Shown in pieces: positions 1-64,000 of a DNA stretch of 64,000 bases (positions are counted from its first letter, which is position 1; each line of letters begins with the position of its first letter). The stretch is from an uncultured delta proteobacterium. Lineage in GTDB: Bacteria > Desulfobacterota > Binatia > Binatales > Binataceae. The notes under the pieces were generated by a model. That model did not search any database and was not told the DNA's origin. It saw nothing but the letters and a program-made list of their open reading frames with translations. The stretch is from contig CAVQEQ010000003.1 in the NCBI GenBank assembly GCA_963711565.1, positions 64,001 to 128,000 on the forward strand, written 5' to 3'. The position numbers and the translations under genes are program-made.

Positions 1-642
1 ACCGCGCGACGTACGAATCTGCGCCGCACTCGCGCTGACGTGGAGCGGCGTTGGATTCTGAATCATGATTTCCGCGCTCATGACCTGGTTGTCGGTGGAC
101 CGCATCGAGCGCCCGGCAAACTCCTGCAGGCGCGGGTCGCGGCACAGCTCGACGAACGGCCGATCGCGATAGTCCGTATCGGCCCCCAGAGCGAAGATAC
201 GCCGCGCCGCACCGTTGAGCAGGATCACTTCGCCGCGCGCGCCCGTCACGACCACCGCTTCCGCCATGCTGCGGAGGATCGCCTCAAACTCGTCGCGCTG
301 CTCAGCCAGCGAATCCACGTCGGCCACGATCGAGTCGGCGGCGTCGAGCAAATGATGCTCCGCCCGGCCCATCGGGTCGCTGCCGTCGGGCAGCAGATGC
401 GGCGGCGGACGCCTGCCCTGCAGCGCGGTGGCGACGGCGTCGAGTCTCTCCGCGCGGCGCGAGAGCGCGCGTGCAATTGCATTGGCGGGAATCGCGCCGA
501 GCGCGAGCCCGAGCACGATTACGACGACGACCCACACAGGCGACGCCGCTCCGGTGGCGGCAAGTACTACAAGGAATATCGCGGCGGGCGCGAGACCGAT
601 TCCTATCGCTACGAACAGTCCGGCGGTCGGCGATCTATCCAA
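1..642 (-). CDS. phoR: Phosphate regulon sensor kinase, N-terminal part (runs off window start)
   Basis: Hand translation from TTG at 642: two hydrophobic helices, then 'QRDEFEAILRSMAEAVVVTGARGEVILLNGAARRIF' (PAS); overlaps phoB stop. Confidence 0.85.
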   Translation of the reverse strand, partial: MDRSPTAGLFVAIGIGLAPAAIFLVVLAATGAASPVWVVVVIVLGLALGAIPANAIARALSRRAERLDAVATALQGRRPPPHLLPDGSDPMGRAEHHLLDAADSIVADVDSLAEQRDEFEAILRSMAEAVVVTGARGEVILLNGAARRIFALGADTDYRDRPFVELCRDPRLQEFAGRSMRSTDNQVMSAEIMIQNPTPLHVSASAAQIRTSRG

Positions 643-1396
643 GCGCTTCGGGGTTGAAGCGATATCCCACGCTTCGCACCGTGAGGATCAATTCCGGATT
701 GGCGTCATCGCGCTCGATATGCTGGCGGAGGCGGCGGACGTGCACGTCAACGGTCCGCGGTTCGACGAACGTGTCGCGGCCCCACACCATATCGAGCAGT
801 TGTTCACGCGTGTACACCCGCATCGGATGCTGCACGAAAAATTTCAGCAGTTCGAACTCGCGCAGCGCCAGCTCCCGGCGCTTGTCCTCGACGAATACCT
901 GGTAGGTGCCGAAGTCCATCCGCAGGCGGCCCTTCTCATACGCACCGCCGCCTGAGTCCGGCTCTGAGAGCGGATTGGCGCGCCGCAGCAGCGCCTTGAC
1001 CCGCGCGACCAGCTCGCGCGGGCTGAATGGCTTGACCACGTAATCGTCGGCGCCCATCTCCAGCCCCAGCACTTTGTCCACTTCGGTGCCCTTGGCGGTG
1101 ACGATAAGTATCGGCAGATGCGTGGTCTCGCGCTCGGCGCGCATCTGGCGACATACCTGCAAGCCCGGCATCCCCGGCAGCATCAGGTCGAGCACCATCA
1201 GATCGGGCACGCGGCGCTTGACCTTCTCGAGCGCCTGCGCGCCGTCGACCGCCTCTTCGACGACGAACCCCTCTTGCGCGAGGTTGTAACGGATCAGCTC
1301 GCGGATGTCGGCGTCGTCCTCGACGATCAGGACGCGGTACCGAAGTCCGCGTTGCGCCTCCGATGTCGCGCTAATGGCTTGGCTGGTTTGATTCAT
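635..1396 (-). CDS. phoB: OmpR/PhoB-family response regulator
   Basis: Receiver (VEDD, LDLMLPG, GADDYVVKPFS) plus winged helix (RTVDVHVRRLR, TVRSVGY); pho context. Confidence 0.92.
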   Translation of the reverse strand: MNQTSQAISATSEAQRGLRYRVLIVEDDADIRELIRYNLAQEGFVVEEAVDGAQALEKVKRRVPDLMVLDLMLPGMPGLQVCRQMRAERETTHLPILIVTAKGTEVDKVLGLEMGADDYVVKPFSPRELVARVKALLRRANPLSEPDSGGGAYEKGRLRMDFGTYQVFVEDKRRELALREFELLKFFVQHPMRVYTREQLLDMVWGRDTFVEPRTVDVHVRRLRQHIERDDANPELILTVRSVGYRFNPEALG

Positions 1397-1421
1397 CGGC
1401 TCCCCACCTCCACCTTGTAAA

Positions 1422-2117
1422 TCAAGTTCCCCGCTTCTTGGTTTCTACGTGACGGATCATTTTGCCCTTGACCATGAACGTCACCATCTCCGCGATATTG
1501 GTCGCGTGATCCGCAATCCGCTCGAGATACTTCGACACGAACAGCAGCCGCGTTGCCGACGCGATCGTATGCGGATCCTCGGCCATGTAGCTCAACAGCT
1601 CGCGATACACCTGGTAGTTGAGCAAATCGACTTCGTCGTCGCGCGCGATCACCTGGTCGGCCAGGTCGGTGTCGTCGCGCATGAACGCGTCGATACTGTC
1701 CTTGACCATCGACTGCGCTATCTCCGCCATCCGCGGCAAATCGATGTAGGGCTTAAGTTGCGGCACTTCGTTCAGCTCGAGCGTGCGCTCGCAGATATTG
1801 ACGGCGTTGTCGCCGATTCGTTCGAGGTCGGTGGTGATTTTCAATCCCGTCGTGATGAAGCGCAAGTCGCTGGCGGTCGGCTGATGCAGCGCGAGCAGCC
1901 GGATGCACTGCTCGTCGTTATCGTTGTCCATCCGGTTCACTTCTTCGTCGCGCGCGATCACCTCGCGCGCGTGCTCGCTGTCGCGATTGACCAGCGCGTC
2001 AACTGCTTCCGCGATTTGTCGCTCGACCAGTCCGCCCATCTTGAGCAGACCGGCGCGCAAGCCGCGCAAATCCTCTTCGTACTGCCTGTTGGTATGCTGC
2101 GGCTGTGTACTATCCAT
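1422..2117 (-). CDS. phoU: Phosphate signalling protein PhoU
   Basis: DLERIGD / YLERIADHATNIAE repeats; start moved to ATG 2117 with RBS. Confidence 0.95.
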   Translation of the reverse strand: MDSTQPQHTNRQYEEDLRGLRAGLLKMGGLVERQIAEAVDALVNRDSEHAREVIARDEEVNRMDNDNDEQCIRLLALHQPTASDLRFITTGLKITTDLERIGDNAVNICERTLELNEVPQLKPYIDLPRMAEIAQSMVKDSIDAFMRDDTDLADQVIARDDEVDLLNYQVYRELLSYMAEDPHTIASATRLLFVSKYLERIADHATNIAEMVTFMVKGKMIRHVETKKRGT

Positions 2118-2133
2118 TTTCCTTTCCCCGAGA

Positions 2134-2895
2134 TCAGCCGAATCGCCCGGTGATATAGTCCTCGGTCTCACGCTTGGTGGGGTTCGTGAAGATCTGCTTG
2201 GTCTCGCCGTACTCGATCAGGTCGCCGGTGTACATGAAGGCCGTCATATCTGAGCAGCGTGCGGCTTGCTGCATGTTGTGCGTCACGATGACGATAGTGT
2301 ACGCCGACTTCAGTTCGAGCAGAAGTTCCTCGATGCGCGCGGTCGAGATCGGATCGAGTGCCGAGCACGGCTCGTCCATCAGCAACACCTCGGGCTGGAC
2401 CGCGAGCGCGCGCGCGACGCACAAGCGCTGCTGCTGTCCGCCCGACAAGCTGCCGCCCGGACGCCGCAGGCGATCCTTCACTTCTTCCCACAGCGCTGCC
2501 TGGCGCAGGCTTCGCTCGATTATCGCATCGCGCTCGGCGCGGCCCACCTGTACGCCGTTGAGGGTCAGCCCCGCCGCGACGTTGTCCTCGATCGACATGG
2601 TCGGGAACGGAGTCGGCTTCTGGAACACCATCCCGATTCGCCGCCGCACCTGCACCGGATCGACCTCGTCGTCGTAGATGTTGTTGCCGTCGAGCAGCAC
2701 CTCGCCGGTCGCGGTCGCACCGGGCACGACCTCGTGCATCCGGTTGAGGCATCGCACCAGCGTCGATTTGCCGCATCCCGAAGGGCCGATGATCGCGGCG
2801 ATACGGTCTTCCTCGAACGACAGGCTCACGTCTTTGAGCGCGCGGTTCTTGTGGAAGTAGGCGCTGAGATTCTTTACGACCAGCTTTTCAGCCAT
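2134..2895 (-). CDS. pstB: Phosphate ABC transporter ATPase
   Basis: [34 protein letters not shown]. Confidence 0.96.
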
Positions 2896-2897
2896 GG

Positions 2898-3773
2898 CTA
2901 CCTTGGCGCTTTCGCCGCCCCGCCCGTCACCCACCGCACGCCCAACTCGAGCGCAAGGATTATCGCCGTCAGTACCAGCGCACCGGCCCACGCCTGCCGC
3001 TGCCAATCCGCAAACGGCGAAATCGCATACGTGTAAACCTGCACCGTCAGCGTGTTGATCGGATGAAACAGCAACGTCGACCAGAACCGGTTGCCGAAAG
3101 CCGTGAACAGCAGCGGCGCTGTCTCGCCCGACACTCGCGCTACTGCCAGGATAACGCCGGTGGTGATCCCCGACAGCGCCGTCCGCGCGACCACTGATAG
3201 CGTCGTACGCCAGTTCGGCACGCCTAGCGCCAAGGAAGCCTCGCGCAACTCAGGCGGCACCAGCAGCACCATCTCTTCGGTCGTGCGCGTGACAAGCGGG
3301 ATCATGATCGCCGCGAGCGCGACCGAACCAGCCAGCGTCGAGAACCCGCCGAATGGCCGCACGATGACCGCATACGCAAAGATTCCTACTACGATCGACG
3401 GAACGCCCATCAGCACATCCGCCGCGAAGCGCACCCAGTTGGTGAACTGGCTCGCGCGATTCGCCGCCAGATAAAGGCCCGCACCGACTCCGATAGGCAC
3501 TCCAATCAGGCACGCGATTCCCACCACTTCGAGCGTGCCGACGATCGCGTTAGCCATGCCGCCGCCCTTTTCGCCGACCGGCGCGGGCATGTGCGTAAAG
3601 AACGCCCAGTTCAAACTTGCGACACCCTTCGTGAGCAGGTAGCCGAGCACAAGGAACAGCGGTATCAGCGTCACGATCGTCGCGCCGACCGTGACCGCCA
3701 TCATCGCGTCGCTCTTGAACTTGCGGTAGCGATAGTTGGTCTCGCCGTGAAGAGTGGTGACGCCGGCAGCCAT
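2898..3773 (-). CDS. pstA: Phosphate ABC transporter permease PstA
   Basis: [33 protein letters not shown]; true start at ATG 3773 inside the longer ORF. Confidence 0.95.
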
Positions 3774-4750
3774 TATTTGCCCGTCTCCTGATAGCGGCGC
3801 CGCTGCACTCCAAGCACCAGCGCGCGCGCCACGACGTTGAGCACGATTCCGAGAATCAGCAGCACCAGTCCCAGCTCGATCAGCGCCGCAACATACAGAT
3901 CGGAGGTGGCCTCCGCGAATTCGTTGGCGATCACGCTGGCGAGCGTCGCCGCAGGCTTGAACAGCGACGCCGAAATATCCGCAGAATTGCCGATTACCAT
4001 CGCGACCGCGATCGTCTCGCCGAGCGCGCGCCCAAGGCCCAGGATGATCGCGCCGATTACGCCGGTCATCCCGTACGGAATCACCGCCGTCTTCACCATC
4101 TCCCACTTGGTCGCGCCGAGCGCGAGCGCCGCCTCGCGTTGCGTATGCGGCACGACGCGAAACACGTCGGTGCACACCGACGAAATGTACGGGATGATCA
4201 TGATCGCGAGAATGACTCCCGCCGAGAGCATGCCGACCGCCACCTTCGGCCCCTGGAAGAAAGGCAGCCAGCCGAAGTAATGCGCCAGCGGCGGCTCGAC
4301 GTAGTCGCGAATCCACGGACCCATCACGAACACGGCCCACAGGCCGTACACGACGCTCGGAATCGCGGCCAGCAGATCGACCAGGAAGCCCAGCCGATGG
4401 CTCAGCCAGTCGGGCGCCATCTCGCTCAGGCATAGCGCCACGCCAAGGCTCAGCGGCACCGCGACCGCCAGCGCGATAAACGATGAAACGAAAGTTCCGT
4501 AGATAAACGGCAGCGCGCCGTACTGATCGTTGACGGGATCCCAGTCCGTGCTGACGAAGAAATGAAGCCCGAATGCGCGAATCGCGGGGAAGCTGTCGGC
4601 AATCAGAGCAATTGCAAGTCCGAACAGCAATGCGAGAATCGAAAGTGCCAGGATGAATGTCGCAGTGTTGAAGATTCGATCGCCGAACAGGCGCACGTGC
4701 ACGGGCGCCATCGTGCGCTCGCGCCGCACCGTCGGAATACTGTCGGCCAT
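3773..4750 (-). CDS. pstC: Phosphate ABC transporter permease PstC
   Basis: DLLAAIPSVVYGLW, REAALALGATKWE, LGRALGETIAV. Confidence 0.95.
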   Translation of the reverse strand: MADSIPTVRRERTMAPVHVRLFGDRIFNTATFILALSILALLFGLAIALIADSFPAIRAFGLHFFVSTDWDPVNDQYGALPFIYGTFVSSFIALAVAVPLSLGVALCLSEMAPDWLSHRLGFLVDLLAAIPSVVYGLWAVFVMGPWIRDYVEPPLAHYFGWLPFFQGPKVAVGMLSAGVILAIMIIPYISSVCTDVFRVVPHTQREAALALGATKWEMVKTAVIPYGMTGVIGAIILGLGRALGETIAVAMVIGNSADISASLFKPAATLASVIANEFAEATSDLYVAALIELGLVLLILGIVLNVVARALVLGVQRRRYQETGK

Positions 4751-4851
4751 CGAACCTTCTAATTCGGACAAGCGATCTCTTCCTGCAGAATTTCTTTGCG
4801 CACTCACGCCGAGCCGTCCGCAACGTCGCGACCGGACCATCCGTCGCGTAA

Positions 4852-4884
4852 ATCATACGCATCAATTGTTGCGGGAATGTTACG
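4852..4884 (-). promoter_or_regulatory. Putative Pho box plus -10 element for the pst-pho operon
   Basis: Minus strand CGTAACA-ttcc-CGCAACA (11-bp period), about 10 bp upstream of TATGAT. Confidence 0.6.
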
Positions 4885-4941
4885 AAGCCCAAAAATCGCG
4901 ATGAACCCGCGAATTTAAGGCGAAATCACGGTATAAATACC

Positions 4942-5020
4942 GGGTGCAGAGCCTGTCCTGAGCAAAGCCGAAGGAGGTCACCCCTGCCGAGGAAGCGTGA
5001 AACCCACGGTGGGTTTCACA
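4942..5020. repeat. Palindromic repeat family R1, copy 1 (carries an internal insertion)
   Basis: gggtgcag...ggtcacccctgccga(a)ggaagcgtgaaacccacggtgggtttcac, shared with 7009 and 36214. Confidence 0.85.
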
Positions 5021-6337
5021 TTAGATTTTCCGAATCCGTTCCATCCCCCCCATGTAAGGCCGCAGAACCTCAGGAATCGTCACACTGCCGTCTTCATTCT
5101 GATAATTCTCCAGCACCGCGATCATGGTGCGCGGCAGCGCCAGCCCGGACCCATTCAACGTATGCACCAGCTCGGGCTTGCCCCCTTTCGTCTTGAAACG
5201 AATCTTAGCGCGACGCGCCTGGAAATCTGTGCAATTGGAAACCGAGCTGACCTCGAGCCACTCGCCGCACCCGGGCGCCCACATTTCCAGATCGTAAGTG
5301 ACGGCGCTCGCGAAGCTCAGATCCGCCGTGCACAGCTCGACGACGCGAAACGGAATCTGCAGCCGCCGGCATATCTCCGACGCATCGTTCACCATCTTAT
5401 GAAACTCGTCGTCCGAGGTTTCCGGACGCACCAGCTTCACCATCTCGACCTTATCGAACTGATGCCCGCGTTTGATTCCGCGCACGTCGCGCCCCGCCGA
5501 CATCTTCTCGCGCCGAAAACACGGTGTGTACGCGGTCATATAAATGGGTAGTACGCTCTCGTCGAGCGTCTCGTCGCGATGCAGGCTCGTCAGCGGAACC
5601 TCGGCAGTCGGGATAAACCAGAAATCATCCTCGTCGTCGTGGTACATCGTGTCCGCGTTCTTCGGCAGATGCCCAGTGCTCGTGGCAGTCTCGCGGCTCA
5701 CCATCAGCGGCGGAATTATTTCGAGATAACCCTGCTCGCGCTTGACGTCGAGCATCCAGGTAATCAGCGCGCGCTGAAGCCGCGCACCCGCGCCGCTCAA
5801 TACGTAGAAGCGCGTCCCCGACAGCTTCACCCCGCGATCGAAATCGATGATTCCAAGATTCTCGCCAAGCTCCCAATGCGGCAGCGGCTTGAACGAGGTG
5901 AACTCAAGCGGCGTCCCCTCGGTCTTGATAACGCGATTGTCAGCCTCGCTAGCGCCGACGACAACGTACGACCGCGGAATATTCGGCAGCGTAAGCGATA
6001 ACTGCTCGACGTTCTTCTCAACGACACCAAGTTGCTTGGCGAGGTCCAGCACCGGATTGCCGCTTTCGACCGCCTCGCCCTTGCCGAGCCTCTCTTCATC
6101 CGCTTCCTCTGCGCGAATTCTGGCTATCTCGGCGGCACGATCGGTTGGCGGCAATCTGCCCACCTCTTTGGAACGTCGCTTGCGGTCGGCGCGCAGTTGG
6201 TCCAACTGGCCCTGAACCTTTCGGCGCATCAGGTCAGCCTCAAGCAGCCGATCGACTTCCGCGGGATCGACTCCCCGCTTGGCCAGTTCGCCCTTCACAA
6301 AATCGGGCCGTTCACGAATCAGCTTGATATCCAGCAT
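5021..6337 (-). CDS. serS: Serine--tRNA ligase
   Basis: MLDIKLIR, IPTAEVP, CFRREK, RGHQFDKVE, HTLNGSGLA. Confidence 0.97.
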   Translation of the reverse strand: MLDIKLIRERPDFVKGELAKRGVDPAEVDRLLEADLMRRKVQGQLDQLRADRKRRSKEVGRLPPTDRAAEIARIRAEEADEERLGKGEAVESGNPVLDLAKQLGVVEKNVEQLSLTLPNIPRSYVVVGASEADNRVIKTEGTPLEFTSFKPLPHWELGENLGIIDFDRGVKLSGTRFYVLSGAGARLQRALITWMLDVKREQGYLEIIPPLMVSRETATSTGHLPKNADTMYHDDEDDFWFIPTAEVPLTSLHRDETLDESVLPIYMTAYTPCFRREKMSAGRDVRGIKRGHQFDKVEMVKLVRPETSDDEFHKMVNDASEICRRLQIPFRVVELCTADLSFASAVTYDLEMWAPGCGEWLEVSSVSNCTDFQARRAKIRFKTKGGKPELVHTLNGSGLALPRTMIAVLENYQNEDGSVTIPEVLRPYMGGMERIRKI

Positions 6338-6739
6338 TCAGAATGCGTTCCTCAGCAGTTCAATCTCCAGCCGCTTGCCCGACGCGTCAACCGCGACGAT
6401 GTCGAAGCGCATCTCGGTCTCGTCCGCACGATAGCGCTTCGCAAAGACTTCCGCCGCGCGCCGCATGCGTGCCTGCTTGCGCTCGTCAACGGCTTCCTCG
6501 GGCGCACCTGCCGCGCGGCTGCGCCGCGTCTTCACCTCGACGAACACCAGCGTATCGCCGTCCATCGCGACGAGATCGATCTCCGCTCCCGCCGCGCGAA
6601 AGTTCCTCGCGACGATCCGGTAGCCGATTCGCCGCAGATGCTTCTCAGCGGCGCGCTCACCACGACGGCCAAGCGGAAGCTGCGCCCGAAGCGCTCGCAA
6701 CCACCCGACGGCCCGGTCAATCGACTCGCGCGGACTCAT
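6338..6739 (-). CDS. yraN: YraN-family (UPF0102) nuclease-fold protein
   Basis: LGRRGERAA, EIDLVA, LVFVEVKTR, RFDIVAV, NAF. Confidence 0.9.
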   Translation of the reverse strand: MSPRESIDRAVGWLRALRAQLPLGRRGERAAEKHLRRIGYRIVARNFRAAGAEIDLVAMDGDTLVFVEVKTRRSRAAGAPEEAVDERKQARMRRAAEVFAKRYRADETEMRFDIVAVDASGKRLEIELLRNAF

Positions 6740-6830
6740 CTTATCCAACGCGCCCCCATCCCCGCGAGGCTAGAAGGCTGGACCAGCCGCCGCAACCATC
6801 TCCCCCACCTGGCACCCTCCTAATCCGGAG

Positions 6831-6941
6831 AGGACCGCGGGCACGGCGGCCCGCGCCACTGCACCCCTACGGCCCGCGACACTTCAACGGCCGGCAGATT
6901 CGGTTGATTTAGTGGCGCGGGCGGCCCTGCCCGCGGCTCCT
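6831..6941. repeat. REP-like inverted pair, family R2 copy 1
   Basis: ccgcgggcacggcggcccgcgccact ... agtggcgcgggcggccctgcccgcgg (2 mismatches in 26). Confidence 0.75.
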
Positions 6942-7008
6942 CCCCTCCCCGAACCCTGAGAGCAAAGTAACGCGCCGCGCGCAACTTTGCGTTTCTCACA
7001 TTCACCCT

Positions 7009-7063
7009 GGGTGCAGGGGTCACCCCTGCCGAAGGAAGCGTGAAACCCACGGTGGGTTTCACA
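7009..7063. repeat. Palindromic repeat family R1, copy 2 (minimal form)
   Basis: gcaggggt-c-acccctgc and gtgaaacccac-g-gtgggtttcac palindromes. Confidence 0.85.
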
Positions 7064-7134
7064 TTTGATAAAGTGATTAACCCTTCCCACCCTGACATGG
7101 ATCGCGCGTAATGTTACGATTTGCGGGCAACATC

Positions 7135-7431
7135 ATGGCTCAAACCAAAATAACCCTCGAACAAGTGCGCCACGTTGCGCGGCTCGCGCGCCTGGAACTG
7201 TCGCCGGATGACGAAGAGCGTCTGCGCGCCGACATGGACGAAATGCTCGCCTACGTCAACAAACTGAACGAGCTGGACACCAGGGACGTCGAGCCGACGA
7301 CGCAGGTCGGAGAGGCCGGCACGCCGATGCGCGACGACGTGGTGACCAACCAGCCCGCCGCCGACGCGATGCTCGCGAACGCACCGTCTCGCGATCGCGG
7401 CTACTTCAAGGTGCCGAAAATAATCGAGTAG
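7135..7431 (+). CDS. gatC: Asp/Glu-tRNA amidotransferase subunit C
   Basis: VRHVARLARL, YFKVPKIIE. Confidence 0.95.
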   Translation: MAQTKITLEQVRHVARLARLELSPDDEERLRADMDEMLAYVNKLNELDTRDVEPTTQVGEAGTPMRDDVVTNQPAADAMLANAPSRDRGYFKVPKIIE

Positions 7432-7443
7432 AACTTTTTCTGC

Positions 7444-8904
7444 ATGGCATCGGAACTCAACAAACTCACAATCGCCGAGGCGTCGTCAAAACTCCGCGCG
7501 CGTGAGATCACAGCGACGCAACTGACGCGCGATTGCCTCGAGCGCATCGCCGCCGCCGAGCCCAAGCTCCACGCTTTCCTCACCATCTGCGAGAAGGAAG
7601 CCCTCGAACAGGCGCGCGCGGCTGACGCTCGCCTCGATGCGGGCAACGCGCCTGCGCTGTGCGGGATTCCGCTCGGCATCAAGGATATCTACGCGACCAA
7701 AGGCGTTCGCACGACCTGCGCGTCGCGAATTTTGGAATCGTTCGTGCCGCCATTCGACGCGACCGTGATCGAGCGGCTGCGCGCGGACGGCGCGGTGTTC
7801 ATCGGCAAGACGAACATGGACGAATTCGCGATGGGCTCATCGACGGAGAACTCCGCGTTCGGCGCAACGACGAATCCGCATGACACGTCGCGCGTCGCTG
7901 GCGGCTCGTCGGGCGGCTCTGCCGCGGCGGTCGCGGCGCACGAATGCCTCGGCGCGCTCGGCACCGACACCGGCGGCTCGATTCGCGAGCCGGCGAGTTT
8001 CTGCGGAGTGGTTGGGATCAAACCGACTTACAGCCGCGTCAGCCGCTACGGTGTCGTCGCCTACGCGTCGTCGCTCGACCAGGTCGGCCCGTTCACCAAA
8101 TCAGTGCGCGACGCCGCGATCATCCTGCGCACGCTCGCAGGCAAGGACTTCCGCGACTCGACCTGCTCGGCCCGTCCGGTCCCCGACTTCGAACGCGCGC
8201 TGACCGGCAACGTCAAGGGACTTCGAATCGGTGTGCCGCGCGAATTTTTCGTTGAAGGGATGCAGCCCGAGGTCGAGAAGTCGGTGCGCGCCGCGCTCAA
8301 GCATTATGAATCGCTCGGCGCCTCGACGGTTGAAGTCTCGCTGCCGCATACCGGCTACGCGGTCGCAGCGTATTACCTGGTCGCGACCGCGGAGGCGAGT
8401 GCGAATCTCGCGCGCTACGACGGTATCCGCTTCGGCCTGCGCGTCAACGCGGAAGACAATATCGTGCTGTACGAAACCACACGCGCGCAAGGGTTTGGCG
8501 CCGAAGTCAAGCGGCGGATCATGCTCGGCACTTTCGCGCTCTCGGCCGGCTATTACGACGCCTACTATCTAAAGGGGCAGAAGGTGCGCACGCTGATTCG
8601 CAAAGATTTCGAGCGCGCGTTCGAGAAATGCGATCTGATCGTCACGCCGGTTGCGCCGACCACCGCTTTCAAGCTCGGCGAGAAAATGAACGACCCGCTG
8701 ACGATGTACCTGTCGGACATCTTCACTATCTCCGTTAACCTGGCCGGCCTACCCGGGATGGCGATGCCGTGTGGGCGCGATGCGAACAACCTGCCGATCG
8801 GGATGCAACTGATCGCGCCGCCGTTCGCCGAGGAAACAATTTTGCGCGCGGGCGACGCATTCGAGCGCACCGGTGCATTCAAGCCGCGCGCACCGGTGGT
8901 CTGA
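7444..8904 (+). CDS. gatA: Asp/Glu-tRNA amidotransferase subunit A
   Basis: [42 protein letters not shown]. Confidence 0.97.
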
Positions 8905-8909
8905 GTGAC

Positions 8910-10352
8910 ATGACGACGAATCGTGAAGCATACGAGGCGGTGATTGGACTCGAAGTCCATACCCATCTCCTGACCCGCTCGAAACTCTTCTGCGGATGCT
9001 CGACGACGTTCGGCGCGGGCCCAAATGAAAACGTCTGCCCGATCTGCATGGGCATGCCGGGCGTGCTGCCTGTACTCAATCGCCGCGTAGTGGAGCTGGC
9101 TATTCGGACCGGACTCGCAGCGCATTGTACTATTGCTCCTTACTCTATTTTCGATCGCAAAAGTTACTTCTATCCCGACCTGCCGAAGGGCTATCAGATT
9201 AGTCAGTACGAAACTCCAATCTGCAAAGGTGGCTATATCGATTTGCCGCCAACTGAGAATGGCGAGACGCGCCGAATCGGGCTCACGCGCATCCATATCG
9301 AGGAAGATGCGGGCAAGAATATCCATCACGAGAGCGCCAGCCTCGTCGATTTCAACCGCTCGGGCGTACCGCTGATCGAGATCGTCAGCGAGCCCGACCT
9401 GCGCTCGTCCGAAGATGCGGGTGCCTACCTGCGCCAACTGCGCGCGATACTTCGCTACGTCGATGCGTCCGACGGCAAGATGGAAGAAGGCAGTTTCCGC
9501 TGCGATTGCAATGTGTCTGTCCGCAAGCGCGGCGCGACTGAGTATGGCGTTCGAACTGAGATTAAGAATCTTAACTCATTTCGTTTCGTCGAAGACGCAA
9601 TTGAGTATGAGGTTGATCGGCAAATAGCTATTGTCGAATCGGGCGGCAAAGTCGCACAGGAAACTCATCTATGGGATCCGACGCGCAAGGAAACCCGCCC
9701 GATGCGATCGAAGGAGTATGCGAATGACTATCGCTACTTCCCCGAGCCCGACCTGCCGCCGCTGATCGTTCCGCCCGAGATGGTCGAGCAGGTGCGCGCC
9801 TCGATGCCCGAGTTGCCGGCCGACCGCAAAGCGCGCTACGTGCGCGAGGGCCTTACGGAATATGAAGCCGGCGTGTTGATCGCCGATCGCGACATCGCCG
9901 ACTACTTCGAAGCCACACTACCGGGGCTCAAGAATCGCAAGAGCGCCGCGAACTGGGTAATGACTGAAGTGCTGCGCGTCGCTCGCGACTCGGACAAACC
10001 GTTCGTCGAGGCGGTACCGCCGGCGAGCGAAGTCGGCGCGCTGCTCCAAATGGTCGAAGCGCAGAAGATAAGCTTGAACGCCGCCAAGACCGCATTCGCC
10101 GCGATGGTGAGATCCGGCAAGGGAGCGGAAGCAACAATCGCCGAGCTAGGACTCGCGCAAGTATCAGACGAAAACGCAATCGCGGCAGCCGTTGACAAGA
10201 TACTCGCGGCAGAGCCTGCAAAGGTCGCGGAGTATCGCGCAGGACGCGACAAGCTATTCGGCTTCTTCGTCGGCGCAGTAATGAAGGCGATGGGCGGAAA
10301 AGCAAATCCGAAAGTGATCAACGAAATCCTGCGCGCAAAACTCGCCGGCTAG
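8910..10352 (+). CDS. gatB: Asp/Glu-tRNA amidotransferase subunit B
   Basis: VIGLEVH, YFYPDLPKGYQISQ, EIKNLNSF, DYRYFPEPDL. Confidence 0.97.
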   Translation: MTTNREAYEAVIGLEVHTHLLTRSKLFCGCSTTFGAGPNENVCPICMGMPGVLPVLNRRVVELAIRTGLAAHCTIAPYSIFDRKSYFYPDLPKGYQISQYETPICKGGYIDLPPTENGETRRIGLTRIHIEEDAGKNIHHESASLVDFNRSGVPLIEIVSEPDLRSSEDAGAYLRQLRAILRYVDASDGKMEEGSFRCDCNVSVRKRGATEYGVRTEIKNLNSFRFVEDAIEYEVDRQIAIVESGGKVAQETHLWDPTRKETRPMRSKEYANDYRYFPEPDLPPLIVPPEMVEQVRASMPELPADRKARYVREGLTEYEAGVLIADRDIADYFEATLPGLKNRKSAANWVMTEVLRVARDSDKPFVEAVPPASEVGALLQMVEAQKISLNAAKTAFAAMVRSGKGAEATIAELGLAQVSDENAIAAAVDKILAAEPAKVAEYRAGRDKLFGFFVGAVMKAMGGKANPKVINEILRAKLAG

Positions 10353-10356
10353 CCCA

Positions 10357-10770
10357 TTACTTCCGGACATACAGTTTGTACTTGACGCCGGTGAGAGTTG
10401 TTTCGCCTTCGGCGAAAGCCTGGACGCTGTTCAGCCACGCGTATTTGCCTTTGGTTGACGCGGCAAAAGTTGGCGCGGTGCTTATACCGGTCAGTCCCGT
10501 CGCGCCCATCCTGCCGCGGCCGGTGTAAGTCATGTAGATGTTCTCGCCGTCGTCGGTTTGCAGCGCCAGGCGCACATCGATGACGCCGACGCCGTCAGCG
10601 CGCATCAGGAACCAGTCGCCACCGCTGGCCAACAGAGTGCCTTTGAGCCGCGCGCCTTCGAACTTGCCGCCAGTGATGTGAACGATGACGCGAGTGCCGT
10701 CGGGAGTATCCGAAATGACGATCGGTGGCGCGACTTCGGCTGTGATTTCGAAGAGTGGTTCCAATTCCAT
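10357..10770 (-). CDS. DUF3237-family protein
   Basis: TPDGTRVIVHITGGKFEG, GGDW, LQTDDGENIYMTYTG, YAWLN. Confidence 0.85.
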   Translation of the reverse strand: MELEPLFEITAEVAPPIVISDTPDGTRVIVHITGGKFEGARLKGTLLASGGDWFLMRADGVGVIDVRLALQTDDGENIYMTYTGRGRMGATGLTGISTAPTFAASTKGKYAWLNSVQAFAEGETTLTGVKYKLYVRK

Positions 10771-10810
10771 GTTAGGTGACCTCATCGACTTTTGGCGAGT
10801 TAGCCCTTAC

Positions 10811-11929
10811 TCAGTTGAAGCCGAACGCTCTGGTGGCGTTGTCCCACAGGATCTTCTTCTTGCTCGAATGCGGAATCGATTGTTTGAGTAGTGCGTCGAT
10901 GCCCCATGGGAACGTGCCGTCTGGATGTGGATAGTCAGTGTCCCAGAGAAAGTTGTTGTCGCCTACTATATCGAGGGCGGCTTTCATGGTCGGTTCGTCG
11001 CCGCGGAAGGCCACGAAGAAGTTGCTTTTGAAATACTCAGTCGGGCGCTTGCGCAAATACTCGTGCTCCGAGTTGCCGCTGAAGTCCCAATGCTGTTCCA
11101 TCCGCTGCAGCCAGTACGGAACCCATCCGCCGTCTGCCTCGACCTGGACGACGCGAAGCTTGGGGAACTTTTCGATGACGCCGTACCAAATGAGACCAGC
11201 CATCGCGGCCATCGCCTCGAACGGATGCGACAGGATATGGCCGGTGACGTGAGTGTCCATCCGATCGCCGAAGGACTCGACCGACGCCGAGCCGGAGTCG
11301 TGGGTGGAAATCGGGCGACCGAGCTTTTCGATCTCGGCCCACAGCGGAATGTAGTCGTCGTGGAAGATCGCGCGGCCGCGGACCGGGTTGGGACGCACGT
11401 AAAAGCTGATGGCGCCGTTTTTCGCGGTGCGACCGGCCTCCTTGATCGATTCGCTCACGTCCTGCATTGGCAAAATGGCGGCCCACTTCACGCGGTCCTT
11501 AGTCTTCGAGCAGTAGTCGGCGCTCCAATCGTTGTAAGCGCGGCAGCATGCGGCGAGCAGTTGCGGGTCGCGGAATTCGCGACCCAGCATCTGGCCGGCT
11601 GCCGTCGGATAGACAATCTGGACGTTGACGCCCTGCTCGTCCATGTCGAAGATGCGGCTTTCGGGACTGAAACCGAGCTTGGCCGCGCGCTCGAAACGCT
11701 TCATCGCCTTGCGCACGGCGTCGAGGAAGCCGGGCGCCGCCATCGGGTATTTGCCTTTTTCGCGGGTGAATGGTTCACCTTCGACCAGGAATGTACGACG
11801 GCCGGACTCAGGCGCAATACCCATTTTGGGTGCGGAGACTTTGTATCGTTCGTCGATGTATCGCTCGAATACGTAGTCGGGTTCCATCAAGTGAGTATCT
11901 ACATCGGCGATTTTGAATCCTTCTTTCAT
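10811..11929 (-). CDS. Amidohydrolase family 2 protein
   Basis: DVDTH, RAYNDW, FPKLRVVQVEADGGW, TDYPHPD, ILWDNA. Confidence 0.88.
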   Translation of the reverse strand: MKEGFKIADVDTHLMEPDYVFERYIDERYKVSAPKMGIAPESGRRTFLVEGEPFTREKGKYPMAAPGFLDAVRKAMKRFERAAKLGFSPESRIFDMDEQGVNVQIVYPTAAGQMLGREFRDPQLLAACCRAYNDWSADYCSKTKDRVKWAAILPMQDVSESIKEAGRTAKNGAISFYVRPNPVRGRAIFHDDYIPLWAEIEKLGRPISTHDSGSASVESFGDRMDTHVTGHILSHPFEAMAAMAGLIWYGVIEKFPKLRVVQVEADGGWVPYWLQRMEQHWDFSGNSEHEYLRKRPTEYFKSNFFVAFRGDEPTMKAALDIVGDNNFLWDTDYPHPDGTFPWGIDALLKQSIPHSSKKKILWDNATRAFGFN

Positions 11930-11964
11930 GGTAATACTCCAAATACTACTTGATTAGCTAATTG

Positions 11965-12984
11965 CTAATCGCCGGGGATAATTAGTGCTTTTACTCCGCG
12001 GCGCTCGCGCAGAAGGTCGAAGGCTTCGAGGCCGTGGAAAATAGAATAGCGATGGGTGACCATTGGACGTAAGTCAACGGCGCCGCTCGAGACCATCGCG
12101 ATCGCGCGGCGCCAGGTTTCCGGTGTGCGGATGCGCGAGTTGACGATCGTCACGCCGTGGAAAAAAAGCGAGCGCAACTCGGCGGATTTGAGATCGCGCG
12201 CGGGCCATCCGACTTCGACGAGTTCACCGCCGCGGCGGAGCAGTTCGCGCGGCGAGTCGATTGCACCTGCCGCGTCGAAGACAACGTCGGCGCCATCCGG
12301 CGGGAGCAACGCGCGCACCTGCTCGATCCAATCGCGATCGCCGGCGGAGACGGTGCGAAATCCCATCTTGCGAGCGAGCGCGAGACGATCGGCGTCCACC
12401 GCGAGCCCGGTCATCACTATTGATGTGACGCCAAGAGCGCGCGCGGCCATCGCGATACTGAGACCGATCGGTCCGGGACCTTCGACGACCGCGCTGTCGC
12501 CAGCCTTGAGACACGACTGTTCGACGGCATGAAGACCGGTGCCAAAGGGCTCGAGCAGTGCAGCCTGCTCGATATTCATCGTAGCTGGAACCAGGTGCGC
12601 ATTACCGACAGGCGCGACCGTGAATTCTGCGAAGGCGCCCGAGAGCGTGGTCGGTGATGAGCAAAGATGGAAGCGGCCGGCGCGGCACGGACCGCATCGC
12701 CCGCAATGGCCGAATGGATCGAGCGCGACGCGATCGCCGACTTTGAAGTTGGTCACGCGCGCCCCGACCTCGACAACTTCACCGGCGGGTTCGTGGCCGA
12801 GAATTACCGGGAGGCGGGCGACCATCCGTTCGGCGCCGAGTTCCCAATCCACTATGTGCAGGTCGGAGCCGCAGACGCCGCACGCGCCGACGCGAACGAG
12901 CAGCGTGGATTCGGCGGGCACCGGCACCGGAGCGTCGATCACTTCAGCGCCGGGAGCAGGACGGGTCTTGGCGATCGCCTTAAT
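11965..12984 (-). CDS. Zn-dependent (threonine/sorbitol-type) dehydrogenase; probable ATT start
   Basis: CGSDLH, GHE, CGRCGPC...C, GPGPIG; frame extends to (I)KAIAKTRPAPG behind GGAGG. Confidence 0.85.
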   Translation of the reverse strand: MKAIAKTRPAPGAEVIDAPVPVPAESTLLVRVGACGVCGSDLHIVDWELGAERMVARLPVILGHEPAGEVVEVGARVTNFKVGDRVALDPFGHCGRCGPCRAGRFHLCSSPTTLSGAFAEFTVAPVGNAHLVPATMNIEQAALLEPFGTGLHAVEQSCLKAGDSAVVEGPGPIGLSIAMAARALGVTSIVMTGLAVDADRLALARKMGFRTVSAGDRDWIEQVRALLPPDGADVVFDAAGAIDSPRELLRRGGELVEVGWPARDLKSAELRSLFFHGVTIVNSRIRTPETWRRAIAMVSSGAVDLRPMVTHRYSIFHGLEAFDLLRERRGVKALIIPGD

Positions 12985-13066
12985 TTTGCGGAACCTCCGA
13001 GTACCTTCAATACGACGGCGCGGCGGTGCGCGTCAAAGAGAAGGCGTCGAGAGGAAGTTCTAAAAA

Positions 13067-14400
13067 CTACTCCCAGTGGCGCAGAGGAGCGCCGCGATAA
13101 CGCATGCGCGGACGGATCAGGCGGTTGTCGGCGTATTGCTCGAGCGCATGCGCAATCCATCCGGAGGCGCGGCCGATGGCGAAAATTGCTGCGGGCATCG
13201 CGCGCGGAAACCCGAGCATCCGGACGCATACCGTGAGGTAGAAATCGAGGTTGGGACGCAGGCGTTCGCGCTTCGACACGGCGCCCTCGACTCTCTGCGC
13301 GGTTTCGAAGAGTCGGCGGCCGCGGCGCTTTGCGATTGCCTGCGCGACATGCCGCAACAGCGTGGCGCGCGGATCGCCATCGGGATAAATCGCGTGACCG
13401 AAGCCGGGCGGCAGGCGATGTTCACGGGTAAATGCGGCGAGGCACTCGTCAACGCGCGAGCCGGATTCGAGCTCGGCAAACATCGACTCGATGCGATCGC
13501 ACGCGCCGCCATGAATCGGTCCGCTCAGCGAACACAGCGCGGAAAGCACCGAGGCAAAGAGGTCGGCGCCGGTGCTCGCGATGACGCGGGCGGCGAAGGT
13601 CGAGGCGTTGAGCTCGTGCTCGGCGCACGCGATCAGCACGCGGTCGAGCGCCTCGACTTCCCAGTCCGAAGCTGTCGAGCCGGGGACCCATCCAAGCAAA
13701 CGTCCGGCCATGCCGGGGCTGCCGGGCGCCCTGGAGCGGGCGGCTGCGCGAGCGCAAGCGGGAGCTGGCTGATGATGAGCTTGGCGCGATCGATTCGAGT
13801 ACGCGGCGGCTGGCGGCGATCCCACGCGGCAAGACTGGGCATCGCCGCCGCGAGCCGCAGCAACGGAGGCGCATCGTCGCCGACGGCGGCGAGGGCCTCG
13901 GCCACGGAGGTCGGCATCTGCGCGCCGTGAATTTCGGCCCGGAGCGCGGCGATTTCCTCGGCGACTGGTCGCTCGCCGCTCCACAGCAGGAGGCAGACTT
14001 CCTCGAACGACGCCTGCGCGACGATTTCCTCGATCGGATATCCTCGATAGGCAAGCTTGCCCTCGTTGATCGAACTTACGGCGGACTCGGCGACGATAAC
14101 GCCCGGTGCGCCGTCGTCGATGCTCTTGGGTTGCGCGACTGTAACCCACGTCGATGCCGCTGGGAGGCTGCGTCCGCGGCGACCGCGTTCGGTGGAGACG
14201 ACGCCGCGCAGCGCCTCGATATCGGCGCGTCGATAGAGCGCCTGGCGCCCCACTTTCCGGCGGTAACTTTTCAGCCAGCCGCGGCTGACGTAGGCGTAGA
14301 GCGTACCGAGCTTGACACCGAGCTGATCGGCCGCCTCGCCGGCTGTCATCATGCCCGCGCGTTCGGAATTGGCACGTTCGGGATTGCTAATCGCCACCAT
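13067..14400 (-). pseudogene. HTH (excisionase-like)-citrate synthase fusion with one frameshift near 13710-13760
   Basis: Frame A: AADQLGVKLGTLYAYVSRG, LAYRGYPIEE. Frame B: EHELNASTFAAR, IHGGA, GFGH, PNLDF. Confidence 0.75.
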
Positions 14401-14504
14401 GAGAATCACGCCATGCCCGTGGGGGCCGCGTCAAGTAGTAGCGAGTCAACTTGCGTCCAGATAGGCGCAGTTATATACAGTCAAGCTCACGGGAGGAACA
14501 CTGC

Positions 14505-15299
14505 ATGAGCCCGGCGGAAGTGCGATTCAAGGACTTGCGGGCCGATTTTGGAAAGACGGCCGCCGACTACGGACGTCATCGCGCCGGGTTTCCCGACGAA
14601 TTCTTCGAGCGGCTGGCGGCTGCGGGAATCCTGAGAGCGGGAATGCGCGCGCTCGACCTGGGGACGGGCACCGGCACGATCGCGCGCGGGCTGGCGCTTC
14701 GAGGATGCGAAGTTACCGGGCTCGATCGATCGGAACCGCTGATGAAGCAGGCGGCGGAGATGGATCGCGCAGCGGGCGTAGTAGTGAAGTACGTCAATGC
14801 GGCGGCGGAAGATACGGGAATGCCGGCGGCGGAATTCGATCTCGTGACGGCGGGACAATGCTGGCATTGGTTCGATCGTCCGCGCGCGGCCGCCGAGGCA
14901 AGGCGCGTGTTGAAGCCGGGCGGCAGGCTCGTGATCGCGCATTTCGACTGGATTCCGCTGCCGGGCAACATGGTCGAGGCAACCGAGAAGCTGATTGAGA
15001 AACACAATCCGAAATGGAAGTTCGGCGGCGGACTGGGAATCTATCCTAATTGGCCGCGCGACATGGCGGTCGCAGGTTTCACAAATATCGAAACGTGCTC
15101 GTTCGATCTCGACGCGATCTACTCGCATGAAGCGTGGCGCGGGCGGATTCGCGCGAGCGCGGGAGTGGGCGCGAGCCTTGCGCCGCAAGCAGTCGTGGCC
15201 TTCGACGACGAGTTGCGCGCGATGCTGGCGGAGCGCTGGCCCAAAGATCCGATGCCGGTGCTGCATCGCGTGTTCGCGGCAATCGGCGTCGCACCGTAG
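14505..15299 (+). CDS. Class I SAM-dependent methyltransferase
   Basis: LDLGTGTG, FDLVTAGQCWHWF, RVLKPGG. Confidence 0.9.
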   Translation: MSPAEVRFKDLRADFGKTAADYGRHRAGFPDEFFERLAAAGILRAGMRALDLGTGTGTIARGLALRGCEVTGLDRSEPLMKQAAEMDRAAGVVVKYVNAAAEDTGMPAAEFDLVTAGQCWHWFDRPRAAAEARRVLKPGGRLVIAHFDWIPLPGNMVEATEKLIEKHNPKWKFGGGLGIYPNWPRDMAVAGFTNIETCSFDLDAIYSHEAWRGRIRASAGVGASLAPQAVVAFDDELRAMLAERWPKDPMPVLHRVFAAIGVAP

Positions 15300-15359
15300 C
15301 TCGCTTTGACGAGCGGCGGTGAAGGTCGGCTATAGTCGCGTCCCAGAGAGGGAGTGACT

Positions 15360-16430
15360 ATGGATTTTGGAACACTGATTTTCACCAAGCCGGAGCGCGC
15401 GATTACCGACGTCAAGTACGCCGAGGAGCGCGGCTTCACGCACGCGTGGATTCCCGACTCGCACATGATCTGGGGCGACACCTACGCTTGCATGGCGTTG
15501 GCGGCCGTCAATACGAAGAAGATCAAGCTCGGCACGGGCGTGGCGATCGCGTCGAACAGGATCGCGCCGGTCACGGTCCATTCGATCGCGACGATCAACC
15601 AGCTCGCGCCCGGACGAGTGATACTGGGATTCGGCACGGGGCATACCGGGCGCCGCGTGATGGGATTGCCGCCGGTCAAGCAGGCCGAGTTCCGCGAGCA
15701 GGTGCGCGTGATACGCGATCTGCTCCGCGACGGCGAGGCGATCTACAACACCGAAGGACTGAGCCGGAAAATCAGGTACCTGCATCGCGATCGGCGCTTT
15801 ATCAACCTCGACGACAAGATCCCGCTGTACGTGGCCGCCAACGGGCCCAAGACATTGGCGCTCGCGGGCGAGTTTGGCGACGGCGCGATCACGACGGGAA
15901 TAACCGACGAGGATCGAGTCGGCGCGGTGCGCAAAAGTCTCGAGGCGGGCGCGTCGAAGGTCGGCCGCAGCGCGGACAAGATGCCGATCGTATCGCTCAC
16001 GCACATTTGCGTGCTGAGGCCGGGCGAGAAACTCGATTCGCCGCGGGTGAAGGCGATGACCGGGCACTGGGTGATGGCGAGCTTTCACGCGATCGCGGCG
16101 GGATATGCGCGCGCGGGCTATCTGCCGGAGGCCGTCGCGGAAGTTTACAAGGCGTACGAGGAGTACGTCGCGAAGATGAAGACGCCGCCGGCCGAGCGCT
16201 ACCTCGAGCTGCACATCGGGCATTGCACTTACGTCGCGCCCCTCGAGCAGAAATACGTGACGGCCGACACGATCGCGGCCACGACGATAATCGGGTCGAG
16301 GGAAGAGATCGTCGAGCGGCTGCGCTCGATGGAGCGCGCCGGCCTGTCGCAGGTGTTCATAAATCCGCCGATGGACGGCTACAACGATTGCATCGACGAA
16401 ATATCGCGAGACGTGATCGCGCGCATGTGA
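15360..16430 (+). CDS. LLM-class flavin/F420-dependent oxidoreductase
   Basis: AEERGFTHAWIPDSH, IKLGTGV, PGRVILGFGTG, IPLYVAANGP. Confidence 0.88.
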   Translation: MDFGTLIFTKPERAITDVKYAEERGFTHAWIPDSHMIWGDTYACMALAAVNTKKIKLGTGVAIASNRIAPVTVHSIATINQLAPGRVILGFGTGHTGRRVMGLPPVKQAEFREQVRVIRDLLRDGEAIYNTEGLSRKIRYLHRDRRFINLDDKIPLYVAANGPKTLALAGEFGDGAITTGITDEDRVGAVRKSLEAGASKVGRSADKMPIVSLTHICVLRPGEKLDSPRVKAMTGHWVMASFHAIAAGYARAGYLPEAVAEVYKAYEEYVAKMKTPPAERYLELHIGHCTYVAPLEQKYVTADTIAATTIIGSREEIVERLRSMERAGLSQVFINPPMDGYNDCIDEISRDVIARM

Positions 16431-16438
16431 TTGCGTAG

Positions 16439-17962
16439 CTAGGTCGCGGCGACTTCGGCCAGCGCGATCGGGCCGGCGGCGATCGCGGGAACGTAGTAGG
16501 CCTCGGGCGAGCCCCACACTGTGGCCGGACGCGGGCGCGCTCCAACCGCGAGCGGATGTTCGAAGACCTGCGCGATGTTCGCGTTGATGCGCAAACAGTT
16601 GGGCGCGAGCGGCTCGGCGATTTTGCCGCCGCGAATAATGTACGAATCGCCGGTGACGGTGCAGGTGAAATCTCCCGCGCGCTGGCCGTTGATCGGATAG
16701 GTGTACCAGATTCGGCCGACGTAGATTCCGTCGCCGACAGTGCGCACCAGTTCACGGTCTGCGACTCCGCCGCGTGCGCGCATCACGACGTTGGTCCCCG
16801 CCGAGCCGGGACTCGCGTCGAAGCGCCGCCCGCCGCCTTCGCCGAGCCGGTAGCCACTCAGCGGAGGGAAGTCGAGTTTCGCGGGCGCGCTGGCGCCAAG
16901 TTTCTCGGCGCGATGCTCGTCGGTGAGCAGACGATGAGTATCGTAGAAATTCGAGAGCAAGCCGACGAGCTTACCATCGCGAATCAATTCAACACGGCGC
17001 GTGGGGATTCCTTCACAGGTTATTCGACGACGAATCGCACCCGCGCCAAACGCCGGGTCGTCAGCGAGGCTCAGGCGGGAATCCATCACGGCCGCACCCA
17101 ATCTCGCGTGGTAGGCGGAACTGGCCGCGTGAAACGAGCCCGTGGTCAGCGAGCCCATCACCATGTAGTTGAGAATCTCGGCAATCGGCTGGGGTCCGAG
17201 CACGACGCGGAATTTTCCCGCCGCCGGCCGCGCGCCGTCAGACAGAGCAAGCGCACGGCGGACGGCATCGCGGCCGATCACGCGCGCGGCGCGGCGCATC
17301 GAGGCGGCAGAGTCGCCAATCGCGCCGGCCGTCCCCTTGGCGTCGAGCGATTCGATTATCGAAGTGACGGACGCGTTGAAATGCGCGCTCTCGTCGGTAC
17401 GAACTTCGGCGAAATTTGAATTGAAAATCGCGATTCGATCGCGAATCACCGACACGTCGCCACCGATGATTAGACCGGGATGTTCAGTTCGCCGGTTCGC
17501 GGGCCGTCTCGCGAATGCGGCCAGCGCGCCGTCCAGCACATCCCACGCGGCGGCGGCGATCGCGCCGTCTTCTACTCTCGCCAGATCGCTTTTCTCGGAT
17601 GGGGCGAGCTTACGGTCGAGCGGGACCGCCGGGAAGCCGTTGCAATGCGGATCGACGACGGCGGCGCTGCGTGCGCGGCGGAGCGCGCCGCGGACGGAGT
17701 CTGCGGTGAAATCTCCCGCTTCGAATGCCGCGCCCACTTCGTGCGGATCGCGGCGCATCGCCACCCGCACCTGGAAGCCGTCGGCATGAAGCGACTTGAA
17801 CTCCTCGAGGCCGCGGCTCGGAATGTCGGAGGTGCAGTTGAGGCGCGCGATTCGGTGCTCCGCAGTGGCGCAATAAACTTCGTAGCTCGCGAGGTCGCTC
17901 TCGCGCGCGAGAATGCGCGCCGCCTCTCGCGTGAAGGACTTGAGTTCCGCGAGCGATCGCAT
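16439..17962 (-). CDS. PmbA/TldE-family protein
   Basis: CEGIPTRRVELIRDGKL, TNVVM, GDFT, IIRGGKI; lacks HExxxH; coupled to tldD. Confidence 0.8.
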   Translation of the reverse strand: MRSLAELKSFTREAARILARESDLASYEVYCATAEHRIARLNCTSDIPSRGLEEFKSLHADGFQVRVAMRRDPHEVGAAFEAGDFTADSVRGALRRARSAAVVDPHCNGFPAVPLDRKLAPSEKSDLARVEDGAIAAAAWDVLDGALAAFARRPANRRTEHPGLIIGGDVSVIRDRIAIFNSNFAEVRTDESAHFNASVTSIIESLDAKGTAGAIGDSAASMRRAARVIGRDAVRRALALSDGARPAAGKFRVVLGPQPIAEILNYMVMGSLTTGSFHAASSAYHARLGAAVMDSRLSLADDPAFGAGAIRRRITCEGIPTRRVELIRDGKLVGLLSNFYDTHRLLTDEHRAEKLGASAPAKLDFPPLSGYRLGEGGGRRFDASPGSAGTNVVMRARGGVADRELVRTVGDGIYVGRIWYTYPINGQRAGDFTCTVTGDSYIIRGGKIAEPLAPNCLRINANIAQVFEHPLAVGARPRPATVWGSPEAYYVPAIAAGPIALAEVAAT

Positions 17963-19542
17963 CAGCTGCCCGCCAGCCGCGCGCGCGAGCGCAACGTCGG
18001 CCCGCCGTTGGACATCCGCTTCACCTGCATCGGCTGCCCCTTGCCGCAGGTCGGAATCGCGATCAGCCGCAGATCGTTGCCGACCGCATCGACGTTGGTG
18101 AAGAAGCTCTTCGAGTCAGCGATTACGCTACCCGAGCGATAGAGGCGCCCGATTTGTCCGCGATCGATTTCGTAAACGCGACGCGCCGAGATTCGAAAAT
18201 TCTCGCGCGACTCCGAGATCGACGGAATCTGATGACCACAGACGTAGTAGCCGTGCTCGACATCGGCGATAATTTTTTCGGGCGGAGTTTCACCCGGGAG
18301 GAAGAACGTGTTGGACATTCTGATCAGCGGCACGTGCCATCCTTCGCTCGCACGCGCCGAGCCGTTGGGCTCCGCGCCCAGCACCGCGGCGGTCGCGCGC
18401 GAATTCAAGAAGCCGCCGAAGATGCCGCGCTCGATATGCATCACGCGCCGCCCGCGCGTGCCTTCGTGGTCGTAGCGATAGTGACCGTAGCCGTCGAGGC
18501 TTGGATCCGAGCACGCTGACAGCAGCGGCGATGCGACCAGTTTTCCCAACTGATTGTCCGCGAGCGAGCGCAGAAACCAACTCCGTCCCGCATAAGCAGC
18601 TTCCATCTTGAGCGCGCGATCTGCCTCGCACGGATGGCCGATCACTTCGTGCGAGACGAGCGCGTTGAAATGCGGATCGGTCACAACGACGACTTCCCCC
18701 TCGGGAGCCTTGAGGACGGGAGCGGCGGCAAGCTCGCGCGCCTCGGTGGCAAGGTTGACGCAAAACTTCGCCAGCGACGGATTCGGCATCAGCTCGCCGC
18801 GCCATCCGTCGCTCAAGCATTCGAGTCCGCGTTGCTGTCCAATCGAGTCGTAACTTTCCTGGTGGCCGTCGCCGATTTGCGCGACGACATAGCAGTCGCC
18901 CTGCGAAAACGCGTACGCCTGCGACACGACGGTGCCATTGGTGTCGATGAATATCTCGCGGCGCAACTCGGTCATCGCGGCAATACCCTGGTAGGCGATC
19001 GCATCGCCGAGTGCGGCGACCTCGTGCGACGCATCGAGCGAGATCTTCTTGAGCTCGTCGGTCGAGAGTGAGCGCGGATCGCGGCGAAAGTTCGGTTCAA
19101 CGTCGTCGCAAACCTTATCGCGCGACGGAATCGGCGCGACAAACAGACCTTTTGCAGCGTCACCAAGGTGCGCGATGAGTTCGGCTTTCTTGCGCGCACT
19201 GAAACGCGCGCGATCGTAAGCCTCGTCGAGCCCGCGCCGCAGTTCTGCGACGAGTTTTGCCGGACGCCCCGCGAGCGCGCCAATTTCCGCGCCGGTTTGG
19301 CCGTGTCCGATCGGGCCAGCTCGGTCGGCGACATGAACCGAGACAAAATACGCGGCATTCTCGCTCTCGGAGCCATCGCGCGGCTTGCCATTTACCGCGG
19401 CGCCCGAGCGGTTGAAGACCACCTCGAAGCGAAGATCGGCATACACCACGCCGCGCTTCGAGCGCGCGAAGCGCGCGAGTATGCCCTCGCCTTCTCGGCG
19501 CAGGTACTCGATCGCCTCGAACGGATCGCCGCGTCCTAGCAA
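17962..19542 (-). CDS. tldD: TldD-family metalloprotease (start uncertain; TTG 19542)
   Basis: HEVIGHPCEAD, YDHEG, RMSNT, CGKGQPMQ. Confidence 0.85.
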   Translation of the reverse strand: MLGRGDPFEAIEYLRREGEGILARFARSKRGVVYADLRFEVVFNRSGAAVNGKPRDGSESENAAYFVSVHVADRAGPIGHGQTGAEIGALAGRPAKLVAELRRGLDEAYDRARFSARKKAELIAHLGDAAKGLFVAPIPSRDKVCDDVEPNFRRDPRSLSTDELKKISLDASHEVAALGDAIAYQGIAAMTELRREIFIDTNGTVVSQAYAFSQGDCYVVAQIGDGHQESYDSIGQQRGLECLSDGWRGELMPNPSLAKFCVNLATEARELAAAPVLKAPEGEVVVVTDPHFNALVSHEVIGHPCEADRALKMEAAYAGRSWFLRSLADNQLGKLVASPLLSACSDPSLDGYGHYRYDHEGTRGRRVMHIERGIFGGFLNSRATAAVLGAEPNGSARASEGWHVPLIRMSNTFFLPGETPPEKIIADVEHGYYVCGHQIPSISESRENFRISARRVYEIDRGQIGRLYRSGSVIADSKSFFTNVDAVGNDLRLIAIPTCGKGQPMQVKRMSNGGPTLRSRARLAGS

Positions 19543-19553
19543 GAGAGCCGCAT

Positions 19554-20750
19554 CTAGATGATGCCTTCGCGCTTGAGATCTTCGAGCTGGCCGGCGCCGA
19601 GTCCGAGCAACTCGCCGTAGACGTCGGCGTTGTGCTGGCCCAGTAGCGGCGCGGCGGTCACTTCGACCGGTGAATCTTCGAGTCGTACCGGACATCCCGG
19701 CATCGTGAAGTCGCCGCGCACCGGATGTTTGATCGTGACGATCATGCCGCGCTGCTTAAGATGCGGATCGTTCAACAGCTCGACGCTGTCGAGCACGGCG
19801 CCGCACGGGACGCCGGCCTCGCCAAGGATCCGCATCACCTCGTACTTGGTGTGGCGTCCCGTCCATTCGTTGATCATCGCGGTCAGCGCCTCGACGTTCT
19901 TCGCCCGGTTCCGTCCTACGAACCGTTCGTCGCTCAGGATCTCGGGATGCCCAATCACTTCGCACAGGCTCACGAACATCTCGGGCGAGGTGCACAGGAT
20001 GTAGCAATAATCGTTGTCGCCGCCGGGTGCGCACTTGTAGATGTCGCCCGGACCGCCGCCGCCGACGCGGTTGCCGCTGCGCGGCGTGGGTTTGTGCGTG
20101 ACGTACGTACCCATCATCGGGACGCGCACGAAGTTCAGCACCGCTTCCTGCATCGCGACTTCGACCTTCTGCCCCTTGCCTGTCCGTTCGCGCTGGATAT
20201 ACGCGGCGAGCACGCCGACCGCCGCATGCATCCCGGTGCCGGTGTCGCCGATCGTCGGCCCGGGCTTGAGCGGCGGCGAACCGGGAAAGCCGGTCAACGC
20301 CATCGCGCCGCCCGACGCCTGCGCAATCATGTCGAAGCTTTTGTACTTGCTATACGGGCCGTGCGTGCCGAAGCCCTTGATGGTCAGGTAGATGAGGCGC
20401 GGATTTATTTCGCGCAGGCGATCGTAGCCGAGGCCGAGGCCTTCGAGTGTGCCGAGCGAAAAATTTTCCGTCAGCATATCGACTTGCTTGACCAGGTCGA
20501 TGAACATCGCGCGGCCCTTCTCGCTCTTGAGGTTGAGCGTGATCCCGCGTTTGTTGGCATTGAGCAAAATGAAGTAGTAGGAATCGACGCCCTGCTTCTC
20601 GGTGAGCAGCCAGCGCCCCTGCTCGCCCATTTTCGGCGACTCGACTTTGATAACGTCGGCGCCGAGCCACGCGAGCATCTCTGTGCAAGAGGTGCCCGCC
20701 TCGAACTGCGTCATGTCCAGAACCTTGACCCCGCTCAGCGCCTTTTCCAT
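19554..20750 (-). CDS. CoA transferase family III (CaiB/BaiF, formyl-CoA transferase-like)
   Basis: LSGVKVLDMTQFEAGT, GADVIKVE, NANKRGITLNLK, PLLGQHN. Confidence 0.92.
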   Translation of the reverse strand: MEKALSGVKVLDMTQFEAGTSCTEMLAWLGADVIKVESPKMGEQGRWLLTEKQGVDSYYFILLNANKRGITLNLKSEKGRAMFIDLVKQVDMLTENFSLGTLEGLGLGYDRLREINPRLIYLTIKGFGTHGPYSKYKSFDMIAQASGGAMALTGFPGSPPLKPGPTIGDTGTGMHAAVGVLAAYIQRERTGKGQKVEVAMQEAVLNFVRVPMMGTYVTHKPTPRSGNRVGGGGPGDIYKCAPGGDNDYCYILCTSPEMFVSLCEVIGHPEILSDERFVGRNRAKNVEALTAMINEWTGRHTKYEVMRILGEAGVPCGAVLDSVELLNDPHLKQRGMIVTIKHPVRGDFTMPGCPVRLEDSPVEVTAAPLLGQHNADVYGELLGLGAGQLEDLKREGII

Positions 20751-20874
20751 TACGATTCTCCCTCCGCTTACAGCTACCTGATCTAGCGCCGGCAGCGAAG
20801 CGGCGGCAAGCCTCGAAGCGCGACTGGGGTTAAGTCTTTAATCGCGGTCTGGTAGAGATCATGATGAACAGGCA

Positions 20875-22008
20875 ATGGCAGAGACCGCACTATCGAAGCT
20901 CGCGCGAATCCGCGAGGAACTGAACCGGATGTTCCTCGAACGAATCGATCTGATCGATGGCGCAATCGTCGCGATGCTGTCGGCAAATCACGTGCTGATA
21001 ATCGGGCCGCCGGGAACGGCGAAGTCGATGCTGGCCGACGAGCTCTGCCGCCGAATCGAGGGTGCGAACTATTTCCAGTGGCTGCTGACGAAGTTCAGTA
21101 CGCCGGAGGAAATTTTCGGCGCGGTCAGCCTGAAGGGACTCGAGGAAGACGACTACCGGCGCGTCACGACCCACAAATTGCCCGAGGCGCACATCGCGTT
21201 CCTCGACGAAATCTTCAAGGCTAACTCCTCGATCCTCAACGCGCTGTTGACGATTATCAACGAGCGGATTTTCCACAACGGACGTGGACGCGTTGCGGTG
21301 CCTCTGATCACGATGTTCGGCGCGTCCAACGAACTGCCCGACGAGGACGAGCTGACTGCGCTCTACGATCGCTTCATGCTGCGCTTCATGGTCGATTACG
21401 TCACCGAGGAACACGGCTTTATCCGCATGATGGCCGGCGGTCCGGAACGCGCGCGCACGACGCTGCAATTTGCGGAACTAGACGAGCTGCGCGCGACGGT
21501 GGCGGCAGTCACGGTGCCGGGGCCGATCCTCGAGGCGATCGCGCAAATTCGACGCGAGCTCGCGCGCGAGCAAATCGTCGTCTCGGATCGGCGCTGGAAA
21601 AACTCGCTCGGCATTTTGCGCGCGCACGCTATCCTTGTCGGACGCACCGCGGTGACCGAAGACGATCTGATGTTCCTCGCGCACGTGTTGTGGAAAGATC
21701 CAGAGGAACGGCCGAAGGTAGTGGAAGCGCTGCGGCGAATCGTGCGCGGCTACGAGGACAAGCTGCAGGAGCTGGTATTCGAGAGCCGCGAGCTGCGCGA
21801 ATATGCCGAGGGGGCGTGGGAGAGTGAGGAGCTGCGGCGGCGCGCGCTGACCGAAGCGAACGCGAAGCTCGCGAATATCGCGGCGCGCTTCGACGTGCTG
21901 TTGAAAGAAGCGTCGGACTCGGGCCGGGCGATTGCGAATGCGGAGCGGATGCGCGTCGAGGTCAAGGATATTCAGCAAGCCGTGTTCCGCAGAAGCGTCG
22001 GCGATTAG
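20875..22008 (+). CDS. MoxR/RavA-subfamily AAA+ ATPase
   Basis: GPPGTAKS, STPEEIFG, FLDEIFKANSSILNALL, ASNELP, LYDRF, VSDRRW. Confidence 0.88.
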   Translation: MAETALSKLARIREELNRMFLERIDLIDGAIVAMLSANHVLIIGPPGTAKSMLADELCRRIEGANYFQWLLTKFSTPEEIFGAVSLKGLEEDDYRRVTTHKLPEAHIAFLDEIFKANSSILNALLTIINERIFHNGRGRVAVPLITMFGASNELPDEDELTALYDRFMLRFMVDYVTEEHGFIRMMAGGPERARTTLQFAELDELRATVAAVTVPGPILEAIAQIRRELAREQIVVSDRRWKNSLGILRAHAILVGRTAVTEDDLMFLAHVLWKDPEERPKVVEALRRIVRGYEDKLQELVFESRELREYAEGAWESEELRRRALTEANAKLANIAARFDVLLKEASDSGRAIANAERMRVEVKDIQQAVFRRSVGD

Positions 22009-22010
22009 AA

Positions 22011-22784
22011 ATGCCCCTCGAGGAATCAACGCCTGCAATCGTACTTCGCGCGCGCGACTACGCCGAGTCAGATCGAATCGTCACGCTGCTGACGCTTAAC
22101 GCGGGCAAGCTCAGCGGAATCGCGAAGGGCGCCAAAGCGTCGCGTCATCGCTTCGAGCGCAAGCTCGAACCGTTTTCGCACGTCGTCCTGCACTATCGAC
22201 GCCGCCCCCACGGGCAGTTGGTGTTTATCACACGGGCCGAAGCCGCCGACCTGACGCAGCACGTGGTCAACGACGACCTCGCGAAGATCGCGCTCGGCAG
22301 CTACATGCTCGAACTCACCGACGCGCTGACCACCGAGGAGAGCGAAGCGGCCGAGGCGTATCGCGTGCTGTCGGAAGGGCTCGGCGCGCTCAGCACGAGA
22401 TTCGCGGACGCCGCGCTGCGCCAGGCCTTCGAGATGCGGCTGCTGGGATGGGCAGGCTTCGGACTCGAGTTCACGCGCTGCCGAATTTGCGCGACGGTCA
22501 ACGGCGACAATGGCGCGACGGTTTACTTCGTCGTGTCGCGCGGCGGGGTCGTATGCTCGAAATGCCGGCCGTCGGTGGCCGAGGGCGCGATCAAGCTGTC
22601 GAGCAGGGGCGCCGCAATCCTCGCGCGACTGGGCAGGTTGCCGATGGACGATTCGCCCGGCTCGGAGGCGGCAGGTCCGGACGGCGCACTCGCGCTGGCA
22701 CGGTTCATCGGATCGATCGTCGATCGGCGGCTGCGCAGCCAGGAATTCCTCGATTCAGTTTTGCCGGGCGCGGGAAAAGCCTGA
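22011..22784 (+). CDS. recO: DNA repair protein RecO
   Basis: AIVLRARDYAESDRIVTLLT, AKGAKAS, LEPF, CxxC...CxxC. Confidence 0.93.
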   Translation: MPLEESTPAIVLRARDYAESDRIVTLLTLNAGKLSGIAKGAKASRHRFERKLEPFSHVVLHYRRRPHGQLVFITRAEAADLTQHVVNDDLAKIALGSYMLELTDALTTEESEAAEAYRVLSEGLGALSTRFADAALRQAFEMRLLGWAGFGLEFTRCRICATVNGDNGATVYFVVSRGGVVCSKCRPSVAEGAIKLSSRGAAILARLGRLPMDDSPGSEAAGPDGALALARFIGSIVDRRLRSQEFLDSVLPGAGKA

Positions 22785-22787
22785 AGA

Positions 22788-23390
22788 TCATCCGCCGGTT
22801 TCGCGGGCCGGCGATTCTCCATACACCACTTCGGGTTCGCGGTAGCGGCCGCCACGATGCTCGATCACGACGATGCCGCAATTCGGCGGCACATGCGCGT
22901 TTTCCCACTTGCCGGTAACGTGCGCCCACACCGCTCGCATCACGCCGCCGTGACTGACGATCACGATCTCATCATCGGGATATTTTGCGGCGACGCGATC
23001 GAGCACTGGCGCCACGCGCTTGAGAACATCCTCATGACTCTCGCCGTTGGGCGCGCGCCATACCCATGAACGCCTCGGATCGAAGGTGGAATCGTTGGCG
23101 ATCGATTCGTACGGCTGCCCCGCGAGGTCGCCGAGACTTTGCTCACGGAACTCCGCCTCGTATTCGATCGGGATGCCGAGTTCCGCCGCGATGATGAGTC
23201 CGGTTTCGCGCGCGCGCGCGAAGGTGCTGGCAATCACGCGAATCGGCTGAAACATCAACTTGATTTTCTGCGCTGCTTCGAGCGCCTGGCGGCGGCCGAG
23301 ATCCGTGATTTTCGCTTCGCCCGAGGTGGTGAAGCGCCGAATCGCGTTGCCCTCGCTCTCGCCGTGACGAACCATTATCAGCTTGCCCAT
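22788..23390 (-). CDS. Histidine phosphatase family protein
   Basis: RHGES, RARET, PNGES, VSHGG, PNCG. Confidence 0.9.
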   Translation of the reverse strand: MGKLIMVRHGESEGNAIRRFTTSGEAKITDLGRRQALEAAQKIKLMFQPIRVIASTFARARETGLIIAAELGIPIEYEAEFREQSLGDLAGQPYESIANDSTFDPRRSWVWRAPNGESHEDVLKRVAPVLDRVAAKYPDDEIVIVSHGGVMRAVWAHVTGKWENAHVPPNCGIVVIEHRGGRYREPEVVYGESPARETGG

Positions 23391-23446
23391 GGAGTCAAAA
23401 TTTTCTCCGAACATTAAGTTTGGTGCGAACGAAACGATACCGCGCT

Positions 23447-24223
23447 TCAAGTCTTGGGCTTGTCGTCTCCGCCGCCGGCTTTTGCGAAGCCGCGGAAGGC
23501 TTCGAACAGATCTATCGGCAGCGGGAAGACGGTCGTCGAGTTGTGATCGGTCGCGATCTCCTTGAGCGTCTGCAAGTAGCGAAGCTGGAGCGTGATCGGA
23601 CTTTTGCTCATAACCACCGCCGCGTCCGCGAGCCGCTGCGACGCCTGAAATTCACCTTCTGCCGCGATCACCTTGGCGCGGCGCTCGCGCTCGGCTTCGG
23701 CCTGCGCCGCGATCGCGCGCTGCATGTCCTGGGGCAGATCGATATTCTTCAGTTCGACCAGGGTGACCTTCACGCCCCACGGCTCGGTTTGCGAATCCAC
23801 TATTTCCTGGATGCGCGCGTTGAGCTTGTCGCGCTGGCTGAGCAGTTCGTCGAGCTCAGTCTGCCCGCCGACGGAGCGCAACGTGGTCTGCGCGAGTTGC
23901 ATCGTTGCGAACAGGTAGTTCGCCACCTCGGTCACGGCGCGCGAAGGATCGACCACGCGAAAATACAGCACCGCGCTCACCTTGACGGTGACGTTGTCTT
24001 TGGTGATGACGTCCTGCGCGGGGATGTCGAGCGTCACCGTCCGCAGATCGATCCGCGCCATCCGCTCGAGCACGGGAATCACGAAAATCACGCCCGGCCC
24101 GCGATAAGGCGTGAGGCGGCCGAGACGAAAGACCACGCCGCGCTCGTACTCGTTGAGCACCTTGAGCCCGCTGATAATAAAGATTGCGCCGATGAAGACG
24201 ACTATGCCGATTCCGCTCGCCAT
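23447..24223 (-). CDS. Slipin / SPFH (stomatin-like) protein
   Basis: [40 protein letters not shown]. Confidence 0.93.
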
Positions 24224-24305
24224 CGCGATTCTCCTTCGCCCCCAATGCGCCCGAGGCGTGTCGATACCCTGCGCTATCTTCGAGCGCTACGCCACCTGCT
24301 GGACT

Positions 24306-25640
24306 TCACGCCAACTTCTGCACTTGCAATTCCAAACCGTTGATCGACTTGACGCGGGCGCGCGCGCCGGGGCTGAGCGCGTCGGCGCTGACGGCGCGCC
24401 AAATCTCGCCATGCACAAATACTTTGCCGGGCGTGCCGGGAGCGATCGCCTCACGCACCTCGCCAACCTCGCCGACGATGCCTTCCGCGCCGGTGGTCGA
24501 GCGCGTGCGGCGCTCGCGCGCCACGATATATCCGATGCCGAGAATAATCACGGTCAGCGCGGTGGCGGCGCCATAGATAATGTCGCGATTAACCGCCAAG
24601 TCGGTCTTCGACGTATCGATAAAAAATAGAGAGCCGATGACGAACGCGGTGACTCCGCCCAAGCCGAGGATTCCGTAGCTGGTGACGAAGGCTTCGGAGA
24701 TCAGCATACCGACGCCGAGAAAAATCAACAGCAAACCGGTCAGGTTCACGGGCAGCACCTGGAACGAGGCGAGCGCGAGGAGCAGGCAAATCGCGCCGGC
24801 GACGCCGGGAAAGATCACACCGGGATGCGCGAACTCGAAGTAGAGGCCGATCAATCCTGCCATCAGCAGCAAATAGACGATGTTGGGATCGGCCAGCACG
24901 TTGAGCAGTTGTTGGCCGGGCGTCATTCGCGCGCGGCGCACCGTCGCGTCGGCCAGCGCAAGCGTCACGGTATGTCCCGCGACCTGGACCTTGCGGCCGG
25001 TGGCCTGGGTCAGCAGACTGCGCAGGTCCGGCGCGACGATGTCGATGACGTTCTTCGCCAGCGCCTCGCGCTCGCCGATCGCGATGCTGTGGCGGACCGC
25101 CTGCTCGACCCAGTCTTCGTTGCGGCCGCGCTGTTGCGCGATCGTGCGCGCGAAGGTCGCGGTGAAGTTCTCGACCTTTTCACCCATCGTGCCCTTAATG
25201 TCTCCGCCGCCCTCCTCCACCGGATGCGCCGCACCAATCGTTGTTCCCGGCGCCATCGCGGCCACATTAGCCGCTTCGGTAATGAAGGTGCCGGCCGACG
25301 CGGCGCTGGCGCCCGACGGCGCGACGTAAACGATCACCGGTATAGACGCGGCCAGGATAGCCTTGACGATCTTTTCCGCGGAGTTGAGCAGACCGCCCGG
25401 CGTGTCGAGCTCGATCACCAACGCGCTGGCGCCGTCCGCATTTGCCGACGCCAGCGAATCTTCGATGTAGGACGCAGTGGCGGGATTGATCGATCCGTCA
25501 ATCGTGATCAGTTCGACCCACGGCGGAGTCGCGACTGTTTTCGCGGTCGCGTCGGCGGCAAGGATTCCCCGCGATGCAAATGCCGCAGTCGCTATCGCGA
25601 ACGCCGCGACTACGAAAACGAATCTTAAGCGCGCGCTCAC
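24306..25640 (-). CDS. nfeD: NfeD membrane-bound ClpP-class protease
   Basis: LDTPGG, AASAG, IGAAHPV, GKVFVHGEIW; GTGA overlap with udg stop. Confidence 0.9.
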   Translation of the reverse strand: MSARLRFVFVVAAFAIATAAFASRGILAADATAKTVATPPWVELITIDGSINPATASYIEDSLASANADGASALVIELDTPGGLLNSAEKIVKAILAASIPVIVYVAPSGASAASAGTFITEAANVAAMAPGTTIGAAHPVEEGGGDIKGTMGEKVENFTATFARTIAQQRGRNEDWVEQAVRHSIAIGEREALAKNVIDIVAPDLRSLLTQATGRKVQVAGHTVTLALADATVRRARMTPGQQLLNVLADPNIVYLLLMAGLIGLYFEFAHPGVIFPGVAGAICLLLALASFQVLPVNLTGLLLIFLGVGMLISEAFVTSYGILGLGGVTAFVIGSLFFIDTSKTDLAVNRDIIYGAATALTVIILGIGYIVARERRTRSTTGAEGIVGEVGEVREAIAPGTPGKVFVHGEIWRAVSADALSPGARARVKSINGLELQVQKLA

Positions 25641-26431
25641 GACGCGGAACCACCGCGCCGCGGAATCGGCATCCCGAGATATTTCATCACTTCCTGAATG
25701 TCGGCCCATACCAGCCGCTTGTCGCCGGGCGTGCGCAGCAGGTATGCGGGATGAAACGTGGGCATGAATCGAATGCCGCGGAAATCTTGCCAGTTGCCGC
25801 GAAGCTTGCTGATTGGAATTTTCACCTTGAGTACCGCCTGCACGGCGAATGTCCCCAGCCCGACAATCGCGCGGGGGCGCACGATATCAATTTGGCGAAA
25901 CAGAAACGGCTCGCACGCAGCGACTTCGTCGGGCTCGGGATTTCGATTGTCGGGCGGGCGGCACTTGATCACGTTGCAGATGTACACGTCGGCGCGGCTG
26001 ATCCCCATGCCGCGCTCGATGATGTCCGTCAGCAACTGACCCGCGCGTCCCACGAACGGCTCCCCGCGAGCGTCCTCGTCGGCGCCGGGCGCCTCGCCAA
26101 CGAACATCAACTGCGCGTTGGGATTACCCACGCCGAAAACAAGATTAGTGCGGCGCCGCGCGAGCTTGCATCGCTGGCAATCGCCGATGAACTCGCGCAA
26201 CTCGTCGAGCGTCGAAGTCTTTTCGAGGCCGGGATATTTCGAGAACAGTTCGCTCGGTATCGGCGCGGCGTCAGGTTTGATCGAGGCGGGAGCCGACGCG
26301 GCGGGCGTCGCGCGTGGCGTCGGAGACGCGGACGCCGGAAGACCTTCCATGCCCTCTTCGCGCAACTGCTCGACGTAGTCGCGAATCGTGGCGACGATCG
26401 TGCGGCGATCCGGCGGCGATGACGCGTCCAT
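25637..26431 (-). CDS. Family 4 uracil-DNA glycosylase (Fe-S)
   Basis: [32 protein letters not shown]. Confidence 0.93.
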
Positions 26432-26437
26432 TGAGAA

Positions 26438-27688
26438 TTATCTGACGGCGCGCAGGCGCGAGGGTTTTTCCGGCCGCCCGGATTTCGGTTTGGCGCCGCG
26501 AAGCGCGACGATTCGATCGAGGATCAGGTCAGCGACGGCGTCCTTGGACATCTGCGGATGGCTCCGGGAGCTGCCGTCAGCGCCGATGAGCGCGACGATA
26601 TTGGTATCGACCTCGAAGCCGGCGCCCTCCCGGGTCACGTCGTTGGCGACGATCAGGTCGAGTCCTTTGCGCTTGAGCTTGGCCCGCGCGTTGGCTTCGA
26701 GGTCGTCGGTCTCGGCCGCGAATCCTACCAGGATGCGCGCGCCCTTCTTCGCCGCAATTCGCGGCATCTCGTCCGCAATCGACTCCATCTCGAGTCGAAG
26801 ACCGCGCGCATCTTTCTTGATCTTGCCGGCCGCTGGATTCGCGGGGCGGAAATCCGCTACTGCCGCCGCCATCACGAGCACCGTTGACCAGGGAAAATTG
26901 CTGCTGGTCTTCGCGAGCATCGCGGACGCCGCCACCGTGTCGATCCGCTCGACGCCATAAGGCGTCGCGAGCGCCGACGGTCCCGCTACTATTCGCACCG
27001 ACGCACCACGCCGCCAGGCCGCGCGCGCTATCGCAAACCCCATCTTGCCCGACGAACTGTTCGAGACGAATCGCACCGGATCGATCGGTTCCCTGGTCGG
27101 CCCCGCCGTCACCAGGATTTTTTCATCCGCCAGATCCTGCGCGGACAGCATCTTCTCGATTTCCGCGACTACGATCGCCGGATCTGGCAGGCGACCCTTG
27201 CCCTCGTAGCCGCATGCAAGCGCGCCCTCGCCAGGCTCGATAATCACTGCACCGTGCGCGCGCAGCTTGGCGAGATTCTCCGCGACCGTCGGATGCTCGT
27301 ACATGTGCACGTTCATCGCGGGCGCGAACGCGACTTTCGCGCGCGTCGCGAGCAGCACGGTTGTCACGATGTCATCCGCAATGCCGACCGCGGCCTTTGC
27401 GATCACATCGGCCGTCGCGGGCGCGATCACGATCGCATCCGCGCTGTCGGCGAGTCGTATGTGTCCGATCTCGGATTCCTGCGTGAGAGAAAAGGTGTCG
27501 GTGGCGACAGGATTTGCGCTCAGCGTCTGGAGCGTCAGCGGCGTGATGAACTCGGTAGCGTTGCGCGTCATCATCACACGAACGTTCGCGCCCGAGGTGA
27601 CGAGCAGGCGCACAAGTTCCGCGGATTTGTAAGCGGCAATTCCACCACTCACGCCGAGCACGATCGTCTTGCCGTCAAGCACGCCCAT
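26438..27688 (-). CDS. coaBC: Bifunctional PPC decarboxylase / PPC synthetase
   Basis: GGIAAYK, PAMN, TAGPTREPIDPVRF, GFAAET. Confidence 0.96.
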   Translation of the reverse strand: MGVLDGKTIVLGVSGGIAAYKSAELVRLLVTSGANVRVMMTRNATEFITPLTLQTLSANPVATDTFSLTQESEIGHIRLADSADAIVIAPATADVIAKAAVGIADDIVTTVLLATRAKVAFAPAMNVHMYEHPTVAENLAKLRAHGAVIIEPGEGALACGYEGKGRLPDPAIVVAEIEKMLSAQDLADEKILVTAGPTREPIDPVRFVSNSSSGKMGFAIARAAWRRGASVRIVAGPSALATPYGVERIDTVAASAMLAKTSSNFPWSTVLVMAAAVADFRPANPAAGKIKKDARGLRLEMESIADEMPRIAAKKGARILVGFAAETDDLEANARAKLKRKGLDLIVANDVTREGAGFEVDTNIVALIGADGSSRSHPQMSKDAVADLILDRIVALRGAKPKSGRPEKPSRLRAVR

Positions 27689-27744
27689 CGGACTTTGATT
27701 CTAATGCGCCGCGCGCGCGCGCGAAACGGCCTACATATCGACTG

Positions 27745-29064
<1,320 letters not shown>

Positions 29065-29083
29065 ACTCTAGAGCTCCCTGGCA

Positions 29084-29419
29084 TCAGCCCTTGCGGAATC
29101 GCGAAGGAAATTCGGCGCCGAAGGTTTGATCGGGATGGAGCACGCGCGCGCGCTCGATGAGGACCTCTTCGGTCTCGGGAATATTGGGATCGGGGATGCA
29201 GCAATCGACCGGGCATACCGCGGCGCACTGTTCCTGATCGAAGAAGCCGACGCACTCAGTGCACTTGTCGGGGACGATATAATAGATGTCGTCCTTGATC
29301 GCGGGCTTGTTCGCGCCATTGAGTTCCCACTGCGCGCCGCCCTCGTAAATCGCGGTGTTGGGGCACTCGGGCTCGCACGCACCGCAATTGATGCATTCTT
29401 CAGTTATCAGCGTGGACAT
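29084..29419 (-). CDS. YfhL-type 2[4Fe-4S] ferredoxin
   Basis: [18 protein letters not shown]...[10 protein letters not shown]. Confidence 0.9.
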
Positions 29420-29523
29420 TTTCCAGCTCCAGGACTGGTCCTTGTTTTGACAAATCGATCGGACCGAACGGCAACAATATCGGCGTGTGACAGGAGGAGC
29501 AAGTATTCCAAATCGCCGATCGG

Positions 29524-30573
29524 TCAGTCGGCAACCGCGTCTGCGATGCGTCGAGCGAGTTCCAGAAACGCGATGCTCGCCGGATGCGCCGGGTTCGCGA
29601 CGACAATCGGCATGCCGTCGTCGCCGGCCTGTCGCACGTCGGGGTAAATCGGAATCCTCGCGAGCAGTTCGGTCCCTTCCTCCGCGGCCATCCGCTCGCC
29701 GCCGCCGTAGCCGAAAAGTTCGTCGCGCTCGCCGCAATCGGGACAGACGAAATAACTCATGTTCTCGACCACGCCGAGAATCGGGCAATGCACCTGGCGA
29801 AACATCTTGACGGCGCGCGTCGCGTCGAGCAGCGCCACGTCCTGCGGCGTCGTCACGATCACGGCGCCATCGAGCGAGACCTGCTGTGCGAGCGTCAACT
29901 GCGCATCACCGGTGCCCGGTGGCAAGTCGACGATCAGGAAATCCTGCGAGCCCCACAGCGTGTCTTTGAGAAACTGCCGCACCGCACCCATCACCATCGG
30001 TCCGCGCCAGATGACGGGCGCCTTCTCGCCGAGAAAAAATCCGATCGAGATCAGCTTCACGCCGTACTTCTCGATCGGGTAGAAATTCTGCCCGCCCGCC
30101 GACTTCGGCCGCTCGTCTCCGACGTTGAACATCATCGGCACCGACGGCCCGTAGATGTCGGCGTCGAGCAGGCCGACGCTGAGCCCCAGGCGCGCGAGCG
30201 CCACCGCGATATTCGCCGCGATCGTGGATTTGCCGACACCGCCCTTGCCGCTGCCCACTGCGATGATGTGCTTGGTACCTTCGAGGCGCACGCGCCCGGT
30301 TTTCTCGCCGAGCTCAGCTTCGATCCGATGCACCCGCAATTCGACGCTCGGCACGCCAAGGTCGTGGGTCAGCGCGCGATGGATGCTTGCCGCGAGCTCG
30401 CGGATCACCTCATCGCGCTCGGTAACCTGTCGCAGGGTGATCGCATACCCGCCATTTTGCGTCGGCTGCGCATCCTCGACCAACCCAAGCGCGACGATGT
30501 CAGCCGAGTACCCGGGATACTTTACGTGTCCAAGAGCCTCGATAACCGCGTCGTTAGGAACCTGCCGTGCCAC
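29524..30573 (-). CDS. mrp: Mrp/NBP35 Fe-S cluster carrier ATPase
   Basis: [38 protein letters not shown]. Confidence 0.93.
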
Positions 30574-30598
30574 TTATGCAATTATCGCAGATGCATTA

Positions 30599-30628
30599 GC
30601 GCGTCGAAAGCATCGGCAACGGCGGCCG
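30599..30628. repeat. Segment X upstream of mrp (duplicated at 31416)
   Basis: gcgcgtcgaaagcatcggcaacggcggccg versus gcgcgtcgaaagcat-ggcgacggcggccg. Confidence 0.8.
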
Positions 30629-30668
30629 CCTCCGCTTGCGGTGCGGTGCTCTGCAGCGCGCTTACTGT

Positions 30669-30697
30669 TTGACGGTAACCGCGTGGCGCATTACGAT
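30669..30697 (+). promoter_or_regulatory. Sigma70-like promoter and operator of higBA
   Basis: TTGACG-17-TACGAT; spacer holds the imperfect palindrome gtaaccgcgtggcgcattac; ATG 6 nt after the -10. Confidence 0.65.
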
Positions 30698-30703
30698 ACG
30701 ATT

Positions 30704-30985
30704 ATGATCAAGAGCTTTCGCGACTCCCGCGCAAAGGCTCTGTTCGATCAACGGGACGTGCCGGCGTTGCGGCATATCGAGCGAGCGGCGCGGCGGAAAC
30801 TGGAAGCGTTGGATTCGGCGCTCCAACTCGGGGATCTCGCGGCTTCGCGAGGCAATCATTTGGAAGCCTTGAAGGGTAGCCGTGTCGGGCAGCACAGCAT
30901 TCGAATCAATGAACAATATCGAATCTGTTTCGTGTGGCAAAAGGGCGACGCGGCAGACGTCGAGATAGTCGATTACCACCGGTGA
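30704..30985 (+). CDS. higB: HigB (RelE/ParE-superfamily) toxin
   Basis: MIKSFRD, GNHLEALKG, GQHSIRINEQYRICF, DVEIVDYH. Confidence 0.92.
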   Translation: MIKSFRDSRAKALFDQRDVPALRHIERAARRKLEALDSALQLGDLAASRGNHLEALKGSRVGQHSIRINEQYRICFVWQKGDAADVEIVDYHR

Positions 30986-31005
30986 GGTGCCTGGAGAAAT
31001 TAAAA

Positions 31006-31317
31006 ATGGCGAATGCAAAAAAACTGTCCCCTATTTTTCCGGGCGAGATATTGAACGAGGATTACCTGATTCCCGCCGGCATCAGCATCAACCGGCTCGC
31101 GATGGACATTCATGTGCCGGTCTCGCGCGTCTATGAGATCGTTAAAGGCGAGCGCGCGATCACAGCGGACACGGCGCTGAGACTGGCGCGATACCTTGGC
31201 ACGACAGCAGAGTTCTGGATGAACTTGCAGACGAAGTACGAACTGCGCAAAGCTACAGACGAACGTGCCGCGAAGATTGCCGTCGAGGTACGTCCGCTCG
31301 CTGCAGCCGGACGCTGA
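31006..31317 (+). CDS. higA: HigA antitoxin (XRE HTH)
   Basis: PGEILNEDYL, GERAITADTALRLARY, FWMNLQ. Confidence 0.93.
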   Translation: MANAKKLSPIFPGEILNEDYLIPAGISINRLAMDIHVPVSRVYEIVKGERAITADTALRLARYLGTTAEFWMNLQTKYELRKATDERAAKIAVEVRPLAAAGR

Positions 31318-31332
31318 ACGACGCCGCACATC

Positions 31333-31414
31333 TCAAGCCTTCGTCGCCTTGATCGAAAAGATCGTCGGGATTCGGATCGCCTTCGATGTGCCACAGCCCG
31401 TCGCTGCTCTGCTT
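31333..31414 (-). pseudogene. Displaced duplicate (Y') of the 3' end of the methyltransferase at 32056-32850
   Basis: 82 bp matching 32056-32136 with 4 substitutions and 1 insertion, including the stop codon. Confidence 0.9.
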
Positions 31415-31415
31415 G

Positions 31416-31444
31416 GCGCGTCGAAAGCATGGCGACGGCGGCCG
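31416..31444. repeat. Segment X' (copy of 30599-30628)
   Basis: See X; directly fused to Y'. Confidence 0.8.
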
Positions 31445-31496
31445 ATGATTCGTTGACAACCGATACCGGTCAGCAGACATAATAAACGCACTCCGC

Positions 31497-31751
31497 ATGA
31501 AGAATCGCGCCTACATAGTGAACGCTTTCTGGGACACGGAAGCTAAAGTTTGGGTCGCTACCAGCGACAACGTCCCAGGACTCGCCACCGAAGCGCGAGA
31601 CGTTGACGTGCTAATCAAAAAACTCCGCGTCATGATTCCAGAGCTTCTCGAAGCCAACGGGCTTTTACCGCGCAAGCGCGGCCGCGCCGTCCTCGACGTT
31701 CCCTTCGAAGTTCGCGCCGAGTATCACGAGCGCCTTCGACTGCAGGCCTGA
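31497..31751 (+). CDS. DUF1902 / short HicB-like antitoxin
   Basis: AFWDTEAKVWVATSDNVPGLATEA, IPELLEANG. Confidence 0.85.
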   Translation: MKNRAYIVNAFWDTEAKVWVATSDNVPGLATEARDVDVLIKKLRVMIPELLEANGLLPRKRGRAVLDVPFEVRAEYHERLRLQA

Positions 31752-31831
31752 GGAAACTGCATAGGGGGAATTTAATTCCCCCGTTTACGCAGTACTCCGG
31801 GCTGGTTAGGTTCGAATCTCGGAGTCGCACC

Positions 31832-32029
31832 GTGTCGCAGAGCTTTACTCCCCAATTAAAGAAGATCCTGAGAAGCGCTGGCTGTACTTTCGTCCGCCAT
31901 GGAAAAGGCGATCACGAAATCTGGATCAATCCTGCCACTCGGAAACAATTCACCGTCGACGGCAAAATTCTGTCTCGACATACCGCCAACGCGGTGCTCA
32001 AGGAAGCGGGCCTCCCCAAAGCCTTCTAG
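31832..32029 (+). CDS. hicA: HicA-family toxin
   Basis: GCTFVRHGKGDHEIW, HTANAVLKEAGL. Confidence 0.9.
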   Translation: MSQSFTPQLKKILRSAGCTFVRHGKGDHEIWINPATRKQFTVDGKILSRHTANAVLKEAGLPKAF

Positions 32030-32055
32030 TCGCGCACAGGTCGCGACTCCTTCGA

Positions 32056-32850
32056 TCAAGCCTTCGTCGCCTTGATCGAGAAGATCGTCGGAATCGGGTC
32101 GCCTTCGATATGCCACAGCCCGTCGCTGCTCTGCTTCATGAATGGAAAATGCGGGTAGCTGCACTCCGCGAATTCGTGCAGGAACTCGATTCTTAGCCCC
32201 GTCGCCGCCAGCGCACTAACAACGTCGCCGATCCGATACATCCATTCGTGTGTCTCGGAAACTATCTTGCTGTGATCCGAGTAGTCAGGCCCCGGCGGAT
32301 CCTCGCGCATCGCCGTATGGAAGTACGAAATCTCGAACTCGAGCTTGGTCGTCCCCGCGCGATTCGCGCTCATCTGGGTGAGCGGATGAAACTCCGCGAT
32401 GTAGAAGAAGCCGCCCGGTTTGACGAAGCTTGCGGCGACTTGCGCCCATCGCGTGATATCGGGCAGCCAGCACAGCGCGCCGTACAACGTGAAGACGATG
32501 TCGAATTGCTCGCGCAGGACGTTAGGAGCGTCGTAAATGTTCGACTGCACGAATCGCGCAGGAATTTTCAGCTCCGCGCTGATCGAGCGCGCCAGCGCGA
32601 TCGCCTTATCGGAAAAGTCCACGCCGGTTACGTTCGCGCCCAGCCGTGCCCACGACATCGTGTCGAGTCCGAAGTGGCACTGCATGTGCAACAGCGACTT
32701 GCCGCGAACGTCGCCGACCTCGCGCAGCTCGATCGGCTTGAGCACGTTCTCCCCCGCCTTAAACTCCGCCAGCAGATACTCCGGCGACGCCGCGTGATAC
32801 CCGGTCATCAGGTTCCACGCGTCGAGATTGACTTTCAGCCGCTCGTCCAT
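32056..32850 (-). CDS. Class I SAM-dependent methyltransferase
   Basis: LHMQCHFGLDT, TGVDFS, FDIVF, KPGG..YIAEFHP. Confidence 0.9.
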   Translation of the reverse strand: MDERLKVNLDAWNLMTGYHAASPEYLLAEFKAGENVLKPIELREVGDVRGKSLLHMQCHFGLDTMSWARLGANVTGVDFSDKAIALARSISAELKIPARFVQSNIYDAPNVLREQFDIVFTLYGALCWLPDITRWAQVAASFVKPGGFFYIAEFHPLTQMSANRAGTTKLEFEISYFHTAMREDPPGPDYSDHSKIVSETHEWMYRIGDVVSALAATGLRIEFLHEFAECSYPHFPFMKQSSDGLWHIEGDPIPTIFSIKATKA

Positions 32851-32860
32851 CGCAGCGGCT

Positions 32861-33021
32861 CTAGCAGGCTGTTGAAAAAGTAATTTTCAACGCCTGCTCC
32901 CTCTCTCTTGTCTCCCCCAAAGGGGGAGATGTTGTAGGTAGGAAGACAACTGCTACGCAGAGTGTTGAAGCGCTTGAAATCAAATCCACGAGTTGCATCG
33001 AGTTCTTCAACACCCTGCTAG
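32861..33021. mobile_element. IS5/IS1182-like MITE (153 bp) with CTAG direct repeats
   Basis: CTAG|caggctgttgaaaaa ... ttcttcaacaccctg|CTAG; terminal IRs 13/15 identical; no transposase. Confidence 0.8.
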
Positions 33022-33437
33022 GGGCGCTCCTGGCTGTAATCCCACGAGACCGTGTGTGCGGGCTTGAAGCTTACCACCACGACCTTGTTGCCCTTGAGCG
33101 ACTTCGCGTAGGCCTTGCCGAGCTTCTTTCCCAGGTACTCGATCGCCATCCGCTCGGTGCGCTTGTCGTCAACTTTTTCCTCGAGCGTGACGCGTCCCTT
33201 CAGCACCACCGTCTTGTACGGCGCCTTCTTGGTATCGACCACCAGCGTGACGCGCGGGTCGCGCACCAGGCACTTGTATTTAAACGCCTCGGCCGCCGTG
33301 TGGAACACGATCTGGCCGTCGGCATACTCGTACCAGGTCGGCACTGCGTGCGGCGCGCCGTCGGGCGCGGTGACGGCGACGACCGCGACGATCGGCTTCT
33401 TGAGCAGCTTCTCGATATCTTTTTTCTTCATCGGCAT
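33018..33437 (-). CDS. PPOX-class (pyridoxamine 5'-phosphate oxidase-like) F420/FMN oxidoreductase
   Basis: PDGAPHAVPTWY, KYKCLVRDPRVTLVVD, SWDY. Confidence 0.85.
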   Translation of the reverse strand: MPMKKKDIEKLLKKPIVAVVAVTAPDGAPHAVPTWYEYADGQIVFHTAAEAFKYKCLVRDPRVTLVVDTKKAPYKTVVLKGRVTLEEKVDDKRTERMAIEYLGKKLGKAYAKSLKGNKVVVVSFKPAHTVSWDYSQERP

Positions 33438-33471
33438 GGGGACGACGGCTCCTGTGGCGGGTGTGGCAAGA

Positions 33472-34272
33472 TCACTTGCCCTTGAAATTCGGTTTTTGTT
33501 TTTCGCGGAACGCGCGGATACCTTCGCGCACGTCCTCGGAAGGATTGGTGATCATCACGTTGAGCGCGGCGTCCTCGAGCGCATTCTCGAGCGTCATCTC
33601 GCGCTGCTTGTACATCATGCGCTTGGCCAGCCTGATTGCCAGGGGCGGTCCGTCCGCGAGCCGCCGCGCGAAGTCGTTCGTGCGCGCTTCGAGCTCCGCA
33701 TGCGGCACCACTTCGGTCACCAGCCCGAGTTCGAGCGCCGTCTTCGCATCATAGACTTCCGACAGCAGCGTCATCTTGAGCGCGCGATCCAGTCCCATGA
33801 AGCGCGGGAACAGGTACGCTCCCCCTTCGTCGCAGAGCAGCGCGAACTTAAGGGCAGTGTCTCCCAGCCGAGCCTGATCCGACGCAATTCTGAAATCGCA
33901 CGAGAGCGCCAGCGTGAGACCGCCCGCGACCGCCGCGCCGTTAATCGCCGCGATGACAGGCTTGTCGAACCGATGCAACGAAATCACGAGCTGATGGAAC
34001 CCTTCGCGCATTTCGAGCATGTGGCCCATCGGATGCCCATGGAACCGCGAGCGGCTCTCGGGCGCGCCGCTGATATCGCCGCCGGCGCAGAACGCACGTC
34101 CGCTGCCCGTGACGATCAGCACGCGCACGTCGTCGGCCTGCCGCGCGAGATCGATCGCCGCACACATCTCCTTGACCATCGTGTCGTTGTAGCCGTTCAT
34201 CCGCTCGGCGCGGTTGATGGTGATTTTCGCGATACCATCGCGCGAACCGTAGATGATTGTCTTGAAGTCCAT
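33472..34272 (-). CDS. Enoyl-CoA hydratase/isomerase family
   Basis: GRAFCAGGD, KPVIAAING, EGIRAFREK..PNFKGK. Confidence 0.92.
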   Translation of the reverse strand: MDFKTIIYGSRDGIAKITINRAERMNGYNDTMVKEMCAAIDLARQADDVRVLIVTGSGRAFCAGGDISGAPESRSRFHGHPMGHMLEMREGFHQLVISLHRFDKPVIAAINGAAVAGGLTLALSCDFRIASDQARLGDTALKFALLCDEGGAYLFPRFMGLDRALKMTLLSEVYDAKTALELGLVTEVVPHAELEARTNDFARRLADGPPLAIRLAKRMMYKQREMTLENALEDAALNVMITNPSEDVREGIRAFREKQKPNFKGK

Positions 34273-34297
34273 CGTCAGTGACCTCTTTTTTTTCTTG

Positions 34298-34440
34298 TGT
34301 CATTCAGAGCGAAGGCTGCCGTAGCGAAGAATCCCGGATCCGGTTCCTTCGCTTCGCTCCCGATGACAGAGAGACTAAAGCTCGACTCGTCCCCGCCCGA
34401 TTGTTCCCCTTCCCTCGAGGGAAGGGGTTAGCGGTTAGGT
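34298..34440. repeat. Two adjacent REP-like palindromes
   Basis: tgtcattcagagcgaa...ttcgctcccgatgaca and ccccttccctcgagggaagggg. Confidence 0.6.
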
Positions 34441-34451
34441 TGCAGAGACCC

Positions 34452-35261
34452 TTATCTCCCCTTAAACGTCGGCGCCCTCTTCTCCAAAAACGCCTTCACC
34501 GCCTCGCGATGGTCCTCGGTGCGGCCGGTCATCGTCTGGCCCCACGCCTCGCGATCGAGCAGCTCGTTGAATTCGTGATTCAGCGACGCGTTCAGATTCG
34601 CCTTCATGTACGAGTACGCAATCGTCGGACCGTTCGCGATCCTCGACGCGATGGCATGCACTTCGTCGCGGAACGACGCAGCGGGCACGACCCGATTTGC
34701 GAGACCAATGCGCAGCGCCTCGTCGGCGCCGATTACGTCGGCCAGGAAATACAGCTCGCGCGCCTTGGCCGATCCCACCAGATGGGTCAGCGACCAGGTG
34801 CCGCCGTAGTCGCCCGAGAAGCCGACCTTGGCGAACGCGGTGCCGAAGCGCGCCGCGTCGGATGCGATCCTGATATCGCACGCCATCGCCAGGCTCAGGC
34901 CGGCGCTGGCGGCCGGGCCATTCACCGCCGCGATCGTCACCTTCGCCATCTCGTGCAGCAGAAACGACGCTTCTTCGCCGCGACGCAGTCCCGCGACGCG
35001 ATCCTCAAGCGTCTGCGTCGCACCTTCACCGGCGCCTCCGCCCTCGTTGCGCGCGCGCATCCCGCCGATATCTCCGCCCGAGCAGAATCCGCGCCCCGCT
35101 CCCGTCAGCACGACGGCGCCGATTTCGGGATTGGTCGCGGCGCGCGACAGGTTGTCCACCAGCCCGCCCATCATCTCGGCGCTCATCGCATTGAGCTTGT
35201 CGGGCCGATTCAGCGTCAGGTACAGCACGCGGTCTTTAACTTCGGTCAGCAGGTCTGCCAT
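34452..35261 (-). CDS. Enoyl-CoA hydratase/isomerase family
   Basis: LNRPDKLNA, GFCSGGD, EAVKAFLEKRAPTFKGR. Confidence 0.92.
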   Translation of the reverse strand: MADLLTEVKDRVLYLTLNRPDKLNAMSAEMMGGLVDNLSRAATNPEIGAVVLTGAGRGFCSGGDIGGMRARNEGGGAGEGATQTLEDRVAGLRRGEEASFLLHEMAKVTIAAVNGPAASAGLSLAMACDIRIASDAARFGTAFAKVGFSGDYGGTWSLTHLVGSAKARELYFLADVIGADEALRIGLANRVVPAASFRDEVHAIASRIANGPTIAYSYMKANLNASLNHEFNELLDREAWGQTMTGRTEDHREAVKAFLEKRAPTFKGR

Positions 35262-35296
35262 TTTGGGCCTCCAAAATTCCGGGTTCGACTCTGGTA

Positions 35297-36163
35297 CTAC
35301 TTCACGTCCGCTATTCTGTCGAGTGCCGCCGCGACCGCCTGTGTGCCGTCCAGGTCATGGCCGAGGGCGGCCGACGCATTGAACATCGAGGCCATCAGCG
35401 AAAGTCCCGGCAGCGCGAGCCTCGATTCGCGGGCGGCTTCGACCACCAGCCGCAGGTCTTTGCGAATAAGCTTGACGAAAAACCCCGGCCGATAATCGCC
35501 GGCTATAATTTTGGGGCCGAGATTCGACAACTGCCACGATCCAGCCGCGCCGGCGCCGATAGCCTCGATCACTCGCGACGCGTCGAGCCCGCCGGCCTTG
35601 GCAAACTTGATCGCCTCAGCCGCCGCTTCGAGATTGACCGCGACTGCGATCTGATTGGCGAGCTTGGTCATCTGGCCCGCGCCCGACGCGCCCATGTGAG
35701 TGACCCTTTTTCCCATCAGTTCGAACAGCGGCCGCGCCCGCTCGAACGCGGACGCATCTCCGCCAACCATGATCGCGAGCGTACCCTCGCGAGCGCCGAT
35801 GTCGCCGCCCGACACCGGCGCATCGAGATAGTTGACGCCGGCCGCCTTCAACCGTGCGGCGACCCCGCGCTCGGCGACCGGCGCTATCGTGCTCATGTCG
35901 ATCACGAGTTGTCCCGCCTTGAGCGCGGGCTCGATCTTGGCGACGGTCGCCTCAACGTCAGGCGTGTCGGGCACCATGATGAAGACGACGTCCGCGCCCG
36001 CGATGCAGGCGACGGCGTCCGCGGCAAAAGTCGCGCCGTCGGCAACCATCACGCGCGCCTTCTCGGGCGAGCGATTGAAGACGCGCACGCGATGCCCCCC
36101 GCCGATCAGCCGCCGCGCCATCGGCGCGCCCATTATTCCCGTTCCAATCCATCCGATTTCCAT
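35297..36163 (-). CDS. 3-hydroxyisobutyrate/tartronate-semialdehyde reductase-family dehydrogenase
   Basis: IGTGIMGAPMA, DAPVSGG, KLANQ, KDL. Confidence 0.9.
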   Translation of the reverse strand: MEIGWIGTGIMGAPMARRLIGGGHRVRVFNRSPEKARVMVADGATFAADAVACIAGADVVFIMVPDTPDVEATVAKIEPALKAGQLVIDMSTIAPVAERGVAARLKAAGVNYLDAPVSGGDIGAREGTLAIMVGGDASAFERARPLFELMGKRVTHMGASGAGQMTKLANQIAVAVNLEAAAEAIKFAKAGGLDASRVIEAIGAGAAGSWQLSNLGPKIIAGDYRPGFFVKLIRKDLRLVVEAARESRLALPGLSLMASMFNASAALGHDLDGTQAVAAALDRIADVK

Positions 36164-36213
36164 AAGTCCCTCCCAGCGCCTAAATGATATGAGACTTCTA
36201 TTTTCTTATCACT

Positions 36214-36292
36214 GGGTGCAGGCGTCACCCGGGGTCACCCCCCGCGACGGTGTCGATGCCGAAGGAAGCGTGAAACCCACCGCGGGTTTCAC
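36214..36292. repeat. Palindromic repeat family R1, copy 3 (diverged, internally expanded)
   Basis: gggtgcagg...tgccgaaggaagcgtgaaacccaccgcgggtttcac. Confidence 0.8.
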
Positions 36293-36466
36293 TAAAATCA
36301 AATTCCCATGACGCTCGAACTCGCGCGCAACTCGATCGAATCGGGCAAAAGTGCCCGAAATCCAGTTTTATTGGTTCTGTCAGTAACAATAATGTTGACA
36401 GTTTGTTATCATAGTGTGGTCAGACAGTCAGCTTCGCGCTAAGACACGTTTGGGAGAAACGGGAAA

Positions 36467-36649
36467 CTGCTACGAATCAGACATAGCGCCGCCGCACTCT
36501 GCTACGGCTTTGCGTGGCTCTCGATGGTCGCGCTGATTGCGATGATCACGATCGCCGAAGCACTTCAGGGCGACTCCGCGGTCGACGCCGACTCCTACGA
36601 CGCCGATACCTTCGAGCATCTGAATATAGCCCGCCGAATACCCCGCTAA
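36467..36649 (+). CDS. Possible small single-helix membrane protein (60 aa, CTG start; alternative ATG 36524)
   Basis: (M)LRIRHSAAALCYGFAWLSMVALIAMITIAEALQGDSAVDADSYDADTFEHLNIARRIPR; GGAG upstream; fills the gap behind an AT-rich promoter region. Confidence 0.4.
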   Translation: MLRIRHSAAALCYGFAWLSMVALIAMITIAEALQGDSAVDADSYDADTFEHLNIARRIPR

Positions 36650-37578
36650 CGCTGTCCAATCCAATCGGAAGGCGCGACCGAACGCCATCGCGCGCGAATC
36701 GCTTCATACTCCGCGGGCGGCAACGGGCCTGCGCTCGCGTGCGCGATATTCTGCGCGATTCGTTCTGGCCGCGTGGTGCCGACGATCGCGGTGGTCACGC
36801 CTGCCGTGCCCAGCGTGAATCGCAGCGCGACCGCGACCGCGTCCTCGACGCCGCGATGGAGAAAATCGTAGTCGAGCTTCCGCAGTCGATCCCAATATGG
36901 CCGAGTGTACCAGTCGCTCGGAGGCTGTTTGCCGTGACGCCAGGCCGCGTTGGCGATCGGCCGCTTGACGATCACGCCCATACCGCCCGCGGCCGTCTTG
37001 GGCAGTACGCGATCGATTGCTTCCTGGTCCGCGATGCTCACGGAGATCTGCAGAGTGTCGAACGCGCCGGTTTCGACCGCGTACACGGCGTCGTCGGAAT
37101 CGACGCTGCATCCGACGAAGCGCGCCTGTCCGCGTTCGCGCGCTTTGTGCAGGACCTCGATCACGCGGCCATCCTTCAGAGTCGCGAGCGGAGGGCTGTG
37201 AAACTGCATCACGTCAACGTGGTCGGTGCGCAGATTTTTGAGACTGCGTTCGATACTCCGCGCTAGCATCGCGGGGTCCCAATCCGGCTGCGCATAACCG
37301 GCGGCGCGCTCGGACGCGGACCCAAGCGGCGCATGCCCGCATTTCGTCATGAGGACAACCTCGGCGCGCCGTTTTGCGATCGCGTGGCCGATCAGAGCCT
37401 CGCCCTCGGCATAGCACTCAGCGGTATCGATCACGTTGATACCGGCGTCGAGCGCGGTATTCAGAATCTTATCGACGGTCTTCTGCGCGACCGCCTGGTA
37501 GCCGACCTCAGACCCGCCGAATCCAAGAGTGCTCACCCGGAGCCCGGTCTTTCCCAGCACGCGATATTCGATTGCCAT
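36646..37578 (-). CDS. Aldo/keto reductase
   Basis: LGKTGLRVS, IDTAECY, SLKNLRTDHVD, GVIVKRP. Confidence 0.92.
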   Translation of the reverse strand: MAIEYRVLGKTGLRVSTLGFGGSEVGYQAVAQKTVDKILNTALDAGINVIDTAECYAEGEALIGHAIAKRRAEVVLMTKCGHAPLGSASERAAGYAQPDWDPAMLARSIERSLKNLRTDHVDVMQFHSPPLATLKDGRVIEVLHKARERGQARFVGCSVDSDDAVYAVETGAFDTLQISVSIADQEAIDRVLPKTAAGGMGVIVKRPIANAAWRHGKQPPSDWYTRPYWDRLRKLDYDFLHRGVEDAVAVALRFTLGTAGVTTAIVGTTRPERIAQNIAHASAGPLPPAEYEAIRARWRSVAPSDWIGQR

Positions 37579-37630
37579 AAGTCTGGAAGCCTATGGGGAG
37601 CGAACGAGCGAGGCAAAGATGGTGGAAGCG

Positions 37631-38344
37631 CTAGGCAGAGCGATCGAGCTTGGCGCGCAGGCGCGACGCAAGGTCGGGCGCCGAGGTCTCATGCTTGAAA
37701 TAGACGAAGACTTCGCCAGCGCCCGTAGCGAGGCGATCGAGATTTTTCACCCACACATCCAGGCCAGCATCGTCGTAGGCCTCCTTGCGGAGGCGGACAT
37801 AAACGTGCGGCGCAGTTCGCTCGAGCGGTGACGCGAGTTTCTCGGTTTCCGCGATACATACCGCGGCGCCGCTGTCGGCGAGCGCGGTCATCACCGATTT
37901 GTCGAACCAGCTTTTGTTTCTGAACTCGAAGGCGGCTCGAATCCTGCCTTTCAGAATTGCGAGAAAATCGCGCAACAGCGGGAGATCGAGCTTCAGGTCG
38001 GGCGGTAGCTGGAACAGCGCGGGTGCGAGGCGCTCGCCCATGACAGATGCGCGCTCGATGAATGTTTCGGTGGTCTCTTTGACGTCGCGCAGCTTGGCGA
38101 AATGCGTGATGCGTTGCGGGGCCTTCAGTGCGAAGCGAAAATTCGACGGGGTGCGCGAGGCCCACCCTTCCAGCATTGCGGACTTCGGCATCGCGCGGAA
38201 CGTGTAGTTGATCTCGACGGTCGGCATCCGCTCGGCGTAGTACTCGAGCATTTTGGCGCCGGGGAGTTTCTCGGGATAAAAGCCGCCGAGCCATTCCTTG
38301 TACGAAAAGCCCGACGTGCCAATCAGGATTTTCGCCTTCGCCAT
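37631..38344 (-). CDS. DUF72 (YecE-like) protein
   Basis: IGTSGFSY, TVEINYTF, KAPQRITH, LFQLPP, YVRLR. Confidence 0.9.
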   Translation of the reverse strand: MAKAKILIGTSGFSYKEWLGGFYPEKLPGAKMLEYYAERMPTVEINYTFRAMPKSAMLEGWASRTPSNFRFALKAPQRITHFAKLRDVKETTETFIERASVMGERLAPALFQLPPDLKLDLPLLRDFLAILKGRIRAAFEFRNKSWFDKSVMTALADSGAAVCIAETEKLASPLERTAPHVYVRLRKEAYDDAGLDVWVKNLDRLATGAGEVFVYFKHETSAPDLASRLRAKLDRSA

Positions 38345-38361
38345 CGCAAATGCGCCGGCCG

Positions 38362-40929
38362 TTAGCCCTTGAGCGTTGCCTGCAGATTTTTGCCTTCGCG
38401 TTTGCGGAAGCCCACTGCGACGCTCAGGCGCTCGAGGTGCTGATCGATTATTTTGCCGCCGAGCCGCACGCGATGCTCGCCGAAGAATTTCTTGATCTCG
38501 TCCTCGCGATCGAGCAACGCGACGACGGCCTCGCACATTCGCGGCAGCGCGTTGTCGGGATATTTTTGAATCATCTCTTCCCAATGCGCGCGCGCGAAGT
38601 CCCACGCCTCGTATCGGCACGCGGGGTTGAGCAGCAACGAATGCATCAGGTACGGCGAATTCTGCGTGCGGACCTGCCCGTCGAGCGTCATCTCCATGGT
38701 TTTTTTCAGAAGATCGAGATCACGGAAATTTGCCAGCGCGAACAGGAAGCGTTGCTCTTCCTGCGGCGTGCGCGGCGCTTTGAACTTTTTCTTGAACTCG
38801 TCGTAGCGCGCGTCGTCGCCCGAATAGGCCAGGATATTCACCAGTGCGGGCATCAGGTCGCGATCCGCGGAATTGGGATTGTCCTCGAAGCGCGCATAAA
38901 GTTCTCGCGCACGCCGGTGCACCCCGGGATCGTCGCCCAACGTGCCGAGAACGCCGATGAGAGTGCCGCGTAACTGGCGCACTAGCTCGCTCTCGCCACT
39001 CTTTGGCTCCCAGCCGAGCCGCGCGGCGGCGGGACCGACGATCTCGCGCACAGTGAGTGCGATCGTGGGCCGGTCCGCATCCGACGCGATCATGTCGAGG
39101 TACGCGAACGCGCCGATCAACGCGCGCCACACGTTGATGTCGGTCTCGCTGGTGAACAGACGCGCCATCTTGAGGAACTCGCTCAGCGGGCCAAGTCCGG
39201 CGACAGTCGCCGCCCACGTATCGCTCACCAGACCGAAGCGCTCGATTGGCTGGAGCGCGCTGAGATTTTTCGTGATCGCCTCGAGCAGCGCAGGTGCATA
39301 GTGCACGCGATAAAAACCGTGGCCGCCCTCATTGAGCAGCGCCCATTCGAGCTTGCCAGGCAAATCGACGGTCGTCTCTTTCGCGGTGAGCAGCACCTTA
39401 TGCGTCGAGACGCCCTTGTCGGTCTTTGCACGAACCATCACGGGCACATGCCAAAGCTGGTCGTTGTCCTCGGCGAGATAGAAGAAGCGGCGCTGCGAGA
39501 GCTTGAGTCCGCGCCCGTCGGCGCTCAGCGCCGCGTCGATGATCGGAAAGCCGGGCTGGAAGATCCACGAGTCCATCATCTTGCGCACGGGCTCGTGTGA
39601 CGCCGCCTCGAGCGCGTCCCACAGGTCGCTGGTCTCGGTGTTGTTGAACTGATGCTTCTTTAGATAGAGGCGAATGCCGTCGCGAAAAACGTTAGCGCTC
39701 AGAAACTGCTCGAGCATCCGCAGCACCGCCGCGCCTTTCTCGTACGTCAGGATGTCGAACATCGCGCGGCAGTCTTCGGGACTGCGCACCGTGAATTCGA
39801 TCGGACGCGTGCTGCGCAGGCCATCAATCGACATCGCGGCGGCGCGCGAGACGCTGAAGCTCTCCCATCGCTTCCACTCCGGCTTCCACGCGTCAACCGC
39901 AAGCATCTCCATGAAGGTGGCGAACGCCTCGTTGAGCCAGATGCCGTTCCACCATCGCATGGTGACGAGATCGCCGAACCACATGTGCGCGTTTTCGTGC
40001 GAGACGACGTCGGCGACGCGCTCGAGCTCGGCGCGCGACGCGGATTTTTCGTCGGCGAGCAGCGCGGTCTCGCGAAACGTGATCGCGCCGAGGTTTTCCA
40101 TCGCGCCCGATGCGAAGTCGGGAATCGCGATCAAATCCAGCTTGTCGCCGGGATACTTGAGGCCGTAGTAGTCGGCAAAATACTTGAGCGAGAACGCGCC
40201 AATCTGTTTGGCCCAAATTGTCAGCGACTCCTTGCCGGGAACGTGAACGATACGCAGCGGCGTGCCCGCATCGACCGGCGCGGTCGCGTCGAACTCGCCG
40301 ACGATGAACGCGACCAGGTAGGTGGACATCGCGATCGTCTCCTTGAAGACGACCTCCTTCTTGCCCCCGGCCAGCTTGCGCTCGCTCTCCTGCCCGCCGT
40401 TCGATATGGCGGCGAGGTGCTCATCGACGACCAGCGTCACCCTGTAACTCGCCTTTAGCTCCGGCTCGTCCCAGCATGGAAACGCGCGGCGCGCGTCGGT
40501 GGATTCGAACTGCGTCGTCGCGGCGACGTGAGTCTTGCCGGAAGCGTCCTGGTACTGGCTGCGATAGAAGCCGTGCAGCTTGTCGTTCAGGATTCCGCGA
40601 AACGCAATCTTCAGCGTCCATTCGCCCGGCGAAAGTTTCTCGGCGAACCGAAGATGCGCGCGTTCCTTGGCCGTCTCCAGCTCAGCCTTTGCGGCGACGG
40701 ATTTGCCGGCGCGTTCAGCCGTCACCTTGTCGATCTCGAGCTCGAGCGCGTTGAGCACGACGGCGTCGGTCGCATCGTTGACGACGACCGCGATATTCAC
40801 ATCGCCCTGAAAGGTGAAGGCCTTGAGATCGGGCGTCAGCCGAATGTCGTAGCGCTTGGGCGTGACGTTTTTCGGCAGGCGATAATCCTGCGTGGTGTCA
40901 GCGAGTGGAGCTCCATCCTGGTCGCGCAT
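38362..40929 (-). CDS. pepN: M1-family aminopeptidase (puromycin-sensitive type)
   Basis: TQFE, ARRAFPCWDEP, GAMENLG, HENAHMWFG, WLNEAFA, YEKG. Confidence 0.93.
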   Translation of the reverse strand: MRDQDGAPLADTTQDYRLPKNVTPKRYDIRLTPDLKAFTFQGDVNIAVVVNDATDAVVLNALELEIDKVTAERAGKSVAAKAELETAKERAHLRFAEKLSPGEWTLKIAFRGILNDKLHGFYRSQYQDASGKTHVAATTQFESTDARRAFPCWDEPELKASYRVTLVVDEHLAAISNGGQESERKLAGGKKEVVFKETIAMSTYLVAFIVGEFDATAPVDAGTPLRIVHVPGKESLTIWAKQIGAFSLKYFADYYGLKYPGDKLDLIAIPDFASGAMENLGAITFRETALLADEKSASRAELERVADVVSHENAHMWFGDLVTMRWWNGIWLNEAFATFMEMLAVDAWKPEWKRWESFSVSRAAAMSIDGLRSTRPIEFTVRSPEDCRAMFDILTYEKGAAVLRMLEQFLSANVFRDGIRLYLKKHQFNNTETSDLWDALEAASHEPVRKMMDSWIFQPGFPIIDAALSADGRGLKLSQRRFFYLAEDNDQLWHVPVMVRAKTDKGVSTHKVLLTAKETTVDLPGKLEWALLNEGGHGFYRVHYAPALLEAITKNLSALQPIERFGLVSDTWAATVAGLGPLSEFLKMARLFTSETDINVWRALIGAFAYLDMIASDADRPTIALTVREIVGPAAARLGWEPKSGESELVRQLRGTLIGVLGTLGDDPGVHRRARELYARFEDNPNSADRDLMPALVNILAYSGDDARYDEFKKKFKAPRTPQEEQRFLFALANFRDLDLLKKTMEMTLDGQVRTQNSPYLMHSLLLNPACRYEAWDFARAHWEEMIQKYPDNALPRMCEAVVALLDREDEIKKFFGEHRVRLGGKIIDQHLERLSVAVGFRKREGKNLQATLKG

Positions 40930-41038
40930 CTGGTCTCTCTTCCTTATAAATGCGGTCGAGTGTGAAAAATAAAATTGCGCGGGACAGTTATCCCGCATGC
41001 GTTTAGCCTAGTTCAAACCGGGTCTGCGCGCGAGCAAT

Positions 41039-41554
41039 TCATTCGCCGGCGAGGCGCAGCGGCCGCTCCATCCACACGACGTCCCAGTAGCGGTCGAACT
41101 TGCGGCCGCATTCGGTGAAGACGCCTACCTCGGTGAAGCCGAACTTGCGATGCAGCGCGATCGAGGCCTCGTTCGGAAGCGTGATGCCGGCGAGAACGCG
41201 GTTGATGTCCTCGTCTTTAAGCGCGTCGAGCAACACGCGATACATCATCGCGCCGATTCCACGCTCCTTGGCATCATTCGCGCAGTAAATCGACGTTTCG
41301 ACGCTGGTGTCATACGCCGCGCGGTCGCGGAACGGTCCGGTGCCCGCCCAGCCGACGACGAGGCAACCGTCCTCCGCGACGAAGAGCTGATGTCGGCGTC
41401 CGCCGGTATGCTCGTCGAACCATCGCGCACGCTGCTCGACCGTCTGCGGCTCCAGGTCGAACGTGATGGGCGTGTTGATTACATAGTAGTTGTAGATTTC
41501 GGTGAGGCGCGGCAGGTCGTCGCGGGTCGCGGGCCGAATCTTTACGTCCGCCAT
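41039..41554 (-). CDS. GNAT N-acetyltransferase (phosphinothricin acetyltransferase-like)
   Basis: EIYNYYV, PNEASIALHRKFGF, GRKFDRYWD. Confidence 0.88.
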   Translation of the reverse strand: MADVKIRPATRDDLPRLTEIYNYYVINTPITFDLEPQTVEQRARWFDEHTGGRRHQLFVAEDGCLVVGWAGTGPFRDRAAYDTSVETSIYCANDAKERGIGAMMYRVLLDALKDEDINRVLAGITLPNEASIALHRKFGFTEVGVFTECGRKFDRYWDVVWMERPLRLAGE

Positions 41555-41617
41555 GAAGGTCGTCTCCAGGTCGCGAAGTTTCGTCGATTCACAGGCAACG
41601 CGAGATTCAAAGTTGAA

Positions 41618-42478
41618 TCAAGCGGCCAGCCTGGTCTTCGCAAGCTCGGCAAACGTGATGAGTTCGATTTCATTTCGAGCGATCGACTCGCGCACGCGCG
41701 GGCTGGTGAGAATCTCAACTTCGAGCTGCGCCTCAGCTGCGGGCGGAGTTCCGCCGATGTCGGCGGCGGGATGGAAATACAGTTCGGTCGTGCCGTCACG
41801 GACTCGATCAAGCACGCCGACTATGTAGTCTTCGCTCAGATGCCCGCTCTGATGAAGTCCGAACAGCGCGTCCGTCGAGGCGAGGCCTCGATTCGCCATC
41901 ATGCGGCTGGTGCGGCGCGAGAGCGTGCGAAAAATTATCGACTCGACGAGCTTGCGCGGCGCATGGTCGCGGCGCAGGCGGAGCGTCGTCAGCACGCGCT
42001 CGCGCGGGAGCCGGATGCACGGCACTTTGTATTCGACGGCGAGGTCAACCAGAATATCGGCGAACAAGGGATGGACGTGGAAATTCAAGTGACCGTCGAT
42101 ATGGTTGAGGTAGCCGACGAGCTCGAGGTGGCGCTCGACTTGCGCACGCAGCTCGTCGGTCATCGCGGCGCGCATCGAGCGGTCGAAGAAATAGCGCATA
42201 CCCGCACCGACGGGACTGTCGATGAACTCGCCCGACGCGCTCACCGCGGCACCGAGACGCGAGGCGTCGAGGAGGCTGCGGCCGCGGCAGACGACCGCAT
42301 GCAAGCCCACGTCGAGCGCGGGATTGTCGCGCGCCATGTCGGCGGCGGCACGCGCGGCTGGCTCCGCCACCATCAGGCTCGCACTGCGCAGAATTCCGTC
42401 GCGATGCGCGCGGATGATACCGGCGTTGACCTCGGGCGACAAGCCGAAGTCGTCGGCGTTGACGATCAGGCGCTTCAA
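41618..42478 (-). CDS. hpnK: HpnK/YdjC-family deacetylase
   Basis: LIVNADDFG, VGLH, HIDGHLNFHVHP, ELYFHP; hopanoid context. Confidence 0.8.
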   Translation of the reverse strand: MKRLIVNADDFGLSPEVNAGIIRAHRDGILRSASLMVAEPAARAAADMARDNPALDVGLHAVVCRGRSLLDASRLGAAVSASGEFIDSPVGAGMRYFFDRSMRAAMTDELRAQVERHLELVGYLNHIDGHLNFHVHPLFADILVDLAVEYKVPCIRLPRERVLTTLRLRRDHAPRKLVESIIFRTLSRRTSRMMANRGLASTDALFGLHQSGHLSEDYIVGVLDRVRDGTTELYFHPAADIGGTPPAAEAQLEVEILTSPRVRESIARNEIELITFAELAKTRLAA

Positions 42479-42583
42479 GCAGCGCCACCGCGACCAGTCC
42501 AAGTCAAATGCACCGCTCGATTTTGCTAGTATCTGACGGCTCGCTCAAGCGTCTTGGCGGAGTGCCAGAATGAGATCGCGAAA

Positions 42584-43387
42584 TTGATTCTTGTCTTTTA
42601 CGCGTTCGCGCGGGAGATCGCGCCATTCAAGCGTCGCCTTCGCAATCGTGCTCCGCTCGCTCTCGACGACTTGCATGGCTTCCGCGCGGAGATCGGCGGC
42701 AAAGATTTTGCGGTCATCGGGCACGGAATCGGTCATCGACGCGCAACCGAAGCCGCGCGCCGTGCGTTCGATCGAATGCCCGGAGCAGAATTGGTAATCG
42801 GCACCGGCGTCGTTGGCGCGCTGTCGAGCGGACTAAAGCCCGGCGATCTCGTCCTCTCCGATCGTGTCTTGACGATTCATACGGACAGCACGCTGGCGGA
42901 AGAAGGGACAGCCGTCAGCGACGTGCACCTGCGCGCCGTCGGCCGATCGCTCACGAGCGCGAGGATTGCGTACTCAACCGGTGCGATCCTGACCTCGCAT
43001 CGCGTGCTCGCCACCGGCGCCGAGAAACGACGCGCCAAGGAAAGCACCGGCGCGATCGCGGTCGATATGGAAACTGCCGCGGTGGCCGCGGAAGCCGCTG
43101 CGCGCGGACTTCCGTTCGTCGCGATTCGCGCCGTGCTCGACGAAGTTGACGACGAAGTGGTGGCCGCCGCGATGGCTGACGAAGACGGCAACGTGCGGCC
43201 GCTCGCCGCGACGTCGTACCTGATTCGCAACCCGGCGACGATGCTGAAGCTGCCGCGGATGATGCGAAACCTTTCGCGCGCAACAGCTTCGATCGCCGAC
43301 GCACTCACGGCCATCGCGCACGAGGGCAAGCTTCCTGCAGCCGCTAAGCGTGCTCGCGCGCCGGTGGAGCGAAAGCCCCCGCGCTGA
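42584..43387 (+). CDS. hpnG: Nucleoside phosphorylase/nucleosidase, HpnG-like (start uncertain)
   Basis: GVVGAL..GLKPGDLV, AVDMET, IRAVLD; hopanoid context. Confidence 0.65.
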   Translation: MILVFYAFAREIAPFKRRLRNRAPLALDDLHGFRAEIGGKDFAVIGHGIGHRRATEAARRAFDRMPGAELVIGTGVVGALSSGLKPGDLVLSDRVLTIHTDSTLAEEGTAVSDVHLRAVGRSLTSARIAYSTGAILTSHRVLATGAEKRRAKESTGAIAVDMETAAVAAEAAARGLPFVAIRAVLDEVDDEVVAAAMADEDGNVRPLAATSYLIRNPATMLKLPRMMRNLSRATASIADALTAIAHEGKLPAAAKRARAPVERKPPR

Positions 43388-44138
43388 ACCCGCCGTCAAT
43401 CGGCACCGCGATGCCCGTGATGAACCCCGCCTCGTCCGACGCAAGGAACGCCGCGAGCGCGCCGACCTCTTCCGGCTTGCCGTTGCGCCCGAGCGGATGC
43501 ATGTTGCCGGTGCGTTCCCACACCAACTGCGACGCGCCGGCGGGAACGGTATTGCAATTTTCCGCGATTGGCGTCTCGATGACGCCGGGGCAAATCGACA
43601 CGCATCGAATCTTATGGCGCGCGAAGTCGAGCGCGATTCCCTTCGACATGATCACGACGCCGCCCTTCGCTGCCTGGTAGGCGCCGAGATTCGGCACGCC
43701 CTCGATTCCTGCGCCGCTGGCGGTGTTGATGATCACGCCGCCGCCCTGCTTGATCATTTGCGGGATCGCATACTTGCAGCCGAAGAACACGCCCTTCAGG
43801 CACACGTCCACGACCCAATCCCATTCTTCCTCGCTCGTGTCGACCACGGTCTTGGGCACGAAAACGCCCGCGTTGTTGAACAGGATGTCGAGCCGGCCGA
43901 ACGCGCGGATAGTTTCGTTGACCATGCGCTCGACCTCGGCGCCGACGCGCACATCCACCGACACTGAGTTCGCGACGCCGCCGGCCTTCTCGATCTCGGC
44001 CGCCGTATTGCTCGCCGTCTCCGCGCGCACGTCGGCCACCATCACCTTCGCGCCTTCATGCGCGAACCGAATCGCGCTGGCGCGCCCGATTCCCGAACCC
44101 GCACCCGTGATTAACGCAACTTTGTCCTTGAGCAGCAT
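43344..44138 (-). CDS. Short-chain dehydrogenase/reductase
   Basis: TGAGSGIG, NNAG, YQAAK, PIDGG. Confidence 0.92.
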   Translation of the reverse strand: MLLKDKVALITGAGSGIGRASAIRFAHEGAKVMVADVRAETASNTAAEIEKAGGVANSVSVDVRVGAEVERMVNETIRAFGRLDILFNNAGVFVPKTVVDTSEEEWDWVVDVCLKGVFFGCKYAIPQMIKQGGGVIINTASGAGIEGVPNLGAYQAAKGGVVIMSKGIALDFARHKIRCVSICPGVIETPIAENCNTVPAGASQLVWERTGNMHPLGRNGKPEEVGALAAFLASDEAGFITGIAVPIDGGFSAGAFAPPAREHA

Positions 44139-44214
44139 TTCAGGTCACCTCGACTTTAGTCTTGGCCGGATGACCGACGCTTGCCACACTCGGCGGAGAT
44201 TTGAAAGCGCGCCG

Positions 44215-45114
44215 TTAGGCGGTGACGCTGCGCACCTTGTGTGTGCGCGCGCTCGTTGGCTTCCAGACAGGAAGATCTCGCTCGTAGGGAAAGTCCGCGA
44301 GATGCCGTTCGATCGCCGCGTCGTCGCCCCACGACTCGTGCCGCGTCAGGATATGAATCGCCAGTACCGTGAAGGGCAGGTAAATGAATATCCCGGCCCA
44401 TCCCACATTCGGCGCGTTGATTCGGAACAGCATCGTGATTCCGAAAATCACGATCCCGAAATAGAGCGCCGGACCAAGCAGCGCGCGCGAGCGCATCGCA
44501 GGAACAGAACCGGCGGGCTTCGCAGAACCGCGATTGAGCGACGCGTCGAGCCAATGGAAAATCGCAATCGTGATCGCCGCGACGAGATACCAACCGAGAT
44601 AGTTGGTGATCGGCACGCCGAAGTGCGGACCCGGCGGGTCGTACCAGAAAATCTTGCCGAGGAACCATCTGTCGCCGAGCACGCTCAGCGGATCGACGAC
44701 CATGTCCACCATCACCATGAACAGCGCCGCCATCAGCCATACCCGCGGCGCTCGGCGAATTTGCCACGTGTCGAGAATTCGGAAGTCAAAACCGCGCCGA
44801 TACAGCGGCGAGCTGAGCAGCAGCGCGACCGTGTAGCTGGCGAACGCGAGGAAGGTGAATGAGAGCGAATCCATGAACGGAACGCCGAAGACCCAGATCT
44901 CTCGGGCGCGGGTCGCTTCAATATAGTGATACAGGCCGAACGGGAACCCGTTGTGGATCGACGACCACTCGGACGCGAGCGAGACGGCGTAGGTGAGCAC
45001 GGTGAATAACAGCGTCGTGCGCAGGCCGAAGTTCACAACCGCGATAAACAGAAAACTCGCCAGGAAGATGAACACATACGGGCGCAGCGCGATCGTGGAC
45101 AACAGCAGATGCAT
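44215..45114 (-). CDS. CruF-like (DUF422, carotenoid biosynthesis) membrane protein
   Basis: GFPFGLYHY, GVPF, DMVVDP, FGVPITNYLGW; several TM helices. Confidence 0.75.
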   Translation of the reverse strand: MHLLLSTIALRPYVFIFLASFLFIAVVNFGLRTTLLFTVLTYAVSLASEWSSIHNGFPFGLYHYIEATRAREIWVFGVPFMDSLSFTFLAFASYTVALLLSSPLYRRGFDFRILDTWQIRRAPRVWLMAALFMVMVDMVVDPLSVLGDRWFLGKIFWYDPPGPHFGVPITNYLGWYLVAAITIAIFHWLDASLNRGSAKPAGSVPAMRSRALLGPALYFGIVIFGITMLFRINAPNVGWAGIFIYLPFTVLAIHILTRHESWGDDAAIERHLADFPYERDLPVWKPTSARTHKVRSVTA

Positions 45115-45122
45115 CGCCTTGC

Positions 45123-46127
45123 CTACGCGGCGCTCTTCGCCGGCCCTCTGGATCTGAAAAATTCGATAGCTGTCGCGATCGCGGCGTCGATCGGTCCGGG
45201 CGAATAGCCCAACTCCGCGCGCGCCTTCGACGAGTCGAAGAACATTCTCTTTCGCGCCATCCGCACTTCGGTCAGGCTGGCGCGTGGCGCGCGGCGCGTG
45301 ACGGTGCGCGCAAACGCTTCGGCGCCGAGCGCGTAGCCGAACGCTACCGCGTATGGAATTCGCACCTTCGGCCCAGGCATTCCTGAGATCGCCGCGAGCC
45401 GTCCCAGAAATTCCTTGAGCGTGAGATTCTCACCGCCCAAAATATATTTCTCGCCGATTCGTCCGCGCTCCGCCGCAAGCAGATGGCCGCGCGCGACATC
45501 TTCGACATCAACGATATTGAGCCCGGTCTCAACGTACGCCGGCATCCGCCGATTCAGGAAGTCCACGATGATTCTGCCGGTTGGCGTCGGCTTGAAGTCC
45601 AGCGCGCCAATCGGCGTCGAGGGATTCACAATCACCACCGGCGCGCCTGCCCGTGCGGCCTCGAGCGCCGCTTGCTCAGCCATGTACTTCGATCGTTTGT
45701 AATGACCCGGCATCGCGGCGAGCGACGACGGCGTGTCTTCGCGCCCCACTCCGCCATGCGGAATCCCGAGCGCCCCCACCGTGCTGGTATAGACGATTCG
45801 CGAAACTCCCGCATCGGTTGCGGCCCGGATAACATGCTGCGTGCCGGTGACGTTGGTCGCATACATCGGCGCCGGATCGGTCAGCCACAGCCGGTAGTCG
45901 GCGGCGACGTGATAGACCTCGTTGCATCCGTTCACCGCGCGCGCGACCGAATCGAAGTGCCGGAGATCGCCGCACACGATCTCGATCGGCAAACCGACCA
46001 GCGCACTCAGATCCGCGTTCTCGCGCGCCAGCACTCGCACGCGGTCGCCGCGGGCAAGCAGCGCGCGCACAACGTGACATCCAACGAATCCGTTGCCGCC
46101 CGTTACCAGCGCTAACCTGGTAGTCAT
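45123..46127 (-). CDS. hpnA: Hopanoid-associated sugar epimerase
   Basis: TGGNGFVG, HVAADYRLW, YKRSK, PTPTG. Confidence 0.9.
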   Translation of the reverse strand: MTTRLALVTGGNGFVGCHVVRALLARGDRVRVLARENADLSALVGLPIEIVCGDLRHFDSVARAVNGCNEVYHVAADYRLWLTDPAPMYATNVTGTQHVIRAATDAGVSRIVYTSTVGALGIPHGGVGREDTPSSLAAMPGHYKRSKYMAEQAALEAARAGAPVVIVNPSTPIGALDFKPTPTGRIIVDFLNRRMPAYVETGLNIVDVEDVARGHLLAAERGRIGEKYILGGENLTLKEFLGRLAAISGMPGPKVRIPYAVAFGYALGAEAFARTVTRRAPRASLTEVRMARKRMFFDSSKARAELGYSPGPIDAAIATAIEFFRSRGPAKSAA

Positions 46128-46142
46128 TCGATTAGTCAATAG

Positions 46143-47507
46143 CTATTCGGCGGGCCGCGCGAGAACGGCGGTTGCCGCGGCCCGTCCGGAAATCACAGCG
46201 CTCTCAATCGTCGCCGGCAGTTCCGTTTGTATCCAGTCGCCGGCCAGAAAGAAGTTCGCGATCGGCGTCTTCGCCGTCGGGCGCAATTCATGCGATCGAA
46301 GGTCCGGCGCCATCGTCGCGTTCTTCTCCTTGAGCACCAGCGACTTCACGACTCTGGCTTCGCGCGACGCTGGAATCATGGCGTGGAGATCGTTGATCAC
46401 GATATCAAGAATTTCCTGGTTGCTCCGATCGACCAGCTTACGCGCGCCGCTGATCACGAAACTAAGGTAACCCGGATGCGCCTCGCCGCGCTGCTCGAAT
46501 ATCCGGCGTTTGTTGAATAGCCATTGAGTAGTGGTGCCGATAAAGCCGATGAACGGCGAATTAGTCACTTCGCGATCGAGCCACACGTGGACGCAGATGA
46601 TCGGCGAGCTCGAAAGACCCGTGAAGCGAGAAAAAAATGGATCGGCGACCGCGTTTTCCGGCAGGAGTCGCAACAACTGCGGCGCCGGGACCGCGCTGAT
46701 GAAATCCGATGCCTCGACTCGACGCCCGTCGCGCAGCCGCACGCTTGCGACACGCCCTCCGGCGCCAAGTTCCAGCATCTCGACGATCGAATGCGAAGCA
46801 ACCGTCCCACCCGCCCGCTCAATCAAACGCTTCGCGCCTATGCAGTACAGGTCGCTCAGGCCGACGCGCGAATAGACGAATGCCGAGTCGCCGCGTCGCG
46901 AAAAAAATCCGCGCTTTAGAACTTCGGCCAACAACTGCGCCGATGACGATTCCGGCTCGTCGTTCAGCGTCGCGATCGACATTGGGTACCAAAAGCATCG
47001 GCGCGCATGTTCCGATTGCCCGAGACGATCCATCAACTGCGCGACGGTGAGATGGCGCAGTTCGCTTTTGCTGGAGCGTCTCATCGCGAGCATGCGAAGT
47101 CCGCCGCGCATGACGCTCATTCGCTCCGTGATAGTGAGATGCCGGTAGCCGAGCAGCGCGGCCGTCATGTGCAGAGGGCCCGGCAGGCGCGCGGTTTTCA
47201 GCACTGCACTTTGGCCGGCACCTGCGAGCATTTCGATCTCCAGATCCTCGTGAAACACCAGCTGATCGTAGGCGCCGATTCGCCGCAGAAAATCGAGCGT
47301 TTCAGTGTAACAACCCATCAGGACGTGCTGCCCATTGTCGACGAAATCGCCGGTGTCAGGATCGGCGAACGAATACGCACGCCCGCCAAGCGCGGGTTTC
47401 CCCTCGAGCACGGTGACCCGCACGCCTCTCTCTGCGAGCGCAACCGCCGCGCTCAGTCCCGCAAAGCCGGCGCCGATAACGACCGCATTTTTGGTCACGA
47501 CTGCCAT
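46143..47507 (-). CDS. hpnE: Hydroxysqualene dehydroxylase
   Basis: GAGFAGL, GGRAYS, VDNGQHVLMGCY, LAGDW...LPATIESAV.SG. Confidence 0.92.
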   Translation of the reverse strand: MAVVTKNAVVIGAGFAGLSAAVALAERGVRVTVLEGKPALGGRAYSFADPDTGDFVDNGQHVLMGCYTETLDFLRRIGAYDQLVFHEDLEIEMLAGAGQSAVLKTARLPGPLHMTAALLGYRHLTITERMSVMRGGLRMLAMRRSSKSELRHLTVAQLMDRLGQSEHARRCFWYPMSIATLNDEPESSSAQLLAEVLKRGFFSRRGDSAFVYSRVGLSDLYCIGAKRLIERAGGTVASHSIVEMLELGAGGRVASVRLRDGRRVEASDFISAVPAPQLLRLLPENAVADPFFSRFTGLSSSPIICVHVWLDREVTNSPFIGFIGTTTQWLFNKRRIFEQRGEAHPGYLSFVISGARKLVDRSNQEILDIVINDLHAMIPASREARVVKSLVLKEKNATMAPDLRSHELRPTAKTPIANFFLAGDWIQTELPATIESAVISGRAAATAVLARPAE

Positions 47508-48416
47508 TTATCCGCGGAGCGCGCTGAAGCGGCCCTCTGCCCACGCGCGGCCGACCAGGTAGAGCTTGTGCGGCGCGGACAGGCTGTGGCGGCGGTCGAG
47601 CACGCGATAGTTCGACTTGATGATTCGTTCGAGCAGCGCGGCGTAAATGAGGCGCATCGCTTCCGCGGTCAGCAGCGTCGCGCGATCTTCTGCCGCGAGT
47701 TCGCTCTGCGCCAGCGCGTAAAGTTCCCGCGCGCGCCGGGCCTCGAAGTCCATCAGGCCGACGAAGTTCGGCGTGTACACGCCGCCGAGAATTTCTTCCT
47801 CGCTCACGTTGAAGCGCGCGAGGTCTTCCAGAGGCAGATAAATCCGGCCGCGCTCGGCGTCCTCGCGCACGTCGCGCAGAATATTCGTCAGCTGAAGCGC
47901 CAGCCCGAGGTTTTCGGCGTAGAGCTTCGCCGACGGATTGCGGTAGCCGAAAATCTCGATGCAGATTAGGCCCAGCGCCGACGCGACGCGGTAACAGTAC
48001 GGCCGCAGTTCTTCCCAGCTCTGATAGCGCTTGCGCGAGAGGTCCATCTCCACACCGTTGATGATTTCCTCGAACAGCTCGCGCGGAATATGAAATCGCT
48101 TCGCGCTGTCGGCGAGGGCGCGGGAGAGCGCGCGTGTCGGCGCGCCCGCATACACGCGATCGAGTTCCTCGCGCCATCGCTTGAGCAACAGCGCCGGCTC
48201 GCGAATCGATTCGTCGTCGGCAATATCGTCGATGAAGCGGCAGAACGCATATACCGCGTGCAGCGCACGGCGCCGCTCGGGCGGCAGCAAAATGAACGCG
48301 TAGTAAAAGCTCGAACGCGATCGCCGCGTGACTTGCGCGCAGCGTTCGTAGTCAGCGTCGAGCGACGAGGCGTCGCTTCCGGCGAGTTCTTCAGAGGCCG
48401 GCGGCGTTGCTGTCAG
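47508..48416 (-). CDS. hpnD: Presqualene diphosphate synthase; probable CTG start
   Basis: YERCAQVTRRSRSSFYYAF upstream of the ORF-track start; YAFCRFIDDIAD, LQLTNILRDV.ED. Confidence 0.9.
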   Translation of the reverse strand: MTATPPASEELAGSDASSLDADYERCAQVTRRSRSSFYYAFILLPPERRRALHAVYAFCRFIDDIADDESIREPALLLKRWREELDRVYAGAPTRALSRALADSAKRFHIPRELFEEIINGVEMDLSRKRYQSWEELRPYCYRVASALGLICIEIFGYRNPSAKLYAENLGLALQLTNILRDVREDAERGRIYLPLEDLARFNVSEEEILGGVYTPNFVGLMDFEARRARELYALAQSELAAEDRATLLTAEAMRLIYAALLERIIKSNYRVLDRRHSLSAPHKLYLVGRAWAEGRFSALRG

Positions 48417-49339
48417 ACTTCAAGACGGCCACGGATCGCGCTCCATCCCAGTTTCAGGTAGTCGAGTTTCGTTAGTTCCGGACGCATCCGGAAAACGTCG
48501 TAGTTGACGCGATCGATCGCGCGCAGTATCGCCAGCCCGCCGCCCGCGAACATCACGATGTCGCGACGCAGTCGCTTGTCCACGCGCTTGTGCAGTTCTC
48601 CACCCTCGACGAGCATCGCGCGCGCGACCTCGACTTCGCGACGCATCAAGTCGATGAACTCGCGTCCGGACGTATGCGCCGTCAGGTCCGCAGGCGTCAC
48701 GCCGAATCGTTCCATGTCGCGGCGCGGAAAATAAATTCGTCCTTTGTCGAGATCGACGGCGACGTCCTGCCAGAAATTCGCGAGCTGCAATCCGCTGCAA
48801 ACGAGATCCGACAGACGCTGCCGCTCGGCGTCGCGATAGCCGAACAGGTAGAGCACGAGCCGGCCGACCGGATTCGCGGAGTAGCGTGAGTAACCGAGCA
48901 GGTCGTCGAGCGTGTCGAAGCCCTTGAAGTTCACATCGGAGCGAAACGCGGTCAGCAGATCCTTGAACGGCTCGCTCGGAATGTCGAAGCGGCGCACAGT
49001 ATCGGCGAGCGCAATGAACACCGGATGGCGCGGCGCGCCGGCATACGCCAAATCGAGCTCGCGCTCCCAATCGTCGAGCATCGCGAGGTCGTGATGCTCA
49101 TCGGCGAAGTCGTCAGCCATCCGCGCGTAGGCGTAAATCGCGTACATGTGCGGACGCATCTCGCGCGGCATCAGCCACGACGCCACGGTGAAATTTTCGT
49201 AGTGCGACTTCGCCAGCCGCGCGCAGAATTCGTACGCGCTCGCGACGTCGAACGTTCCCGCCGGCATCGACGCGTCCGGCGCCGCACTCGATGCGTACGA
49301 CATTACGCCGCCATCCACGTTGCCTCGCGCGGTTGCCAT
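48413..49339 (-). CDS. hpnC: Squalene synthase HpnC
   Basis: HYENFTVAS, YAYARMADD, SANPVGRLVL, LQLANFWQD. Confidence 0.93.
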   Translation of the reverse strand: MATARGNVDGGVMSYASSAAPDASMPAGTFDVASAYEFCARLAKSHYENFTVASWLMPREMRPHMYAIYAYARMADDFADEHHDLAMLDDWERELDLAYAGAPRHPVFIALADTVRRFDIPSEPFKDLLTAFRSDVNFKGFDTLDDLLGYSRYSANPVGRLVLYLFGYRDAERQRLSDLVCSGLQLANFWQDVAVDLDKGRIYFPRRDMERFGVTPADLTAHTSGREFIDLMRREVEVARAMLVEGGELHKRVDKRLRRDIVMFAGGGLAILRAIDRVNYDVFRMRPELTKLDYLKLGWSAIRGRLEV

Positions 49340-49343
49340 AGTC

Positions 49344-50513
49344 TCAGGCTGCCACCGGCCGCGCGGCGATAAGTTCGCGCGCCGCGGACCGCGCCCATCC
49401 GTCGGTTTCGAGGAGATCCTCGATCGTTTGCGCCGCTGAGTTGTGATGCCGATTCATCACCGTCTCGATATGGCGCGGGATGTCCATGAAGCGGACGCGT
49501 CCCGCCAAGAAGCCCGCGACCAGTTCTTCGTTGGCGGCGTTGAGGCATGCGGTCATTGTGTTGCCGGCCGCGAGCGCATCGTACGCCAGCCGCAGACACG
49601 GGAAGCGCCGCAGGTCGGGTTCTTCAAACGTCAGTCGCGAATTTTCCGCCAGCGACAGCGGTTTCAGATGCGTCATCGGCAGCCGCTCCGGATACGCGAG
49701 CGCGTACGCGACCGGAATCGCCATGTCGGGAATCGCCATCTCGGCGATCACCGAGCCGTCGATCATCTCGACCATCGAATGAATCACGCTCTGCGGATGA
49801 ATCACGACCGAGACTTCGCTCGCTTTCAGATCGAACAGCCAGCGCGCCTCGATCACCTCAAGCCCCTTGTTCATCAGCGTCGCGGAGTCGATCGTAATCT
49901 TGCTGCCCATCACCCAGGTCGGATGCTTCAGCGCCTGTTCAATAGTGATCGACTCGAAACGATCCGCCGGCAACTCGCGAAACGGGCCGCCTGACGCGGT
50001 CAAAATTATCCGCTTCAACGACTCGCGCCCGCGACCTTGCAGGCATTGAAAAACCGCGTTGTGCTCGCTGTCAACGGGCAATAACTGCACGCGATTCTCG
50101 CGCACCGCCGCCGTGATCAGCTCGCCCGCGATGACCAGCACTTCCTTGTTGGCGAACGCGATGTCCTTGCCGGACTTGATCGCGGCGAGCGTCGGCTGCA
50201 ATCCCATCGCGCCGACCAGCGCCGACATCACGAGCTTCGCCTCAGGATGCGTCGCGACCGCGATCGCGCCTTCGAGCCCGTGCATGATCGTCACGCGATG
50301 CGCGCCAAGGCGCGTCGCCAGTTCGCGCGCGAGTTCAGGCGTGGCCACCGAAACCAATTCGGGGCGAAATAGCTTTACTTGCTCAATCAGCAGATCCAGG
50401 TTGCGTCCCGCCGCCATCGCGACGACGCGAAACCGGTCGCGGAAGCGGCCGACTACGTCGAGCGTCGTGACGCCGACCGAGCCGGTCGAGCCGAGAATTG
50501 AAATCGCCTTCAT
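49344..50513 (-). CDS. dxr: 1-deoxy-D-xylulose-5-phosphate reductoisomerase
   Basis: LGSTGSVG, ANKE, PVDSEH, KITIDSATLMNKGLE, NAANE. Confidence 0.97.
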   Translation of the reverse strand: MKAISILGSTGSVGVTTLDVVGRFRDRFRVVAMAAGRNLDLLIEQVKLFRPELVSVATPELARELATRLGAHRVTIMHGLEGAIAVATHPEAKLVMSALVGAMGLQPTLAAIKSGKDIAFANKEVLVIAGELITAAVRENRVQLLPVDSEHNAVFQCLQGRGRESLKRIILTASGGPFRELPADRFESITIEQALKHPTWVMGSKITIDSATLMNKGLEVIEARWLFDLKASEVSVVIHPQSVIHSMVEMIDGSVIAEMAIPDMAIPVAYALAYPERLPMTHLKPLSLAENSRLTFEEPDLRRFPCLRLAYDALAAGNTMTACLNAANEELVAGFLAGRVRFMDIPRHIETVMNRHHNSAAQTIEDLLETDGWARSAARELIAARPVAA

Positions 50514-50523
50514 CGTAACTCGT

Positions 50524-52482
50524 TCAGTTCGACGCCGTCTCCGCCAACCGCTTGCGGAAGCGCCCGAGCGCCATCAACGGAAAGTAGTGCGCGTACATGT
50601 GGTAGCGAAGATAGAAATGATTCGGAAACCCGTTGCCGGTCGATTCCCGCTCGTCCCATACGCCTTCGTCGTTCTGCCGCTCTGAGAGCCATTGCGCACC
50701 GCGCATCGCACTTTCGCCGATGCCTTCTTCACCGGCGATCAATCCGATCAGTCCCCACGCCGTTTGCGACGCGGTGCTGGCGCCGCGGCCGTGCCAGGCC
50801 GGATCTTTGTCGGAGAGCGGACTCTCGCCCCATCCGCCGTCCGGATTCTGCTTCGACTTGAGCCACGCGACGGCGCGCTTGATCCATGGCTCATTGATAT
50901 CGACGCCGATTGCGCGCAGACCGGACAGCGCCGAGAACGTGCCGTAGATATAATTGACGCCCCAGCGTCCCCACCATCCGCCCGCCGGCGACTGATTCTT
51001 CTTGAGCCACTCGATCGCGCGCTTCGCCACGGGATGCTCGGTTCGATAGCCGACCGCTGCCATCATCTCGAGCACGCGACCGGTGAGGTCGGGGCACGAC
51101 GGATCGGTTACCGCTTCAACGTCCGCCAACGGCAGATGATTGAGCCAGGTTGAATCGTTGTCAGTGTCGAAGGCCGCGAAGCCGCCGTCCTTCGATTGCA
51201 TTCCCATCACCCAGTTCGCGCCTGTGCGAACGGCGCGTTCCTTCGCCGCCGGATCGGTCGCGTTCGAGTCCGCAAGCACTGACAGGATTACGGCGGAATC
51301 GTCAACGTCGGGATAGCAATCGTTGTAGAACTGGAACGCCCAGCCGCCGGGTTCGAGGTCGGGGCGTTTAACCGACCAATCGCCCTTCTTGAAAATCTGA
51401 TGATCGATCAGCCACCGCGAGGTCTTCTTGAGCGCCTCATCGTCGCCGGAGAGGCCAGAATCGAGCAGCGCGCGTCCGGCGAGCGCGGTGTCCCAGTTGA
51501 CCGAGACGCACGGCATGTACATGTCGTAATCGTCGAAATGCCAAATCAGTTCTTGCGACGCCTCGATCGCGCGCTTCAGCACCGGATGGTCGTTGCGGTA
51601 GCCGTTGGCTTTCAGAGCCATCGCGCTCAAAAGGTAGCACGGCTCGATCCCGCCCCACGAGCCGTTTGCCTCCTGATGCTCGAGCAGCCATTCCTCGGTG
51701 TGACGCAGCGCACGGGCGCGCAGAGATTTTATTTTGTGCCGATCGTAAAAGCGCAGCGCCTTGTCGGCGAAGTTAAGCGCATTGCGCAATGACAGCAGAT
51801 GTTTTCCGCGTGGCTGCTTGAACTTCGTGAAGTGCGGCGGCTCGATGTAGAGCTCCAACACTCCGCGCTGGTAGTCGATCTTTTTTTCGGGACGCGCCGC
51901 TTGCAGCATCATCAGTCCCATCAAGGTTCCACGCGCCCACGAGCCCAATTCGTAGATGTTGAACGGGAACCAGTTCGGAAAAAGCGAGAGCTCGACCGGC
52001 AGTGCGGCCGTCGCGTCCCAGGTGATCTGGCCCATCGACGCCAGGTAGAAGCGCGCCAGCGTCCCGCATTTCACGATGCCACCCTTCGACAGAATCCAGC
52101 GCCGCGCAGCCGCCAGCGGCTCGTCGCCCGCGCGCATCCCGGTGAGCTTCAGCGCAAAATAACTTTCGATCGTCGTCGAGAGATACCCTTCGCCACCCTG
52201 GTAGAGCGCCCAACTGCCGTCCGGACTTTGGATGTCGAGCAAGTGCTTCTTCAGGCGCGCCTCGGTCTCGAGGTCAACCGTGTCCATGAAATGATTGAAG
52301 ATGATGAACTCCGCGTTCATCTCCGCGTTGGCCTCCAGCGGCGCGTGCCAATAGCCCTCGGGTTTCTGCAGCGCGAGCAGAGCGCGTTGCGCACGATCGA
52401 CGGTGTAGTCAATCTTCGCCACGAACTCCTCATGCGGCGACATCGCGATCGCGGTGTTTCCAATTTCGATAGCCTGACTCAT
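50524..52482 (-). CDS. shc: Squalene-hopene cyclase
   Basis: DVDD catalytic motif, QW repeats (QNPDGGWGE), RWGVNYIYGT. Confidence 0.96.
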   Translation of the reverse strand: MSQAIEIGNTAIAMSPHEEFVAKIDYTVDRAQRALLALQKPEGYWHAPLEANAEMNAEFIIFNHFMDTVDLETEARLKKHLLDIQSPDGSWALYQGGEGYLSTTIESYFALKLTGMRAGDEPLAAARRWILSKGGIVKCGTLARFYLASMGQITWDATAALPVELSLFPNWFPFNIYELGSWARGTLMGLMMLQAARPEKKIDYQRGVLELYIEPPHFTKFKQPRGKHLLSLRNALNFADKALRFYDRHKIKSLRARALRHTEEWLLEHQEANGSWGGIEPCYLLSAMALKANGYRNDHPVLKRAIEASQELIWHFDDYDMYMPCVSVNWDTALAGRALLDSGLSGDDEALKKTSRWLIDHQIFKKGDWSVKRPDLEPGGWAFQFYNDCYPDVDDSAVILSVLADSNATDPAAKERAVRTGANWVMGMQSKDGGFAAFDTDNDSTWLNHLPLADVEAVTDPSCPDLTGRVLEMMAAVGYRTEHPVAKRAIEWLKKNQSPAGGWWGRWGVNYIYGTFSALSGLRAIGVDINEPWIKRAVAWLKSKQNPDGGWGESPLSDKDPAWHGRGASTASQTAWGLIGLIAGEEGIGESAMRGAQWLSERQNDEGVWDERESTGNGFPNHFYLRYHMYAHYFPLMALGRFRKRLAETASN

Positions 52483-52492
52483 GTTTCACCCT

Positions 52493-53560
52493 TCAAGGAA
52501 TCACGGCGCATTTCAGAACCACACCGCGCTCGAGCATCTCGAACACTTCCGCCAGATCGCCCAGGCGCATTCGCGCGTTGACGATCGCGCCCGCATTGAG
52601 CGCGCGCCCCGCCAGCAATTCGTAAGCGCGGCGCACATCGCGCGGCCGATAATGAAACGGCGCCATCAAGGTCAGATTGTCGTAATGCATCCGCCGCGTA
52701 TCGAGGCTGAGCGCGGTGCCGGCCGGACATCCACCGAAAAAAACCACCCGTCCTCCGCGCCGCACCCGCGCGAGCGCATCCTGCCATCCTTCGACTTGCC
52801 CGGTGCACTCGATCACGAGGTCGGGGCCGAAGCCGCCGTTGAGCCGCGCGATTTCCGCTGCGGCATCGACGCCGGCTGCATCGACGACACGATCCGCTCC
52901 CAAGTCCGCGGCCCACTTAAGGCGCTTAGTCCCCCGACCGACGACCACCACCTCGCGCACGCCCGCGGCCTTCAGCACCAACATTTGCAGCAGGCCGAAC
53001 GCGCCGCCGCCGATGATTGCGACAGTCTCGTTTTTCTCTGGACGCGCCATTTCCTGAGCATGAATCACGCAGGAGAGCGGCTCGAGCAGCGCGGCTTCCT
53101 CGAACGGCAGGTCAGCGGGCTTGATAAAAGTGTTGCGCGCGACAACGTGCGCCGGCAGCAGCAGCATGTCGGCATAGCCGCCGTGGACCATCCGCCCGAG
53201 CGCGTCGTCGCAAAGATTTTCCTGCCCATGCTGGCAGTAGAAACAGATTCCGCACGGCGCAGTCGGCGCCGCCATGATCTCGTCGCCCAGCTTGAAGGCG
53301 GTCACGCCTTCGCCCGCTTCCACTACGACGCCGGAAAACTCGTGCCCGAAGGGCATCGGAAGTTTCCAGACCGGATGGCCGCGGCGAAATGTTTTCAGAT
53401 CTGTGCCGCAACTGAGCGCGCACTTGATTTGAATCAGCAACTCGCCGGGTCCCGGATGCGGCGCGACGTAGTCGCGCAACTCGAGGCGTCCCGGCTCGAC
53501 GAGCACGGCCTGGCGCGATTGCGCGCGCGCAATTTTCGCCGACGCTTCGAGCGCGCTCAC
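52493..53560 (-). CDS. Zn-dependent polyol/alcohol dehydrogenase (MDR)
   Basis: CGTD, GHE, CGICFYC...C, EPLSC, GGGAFG. Confidence 0.9.
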   Translation of the reverse strand: MSALEASAKIARAQSRQAVLVEPGRLELRDYVAPHPGPGELLIQIKCALSCGTDLKTFRRGHPVWKLPMPFGHEFSGVVVEAGEGVTAFKLGDEIMAAPTAPCGICFYCQHGQENLCDDALGRMVHGGYADMLLLPAHVVARNTFIKPADLPFEEAALLEPLSCVIHAQEMARPEKNETVAIIGGGAFGLLQMLVLKAAGVREVVVVGRGTKRLKWAADLGADRVVDAAGVDAAAEIARLNGGFGPDLVIECTGQVEGWQDALARVRRGGRVVFFGGCPAGTALSLDTRRMHYDNLTLMAPFHYRPRDVRRAYELLAGRALNAGAIVNARMRLGDLAEVFEMLERGVVLKCAVIP

Positions 53561-54447
53561 AGTTTGCGCTCCACGACGAACGTCGCGATATGCCGCAGCG
53601 GGTCGGCGCGATCGCCGAGACCTTGCAGCGCGCGATGCGCGCGCGTTTCGAGCTCGCGCGCCAAATCCATCGAGCGCTCGATTCCCAATATCGCCGGGTA
53701 GGTCGCCTTGCCGCGCTCGAAATCTTTTTGCGTGCGCTTGCCCATCTGCTCCGGCGTGCCTTGAACGTCGAGCAGATCATCGACCACCTGGAACGCCAGC
53801 CCGAGCGCGCGCGCGTACACGTCGAGCGACTCGATCTGCGACGCGCTCGCGCCGCCGAGCCGCGCGCCCCCGCGCACCGACGCGAGGAACAGAGCTCCGG
53901 TCTTCTTGCCGTGCAGTTCTTCGAGTTCTTCCACCGTTTTCGATTTGCCCTCGCCGAGCAGATCGATCACCTGCCCAGCGACCATCCCGCCGGCTCCTGC
54001 CGCGGTCGCCAGCTCCGCGACAGTTTCGAGCACGAGTGCCGGCGACGCGCTCTTGTTCGCCGAAAGCGCGAGCACCTTGAACGCGTCCGTCAACAGCGCG
54101 TCGCCCGCGAGCGTCGCGATCGCTTCGCCGTAAACCTTGTGATTGGTCGGGCGCCCGCGGCGCATGTCGTCGTCGTCCATGCACGGCAGGTCGTCGTGAA
54201 TCAGCGAGTAGGTGTGAATCATCTCGACCGCGCACGCGAGTCCCATCGCCGCATCGACGTTGCCGCCGACCGCCTCGCACGACGCGAGCACGAGCACCGG
54301 CCGCAGCCGCTTGCCGCCCGCCAGCAGCGAGTAGCGCATCGCCTCATGCAGGCGCGCCGCCGCGCCGGTCGGTTCCTCGACGCTTTGCTTGAGGGCCCGC
54401 TCGATCGTATGCGCGCGCTCCTTCAAATAGCTGTGCAAGTCGAACAC
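53557..54447 (-). CDS. ispA: Farnesyl-diphosphate synthase
   Basis: GGKRLRP, HDDLPCMDDDDMRRG, KTGA, FQVVDD. Confidence 0.92.
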   Translation of the reverse strand: MFDLHSYLKERAHTIERALKQSVEEPTGAAARLHEAMRYSLLAGGKRLRPVLVLASCEAVGGNVDAAMGLACAVEMIHTYSLIHDDLPCMDDDDMRRGRPTNHKVYGEAIATLAGDALLTDAFKVLALSANKSASPALVLETVAELATAAGAGGMVAGQVIDLLGEGKSKTVEELEELHGKKTGALFLASVRGGARLGGASASQIESLDVYARALGLAFQVVDDLLDVQGTPEQMGKRTQKDFERGKATYPAILGIERSMDLARELETRAHRALQGLGDRADPLRHIATFVVERKL

Positions 54448-54554
54448 GTCTCGTCTCTTATCCAGATGCCGGTGACGCTTCTTTGAAACCGGGATTGTTT
54501 CGCGCGTGAAGATTCCCCCACATCGCGGGGTTCACGGGTCAGCTGCGCGATTTC

Positions 54555-55559
54555 CTACGCGACGTAGTGCCGCACCATCCGCCACGAGTCCTTCAGATTC
54601 TGGCCGAACTCGAGCGCCACCGTCCCCTCAAATCCCGAATGCAGCTTGCAATCGCGGCAGCGGAAATCCTGCTTGGTACGATAATACTCCCAATCAGTAG
54701 CCGCGTGCATCTCGTTGAGCGTCTTGTAGTGTCCGTTGGTGATCAGGTAGCACGGCCCCTTCCATCCCTGCGGATTGCGCGTGACCGTCGTCCACGGACT
54801 GCATTGCATGTCGCGTTTGCCGACCAGGTAATCGAGATAAATCGGCGTGTTGATAATCTTGTAGTCGTTCGCCATGTCGCGAACCTTGAAGAACTTCGCC
54901 GGCATCTCTTCCTTCTTCAGATACTCCTCGTCGTTCTGCAGCACCTGGTAGTGATAGCCGGGACTGAGCAGCATGCCGTCGACGCCGAGGCTGGTCAGGT
55001 ACTTGACCATGTCCTCGAGCTCATCGCCCGTGGTCTCGCGGAACACCGTCGTGTTGGTCTGCACGCGGTAGCCCTTCTCCTTCAGCATCTTGATCATCTT
55101 GACGACGATGTCGAAATGACCCACGCGGTCGGTCACGCGATCGTTGGTCTCGCGCATCCCATCAAGGTGCAGGTTGAAGCTGAGATAGGGACTCGGCGGC
55201 ACCTGCTTGACGAAGCGCTCGAGCAGGATCGCGTTGGTGCAGATCATCACGTGACGCTTTTGATCCTCGATCAATCCGCGCGTCAGCGCCGCGATATGCT
55301 TGTACATCAGCGGCTCGCCGCCGCAGATCGATACGATCGGCGCGCCGGCTTCTTCCGCCGAATGCAGCGCCTCGTCGAGCGGCATCATGTCGCGAATGGT
55401 GTCCTTGTACTCGACGATTCGCCCGCATCCGATACACGCGAGATTGCACGCATGCAGCGGTTCGAGCATCAGCACCAACGGAAAATATTTTTCACCTGAT
55501 TTTCTCTTGGCGCGCATATAGCGCCCCAGGTCGATCATCTGTCTAAGCGGAATGCGCAT
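54555..55559 (-). CDS. hpnH: Adenosyl-hopene transferase (radical SAM)
   Basis: PLVLMLEPLHACNLACIGCG, GGEPL, CSPW, PCYL, CRDCKLHSGFE. Confidence 0.9.
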   Translation of the reverse strand: MRIPLRQMIDLGRYMRAKRKSGEKYFPLVLMLEPLHACNLACIGCGRIVEYKDTIRDMMPLDEALHSAEEAGAPIVSICGGEPLMYKHIAALTRGLIEDQKRHVMICTNAILLERFVKQVPPSPYLSFNLHLDGMRETNDRVTDRVGHFDIVVKMIKMLKEKGYRVQTNTTVFRETTGDELEDMVKYLTSLGVDGMLLSPGYHYQVLQNDEEYLKKEEMPAKFFKVRDMANDYKIINTPIYLDYLVGKRDMQCSPWTTVTRNPQGWKGPCYLITNGHYKTLNEMHAATDWEYYRTKQDFRCRDCKLHSGFEGTVALEFGQNLKDSWRMVRHYVA

Positions 55560-55595
55560 ACTCGTGCGTTCTCCTGGATCGTGTTGAAGAAAAGG

Positions 55596-56306
55596 TTAGG
55601 CGGACGGCGCGCTGCCGCCCTCCGATGAAGATGTCCCCGACGGTCCGAACAGCCACTCACCCACCATTGCCACCGCCCCCTCGGGGTCGATCGCATTCGC
55701 GCCCATGAACAAATATTCGATCAGCAATCCGTTCAGCGCCGAGAGCAGGAACGCCGCCGCCGATTCCGGCGCCGACCGCCGCGTGCAGATTCCCTTTTGC
55801 TGCGCGCTGCCAATCAGATCGACAATCATCGCGCGATATCCGCCGTAGAGCTTCAGCACCTGATCGTTGAGGCTCTCGGAGAGCTTCTGGTCGTGCAGCA
55901 TCTGCGCGAGGAAAAAACGGACCGAGCTCGCGTTGTCGCGCACGAACGACAAGTAGGATTCGACCAGCTTCAGAATTTGCTGGCGCTCGTCCATCGCCGC
56001 CGCTTCTTCGGCGAAGTCGATGAAGTACGGCTCGAGCAGACGGTTGAGAACCGCGACGAACAACTCTTCCTTGGTCTTGAAATGCCAGAAAATCAGCGCC
56101 TTGCTGACGCGCGCCTCTCGCGCCACTTCCGACATCGAGGTCTCATGGAACCCGCGATTGGCGAATAGATGCATCGCGGCTTTCAGGATCTCGTCGCGCG
56201 AATCCTGCGAGCCGGTGCGCGGCTCCGCGATACCCACCTTTATCTGCGATACACCCATAACCCGGCTCTGACTCCCCGCTCTACTACTGTCGTCGCCCGT
56301 AGCCAC
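55596..56306 (-). CDS. TetR/AcrR-family regulator (start uncertain)
   Basis: ILKAAMHLFANRGFHETSMSEVAREARVSKALIFWHFKTKEEL. Confidence 0.92.
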   Translation of the reverse strand: MATGDDSSRAGSQSRVMGVSQIKVGIAEPRTGSQDSRDEILKAAMHLFANRGFHETSMSEVAREARVSKALIFWHFKTKEELFVAVLNRLLEPYFIDFAEEAAAMDERQQILKLVESYLSFVRDNASSVRFFLAQMLHDQKLSESLNDQVLKLYGGYRAMIVDLIGSAQQKGICTRRSAPESAAAFLLSALNGLLIEYLFMGANAIDPEGAVAMVGEWLFGPSGTSSSEGGSAPSA

Positions 56307-56368
56307 GAAAATCAGTCCAATGCCCGCTAATTCGAGCCGCCATCATCTGCGCGTCTCGGAATTGCGGC

Positions 56369-56437
56369 TAACCATTCGGTCAATGGAAACTTTACCGTCA
56401 CAATCTCGAAAGTCAAGAGCGACAGTCCGAGCGGTCA
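56369..56437 (-). promoter_or_regulatory. Putative promoter with two TetR-like operators
   Basis: Minus strand TTGACT-16-TAAAGT, flanked by TAACCATTCGGTCA and AGTCCGAGCGGTCA (TGACCGnnCGGTCA-like). Confidence 0.5.
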
Positions 56438-56495
56438 GTCGGTCAGCGCGGTCGGAAACGCTTTGCGGCGGCTTTGTCGCGCTAACTAGCCGATA

Positions 56496-57527
56496 TTAAG
56501 AGAGTTTTATCTCGACGCCGCCGTTGATGGACGATTTCCGCGCCGCCTCCATAAGCATAAGTGCGACTCGAGCTTCGGCCACGTTGCGCTTTGCGATGGG
56601 CGAATCCGTTCCTTCGGTGACGGCTAGCTCGAACTCCTCGGCCACTCCGCCGAACCATGCCGAATGGTACGAGTCGTCGGCCATGTCGGCAACCGAGAGG
56701 TCATCAACTTTTCCCGCGCGGTCGGTGAGCAGCACCCGATCCCCTTCAATCTCCAGACTCGCGCGCTCTCCATATATGAGCGCCAACGTCCGGCGCACAG
56801 GCGCGCGCCAAGAAAGATGTACCCGGGACAGCGCTCCACTCTCGAACCGGATGCGCAGGTCGGCAACGTCGTCAACGTCGGCGCTCGCCGGCGATTCGAG
56901 CCGCGCCGAGATCGACACCGGCGCGTCGCCGCCCAGAAGCCAATTCATAAGGTAGAAGACGTGCCAGCCGTGATCGATCAAAATCCCGCCGCCCGACGCC
57001 GCCGACGAGCGCCACTTACCGCCGCTGCCGCCGGCACCGGCGGGTGCGGTCCGCAGCCGATCGATCGAGACGAATCGAACGGCGCCAAGCCTGCCCGCCT
57101 CGATCGCTTTGCGCGCAGCCATATAGGCCGGCGCGTATTTCCAATTGTGCACGCACATCAAGACGCGCCGCTTCTCGGCGGCAAGCGCAGCAAGCTCATC
57201 GAACTCGGAAAGCGTGAGCGCAAGCGGCTTCTCGACGAGCACGTGCGCGCCCGCCGCAAGGGCCGCACGCGCGGCACCATGATGCAATCCCGGCGGACTG
57301 GCGACATCGACAAAATCAGGCGCCTCACCATCGAGCATCAGCTCGAGGTCGTCGTACACGCGCACATTCTTGATGAGTCGGATAGCATCGTGACGCCGCT
57401 CGGAGACAGGATCGTGAATCGCGCCGATAGCGACATTTTCGCGCGTGCGCCATCCCGGCAGATGCGCCCGCGCGGCGACCTCGCCAAATCCCGAAATAGC
57501 CCCGCGCAGTTTTGCTCGAACAGCCAT
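56496..57527 (-). CDS. Gfo/Idh/MocA oxidoreductase
   Basis: GFGEVA, HVLVEKP, GGGILIDHGWH. Confidence 0.9.
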   Translation of the reverse strand: MAVRAKLRGAISGFGEVAARAHLPGWRTRENVAIGAIHDPVSERRHDAIRLIKNVRVYDDLELMLDGEAPDFVDVASPPGLHHGAARAALAAGAHVLVEKPLALTLSEFDELAALAAEKRRVLMCVHNWKYAPAYMAARKAIEAGRLGAVRFVSIDRLRTAPAGAGGSGGKWRSSAASGGGILIDHGWHVFYLMNWLLGGDAPVSISARLESPASADVDDVADLRIRFESGALSRVHLSWRAPVRRTLALIYGERASLEIEGDRVLLTDRAGKVDDLSVADMADDSYHSAWFGGVAEEFELAVTEGTDSPIAKRNVAEARVALMLMEAARKSSINGGVEIKLS

Positions 57528-57598
57528 TAGCGCCGTTAAGTCTCAGCTAAACCGATACCGCGAGCAACCGGCCTGCAGTCGGGTATTGTCCTGGTTTC

Positions 57599-57714
57599 AG
57601 TGGGGCGGGCCGCCGTGCCCGCCCTCTCCTCGAGGTTGCGGCCCATATCGAGCGTCGGCAGGCGTGGGCGCCGACGCCCGCGCGTCGATGGCGGGCACGG
57701 CGGCCCGCCCCACT
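57599..57714. repeat. REP-like inverted pair, family R2 copy 2
   Basis: Perfect 25-bp IR agtggggcgggccgccgtgcccgcc / ggcgggcacggcggcccgccccact. Confidence 0.85.
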
Positions 57715-57919
57715 ATAAGGCTACGCGATTTTGGACCCGCCGAAGCGATATTGAAACTAGGACACCACCCGCAGGCGCAACTCTGCACCGCAGTCCAAAC
57801 CCGGCATCGGCCACATCGGATTCCGAGCAGTTTCTTTGTGAAAGAATATCGATCCCCGATGGCAGCGCTCTTGCTCTCTCCTCCAGCGAAGGCTCAACAA
57901 CAGGGAGGACAGGCGAATC

Positions 57920-58159
57920 ATGTTCGCATGGATTCTAATCGGACTTATCTCGGGATGGCTGGCGGGCAAACTCCTGAACGGCAACGGCTACGGCATGATG
58001 GCTGACATCGGGCTCGGACTGCTAGGTGGAGTGATCGGAGGAATAATCTTCGCGGTGCTGGGAGTACAAGCGCACAACTTCATCGGCGCAATCCTGATGT
58101 CTACGGCAGGAGCCACCGCGCTGGTCATAGCAACGAGAATAATCCGCGACGAGATTTGA
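57920..58159 (+). CDS. GlsB/YeaQ/YmgE stress-response membrane protein
   Basis: WILIGLISGWLAG, DIGLGLLGGVIGG. Confidence 0.88.
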   Translation: MFAWILIGLISGWLAGKLLNGNGYGMMADIGLGLLGGVIGGIIFAVLGVQAHNFIGAILMSTAGATALVIATRIIRDEI

Positions 58160-58171
58160 GTATCTCTTCCA

Positions 58172-58194
58172 ACACCTCTCCCGGGGGGAGAGGT
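58172..58194. terminator. Palindrome between convergent genes (REP-like, possible bidirectional terminator)
   Basis: acctctccc-ggg-gggagaggt; same unit recurs at 59120-59246. Confidence 0.5.
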
Positions 58195-58209
58195 AAATTC
58201 CTCATTCAA

Positions 58210-59061
58210 TTAGATGTACAGCGCTGCGATCTTCTTCAGCGTCGCTTCCGTGTTTGCGAAGGTCAGCTCTCCCAGGCCTGCGACGAAACGCCTGGCGCCG
58301 GCCTCCGCGAACTCTTTCAAGCCGTCTTGCACCTTTGCGCGGTCGCCGCGGATTCCGCCCATGATCGTGATGTCCAGTTCGGCGAAATTCCTACCAACCG
58401 CCGCGCACTCGCGCTTGAGATCATCGACGCGCGTCTTCAACTGAGCCGCGTTCAGCGCGATCGGGCACCATCCATCAGCCCACTTCGCCACGCGCTTGAG
58501 CGCGTTCTTGTCGAGGCTACCGATCAACACCGGCGGTCCGGACTTCTGCGCTGGCTTCGGCAACGATTTCACCGGCGGAAACTTGACGTACTTGCCGTCG
58601 AACGAGACCGCGTCCTCGGTCCACAGCTTGCGCATCGCGGCGACTATCTCGGCGGTCTCACTCCATCGATGAGGGAAATCGACGCCGAACAAATCGCTCT
58701 CCTCGCGCAGCCATCCGGCGCCGATTCCGAACAGCACGCGGCCGCCCGAGTATGCGTCGAGCGTCGCGAACTGTTTCGCCAGCGCGAGCGGCTCATGCTC
58801 CGGGACGAGGCATATACCGGTGGCGAGCTTAAGATTTTTGGTGACGGCGGCCGCCATGCTGAGCGCGATCATCTGATCGGCCATCGTGAAGTACTGCGGC
58901 GGAATCGGGCCGCCGGTGGGAAACTGCTGCGTCGGATTCGCGGGCATCGCAGGATGCTCGGGCACCCAGACGGATTCGAAGCCGAGCGATTCGGCGACGC
59001 GCGCAAATTCCGCGGGATGAGCATTCTTGCCGGTGAATGGAGTAAGCAATCCAATTTTCAT
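58210..59061 (-). CDS. LLM-class F420-dependent oxidoreductase
   Basis: AESLGFESVWVPEH, LAKQFATLD, GIGAGWLREE, PKPAQ. Confidence 0.9.
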   Translation of the reverse strand: MKIGLLTPFTGKNAHPAEFARVAESLGFESVWVPEHPAMPANPTQQFPTGGPIPPQYFTMADQMIALSMAAAVTKNLKLATGICLVPEHEPLALAKQFATLDAYSGGRVLFGIGAGWLREESDLFGVDFPHRWSETAEIVAAMRKLWTEDAVSFDGKYVKFPPVKSLPKPAQKSGPPVLIGSLDKNALKRVAKWADGWCPIALNAAQLKTRVDDLKRECAAVGRNFAELDITIMGGIRGDRAKVQDGLKEFAEAGARRFVAGLGELTFANTEATLKKIAALYI

Positions 59062-59119
59062 TTTAAGTTCTCCCGGGACACATCTTACCTAGCTCGTTCG
59101 CTTTTCTCTGTCATCTCCT

Positions 59120-59246
59120 ACACCTCTCCCCGCGGGAGAGGATGCGCCTCCGGCGCGGGTGAGGGCGCGCGCATCCAACTCAATGCCAGCGCCCTCACCC
59201 GTGCGCGACACAAGTGTCGCCGCGCGACCTCTCCCGCGGGGAGAGG
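59120..59246. repeat. REP-like composite palindrome
   Basis: cctctccccgcgggagagg...gggtgagggcgc / gcgccctcaccc...cctctcccgcgggagagg. Confidence 0.7.
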
Positions 59247-59252
59247 TAACTG

Positions 59253-59726
59253 CTACCACCCAAAAAAATCTTTCGCGGCGACGAATTTCGCGACGCCGGC
59301 CGCTTCGCCCGCGAGCCGATCGACTTCCTGATCGCCGACCATCGTCGATGACGTAAGGTCAACGCCGTACAGGTCGGCGAGTTCGGTGATCATGCCACCC
59401 CTGGGCTTGCGGCATTCGCAGCGGTCGTCGTCGGTATGCGGACAGATTTGCCATCCGGTCAGGATGTCGCCGAGCTGATGGTCGAGTTGCGCAAGCGCGG
59501 CTTCGACTTTTTCCGCCTTGAGACGGCCGCGCCTGATTCCCGATTGGTTCGTCACTACGAACATCAAATGGTTATGCAGGGGGCGGAGCTTTTCGGCTAC
59601 GTTGGGGAGCAGTTCGACTACGAGGTTGCCGTCGGCGTCTATCGGAATCTCGCGCGACTCGTTGAGCTTGACGAGCGTGCCACCGAGATCGAAGAACAAC
59701 GCGGCGTTGCCGTTCGGATTGGTCAT
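59253..59726 (-). CDS. HAD-IIIA (GmhB-like) phosphatase
   Basis: FDLGGT, VTNQSG, CPH...CECRKP, MVGD. Confidence 0.85.
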   Translation of the reverse strand: MTNPNGNAALFFDLGGTLVKLNESREIPIDADGNLVVELLPNVAEKLRPLHNHLMFVVTNQSGIRRGRLKAEKVEAALAQLDHQLGDILTGWQICPHTDDDRCECRKPRGGMITELADLYGVDLTSSTMVGDQEVDRLAGEAAGVAKFVAAKDFFGW

Positions 59727-59741
59727 GAAAAAAGATTTCGC

Positions 59742-61103
59742 TTACGCGTGGCGCCAGTCAACGTGGTCGCGGACGTGCGCGAACACTTCGTCCAGGATTT
59801 CGACGCCCGCTTCGGCCTGCGCTTCGGTGATAACCAGCGACGGGTTGATTCGAATCTTGGGAAAGTAGGCCATCGTCACCAGCCCGCGCTTGAGGCATTC
59901 CTTAAAAATCAGCTCCGTGACCTTCTTGCCGAGCAGTTCCTTGCTCTCGAGATCGCGCACCAGCTCGACGCCTATCAGCAGTCCCTTGCCGCGCACATCG
60001 CCGATGAATTCGTATTTTTCCTTGAGCTGCACCAGCCGCGACAGCATCATCGCACCGACCTCGCGCGAGTTCTCGACCAGGTGCTCTTTCTGAATCGTGC
60101 CGATTGTTTCCGACACTGCTACCGCCGCCAACGGATTTCCGCCGTAGCTCGACGACGACGCGCTCGGCTTGCCGAACGGTTCCGCTTTGCCCAGCTCGTC
60201 GCTCAGCAGCACTCCCGAAACCGGAAAGCCCGAGCCCATCCCTTTGCCGACGGTGACGATATCCGGGCGAGTGCCGCTATGCTCGACGCCCCACCATTTG
60301 CCGGTGCGTCCGAAGCCGGTGATCATTTCGTCGGCGATCAGCAGCGCGCCGAAATCCTTGGCGACCGACTTCACCGCCGGCAGCCAGTCGTCGGGAGGAA
60401 TCACGTTGCCTGCGGTGCCTTGCATCGGCTCGGCAACGATCGCGGCGAGCGAGCCGCTGGTGCTCATCTTGATTTGCTGGCGGGCGAAATCGACGCAGTA
60501 AAGTCCGCAATCGGGATACTTCAACTTGAACGGGCATCGATAGCAGTCCGCGTACGGGACGGTGTACTGCCCGCCCTGCAAGGGTCCGTAGCCTTGCTTC
60601 GACTCGTCGCCAATTAGGCCGAGCACGCCGCCGGTCTTGCCGTGGAAGCCGCCCCAGAAGCTCACAGCCTCATGATGACCCGTTGCGGAGCGCGCCAGCC
60701 GCAGCGCGGCTTCGACCGCCTCCGCGCCGCCACTATATAGATGTGCGCGAGTCAGTCCCGCGGGCGCGACTTCGGCCAGCGCCTTGAACGCCGCCGCGCG
60801 CTCTTTGGTCGCGAATGTGCCGACTGTCAACCGCGCCGCCTGCTTCGACAGCGCCTGCGCCATTGCTGGATGCGCATGGCCGAGGCTCGCGACCGCGACG
60901 CCCGCGAAAAAATCGACGTAGGTGTTGCCGTCGGCGTCGGTGAGCGTCGCCCCCTCGCCATGATCGAACGCGAGACCGGCCAGCAGCGAAATTCGCTGGC
61001 GCCCGGGCGCGATGTATTTTTGTTCGAGTTCGAAGATCTCTTTCGACTTGGGTCCGGGAACCGATGTCTTAATCGAAGGAAGTTTTCCGTTGGTGGTTGT
61101 CAT
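59742..61103 (-). CDS. Class III PLP aminotransferase
   Basis: GAEAVEAA, FHGKT, EPMQG, DEMITGFGRTG, VGKG, YGGNP. Confidence 0.92.
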   Translation of the reverse strand: MTTTNGKLPSIKTSVPGPKSKEIFELEQKYIAPGRQRISLLAGLAFDHGEGATLTDADGNTYVDFFAGVAVASLGHAHPAMAQALSKQAARLTVGTFATKERAAAFKALAEVAPAGLTRAHLYSGGAEAVEAALRLARSATGHHEAVSFWGGFHGKTGGVLGLIGDESKQGYGPLQGGQYTVPYADCYRCPFKLKYPDCGLYCVDFARQQIKMSTSGSLAAIVAEPMQGTAGNVIPPDDWLPAVKSVAKDFGALLIADEMITGFGRTGKWWGVEHSGTRPDIVTVGKGMGSGFPVSGVLLSDELGKAEPFGKPSASSSSYGGNPLAAVAVSETIGTIQKEHLVENSREVGAMMLSRLVQLKEKYEFIGDVRGKGLLIGVELVRDLESKELLGKKVTELIFKECLKRGLVTMAYFPKIRINPSLVITEAQAEAGVEILDEVFAHVRDHVDWRHA

Positions 61104-61151
61104 CAAATGAGCGGGCGATCCGATTCCTTTGTTTGAATTACCGGCGCGATT

Positions 61152-61973
61152 TTAGCGCGGGCGGCCAAGCAGACTTATCGCACGGCGCGCGATCGCGCGA
61201 GCGGCCGTTGCGCGCACTCGACTGTAGCTAGGCCAGTCATTGAAATCGATAATCGCAAAACGATCGCCACTCAAGACCGCGTCTCCGCCCCACGCTTCGA
61301 GGCCGAGCGCGGCCGCGGCGGCGGAGGCCGCATCCGAGAGAGCGCGCACGGCGGCCTCGGCGACTTCCTCGCCATCAGGATGCACGCTGAAATGCGTGCC
61401 GCCGCTGACACCGTAAAATTTCACGACGCGGCCGACGACTTCCTGCTGCACGTAGGCGAAGCGGATTCCGCGTCGTGCGAAATCAGCGAGGATCGCTTCG
61501 ACCTCTGCGCGATCAGCCGCCCGCTGCACGTCTTCGGGCGCGAGCGCGTGCAAGTCGCCGCGCTTGACGTACACCCCCGCCGACAAATCCAGGGCCGCGA
61601 GCTTACGCACATCGAGCGGCTCGTCAACCGCCACCAATGCTCCCGGCGGCGTCGGCACGCCGGCGCGCTCGAGGCCGGGCGCGAGCAAGTCGCGGTAGCA
61701 GTTGCGAATCGAGAGCGCCGAGTTGACTGCGACCGCGCCCGCCTGCTCGACGGCAGCCAGCCGCTTGAGCGCGCGCGGCCCCTGACACATCGGCAGTACG
61801 AGGTCGGCGCGGGGCGGCGCGTTCGCCGCGAAGCTGACCCCATCGATAGTCTGGATCTCGACGCCTTCGCGCTTCAGCTCCGCCATCGTGGCGTCGAGAA
61901 TCGCGGCATCAGCCTCCACCTTGCCCGGTGAAAACTCGGGTTCCCGATAAATTCCTAAAGCTCGATAGCTCAT
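61152..61973 (-). CDS. ATP-grasp-like hypothetical protein
   Basis: YVKRGD, YVQQEVVG, VKFYGV, WGGDAV, IIDFNDWPSY resemble ATP-grasp C-terminal motifs. Confidence 0.65.
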   Translation of the reverse strand: MSYRALGIYREPEFSPGKVEADAAILDATMAELKREGVEIQTIDGVSFAANAPPRADLVLPMCQGPRALKRLAAVEQAGAVAVNSALSIRNCYRDLLAPGLERAGVPTPPGALVAVDEPLDVRKLAALDLSAGVYVKRGDLHALAPEDVQRAADRAEVEAILADFARRGIRFAYVQQEVVGRVVKFYGVSGGTHFSVHPDGEEVAEAAVRALSDAASAAAAALGLEAWGGDAVLSGDRFAIIDFNDWPSYSRVRATAARAIARRAISLLGRPR

Positions 61974-62701
61974 GGCATCTTCCGTATTGCCGCCCGGGCG
62001 GCGTCGAGGTCCGACGCTTCATCCACGTCGATCGATCCTTCGAGCTCGATCGCATCCAGCGCCATCCCGCGTTCGATGAGCAGTGCGAGGAAGCGGCGGA
62101 GCGCGTCGAGTCCCGCGCGACGCGCGTCGGCGGCGTAATCGAAAACTCGTGTCGACAGGAAATAGAGCCCCGCCGTCACCATAGAAGTCTGACGGTTGCC
62201 GAGCCGCAGGATCAACCCATTTGATGTTACATCGGCGAAAAGCGGCTTGGCCTCGCCGCGCCATCGCGTGACGGCGAGCACACCGGCCAGATTTTTCTCG
62301 CGGCACTCCTCGATCTTTTTGCGCGACTCATTAACAAAACGCGCGAGCTCTGTCTGTGGAATTACGGCATCGACCGTCAACGCGATAAACCATCCAGGCT
62401 CGAGCAACTCGCCGAGCGCGAGCATCGTCTCCATCGAGTTGGCGGTATCGCGTACGACGAGAGCGACCGACGGCGGATTCGCGATCACCAATTTCTTTTC
62501 GCTAGCGATACGCGCCGTCTCGGAGTTGACGATGGCAACGACCGACGATGCGCCCGCGTCGAGAATCGCACGCGCCTGGCGTGAAAGCATCGCCTCGCCG
62601 CCGAGCATCACGAGCGGCTTGGGAATGTCGTCGCGCGTCGAGTTGCGCAGGCGCTCGCCGCGCCCGGCTGCAATGATCGCTCCTTGCAGTTTCGTCACCA
62701 T
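61970..62701 (-). CDS. NTP transferase (sugar/polyol-phosphate nucleotidyltransferase)
   Basis: IIAAGRGERL...PKPLV, IDVD. Confidence 0.88.
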   Translation of the reverse strand: MVTKLQGAIIAAGRGERLRNSTRDDIPKPLVMLGGEAMLSRQARAILDAGASSVVAIVNSETARIASEKKLVIANPPSVALVVRDTANSMETMLALGELLEPGWFIALTVDAVIPQTELARFVNESRKKIEECREKNLAGVLAVTRWRGEAKPLFADVTSNGLILRLGNRQTSMVTAGLYFLSTRVFDYAADARRAGLDALRRFLALLIERGMALDAIELEGSIDVDEASDLDAARAAIRKMP

Positions 62702-63423
62702 TGAATTTGCGGAACTTCGTCGATCGATCGGATCGTGATGTCGGCCGCGGATGCGTCATCGCCGGATTGCGCGGCGGTTCGCAGCCAGACCGTGCGCATT
62801 CCGAGCTTGCGTGCGGGTGCGCAATCCTTGGCAAGCGAGTCGCCAATCATCGCGGCCGATTCGGGCGCGCATTGTATTTTTTTCAAAGCGGTTTCGAAGA
62901 TGCCCGGCTCGGGTTTGAAAATTCCGACGCGCGAAGAGTCCGCAACCGCCGCGAAGTATCGATCGAGCTTCGCCTCTTCCAGGATGCGGTCGAGATTGCC
63001 GTAGAAGTTCGAGACGATCCCCATCTTGAAGCGGCTCCTGAGCTGTCCGACTACTTCGCGGCTGTGCGCCAGTCCAATAAACGTCTCGCGCACGAAAGAA
63101 TTCGTGACCGCCTCGACGAATCGATAGCGTCCTGCCGCGCCGGCGTCGTCCAGTACTTTGCGCAGAGGCTCGGGCCCGCTTTTCCGCAGGTATTCGAACT
63201 GGTGGCCGACCAGAAAGCGCACGAGATCCGTCAAGCCGAAGCGCGCCACGACTCGCGTCGCGCCATAGCCGATTCGCGTTGCGTGATCGAAAGCCGGGTC
63301 AAGCTCGGCGCGCGAGATCTCGATTCCAGCTGCACGGTAGCTGGCGAGAAATCTATCGAGCCAATGAGCAGGCCCATCGAGCGTACCGCCGAAATCGAAC
63401 AGCAGGACTGTAATCGTGGCCAT
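62695..63423 (-). CDS. HAD-family hydrolase
   Basis: LFDFGGTLD, IVSNFYGN, KPEPGIF, MIGDS..KD. Confidence 0.9.
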   Translation of the reverse strand: MATITVLLFDFGGTLDGPAHWLDRFLASYRAAGIEISRAELDPAFDHATRIGYGATRVVARFGLTDLVRFLVGHQFEYLRKSGPEPLRKVLDDAGAAGRYRFVEAVTNSFVRETFIGLAHSREVVGQLRSRFKMGIVSNFYGNLDRILEEAKLDRYFAAVADSSRVGIFKPEPGIFETALKKIQCAPESAAMIGDSLAKDCAPARKLGMRTVWLRTAAQSGDDASAADITIRSIDEVPQIQW

Positions 63424-63700
63424 GAAACGGCCAGTTTACCAGCCGCAGTCGCCTTCCTCCAGTTTCTTGAAAATTAAAGTGCGCGATGGGGAGATTGCGC
63501 GACCTGAATCGAAAATGTTCCCGGGAGAACCGATGGTCCGTCAGTCCGAGCGCCCAGCTAGATGCTCGCTTCAAATGAAAGACGAACTCATAATTAACTG
63601 TGGAAGTTAGTAGCAGGGCTACTTCCGCTGGCGTTACCGCTGTGTTACCGTGGCGCGGATCGCGGAAGACGAGGGAATACGGGGTTTTAACGAGACGCTG

Positions 63701-64000
63701 GTGATTGAAACTGCTCTAATCGCTGCTCCTGACCGCGCGGACAACGCGGTCTTCGGCCGCCCCTTGCTGGAGCGGCTGATGATTAACTGCGAGCGCGCCG
63801 GCATCAAGCGGTTCGTCGTGGCAGCGTCGCGCGAGAACTATCCGGACGTCGCACGCGCGATGGGCCGGTTCAAAAATTCTGACACGGTCTCGATGGTCGA
63901 GTCGTTCGGCGAGATTCTGAATACTCAGAACGCCCGCGAATTAGGCATCGACCCATTGTCGCCATGCGTGTCGTTTTCGGGGAACCTGGTGTTCGCGAAG
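63701..64000 (+). CDS. Partial CDS; degenerate NTP-transferase-like N-terminus, as seen fused to CDP-alcohol phosphotransferases
   Basis: Hand translation MIETALIAAPDRADNAVFGRPLLERLMINCERAGIKRFVV..., open to window end; C-terminal domain not visible. Confidence 0.5.
   Translation, partial: MIETALIAAPDRADNAVFGRPLLERLMINCERAGIKRFVVAASRENYPDVARAMGRFKNSDTVSMVESFGEILNTQNARELGIDPLSPCVSFSGNLVFAK

Follow-up and report, generated by a model that had tools for sequence, protein, structure and literature searches.

Two toxin-antitoxin pairs joined head to tail at a variable chromosomal spot in a Binataceae bacterium, probably by additive stacking of sibling alleles

The analysed window, a stretch of 64,000 nucleotides from the genome of an uncultured delta proteobacterium of the family Binataceae living in soil (genome G000), contains between mrp and a methyltransferase gene two unrelated toxin-antitoxin (TA) pairs, each enclosed by copies of the same two pieces of flanking host sequence. 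The data given below support well the view that sibling alleles of a variable spot were stacked here additively. Ordinary recombination most likely added a relative's version of the spot beside the resident one, by a known route and with no dedicated gene-capture enzyme. As to the route itself, we suppose that two natural alleles were joined head to tail when a fragment of a closely related strain formed a transient circle, which a single crossover in the methyltransferase end then brought into the chromosome, and we assign to this reading a probability of about 0.52.

The build-up of chromosomal TA modules without mobile elements is an open point in TA biology, and the locus is a clean wild example of small TA modules piling up in this way. 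The natural series of alleles at the spot (empty, single, stacked in both orders, and eroded) could help to tell recombination that adds from recombination that replaces, and to examine a possible influence of addiction on which of the two results. The routes in question are already known from the laboratory; the locus extends current views rather than overturning them.

Organisation of the locus and its central junction

The left flank of the locus is the persistent gene mrp (apbC, NUBPL P-loop NTPase; 29524..30573, minus strand; Mrp/NUBPL, PF10609, E 1e-99). The first unit begins upstream of it with X (30596..30628, plus strand), whose left part lies within a motif conserved genus-wide (36 metagenome and 36 genome records), the likely mrp promoter. 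A sigma-70-like promoter of higBA (TTGACG-17-TACGAT, 30669..30697, plus strand) overlaps a short inverted repeat kept in relatives, which is a possible operator; the promoter scan returned two sites against 1.1 expected, so that the site carries little weight by itself. It precedes a higB-like predicted toxin gene (93 aa, 30704..30985, plus strand; PF05015, E 1e-14), the higA antitoxin gene (103 aa, 31006..31317, plus strand; HTH_3, TIGR02607 over cut-off) and Y' (31333..31414, minus strand), a defunct duplicate of the methyltransferase gene's final 81 nt, with four substitutions and one inserted base. The second unit comprises the second copy of X, X' (31413..31444, plus strand), a DUF1902 gene for a likely HicB-type antitoxin (84 aa, 31497..31751, plus strand; PF08972, E 3e-22; PDB 1wv8, TTHA1013, E 9e-16), the hicA predicted toxin gene (65 aa, 31832..32029, plus strand; PF07927, E 4.5e-11) and Y, i.e., the last 81 nt (32056-32136) of the class I SAM methyltransferase gene (264 aa, 32056..32850, minus strand; Methyltransf_11, PF08241). 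The right flank is again persistent, a PNPOx-like gene (33018..33437, minus strand; PF01243) present in 37 genomes.

By their operon-borne toxin and antitoxin domains both pairs are predicted type II TA systems, HigBA and HicAB. It is the genomic context that makes a HicB role likely for the DUF1902 protein, and DUF1902 genes adjoining hicA are on record (PMC10865869). The gap between these two genes, shorter in G011 and G069, holds a hairpin (31745-31803; z -2.2, with 4 of 200 shuffles equally good) that could damp toxin expression.

Self-comparison of the locus put the repeats at the positions proposed in an earlier sequence-only reading of the window. Y' (82 nt) matches Y in 77 of 82 columns (E 1e-30), the longest identical run being about 27 nt, and X' matches X in 30 of 33 columns (E 1e-6). 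The direct fusion of Y' to X' and the two head-to-tail units of 816 and 721 bp, which that reading had also claimed, were likewise confirmed, and its claim that the locus lacks transposase and integrase agrees with a family scan in which no such family appeared among the 70 ORFs of the window. The join (31413..31416, no strand assigned) is non-homologous: TT at 31413-31414 is common to both partners, and the microhomology amounts to two bases if exact and to 5 of 6 if imperfect (TGC-TT/TGCATT).

The Y'/X' junction is real and fixed in the lineage of the window. Single Logan contigs, i.e., assembled sequences and not raw reads, in which rare forms drop out, bridge it with at least 31 nt on each side in seven of eight runs, belonging to seven studies (P1-P7); the eighth run, X14, has no cover at the junction, and the eight do not include X15-X20, whose shares were small. 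This answers at contig level the call of the sequence-only reading for long or paired reads across the join. In run X1, which may be the source sample, one contig of depth 168.8 extends across 30130-32707, and in X1 and X2 the depth is uniform across both units. An artificial merging of two strains during assembly might be suspected of a metagenome-assembled genome in which repeats bound each unit; the bridging contigs and the single depth rule such a chimera out at contig level and leave it a negligible probability. Two joints in run X8 that skip both modules were considered as alleles of the same strain and rejected: their letters differ, their depth is low, and they seem to come from other species.

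A variable spot in the genus and the origin of the two units

The variable spot spans the interval from mrp to the PNPOx-like gene, and the methyltransferase gene is itself dispensable cargo. The 5' end of mrp was found in 45 of 47 genus genomes and a methyltransferase match, remnants counted, in 29 of 47 (both tallies take in the unpublished G018 and G023, on which alone no statement made here depends). The methyltransferase gene, which the sequence-only reading had taken for a fixed flank, is thus absent from many relatives or present in them only as remnants. Of 38 mrp-anchored intervals, 34 closed on the methyltransferase or the PNPOx-like gene, and the open ones (G010, G013, G024, G025) were left out. 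The closed intervals comprise five empty ones, five with the methyltransferase only, nine with hig-type and six with hic-type modules only, three with both, and six with other cargo, so that the claimed variability of the mrp/methyltransferase gap is borne out: relatives are empty there or carry a single TA pair or other genes. The description of the gap as a TA exchange hotspot holds as regards its variability and fails as regards its restriction to TA genes, as genes for a nitronate monooxygenase, a glyoxalase, a PMT_2 membrane protein and BrnTA are found there too. BrnTA, a third TA family, lies on the PNPOx side of the spot in the deep-branching L059 (G016) and L060 (G015). The PMT_2 gene stands behind a hicB promoter in L043 (G031), L044 (G028), L077, L081 and L102; it is fused in G031 to a hicB start remnant, and a start remnant of nitronate monooxygenase follows it.

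Single-unit alleles with different TA cargo, which had been named in advance as support for exchange at the spot, exist at genus level for both unit types: X-higBA-Y-methyltransferase in G022, L074, L103 and L105, and X-hicBA-Y-methyltransferase in L071 and L079. Arrays of three scar-separated units, named for the same purpose, are absent from the 34 genome intervals and from 36 metagenome loci, some of the latter probably duplicating the genomes. Mapped on a core tree of 30 genomes, hig shows no fewer than 7 changes and hic no fewer than 8; this and the other trees are quick IQ-TREE reconstructions with many open forks, from which genomes lacking a gene were left out. Erosion is as common at the spot as stacking, the eroded forms including orphan higA (G019, G030, G032, G070, L076, L080), truncated hicB (G020, L078) and internal deletions of the methyltransferase gene (G027, G062). 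Most of the change at the spot probably consists of plain replacements and deletions that take place between mrp and PNPOx, the two persistent flanks.

All three genomes that have both a hig-type and a hic-type module contain a remnant of the methyltransferase end between them. In G000 this scar measures 82 bp and is accompanied by X'; in G011 it measures 46 bp and the order is reversed, with hicBA first; in G070, which retains an orphan higA, it measures 15 bp and stands in a 28-nt context identical to that of the sister genome G009. As the three belong to separate mrp clades, their scars differ in length and one order is reversed, stacking has recurred and is not site-specific. In the tree of hicBA the copy of G000 groups with that of G011 (96), in conflict with the core tree. 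At L080, a metagenome locus, higA and hicBA occur together with no methyltransferase scar and only an 8-bp repeat, which was matched by 3 of 300 shuffles and could stem from an insertion or from a deletion. In L045 (G014), L078 and L046 (G008) hicBA lies between 17-bp direct repeats that co-vary with the empty site of the lineage; the repeats of G014 and L078 match the empty site of close relatives in 17 of 17 and 16 of 17 positions, respectively (0 of 300 shuffles), and could reflect insertion and deletion alike.

The sequences of the two units suggest two working alleles from close strains rather than a local duplication that then decayed. Relative to Y, Y' has four synonymous changes and an indel (P ~0.03 for four of four synonymous alone), or, under another gap placement of equal cost, three synonymous changes and one non-synonymous change, and the intact methyltransferase genes of relatives vary at the sites concerned. 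These mostly synonymous differences indicate an allele of a related strain. The nearest match of Y' is Y of the same genome (77/82), the best other match being 73/82; for the tail of X', the genome's own X is no closer than L091 (a tie among 73). The distance from X' to the hicB promoter is 21 nt against 20-22 nt in G011, G020, G069, L071, L079, L089 and L094, and the spacer between hicA and Y matches that of natural single alleles. The additive entry of a related strain's allele, as the sequence-only reading had proposed, is therefore most likely, each unit also occurring as a single allele in relatives.

Routes to the stacked arrangement

The supposed events are as follows. Linear DNA of a donor, which would be a near-conspecific strain, would have been trimmed and ligated by Ku and LigD, which would create the Y/X join; the resulting circle may then have been inserted by a RecA crossover, located either in Y or in a longer duplication that deletions afterwards shortened. 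Additive products would likely be favoured over replacement, loss of the resident TA pair being costly, as the orphan higA alleles suggest. The genome contains adjacent, open ku and ligD genes over the cut-off (G000:C3:589734-591108), which attests their presence and gives no evidence of their use. ComEC and DprA are open as well, also a matter of gene presence; they occur in 10 of 14 controls too, and their weight is correspondingly small.

The circle followed by a single crossover is preferred because in Escherichia coli this route gave duplications, whereas the one-sided linear route gave deletions (PMC3240628). In those experiments with linear DNA of one-sided homology, 56 of 60 recombinants were duplications formed via recircularisation and a single crossover, measuring 109-950 bp, and HFIR, with deletion, was found in 4 of 60 (PMC3240628). 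A circular intermediate, offered as an example in the sequence-only reading, is thus the most likely route and fits the E. coli duplications; the intermediate itself is supposed. Against this route, the homology shared is only 81 bp against 109-950 bp in E. coli, unless it was later trimmed, and neither a circle joint nor a single-unit allele of the same species was present in the contigs of the eight runs, where rare forms are lost and uncovered parts are uninformative. L080, with higA and hicBA but no methyltransferase scar, and the tie of the X' tail between its own X and L091 also weigh against it. In G011 and G070 the methyltransferase gene is of its own lineage right from Y, with no donor tract running in, which fits a crossover inside the duplication, as this route predicts, and which would be uninformative if the donors were conspecific. 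A sliding-window donor search in G000 was equally uninformative, G000 having no close relative.

The same final structure could also result, with no circle, from a linear donor attached at both ends, at one by a long homologous anchor lying in the methyltransferase gene or mrp and at the other by a microhomology join, either in an HFIR-like manner or by unequal exchange between two sister copies. We regard this as possible, and as a minority option. It accords with the imperfect microhomology at the Y'/X' join, with fused remnants such as the hicB start on the PMT_2 gene of G031, and, weakly in view of the controls, with the open ComEC and DprA genes; a comparable route was proposed for Vibrio T6SS immunity arrays (PMC5361080), and HFIR is also treated in PMC2884548 and PMC6382021. 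For HFIR a long one-sided anchor and a microhomology of 3-10 bp would be expected, to be compared with the two exact, or 5 of 6 imperfect, bases at the join. Against it, HFIR is predicted to delete recipient DNA rather than duplicate it, as in the four E. coli events (PMC3240628), and the methyltransferase genes of G011 and G070 lack a foreign tract. A purely internal origin, i.e., tandem duplication of an X-cargo-Y unit by microhomology followed by replacement of one cargo or by reciprocal loss from an ancestral higBA-hicBA array, would account for Y' being closest to its own Y, for the presence of both modules with no methyltransferase scar in L080, and for the frequency of deletions in this interval (truncated hicB, orphan higA, losses inside the methyltransferase gene). 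We nevertheless find it unlikely, since the changes in Y' are synonymous and do not look like random decay, the spacers from X' to hicB and from hicA to Y resemble those of natural single alleles and not fresh deletions, and G011 has the reversed order.

The head-to-tail units with matching ends, together with nine tyrosine recombinase matches elsewhere in the genome, might suggest that an integron-like system, or site-specific cassette machinery of another kind, acts in trans. This is very improbable and, in the form of a site-specific element, was rejected: the junction differs from stack to stack (82, 46 and 15 bp), no IntI match (TIGR02249) exceeded the cut-off in the genome, and the nearest recombinase is far from the locus. 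In motif scans, attC core motifs occurred only inside higB and in the hicB-hicA gap, with no attC-type pair at the unit borders, and an exact-motif scan of 30574-32140 for dif-like sites (pdif XerC/D modules) found no XerD half-site. The term integron-like stockpile, used in the sequence-only reading, finds no support, on the same grounds and for want of a three-unit array in the intervals and loci compared.

Related systems and gene-end copies elsewhere in the genome

The locus works like an insertion with long target duplication, a class which Furuta, Abe and Kobayashi (2010) defined on restriction-modification genes (PMC2853133), and stands outside that set because its cargo consists of TA pairs. 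Common to both are a small addictive module, a long target duplication of variable length with slightly diverged copies, and the absence of mobile-element genes, which holds at the window locus. The published limits (insert below 20 kb, duplication above 30 bp) include G000, with duplications of 82 and 32 bp around units of 721-816 bp, and G011 (46 bp), while the 15 bp of G070 fall short. Insert-free alleles with a single copy of the target are known from other species (G022, L071, L079), those of the same species being missing from the eight runs. Different here is that what was inserted is another allele of this very spot, complete with its two flanks, and that the event recurred in either order.

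The recircularisation and single crossover of Amarir-Bouhram, Goin and Petit (2011) likewise duplicate a homologous piece and leave one new, illegitimate junction (PMC3240628), as is found at the window locus; theirs was laboratory conjugation in E. coli with duplications of 109-950 bp, whereas we deal with wild scars of 15-82 bp and an unseen intermediate. In the T6SS effector-immunity arrays of Vibrio cholerae, attributed to displacement by HFIR (Kirchberger et al., 2017, PMC5361080), modules stacked at one fixed locus without an integrase leave gene-end remnants too, the protective gene is kept, and the authors compare the arrays with integrons. There, however, the previous effector is pushed out and lost in part; at our locus both modules are whole, and host sequence next to the anchor is duplicated instead of being deleted, as HFIR would have it. 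The TA-only islets between core genes (Belot et al., 2026, PMC13617665), which spread through recombination at the core genes on either side, share with the spot a small interval between persistent genes, rapidly changing content, a lack of mobile genes and toxin erosion. Additive stacking with a gene-end scar does not appear in the searched text of that paper, where the words tandem and illegitimate have no match. Our literature search found no published account of the locus; closer TA parallels may exist in the supplements to PMC2853133 and PMC13617665.

Copies of gene ends occur elsewhere in the genome. An automated scan of the last 200 nt of 3276 genes, in which queries with more than four hits were left out, returned 21 gene 3' ends with a nearby direct non-genic copy, 19 of them downstream, and none with an inverted copy; the mid-gene control gave five direct and no inverted copies. 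These 21 are automated matches, some of which resemble paralogue remnants. Pooled over the hits, pN/pS is 0.27, a departure from neutral decay with synonymous drift at P 2.5e-6. The scan with its controls replaced a hand-picked set (11 of 95 candidates) because of selection bias. Individual cases of gene-end duplication around small cargo were noted at ten loci of G000 (L111, L112, L113, L114, L115, L116, L117, L118, L119 and L123), with scars behind or before genes for a P450, RNase G, gtrA, a glycine-oxidase-like protein, ispF, clpA, accD and others; among the scanned cargo genes there was no recombinase. At a further locus, L110 (G000:C3:311927-313926), an MqsR/MqsA pair lies behind rnhB, and after it comes a scar of 90 bp from the interior of rnhB. 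The candidacy of this locus as a second stacking spot found no support, as neither cargo nor scar is shared by any of the 40 relatives compared (40 of 46 fetched; two with short contigs), and its neighbours differ from those of all 40.

It is conceivable, and in our opinion doubtful, that the locus exemplifies a gene capture general to the Binataceae and to common enzymes, in which circles made by Ku and LigD would be inserted by RecA behind any gene of which they hold the end, with TA addiction selecting additive rather than replacing products, so that spots would grow in an integron-like way without integrase. The three stacks, the 17-bp repeats of G014 and L078 and the approximately 20 downstream gene-end scars would then be its footprints.

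Two other features of the window may be mentioned. Between the methyltransferase and PNPOx-like genes lies a MITE-like repeat (32865..33017, no strand assigned), which is about 153 bp long, has terminal inverted repeats and is placed between two CTAG motifs, of which the right-hand one is the stop codon of PNPOx; it has eight genome matches at 93-100%, most of them with TAG or CTAG flanks, is missing at the same place in relatives, and plays no part in the stacking. Further to the right, positions 43347-55559 hold an ordinary hopanoid biosynthesis cluster with genes for squalene-hopene cyclase, two squalene synthases, dxr and a radical SAM protein.
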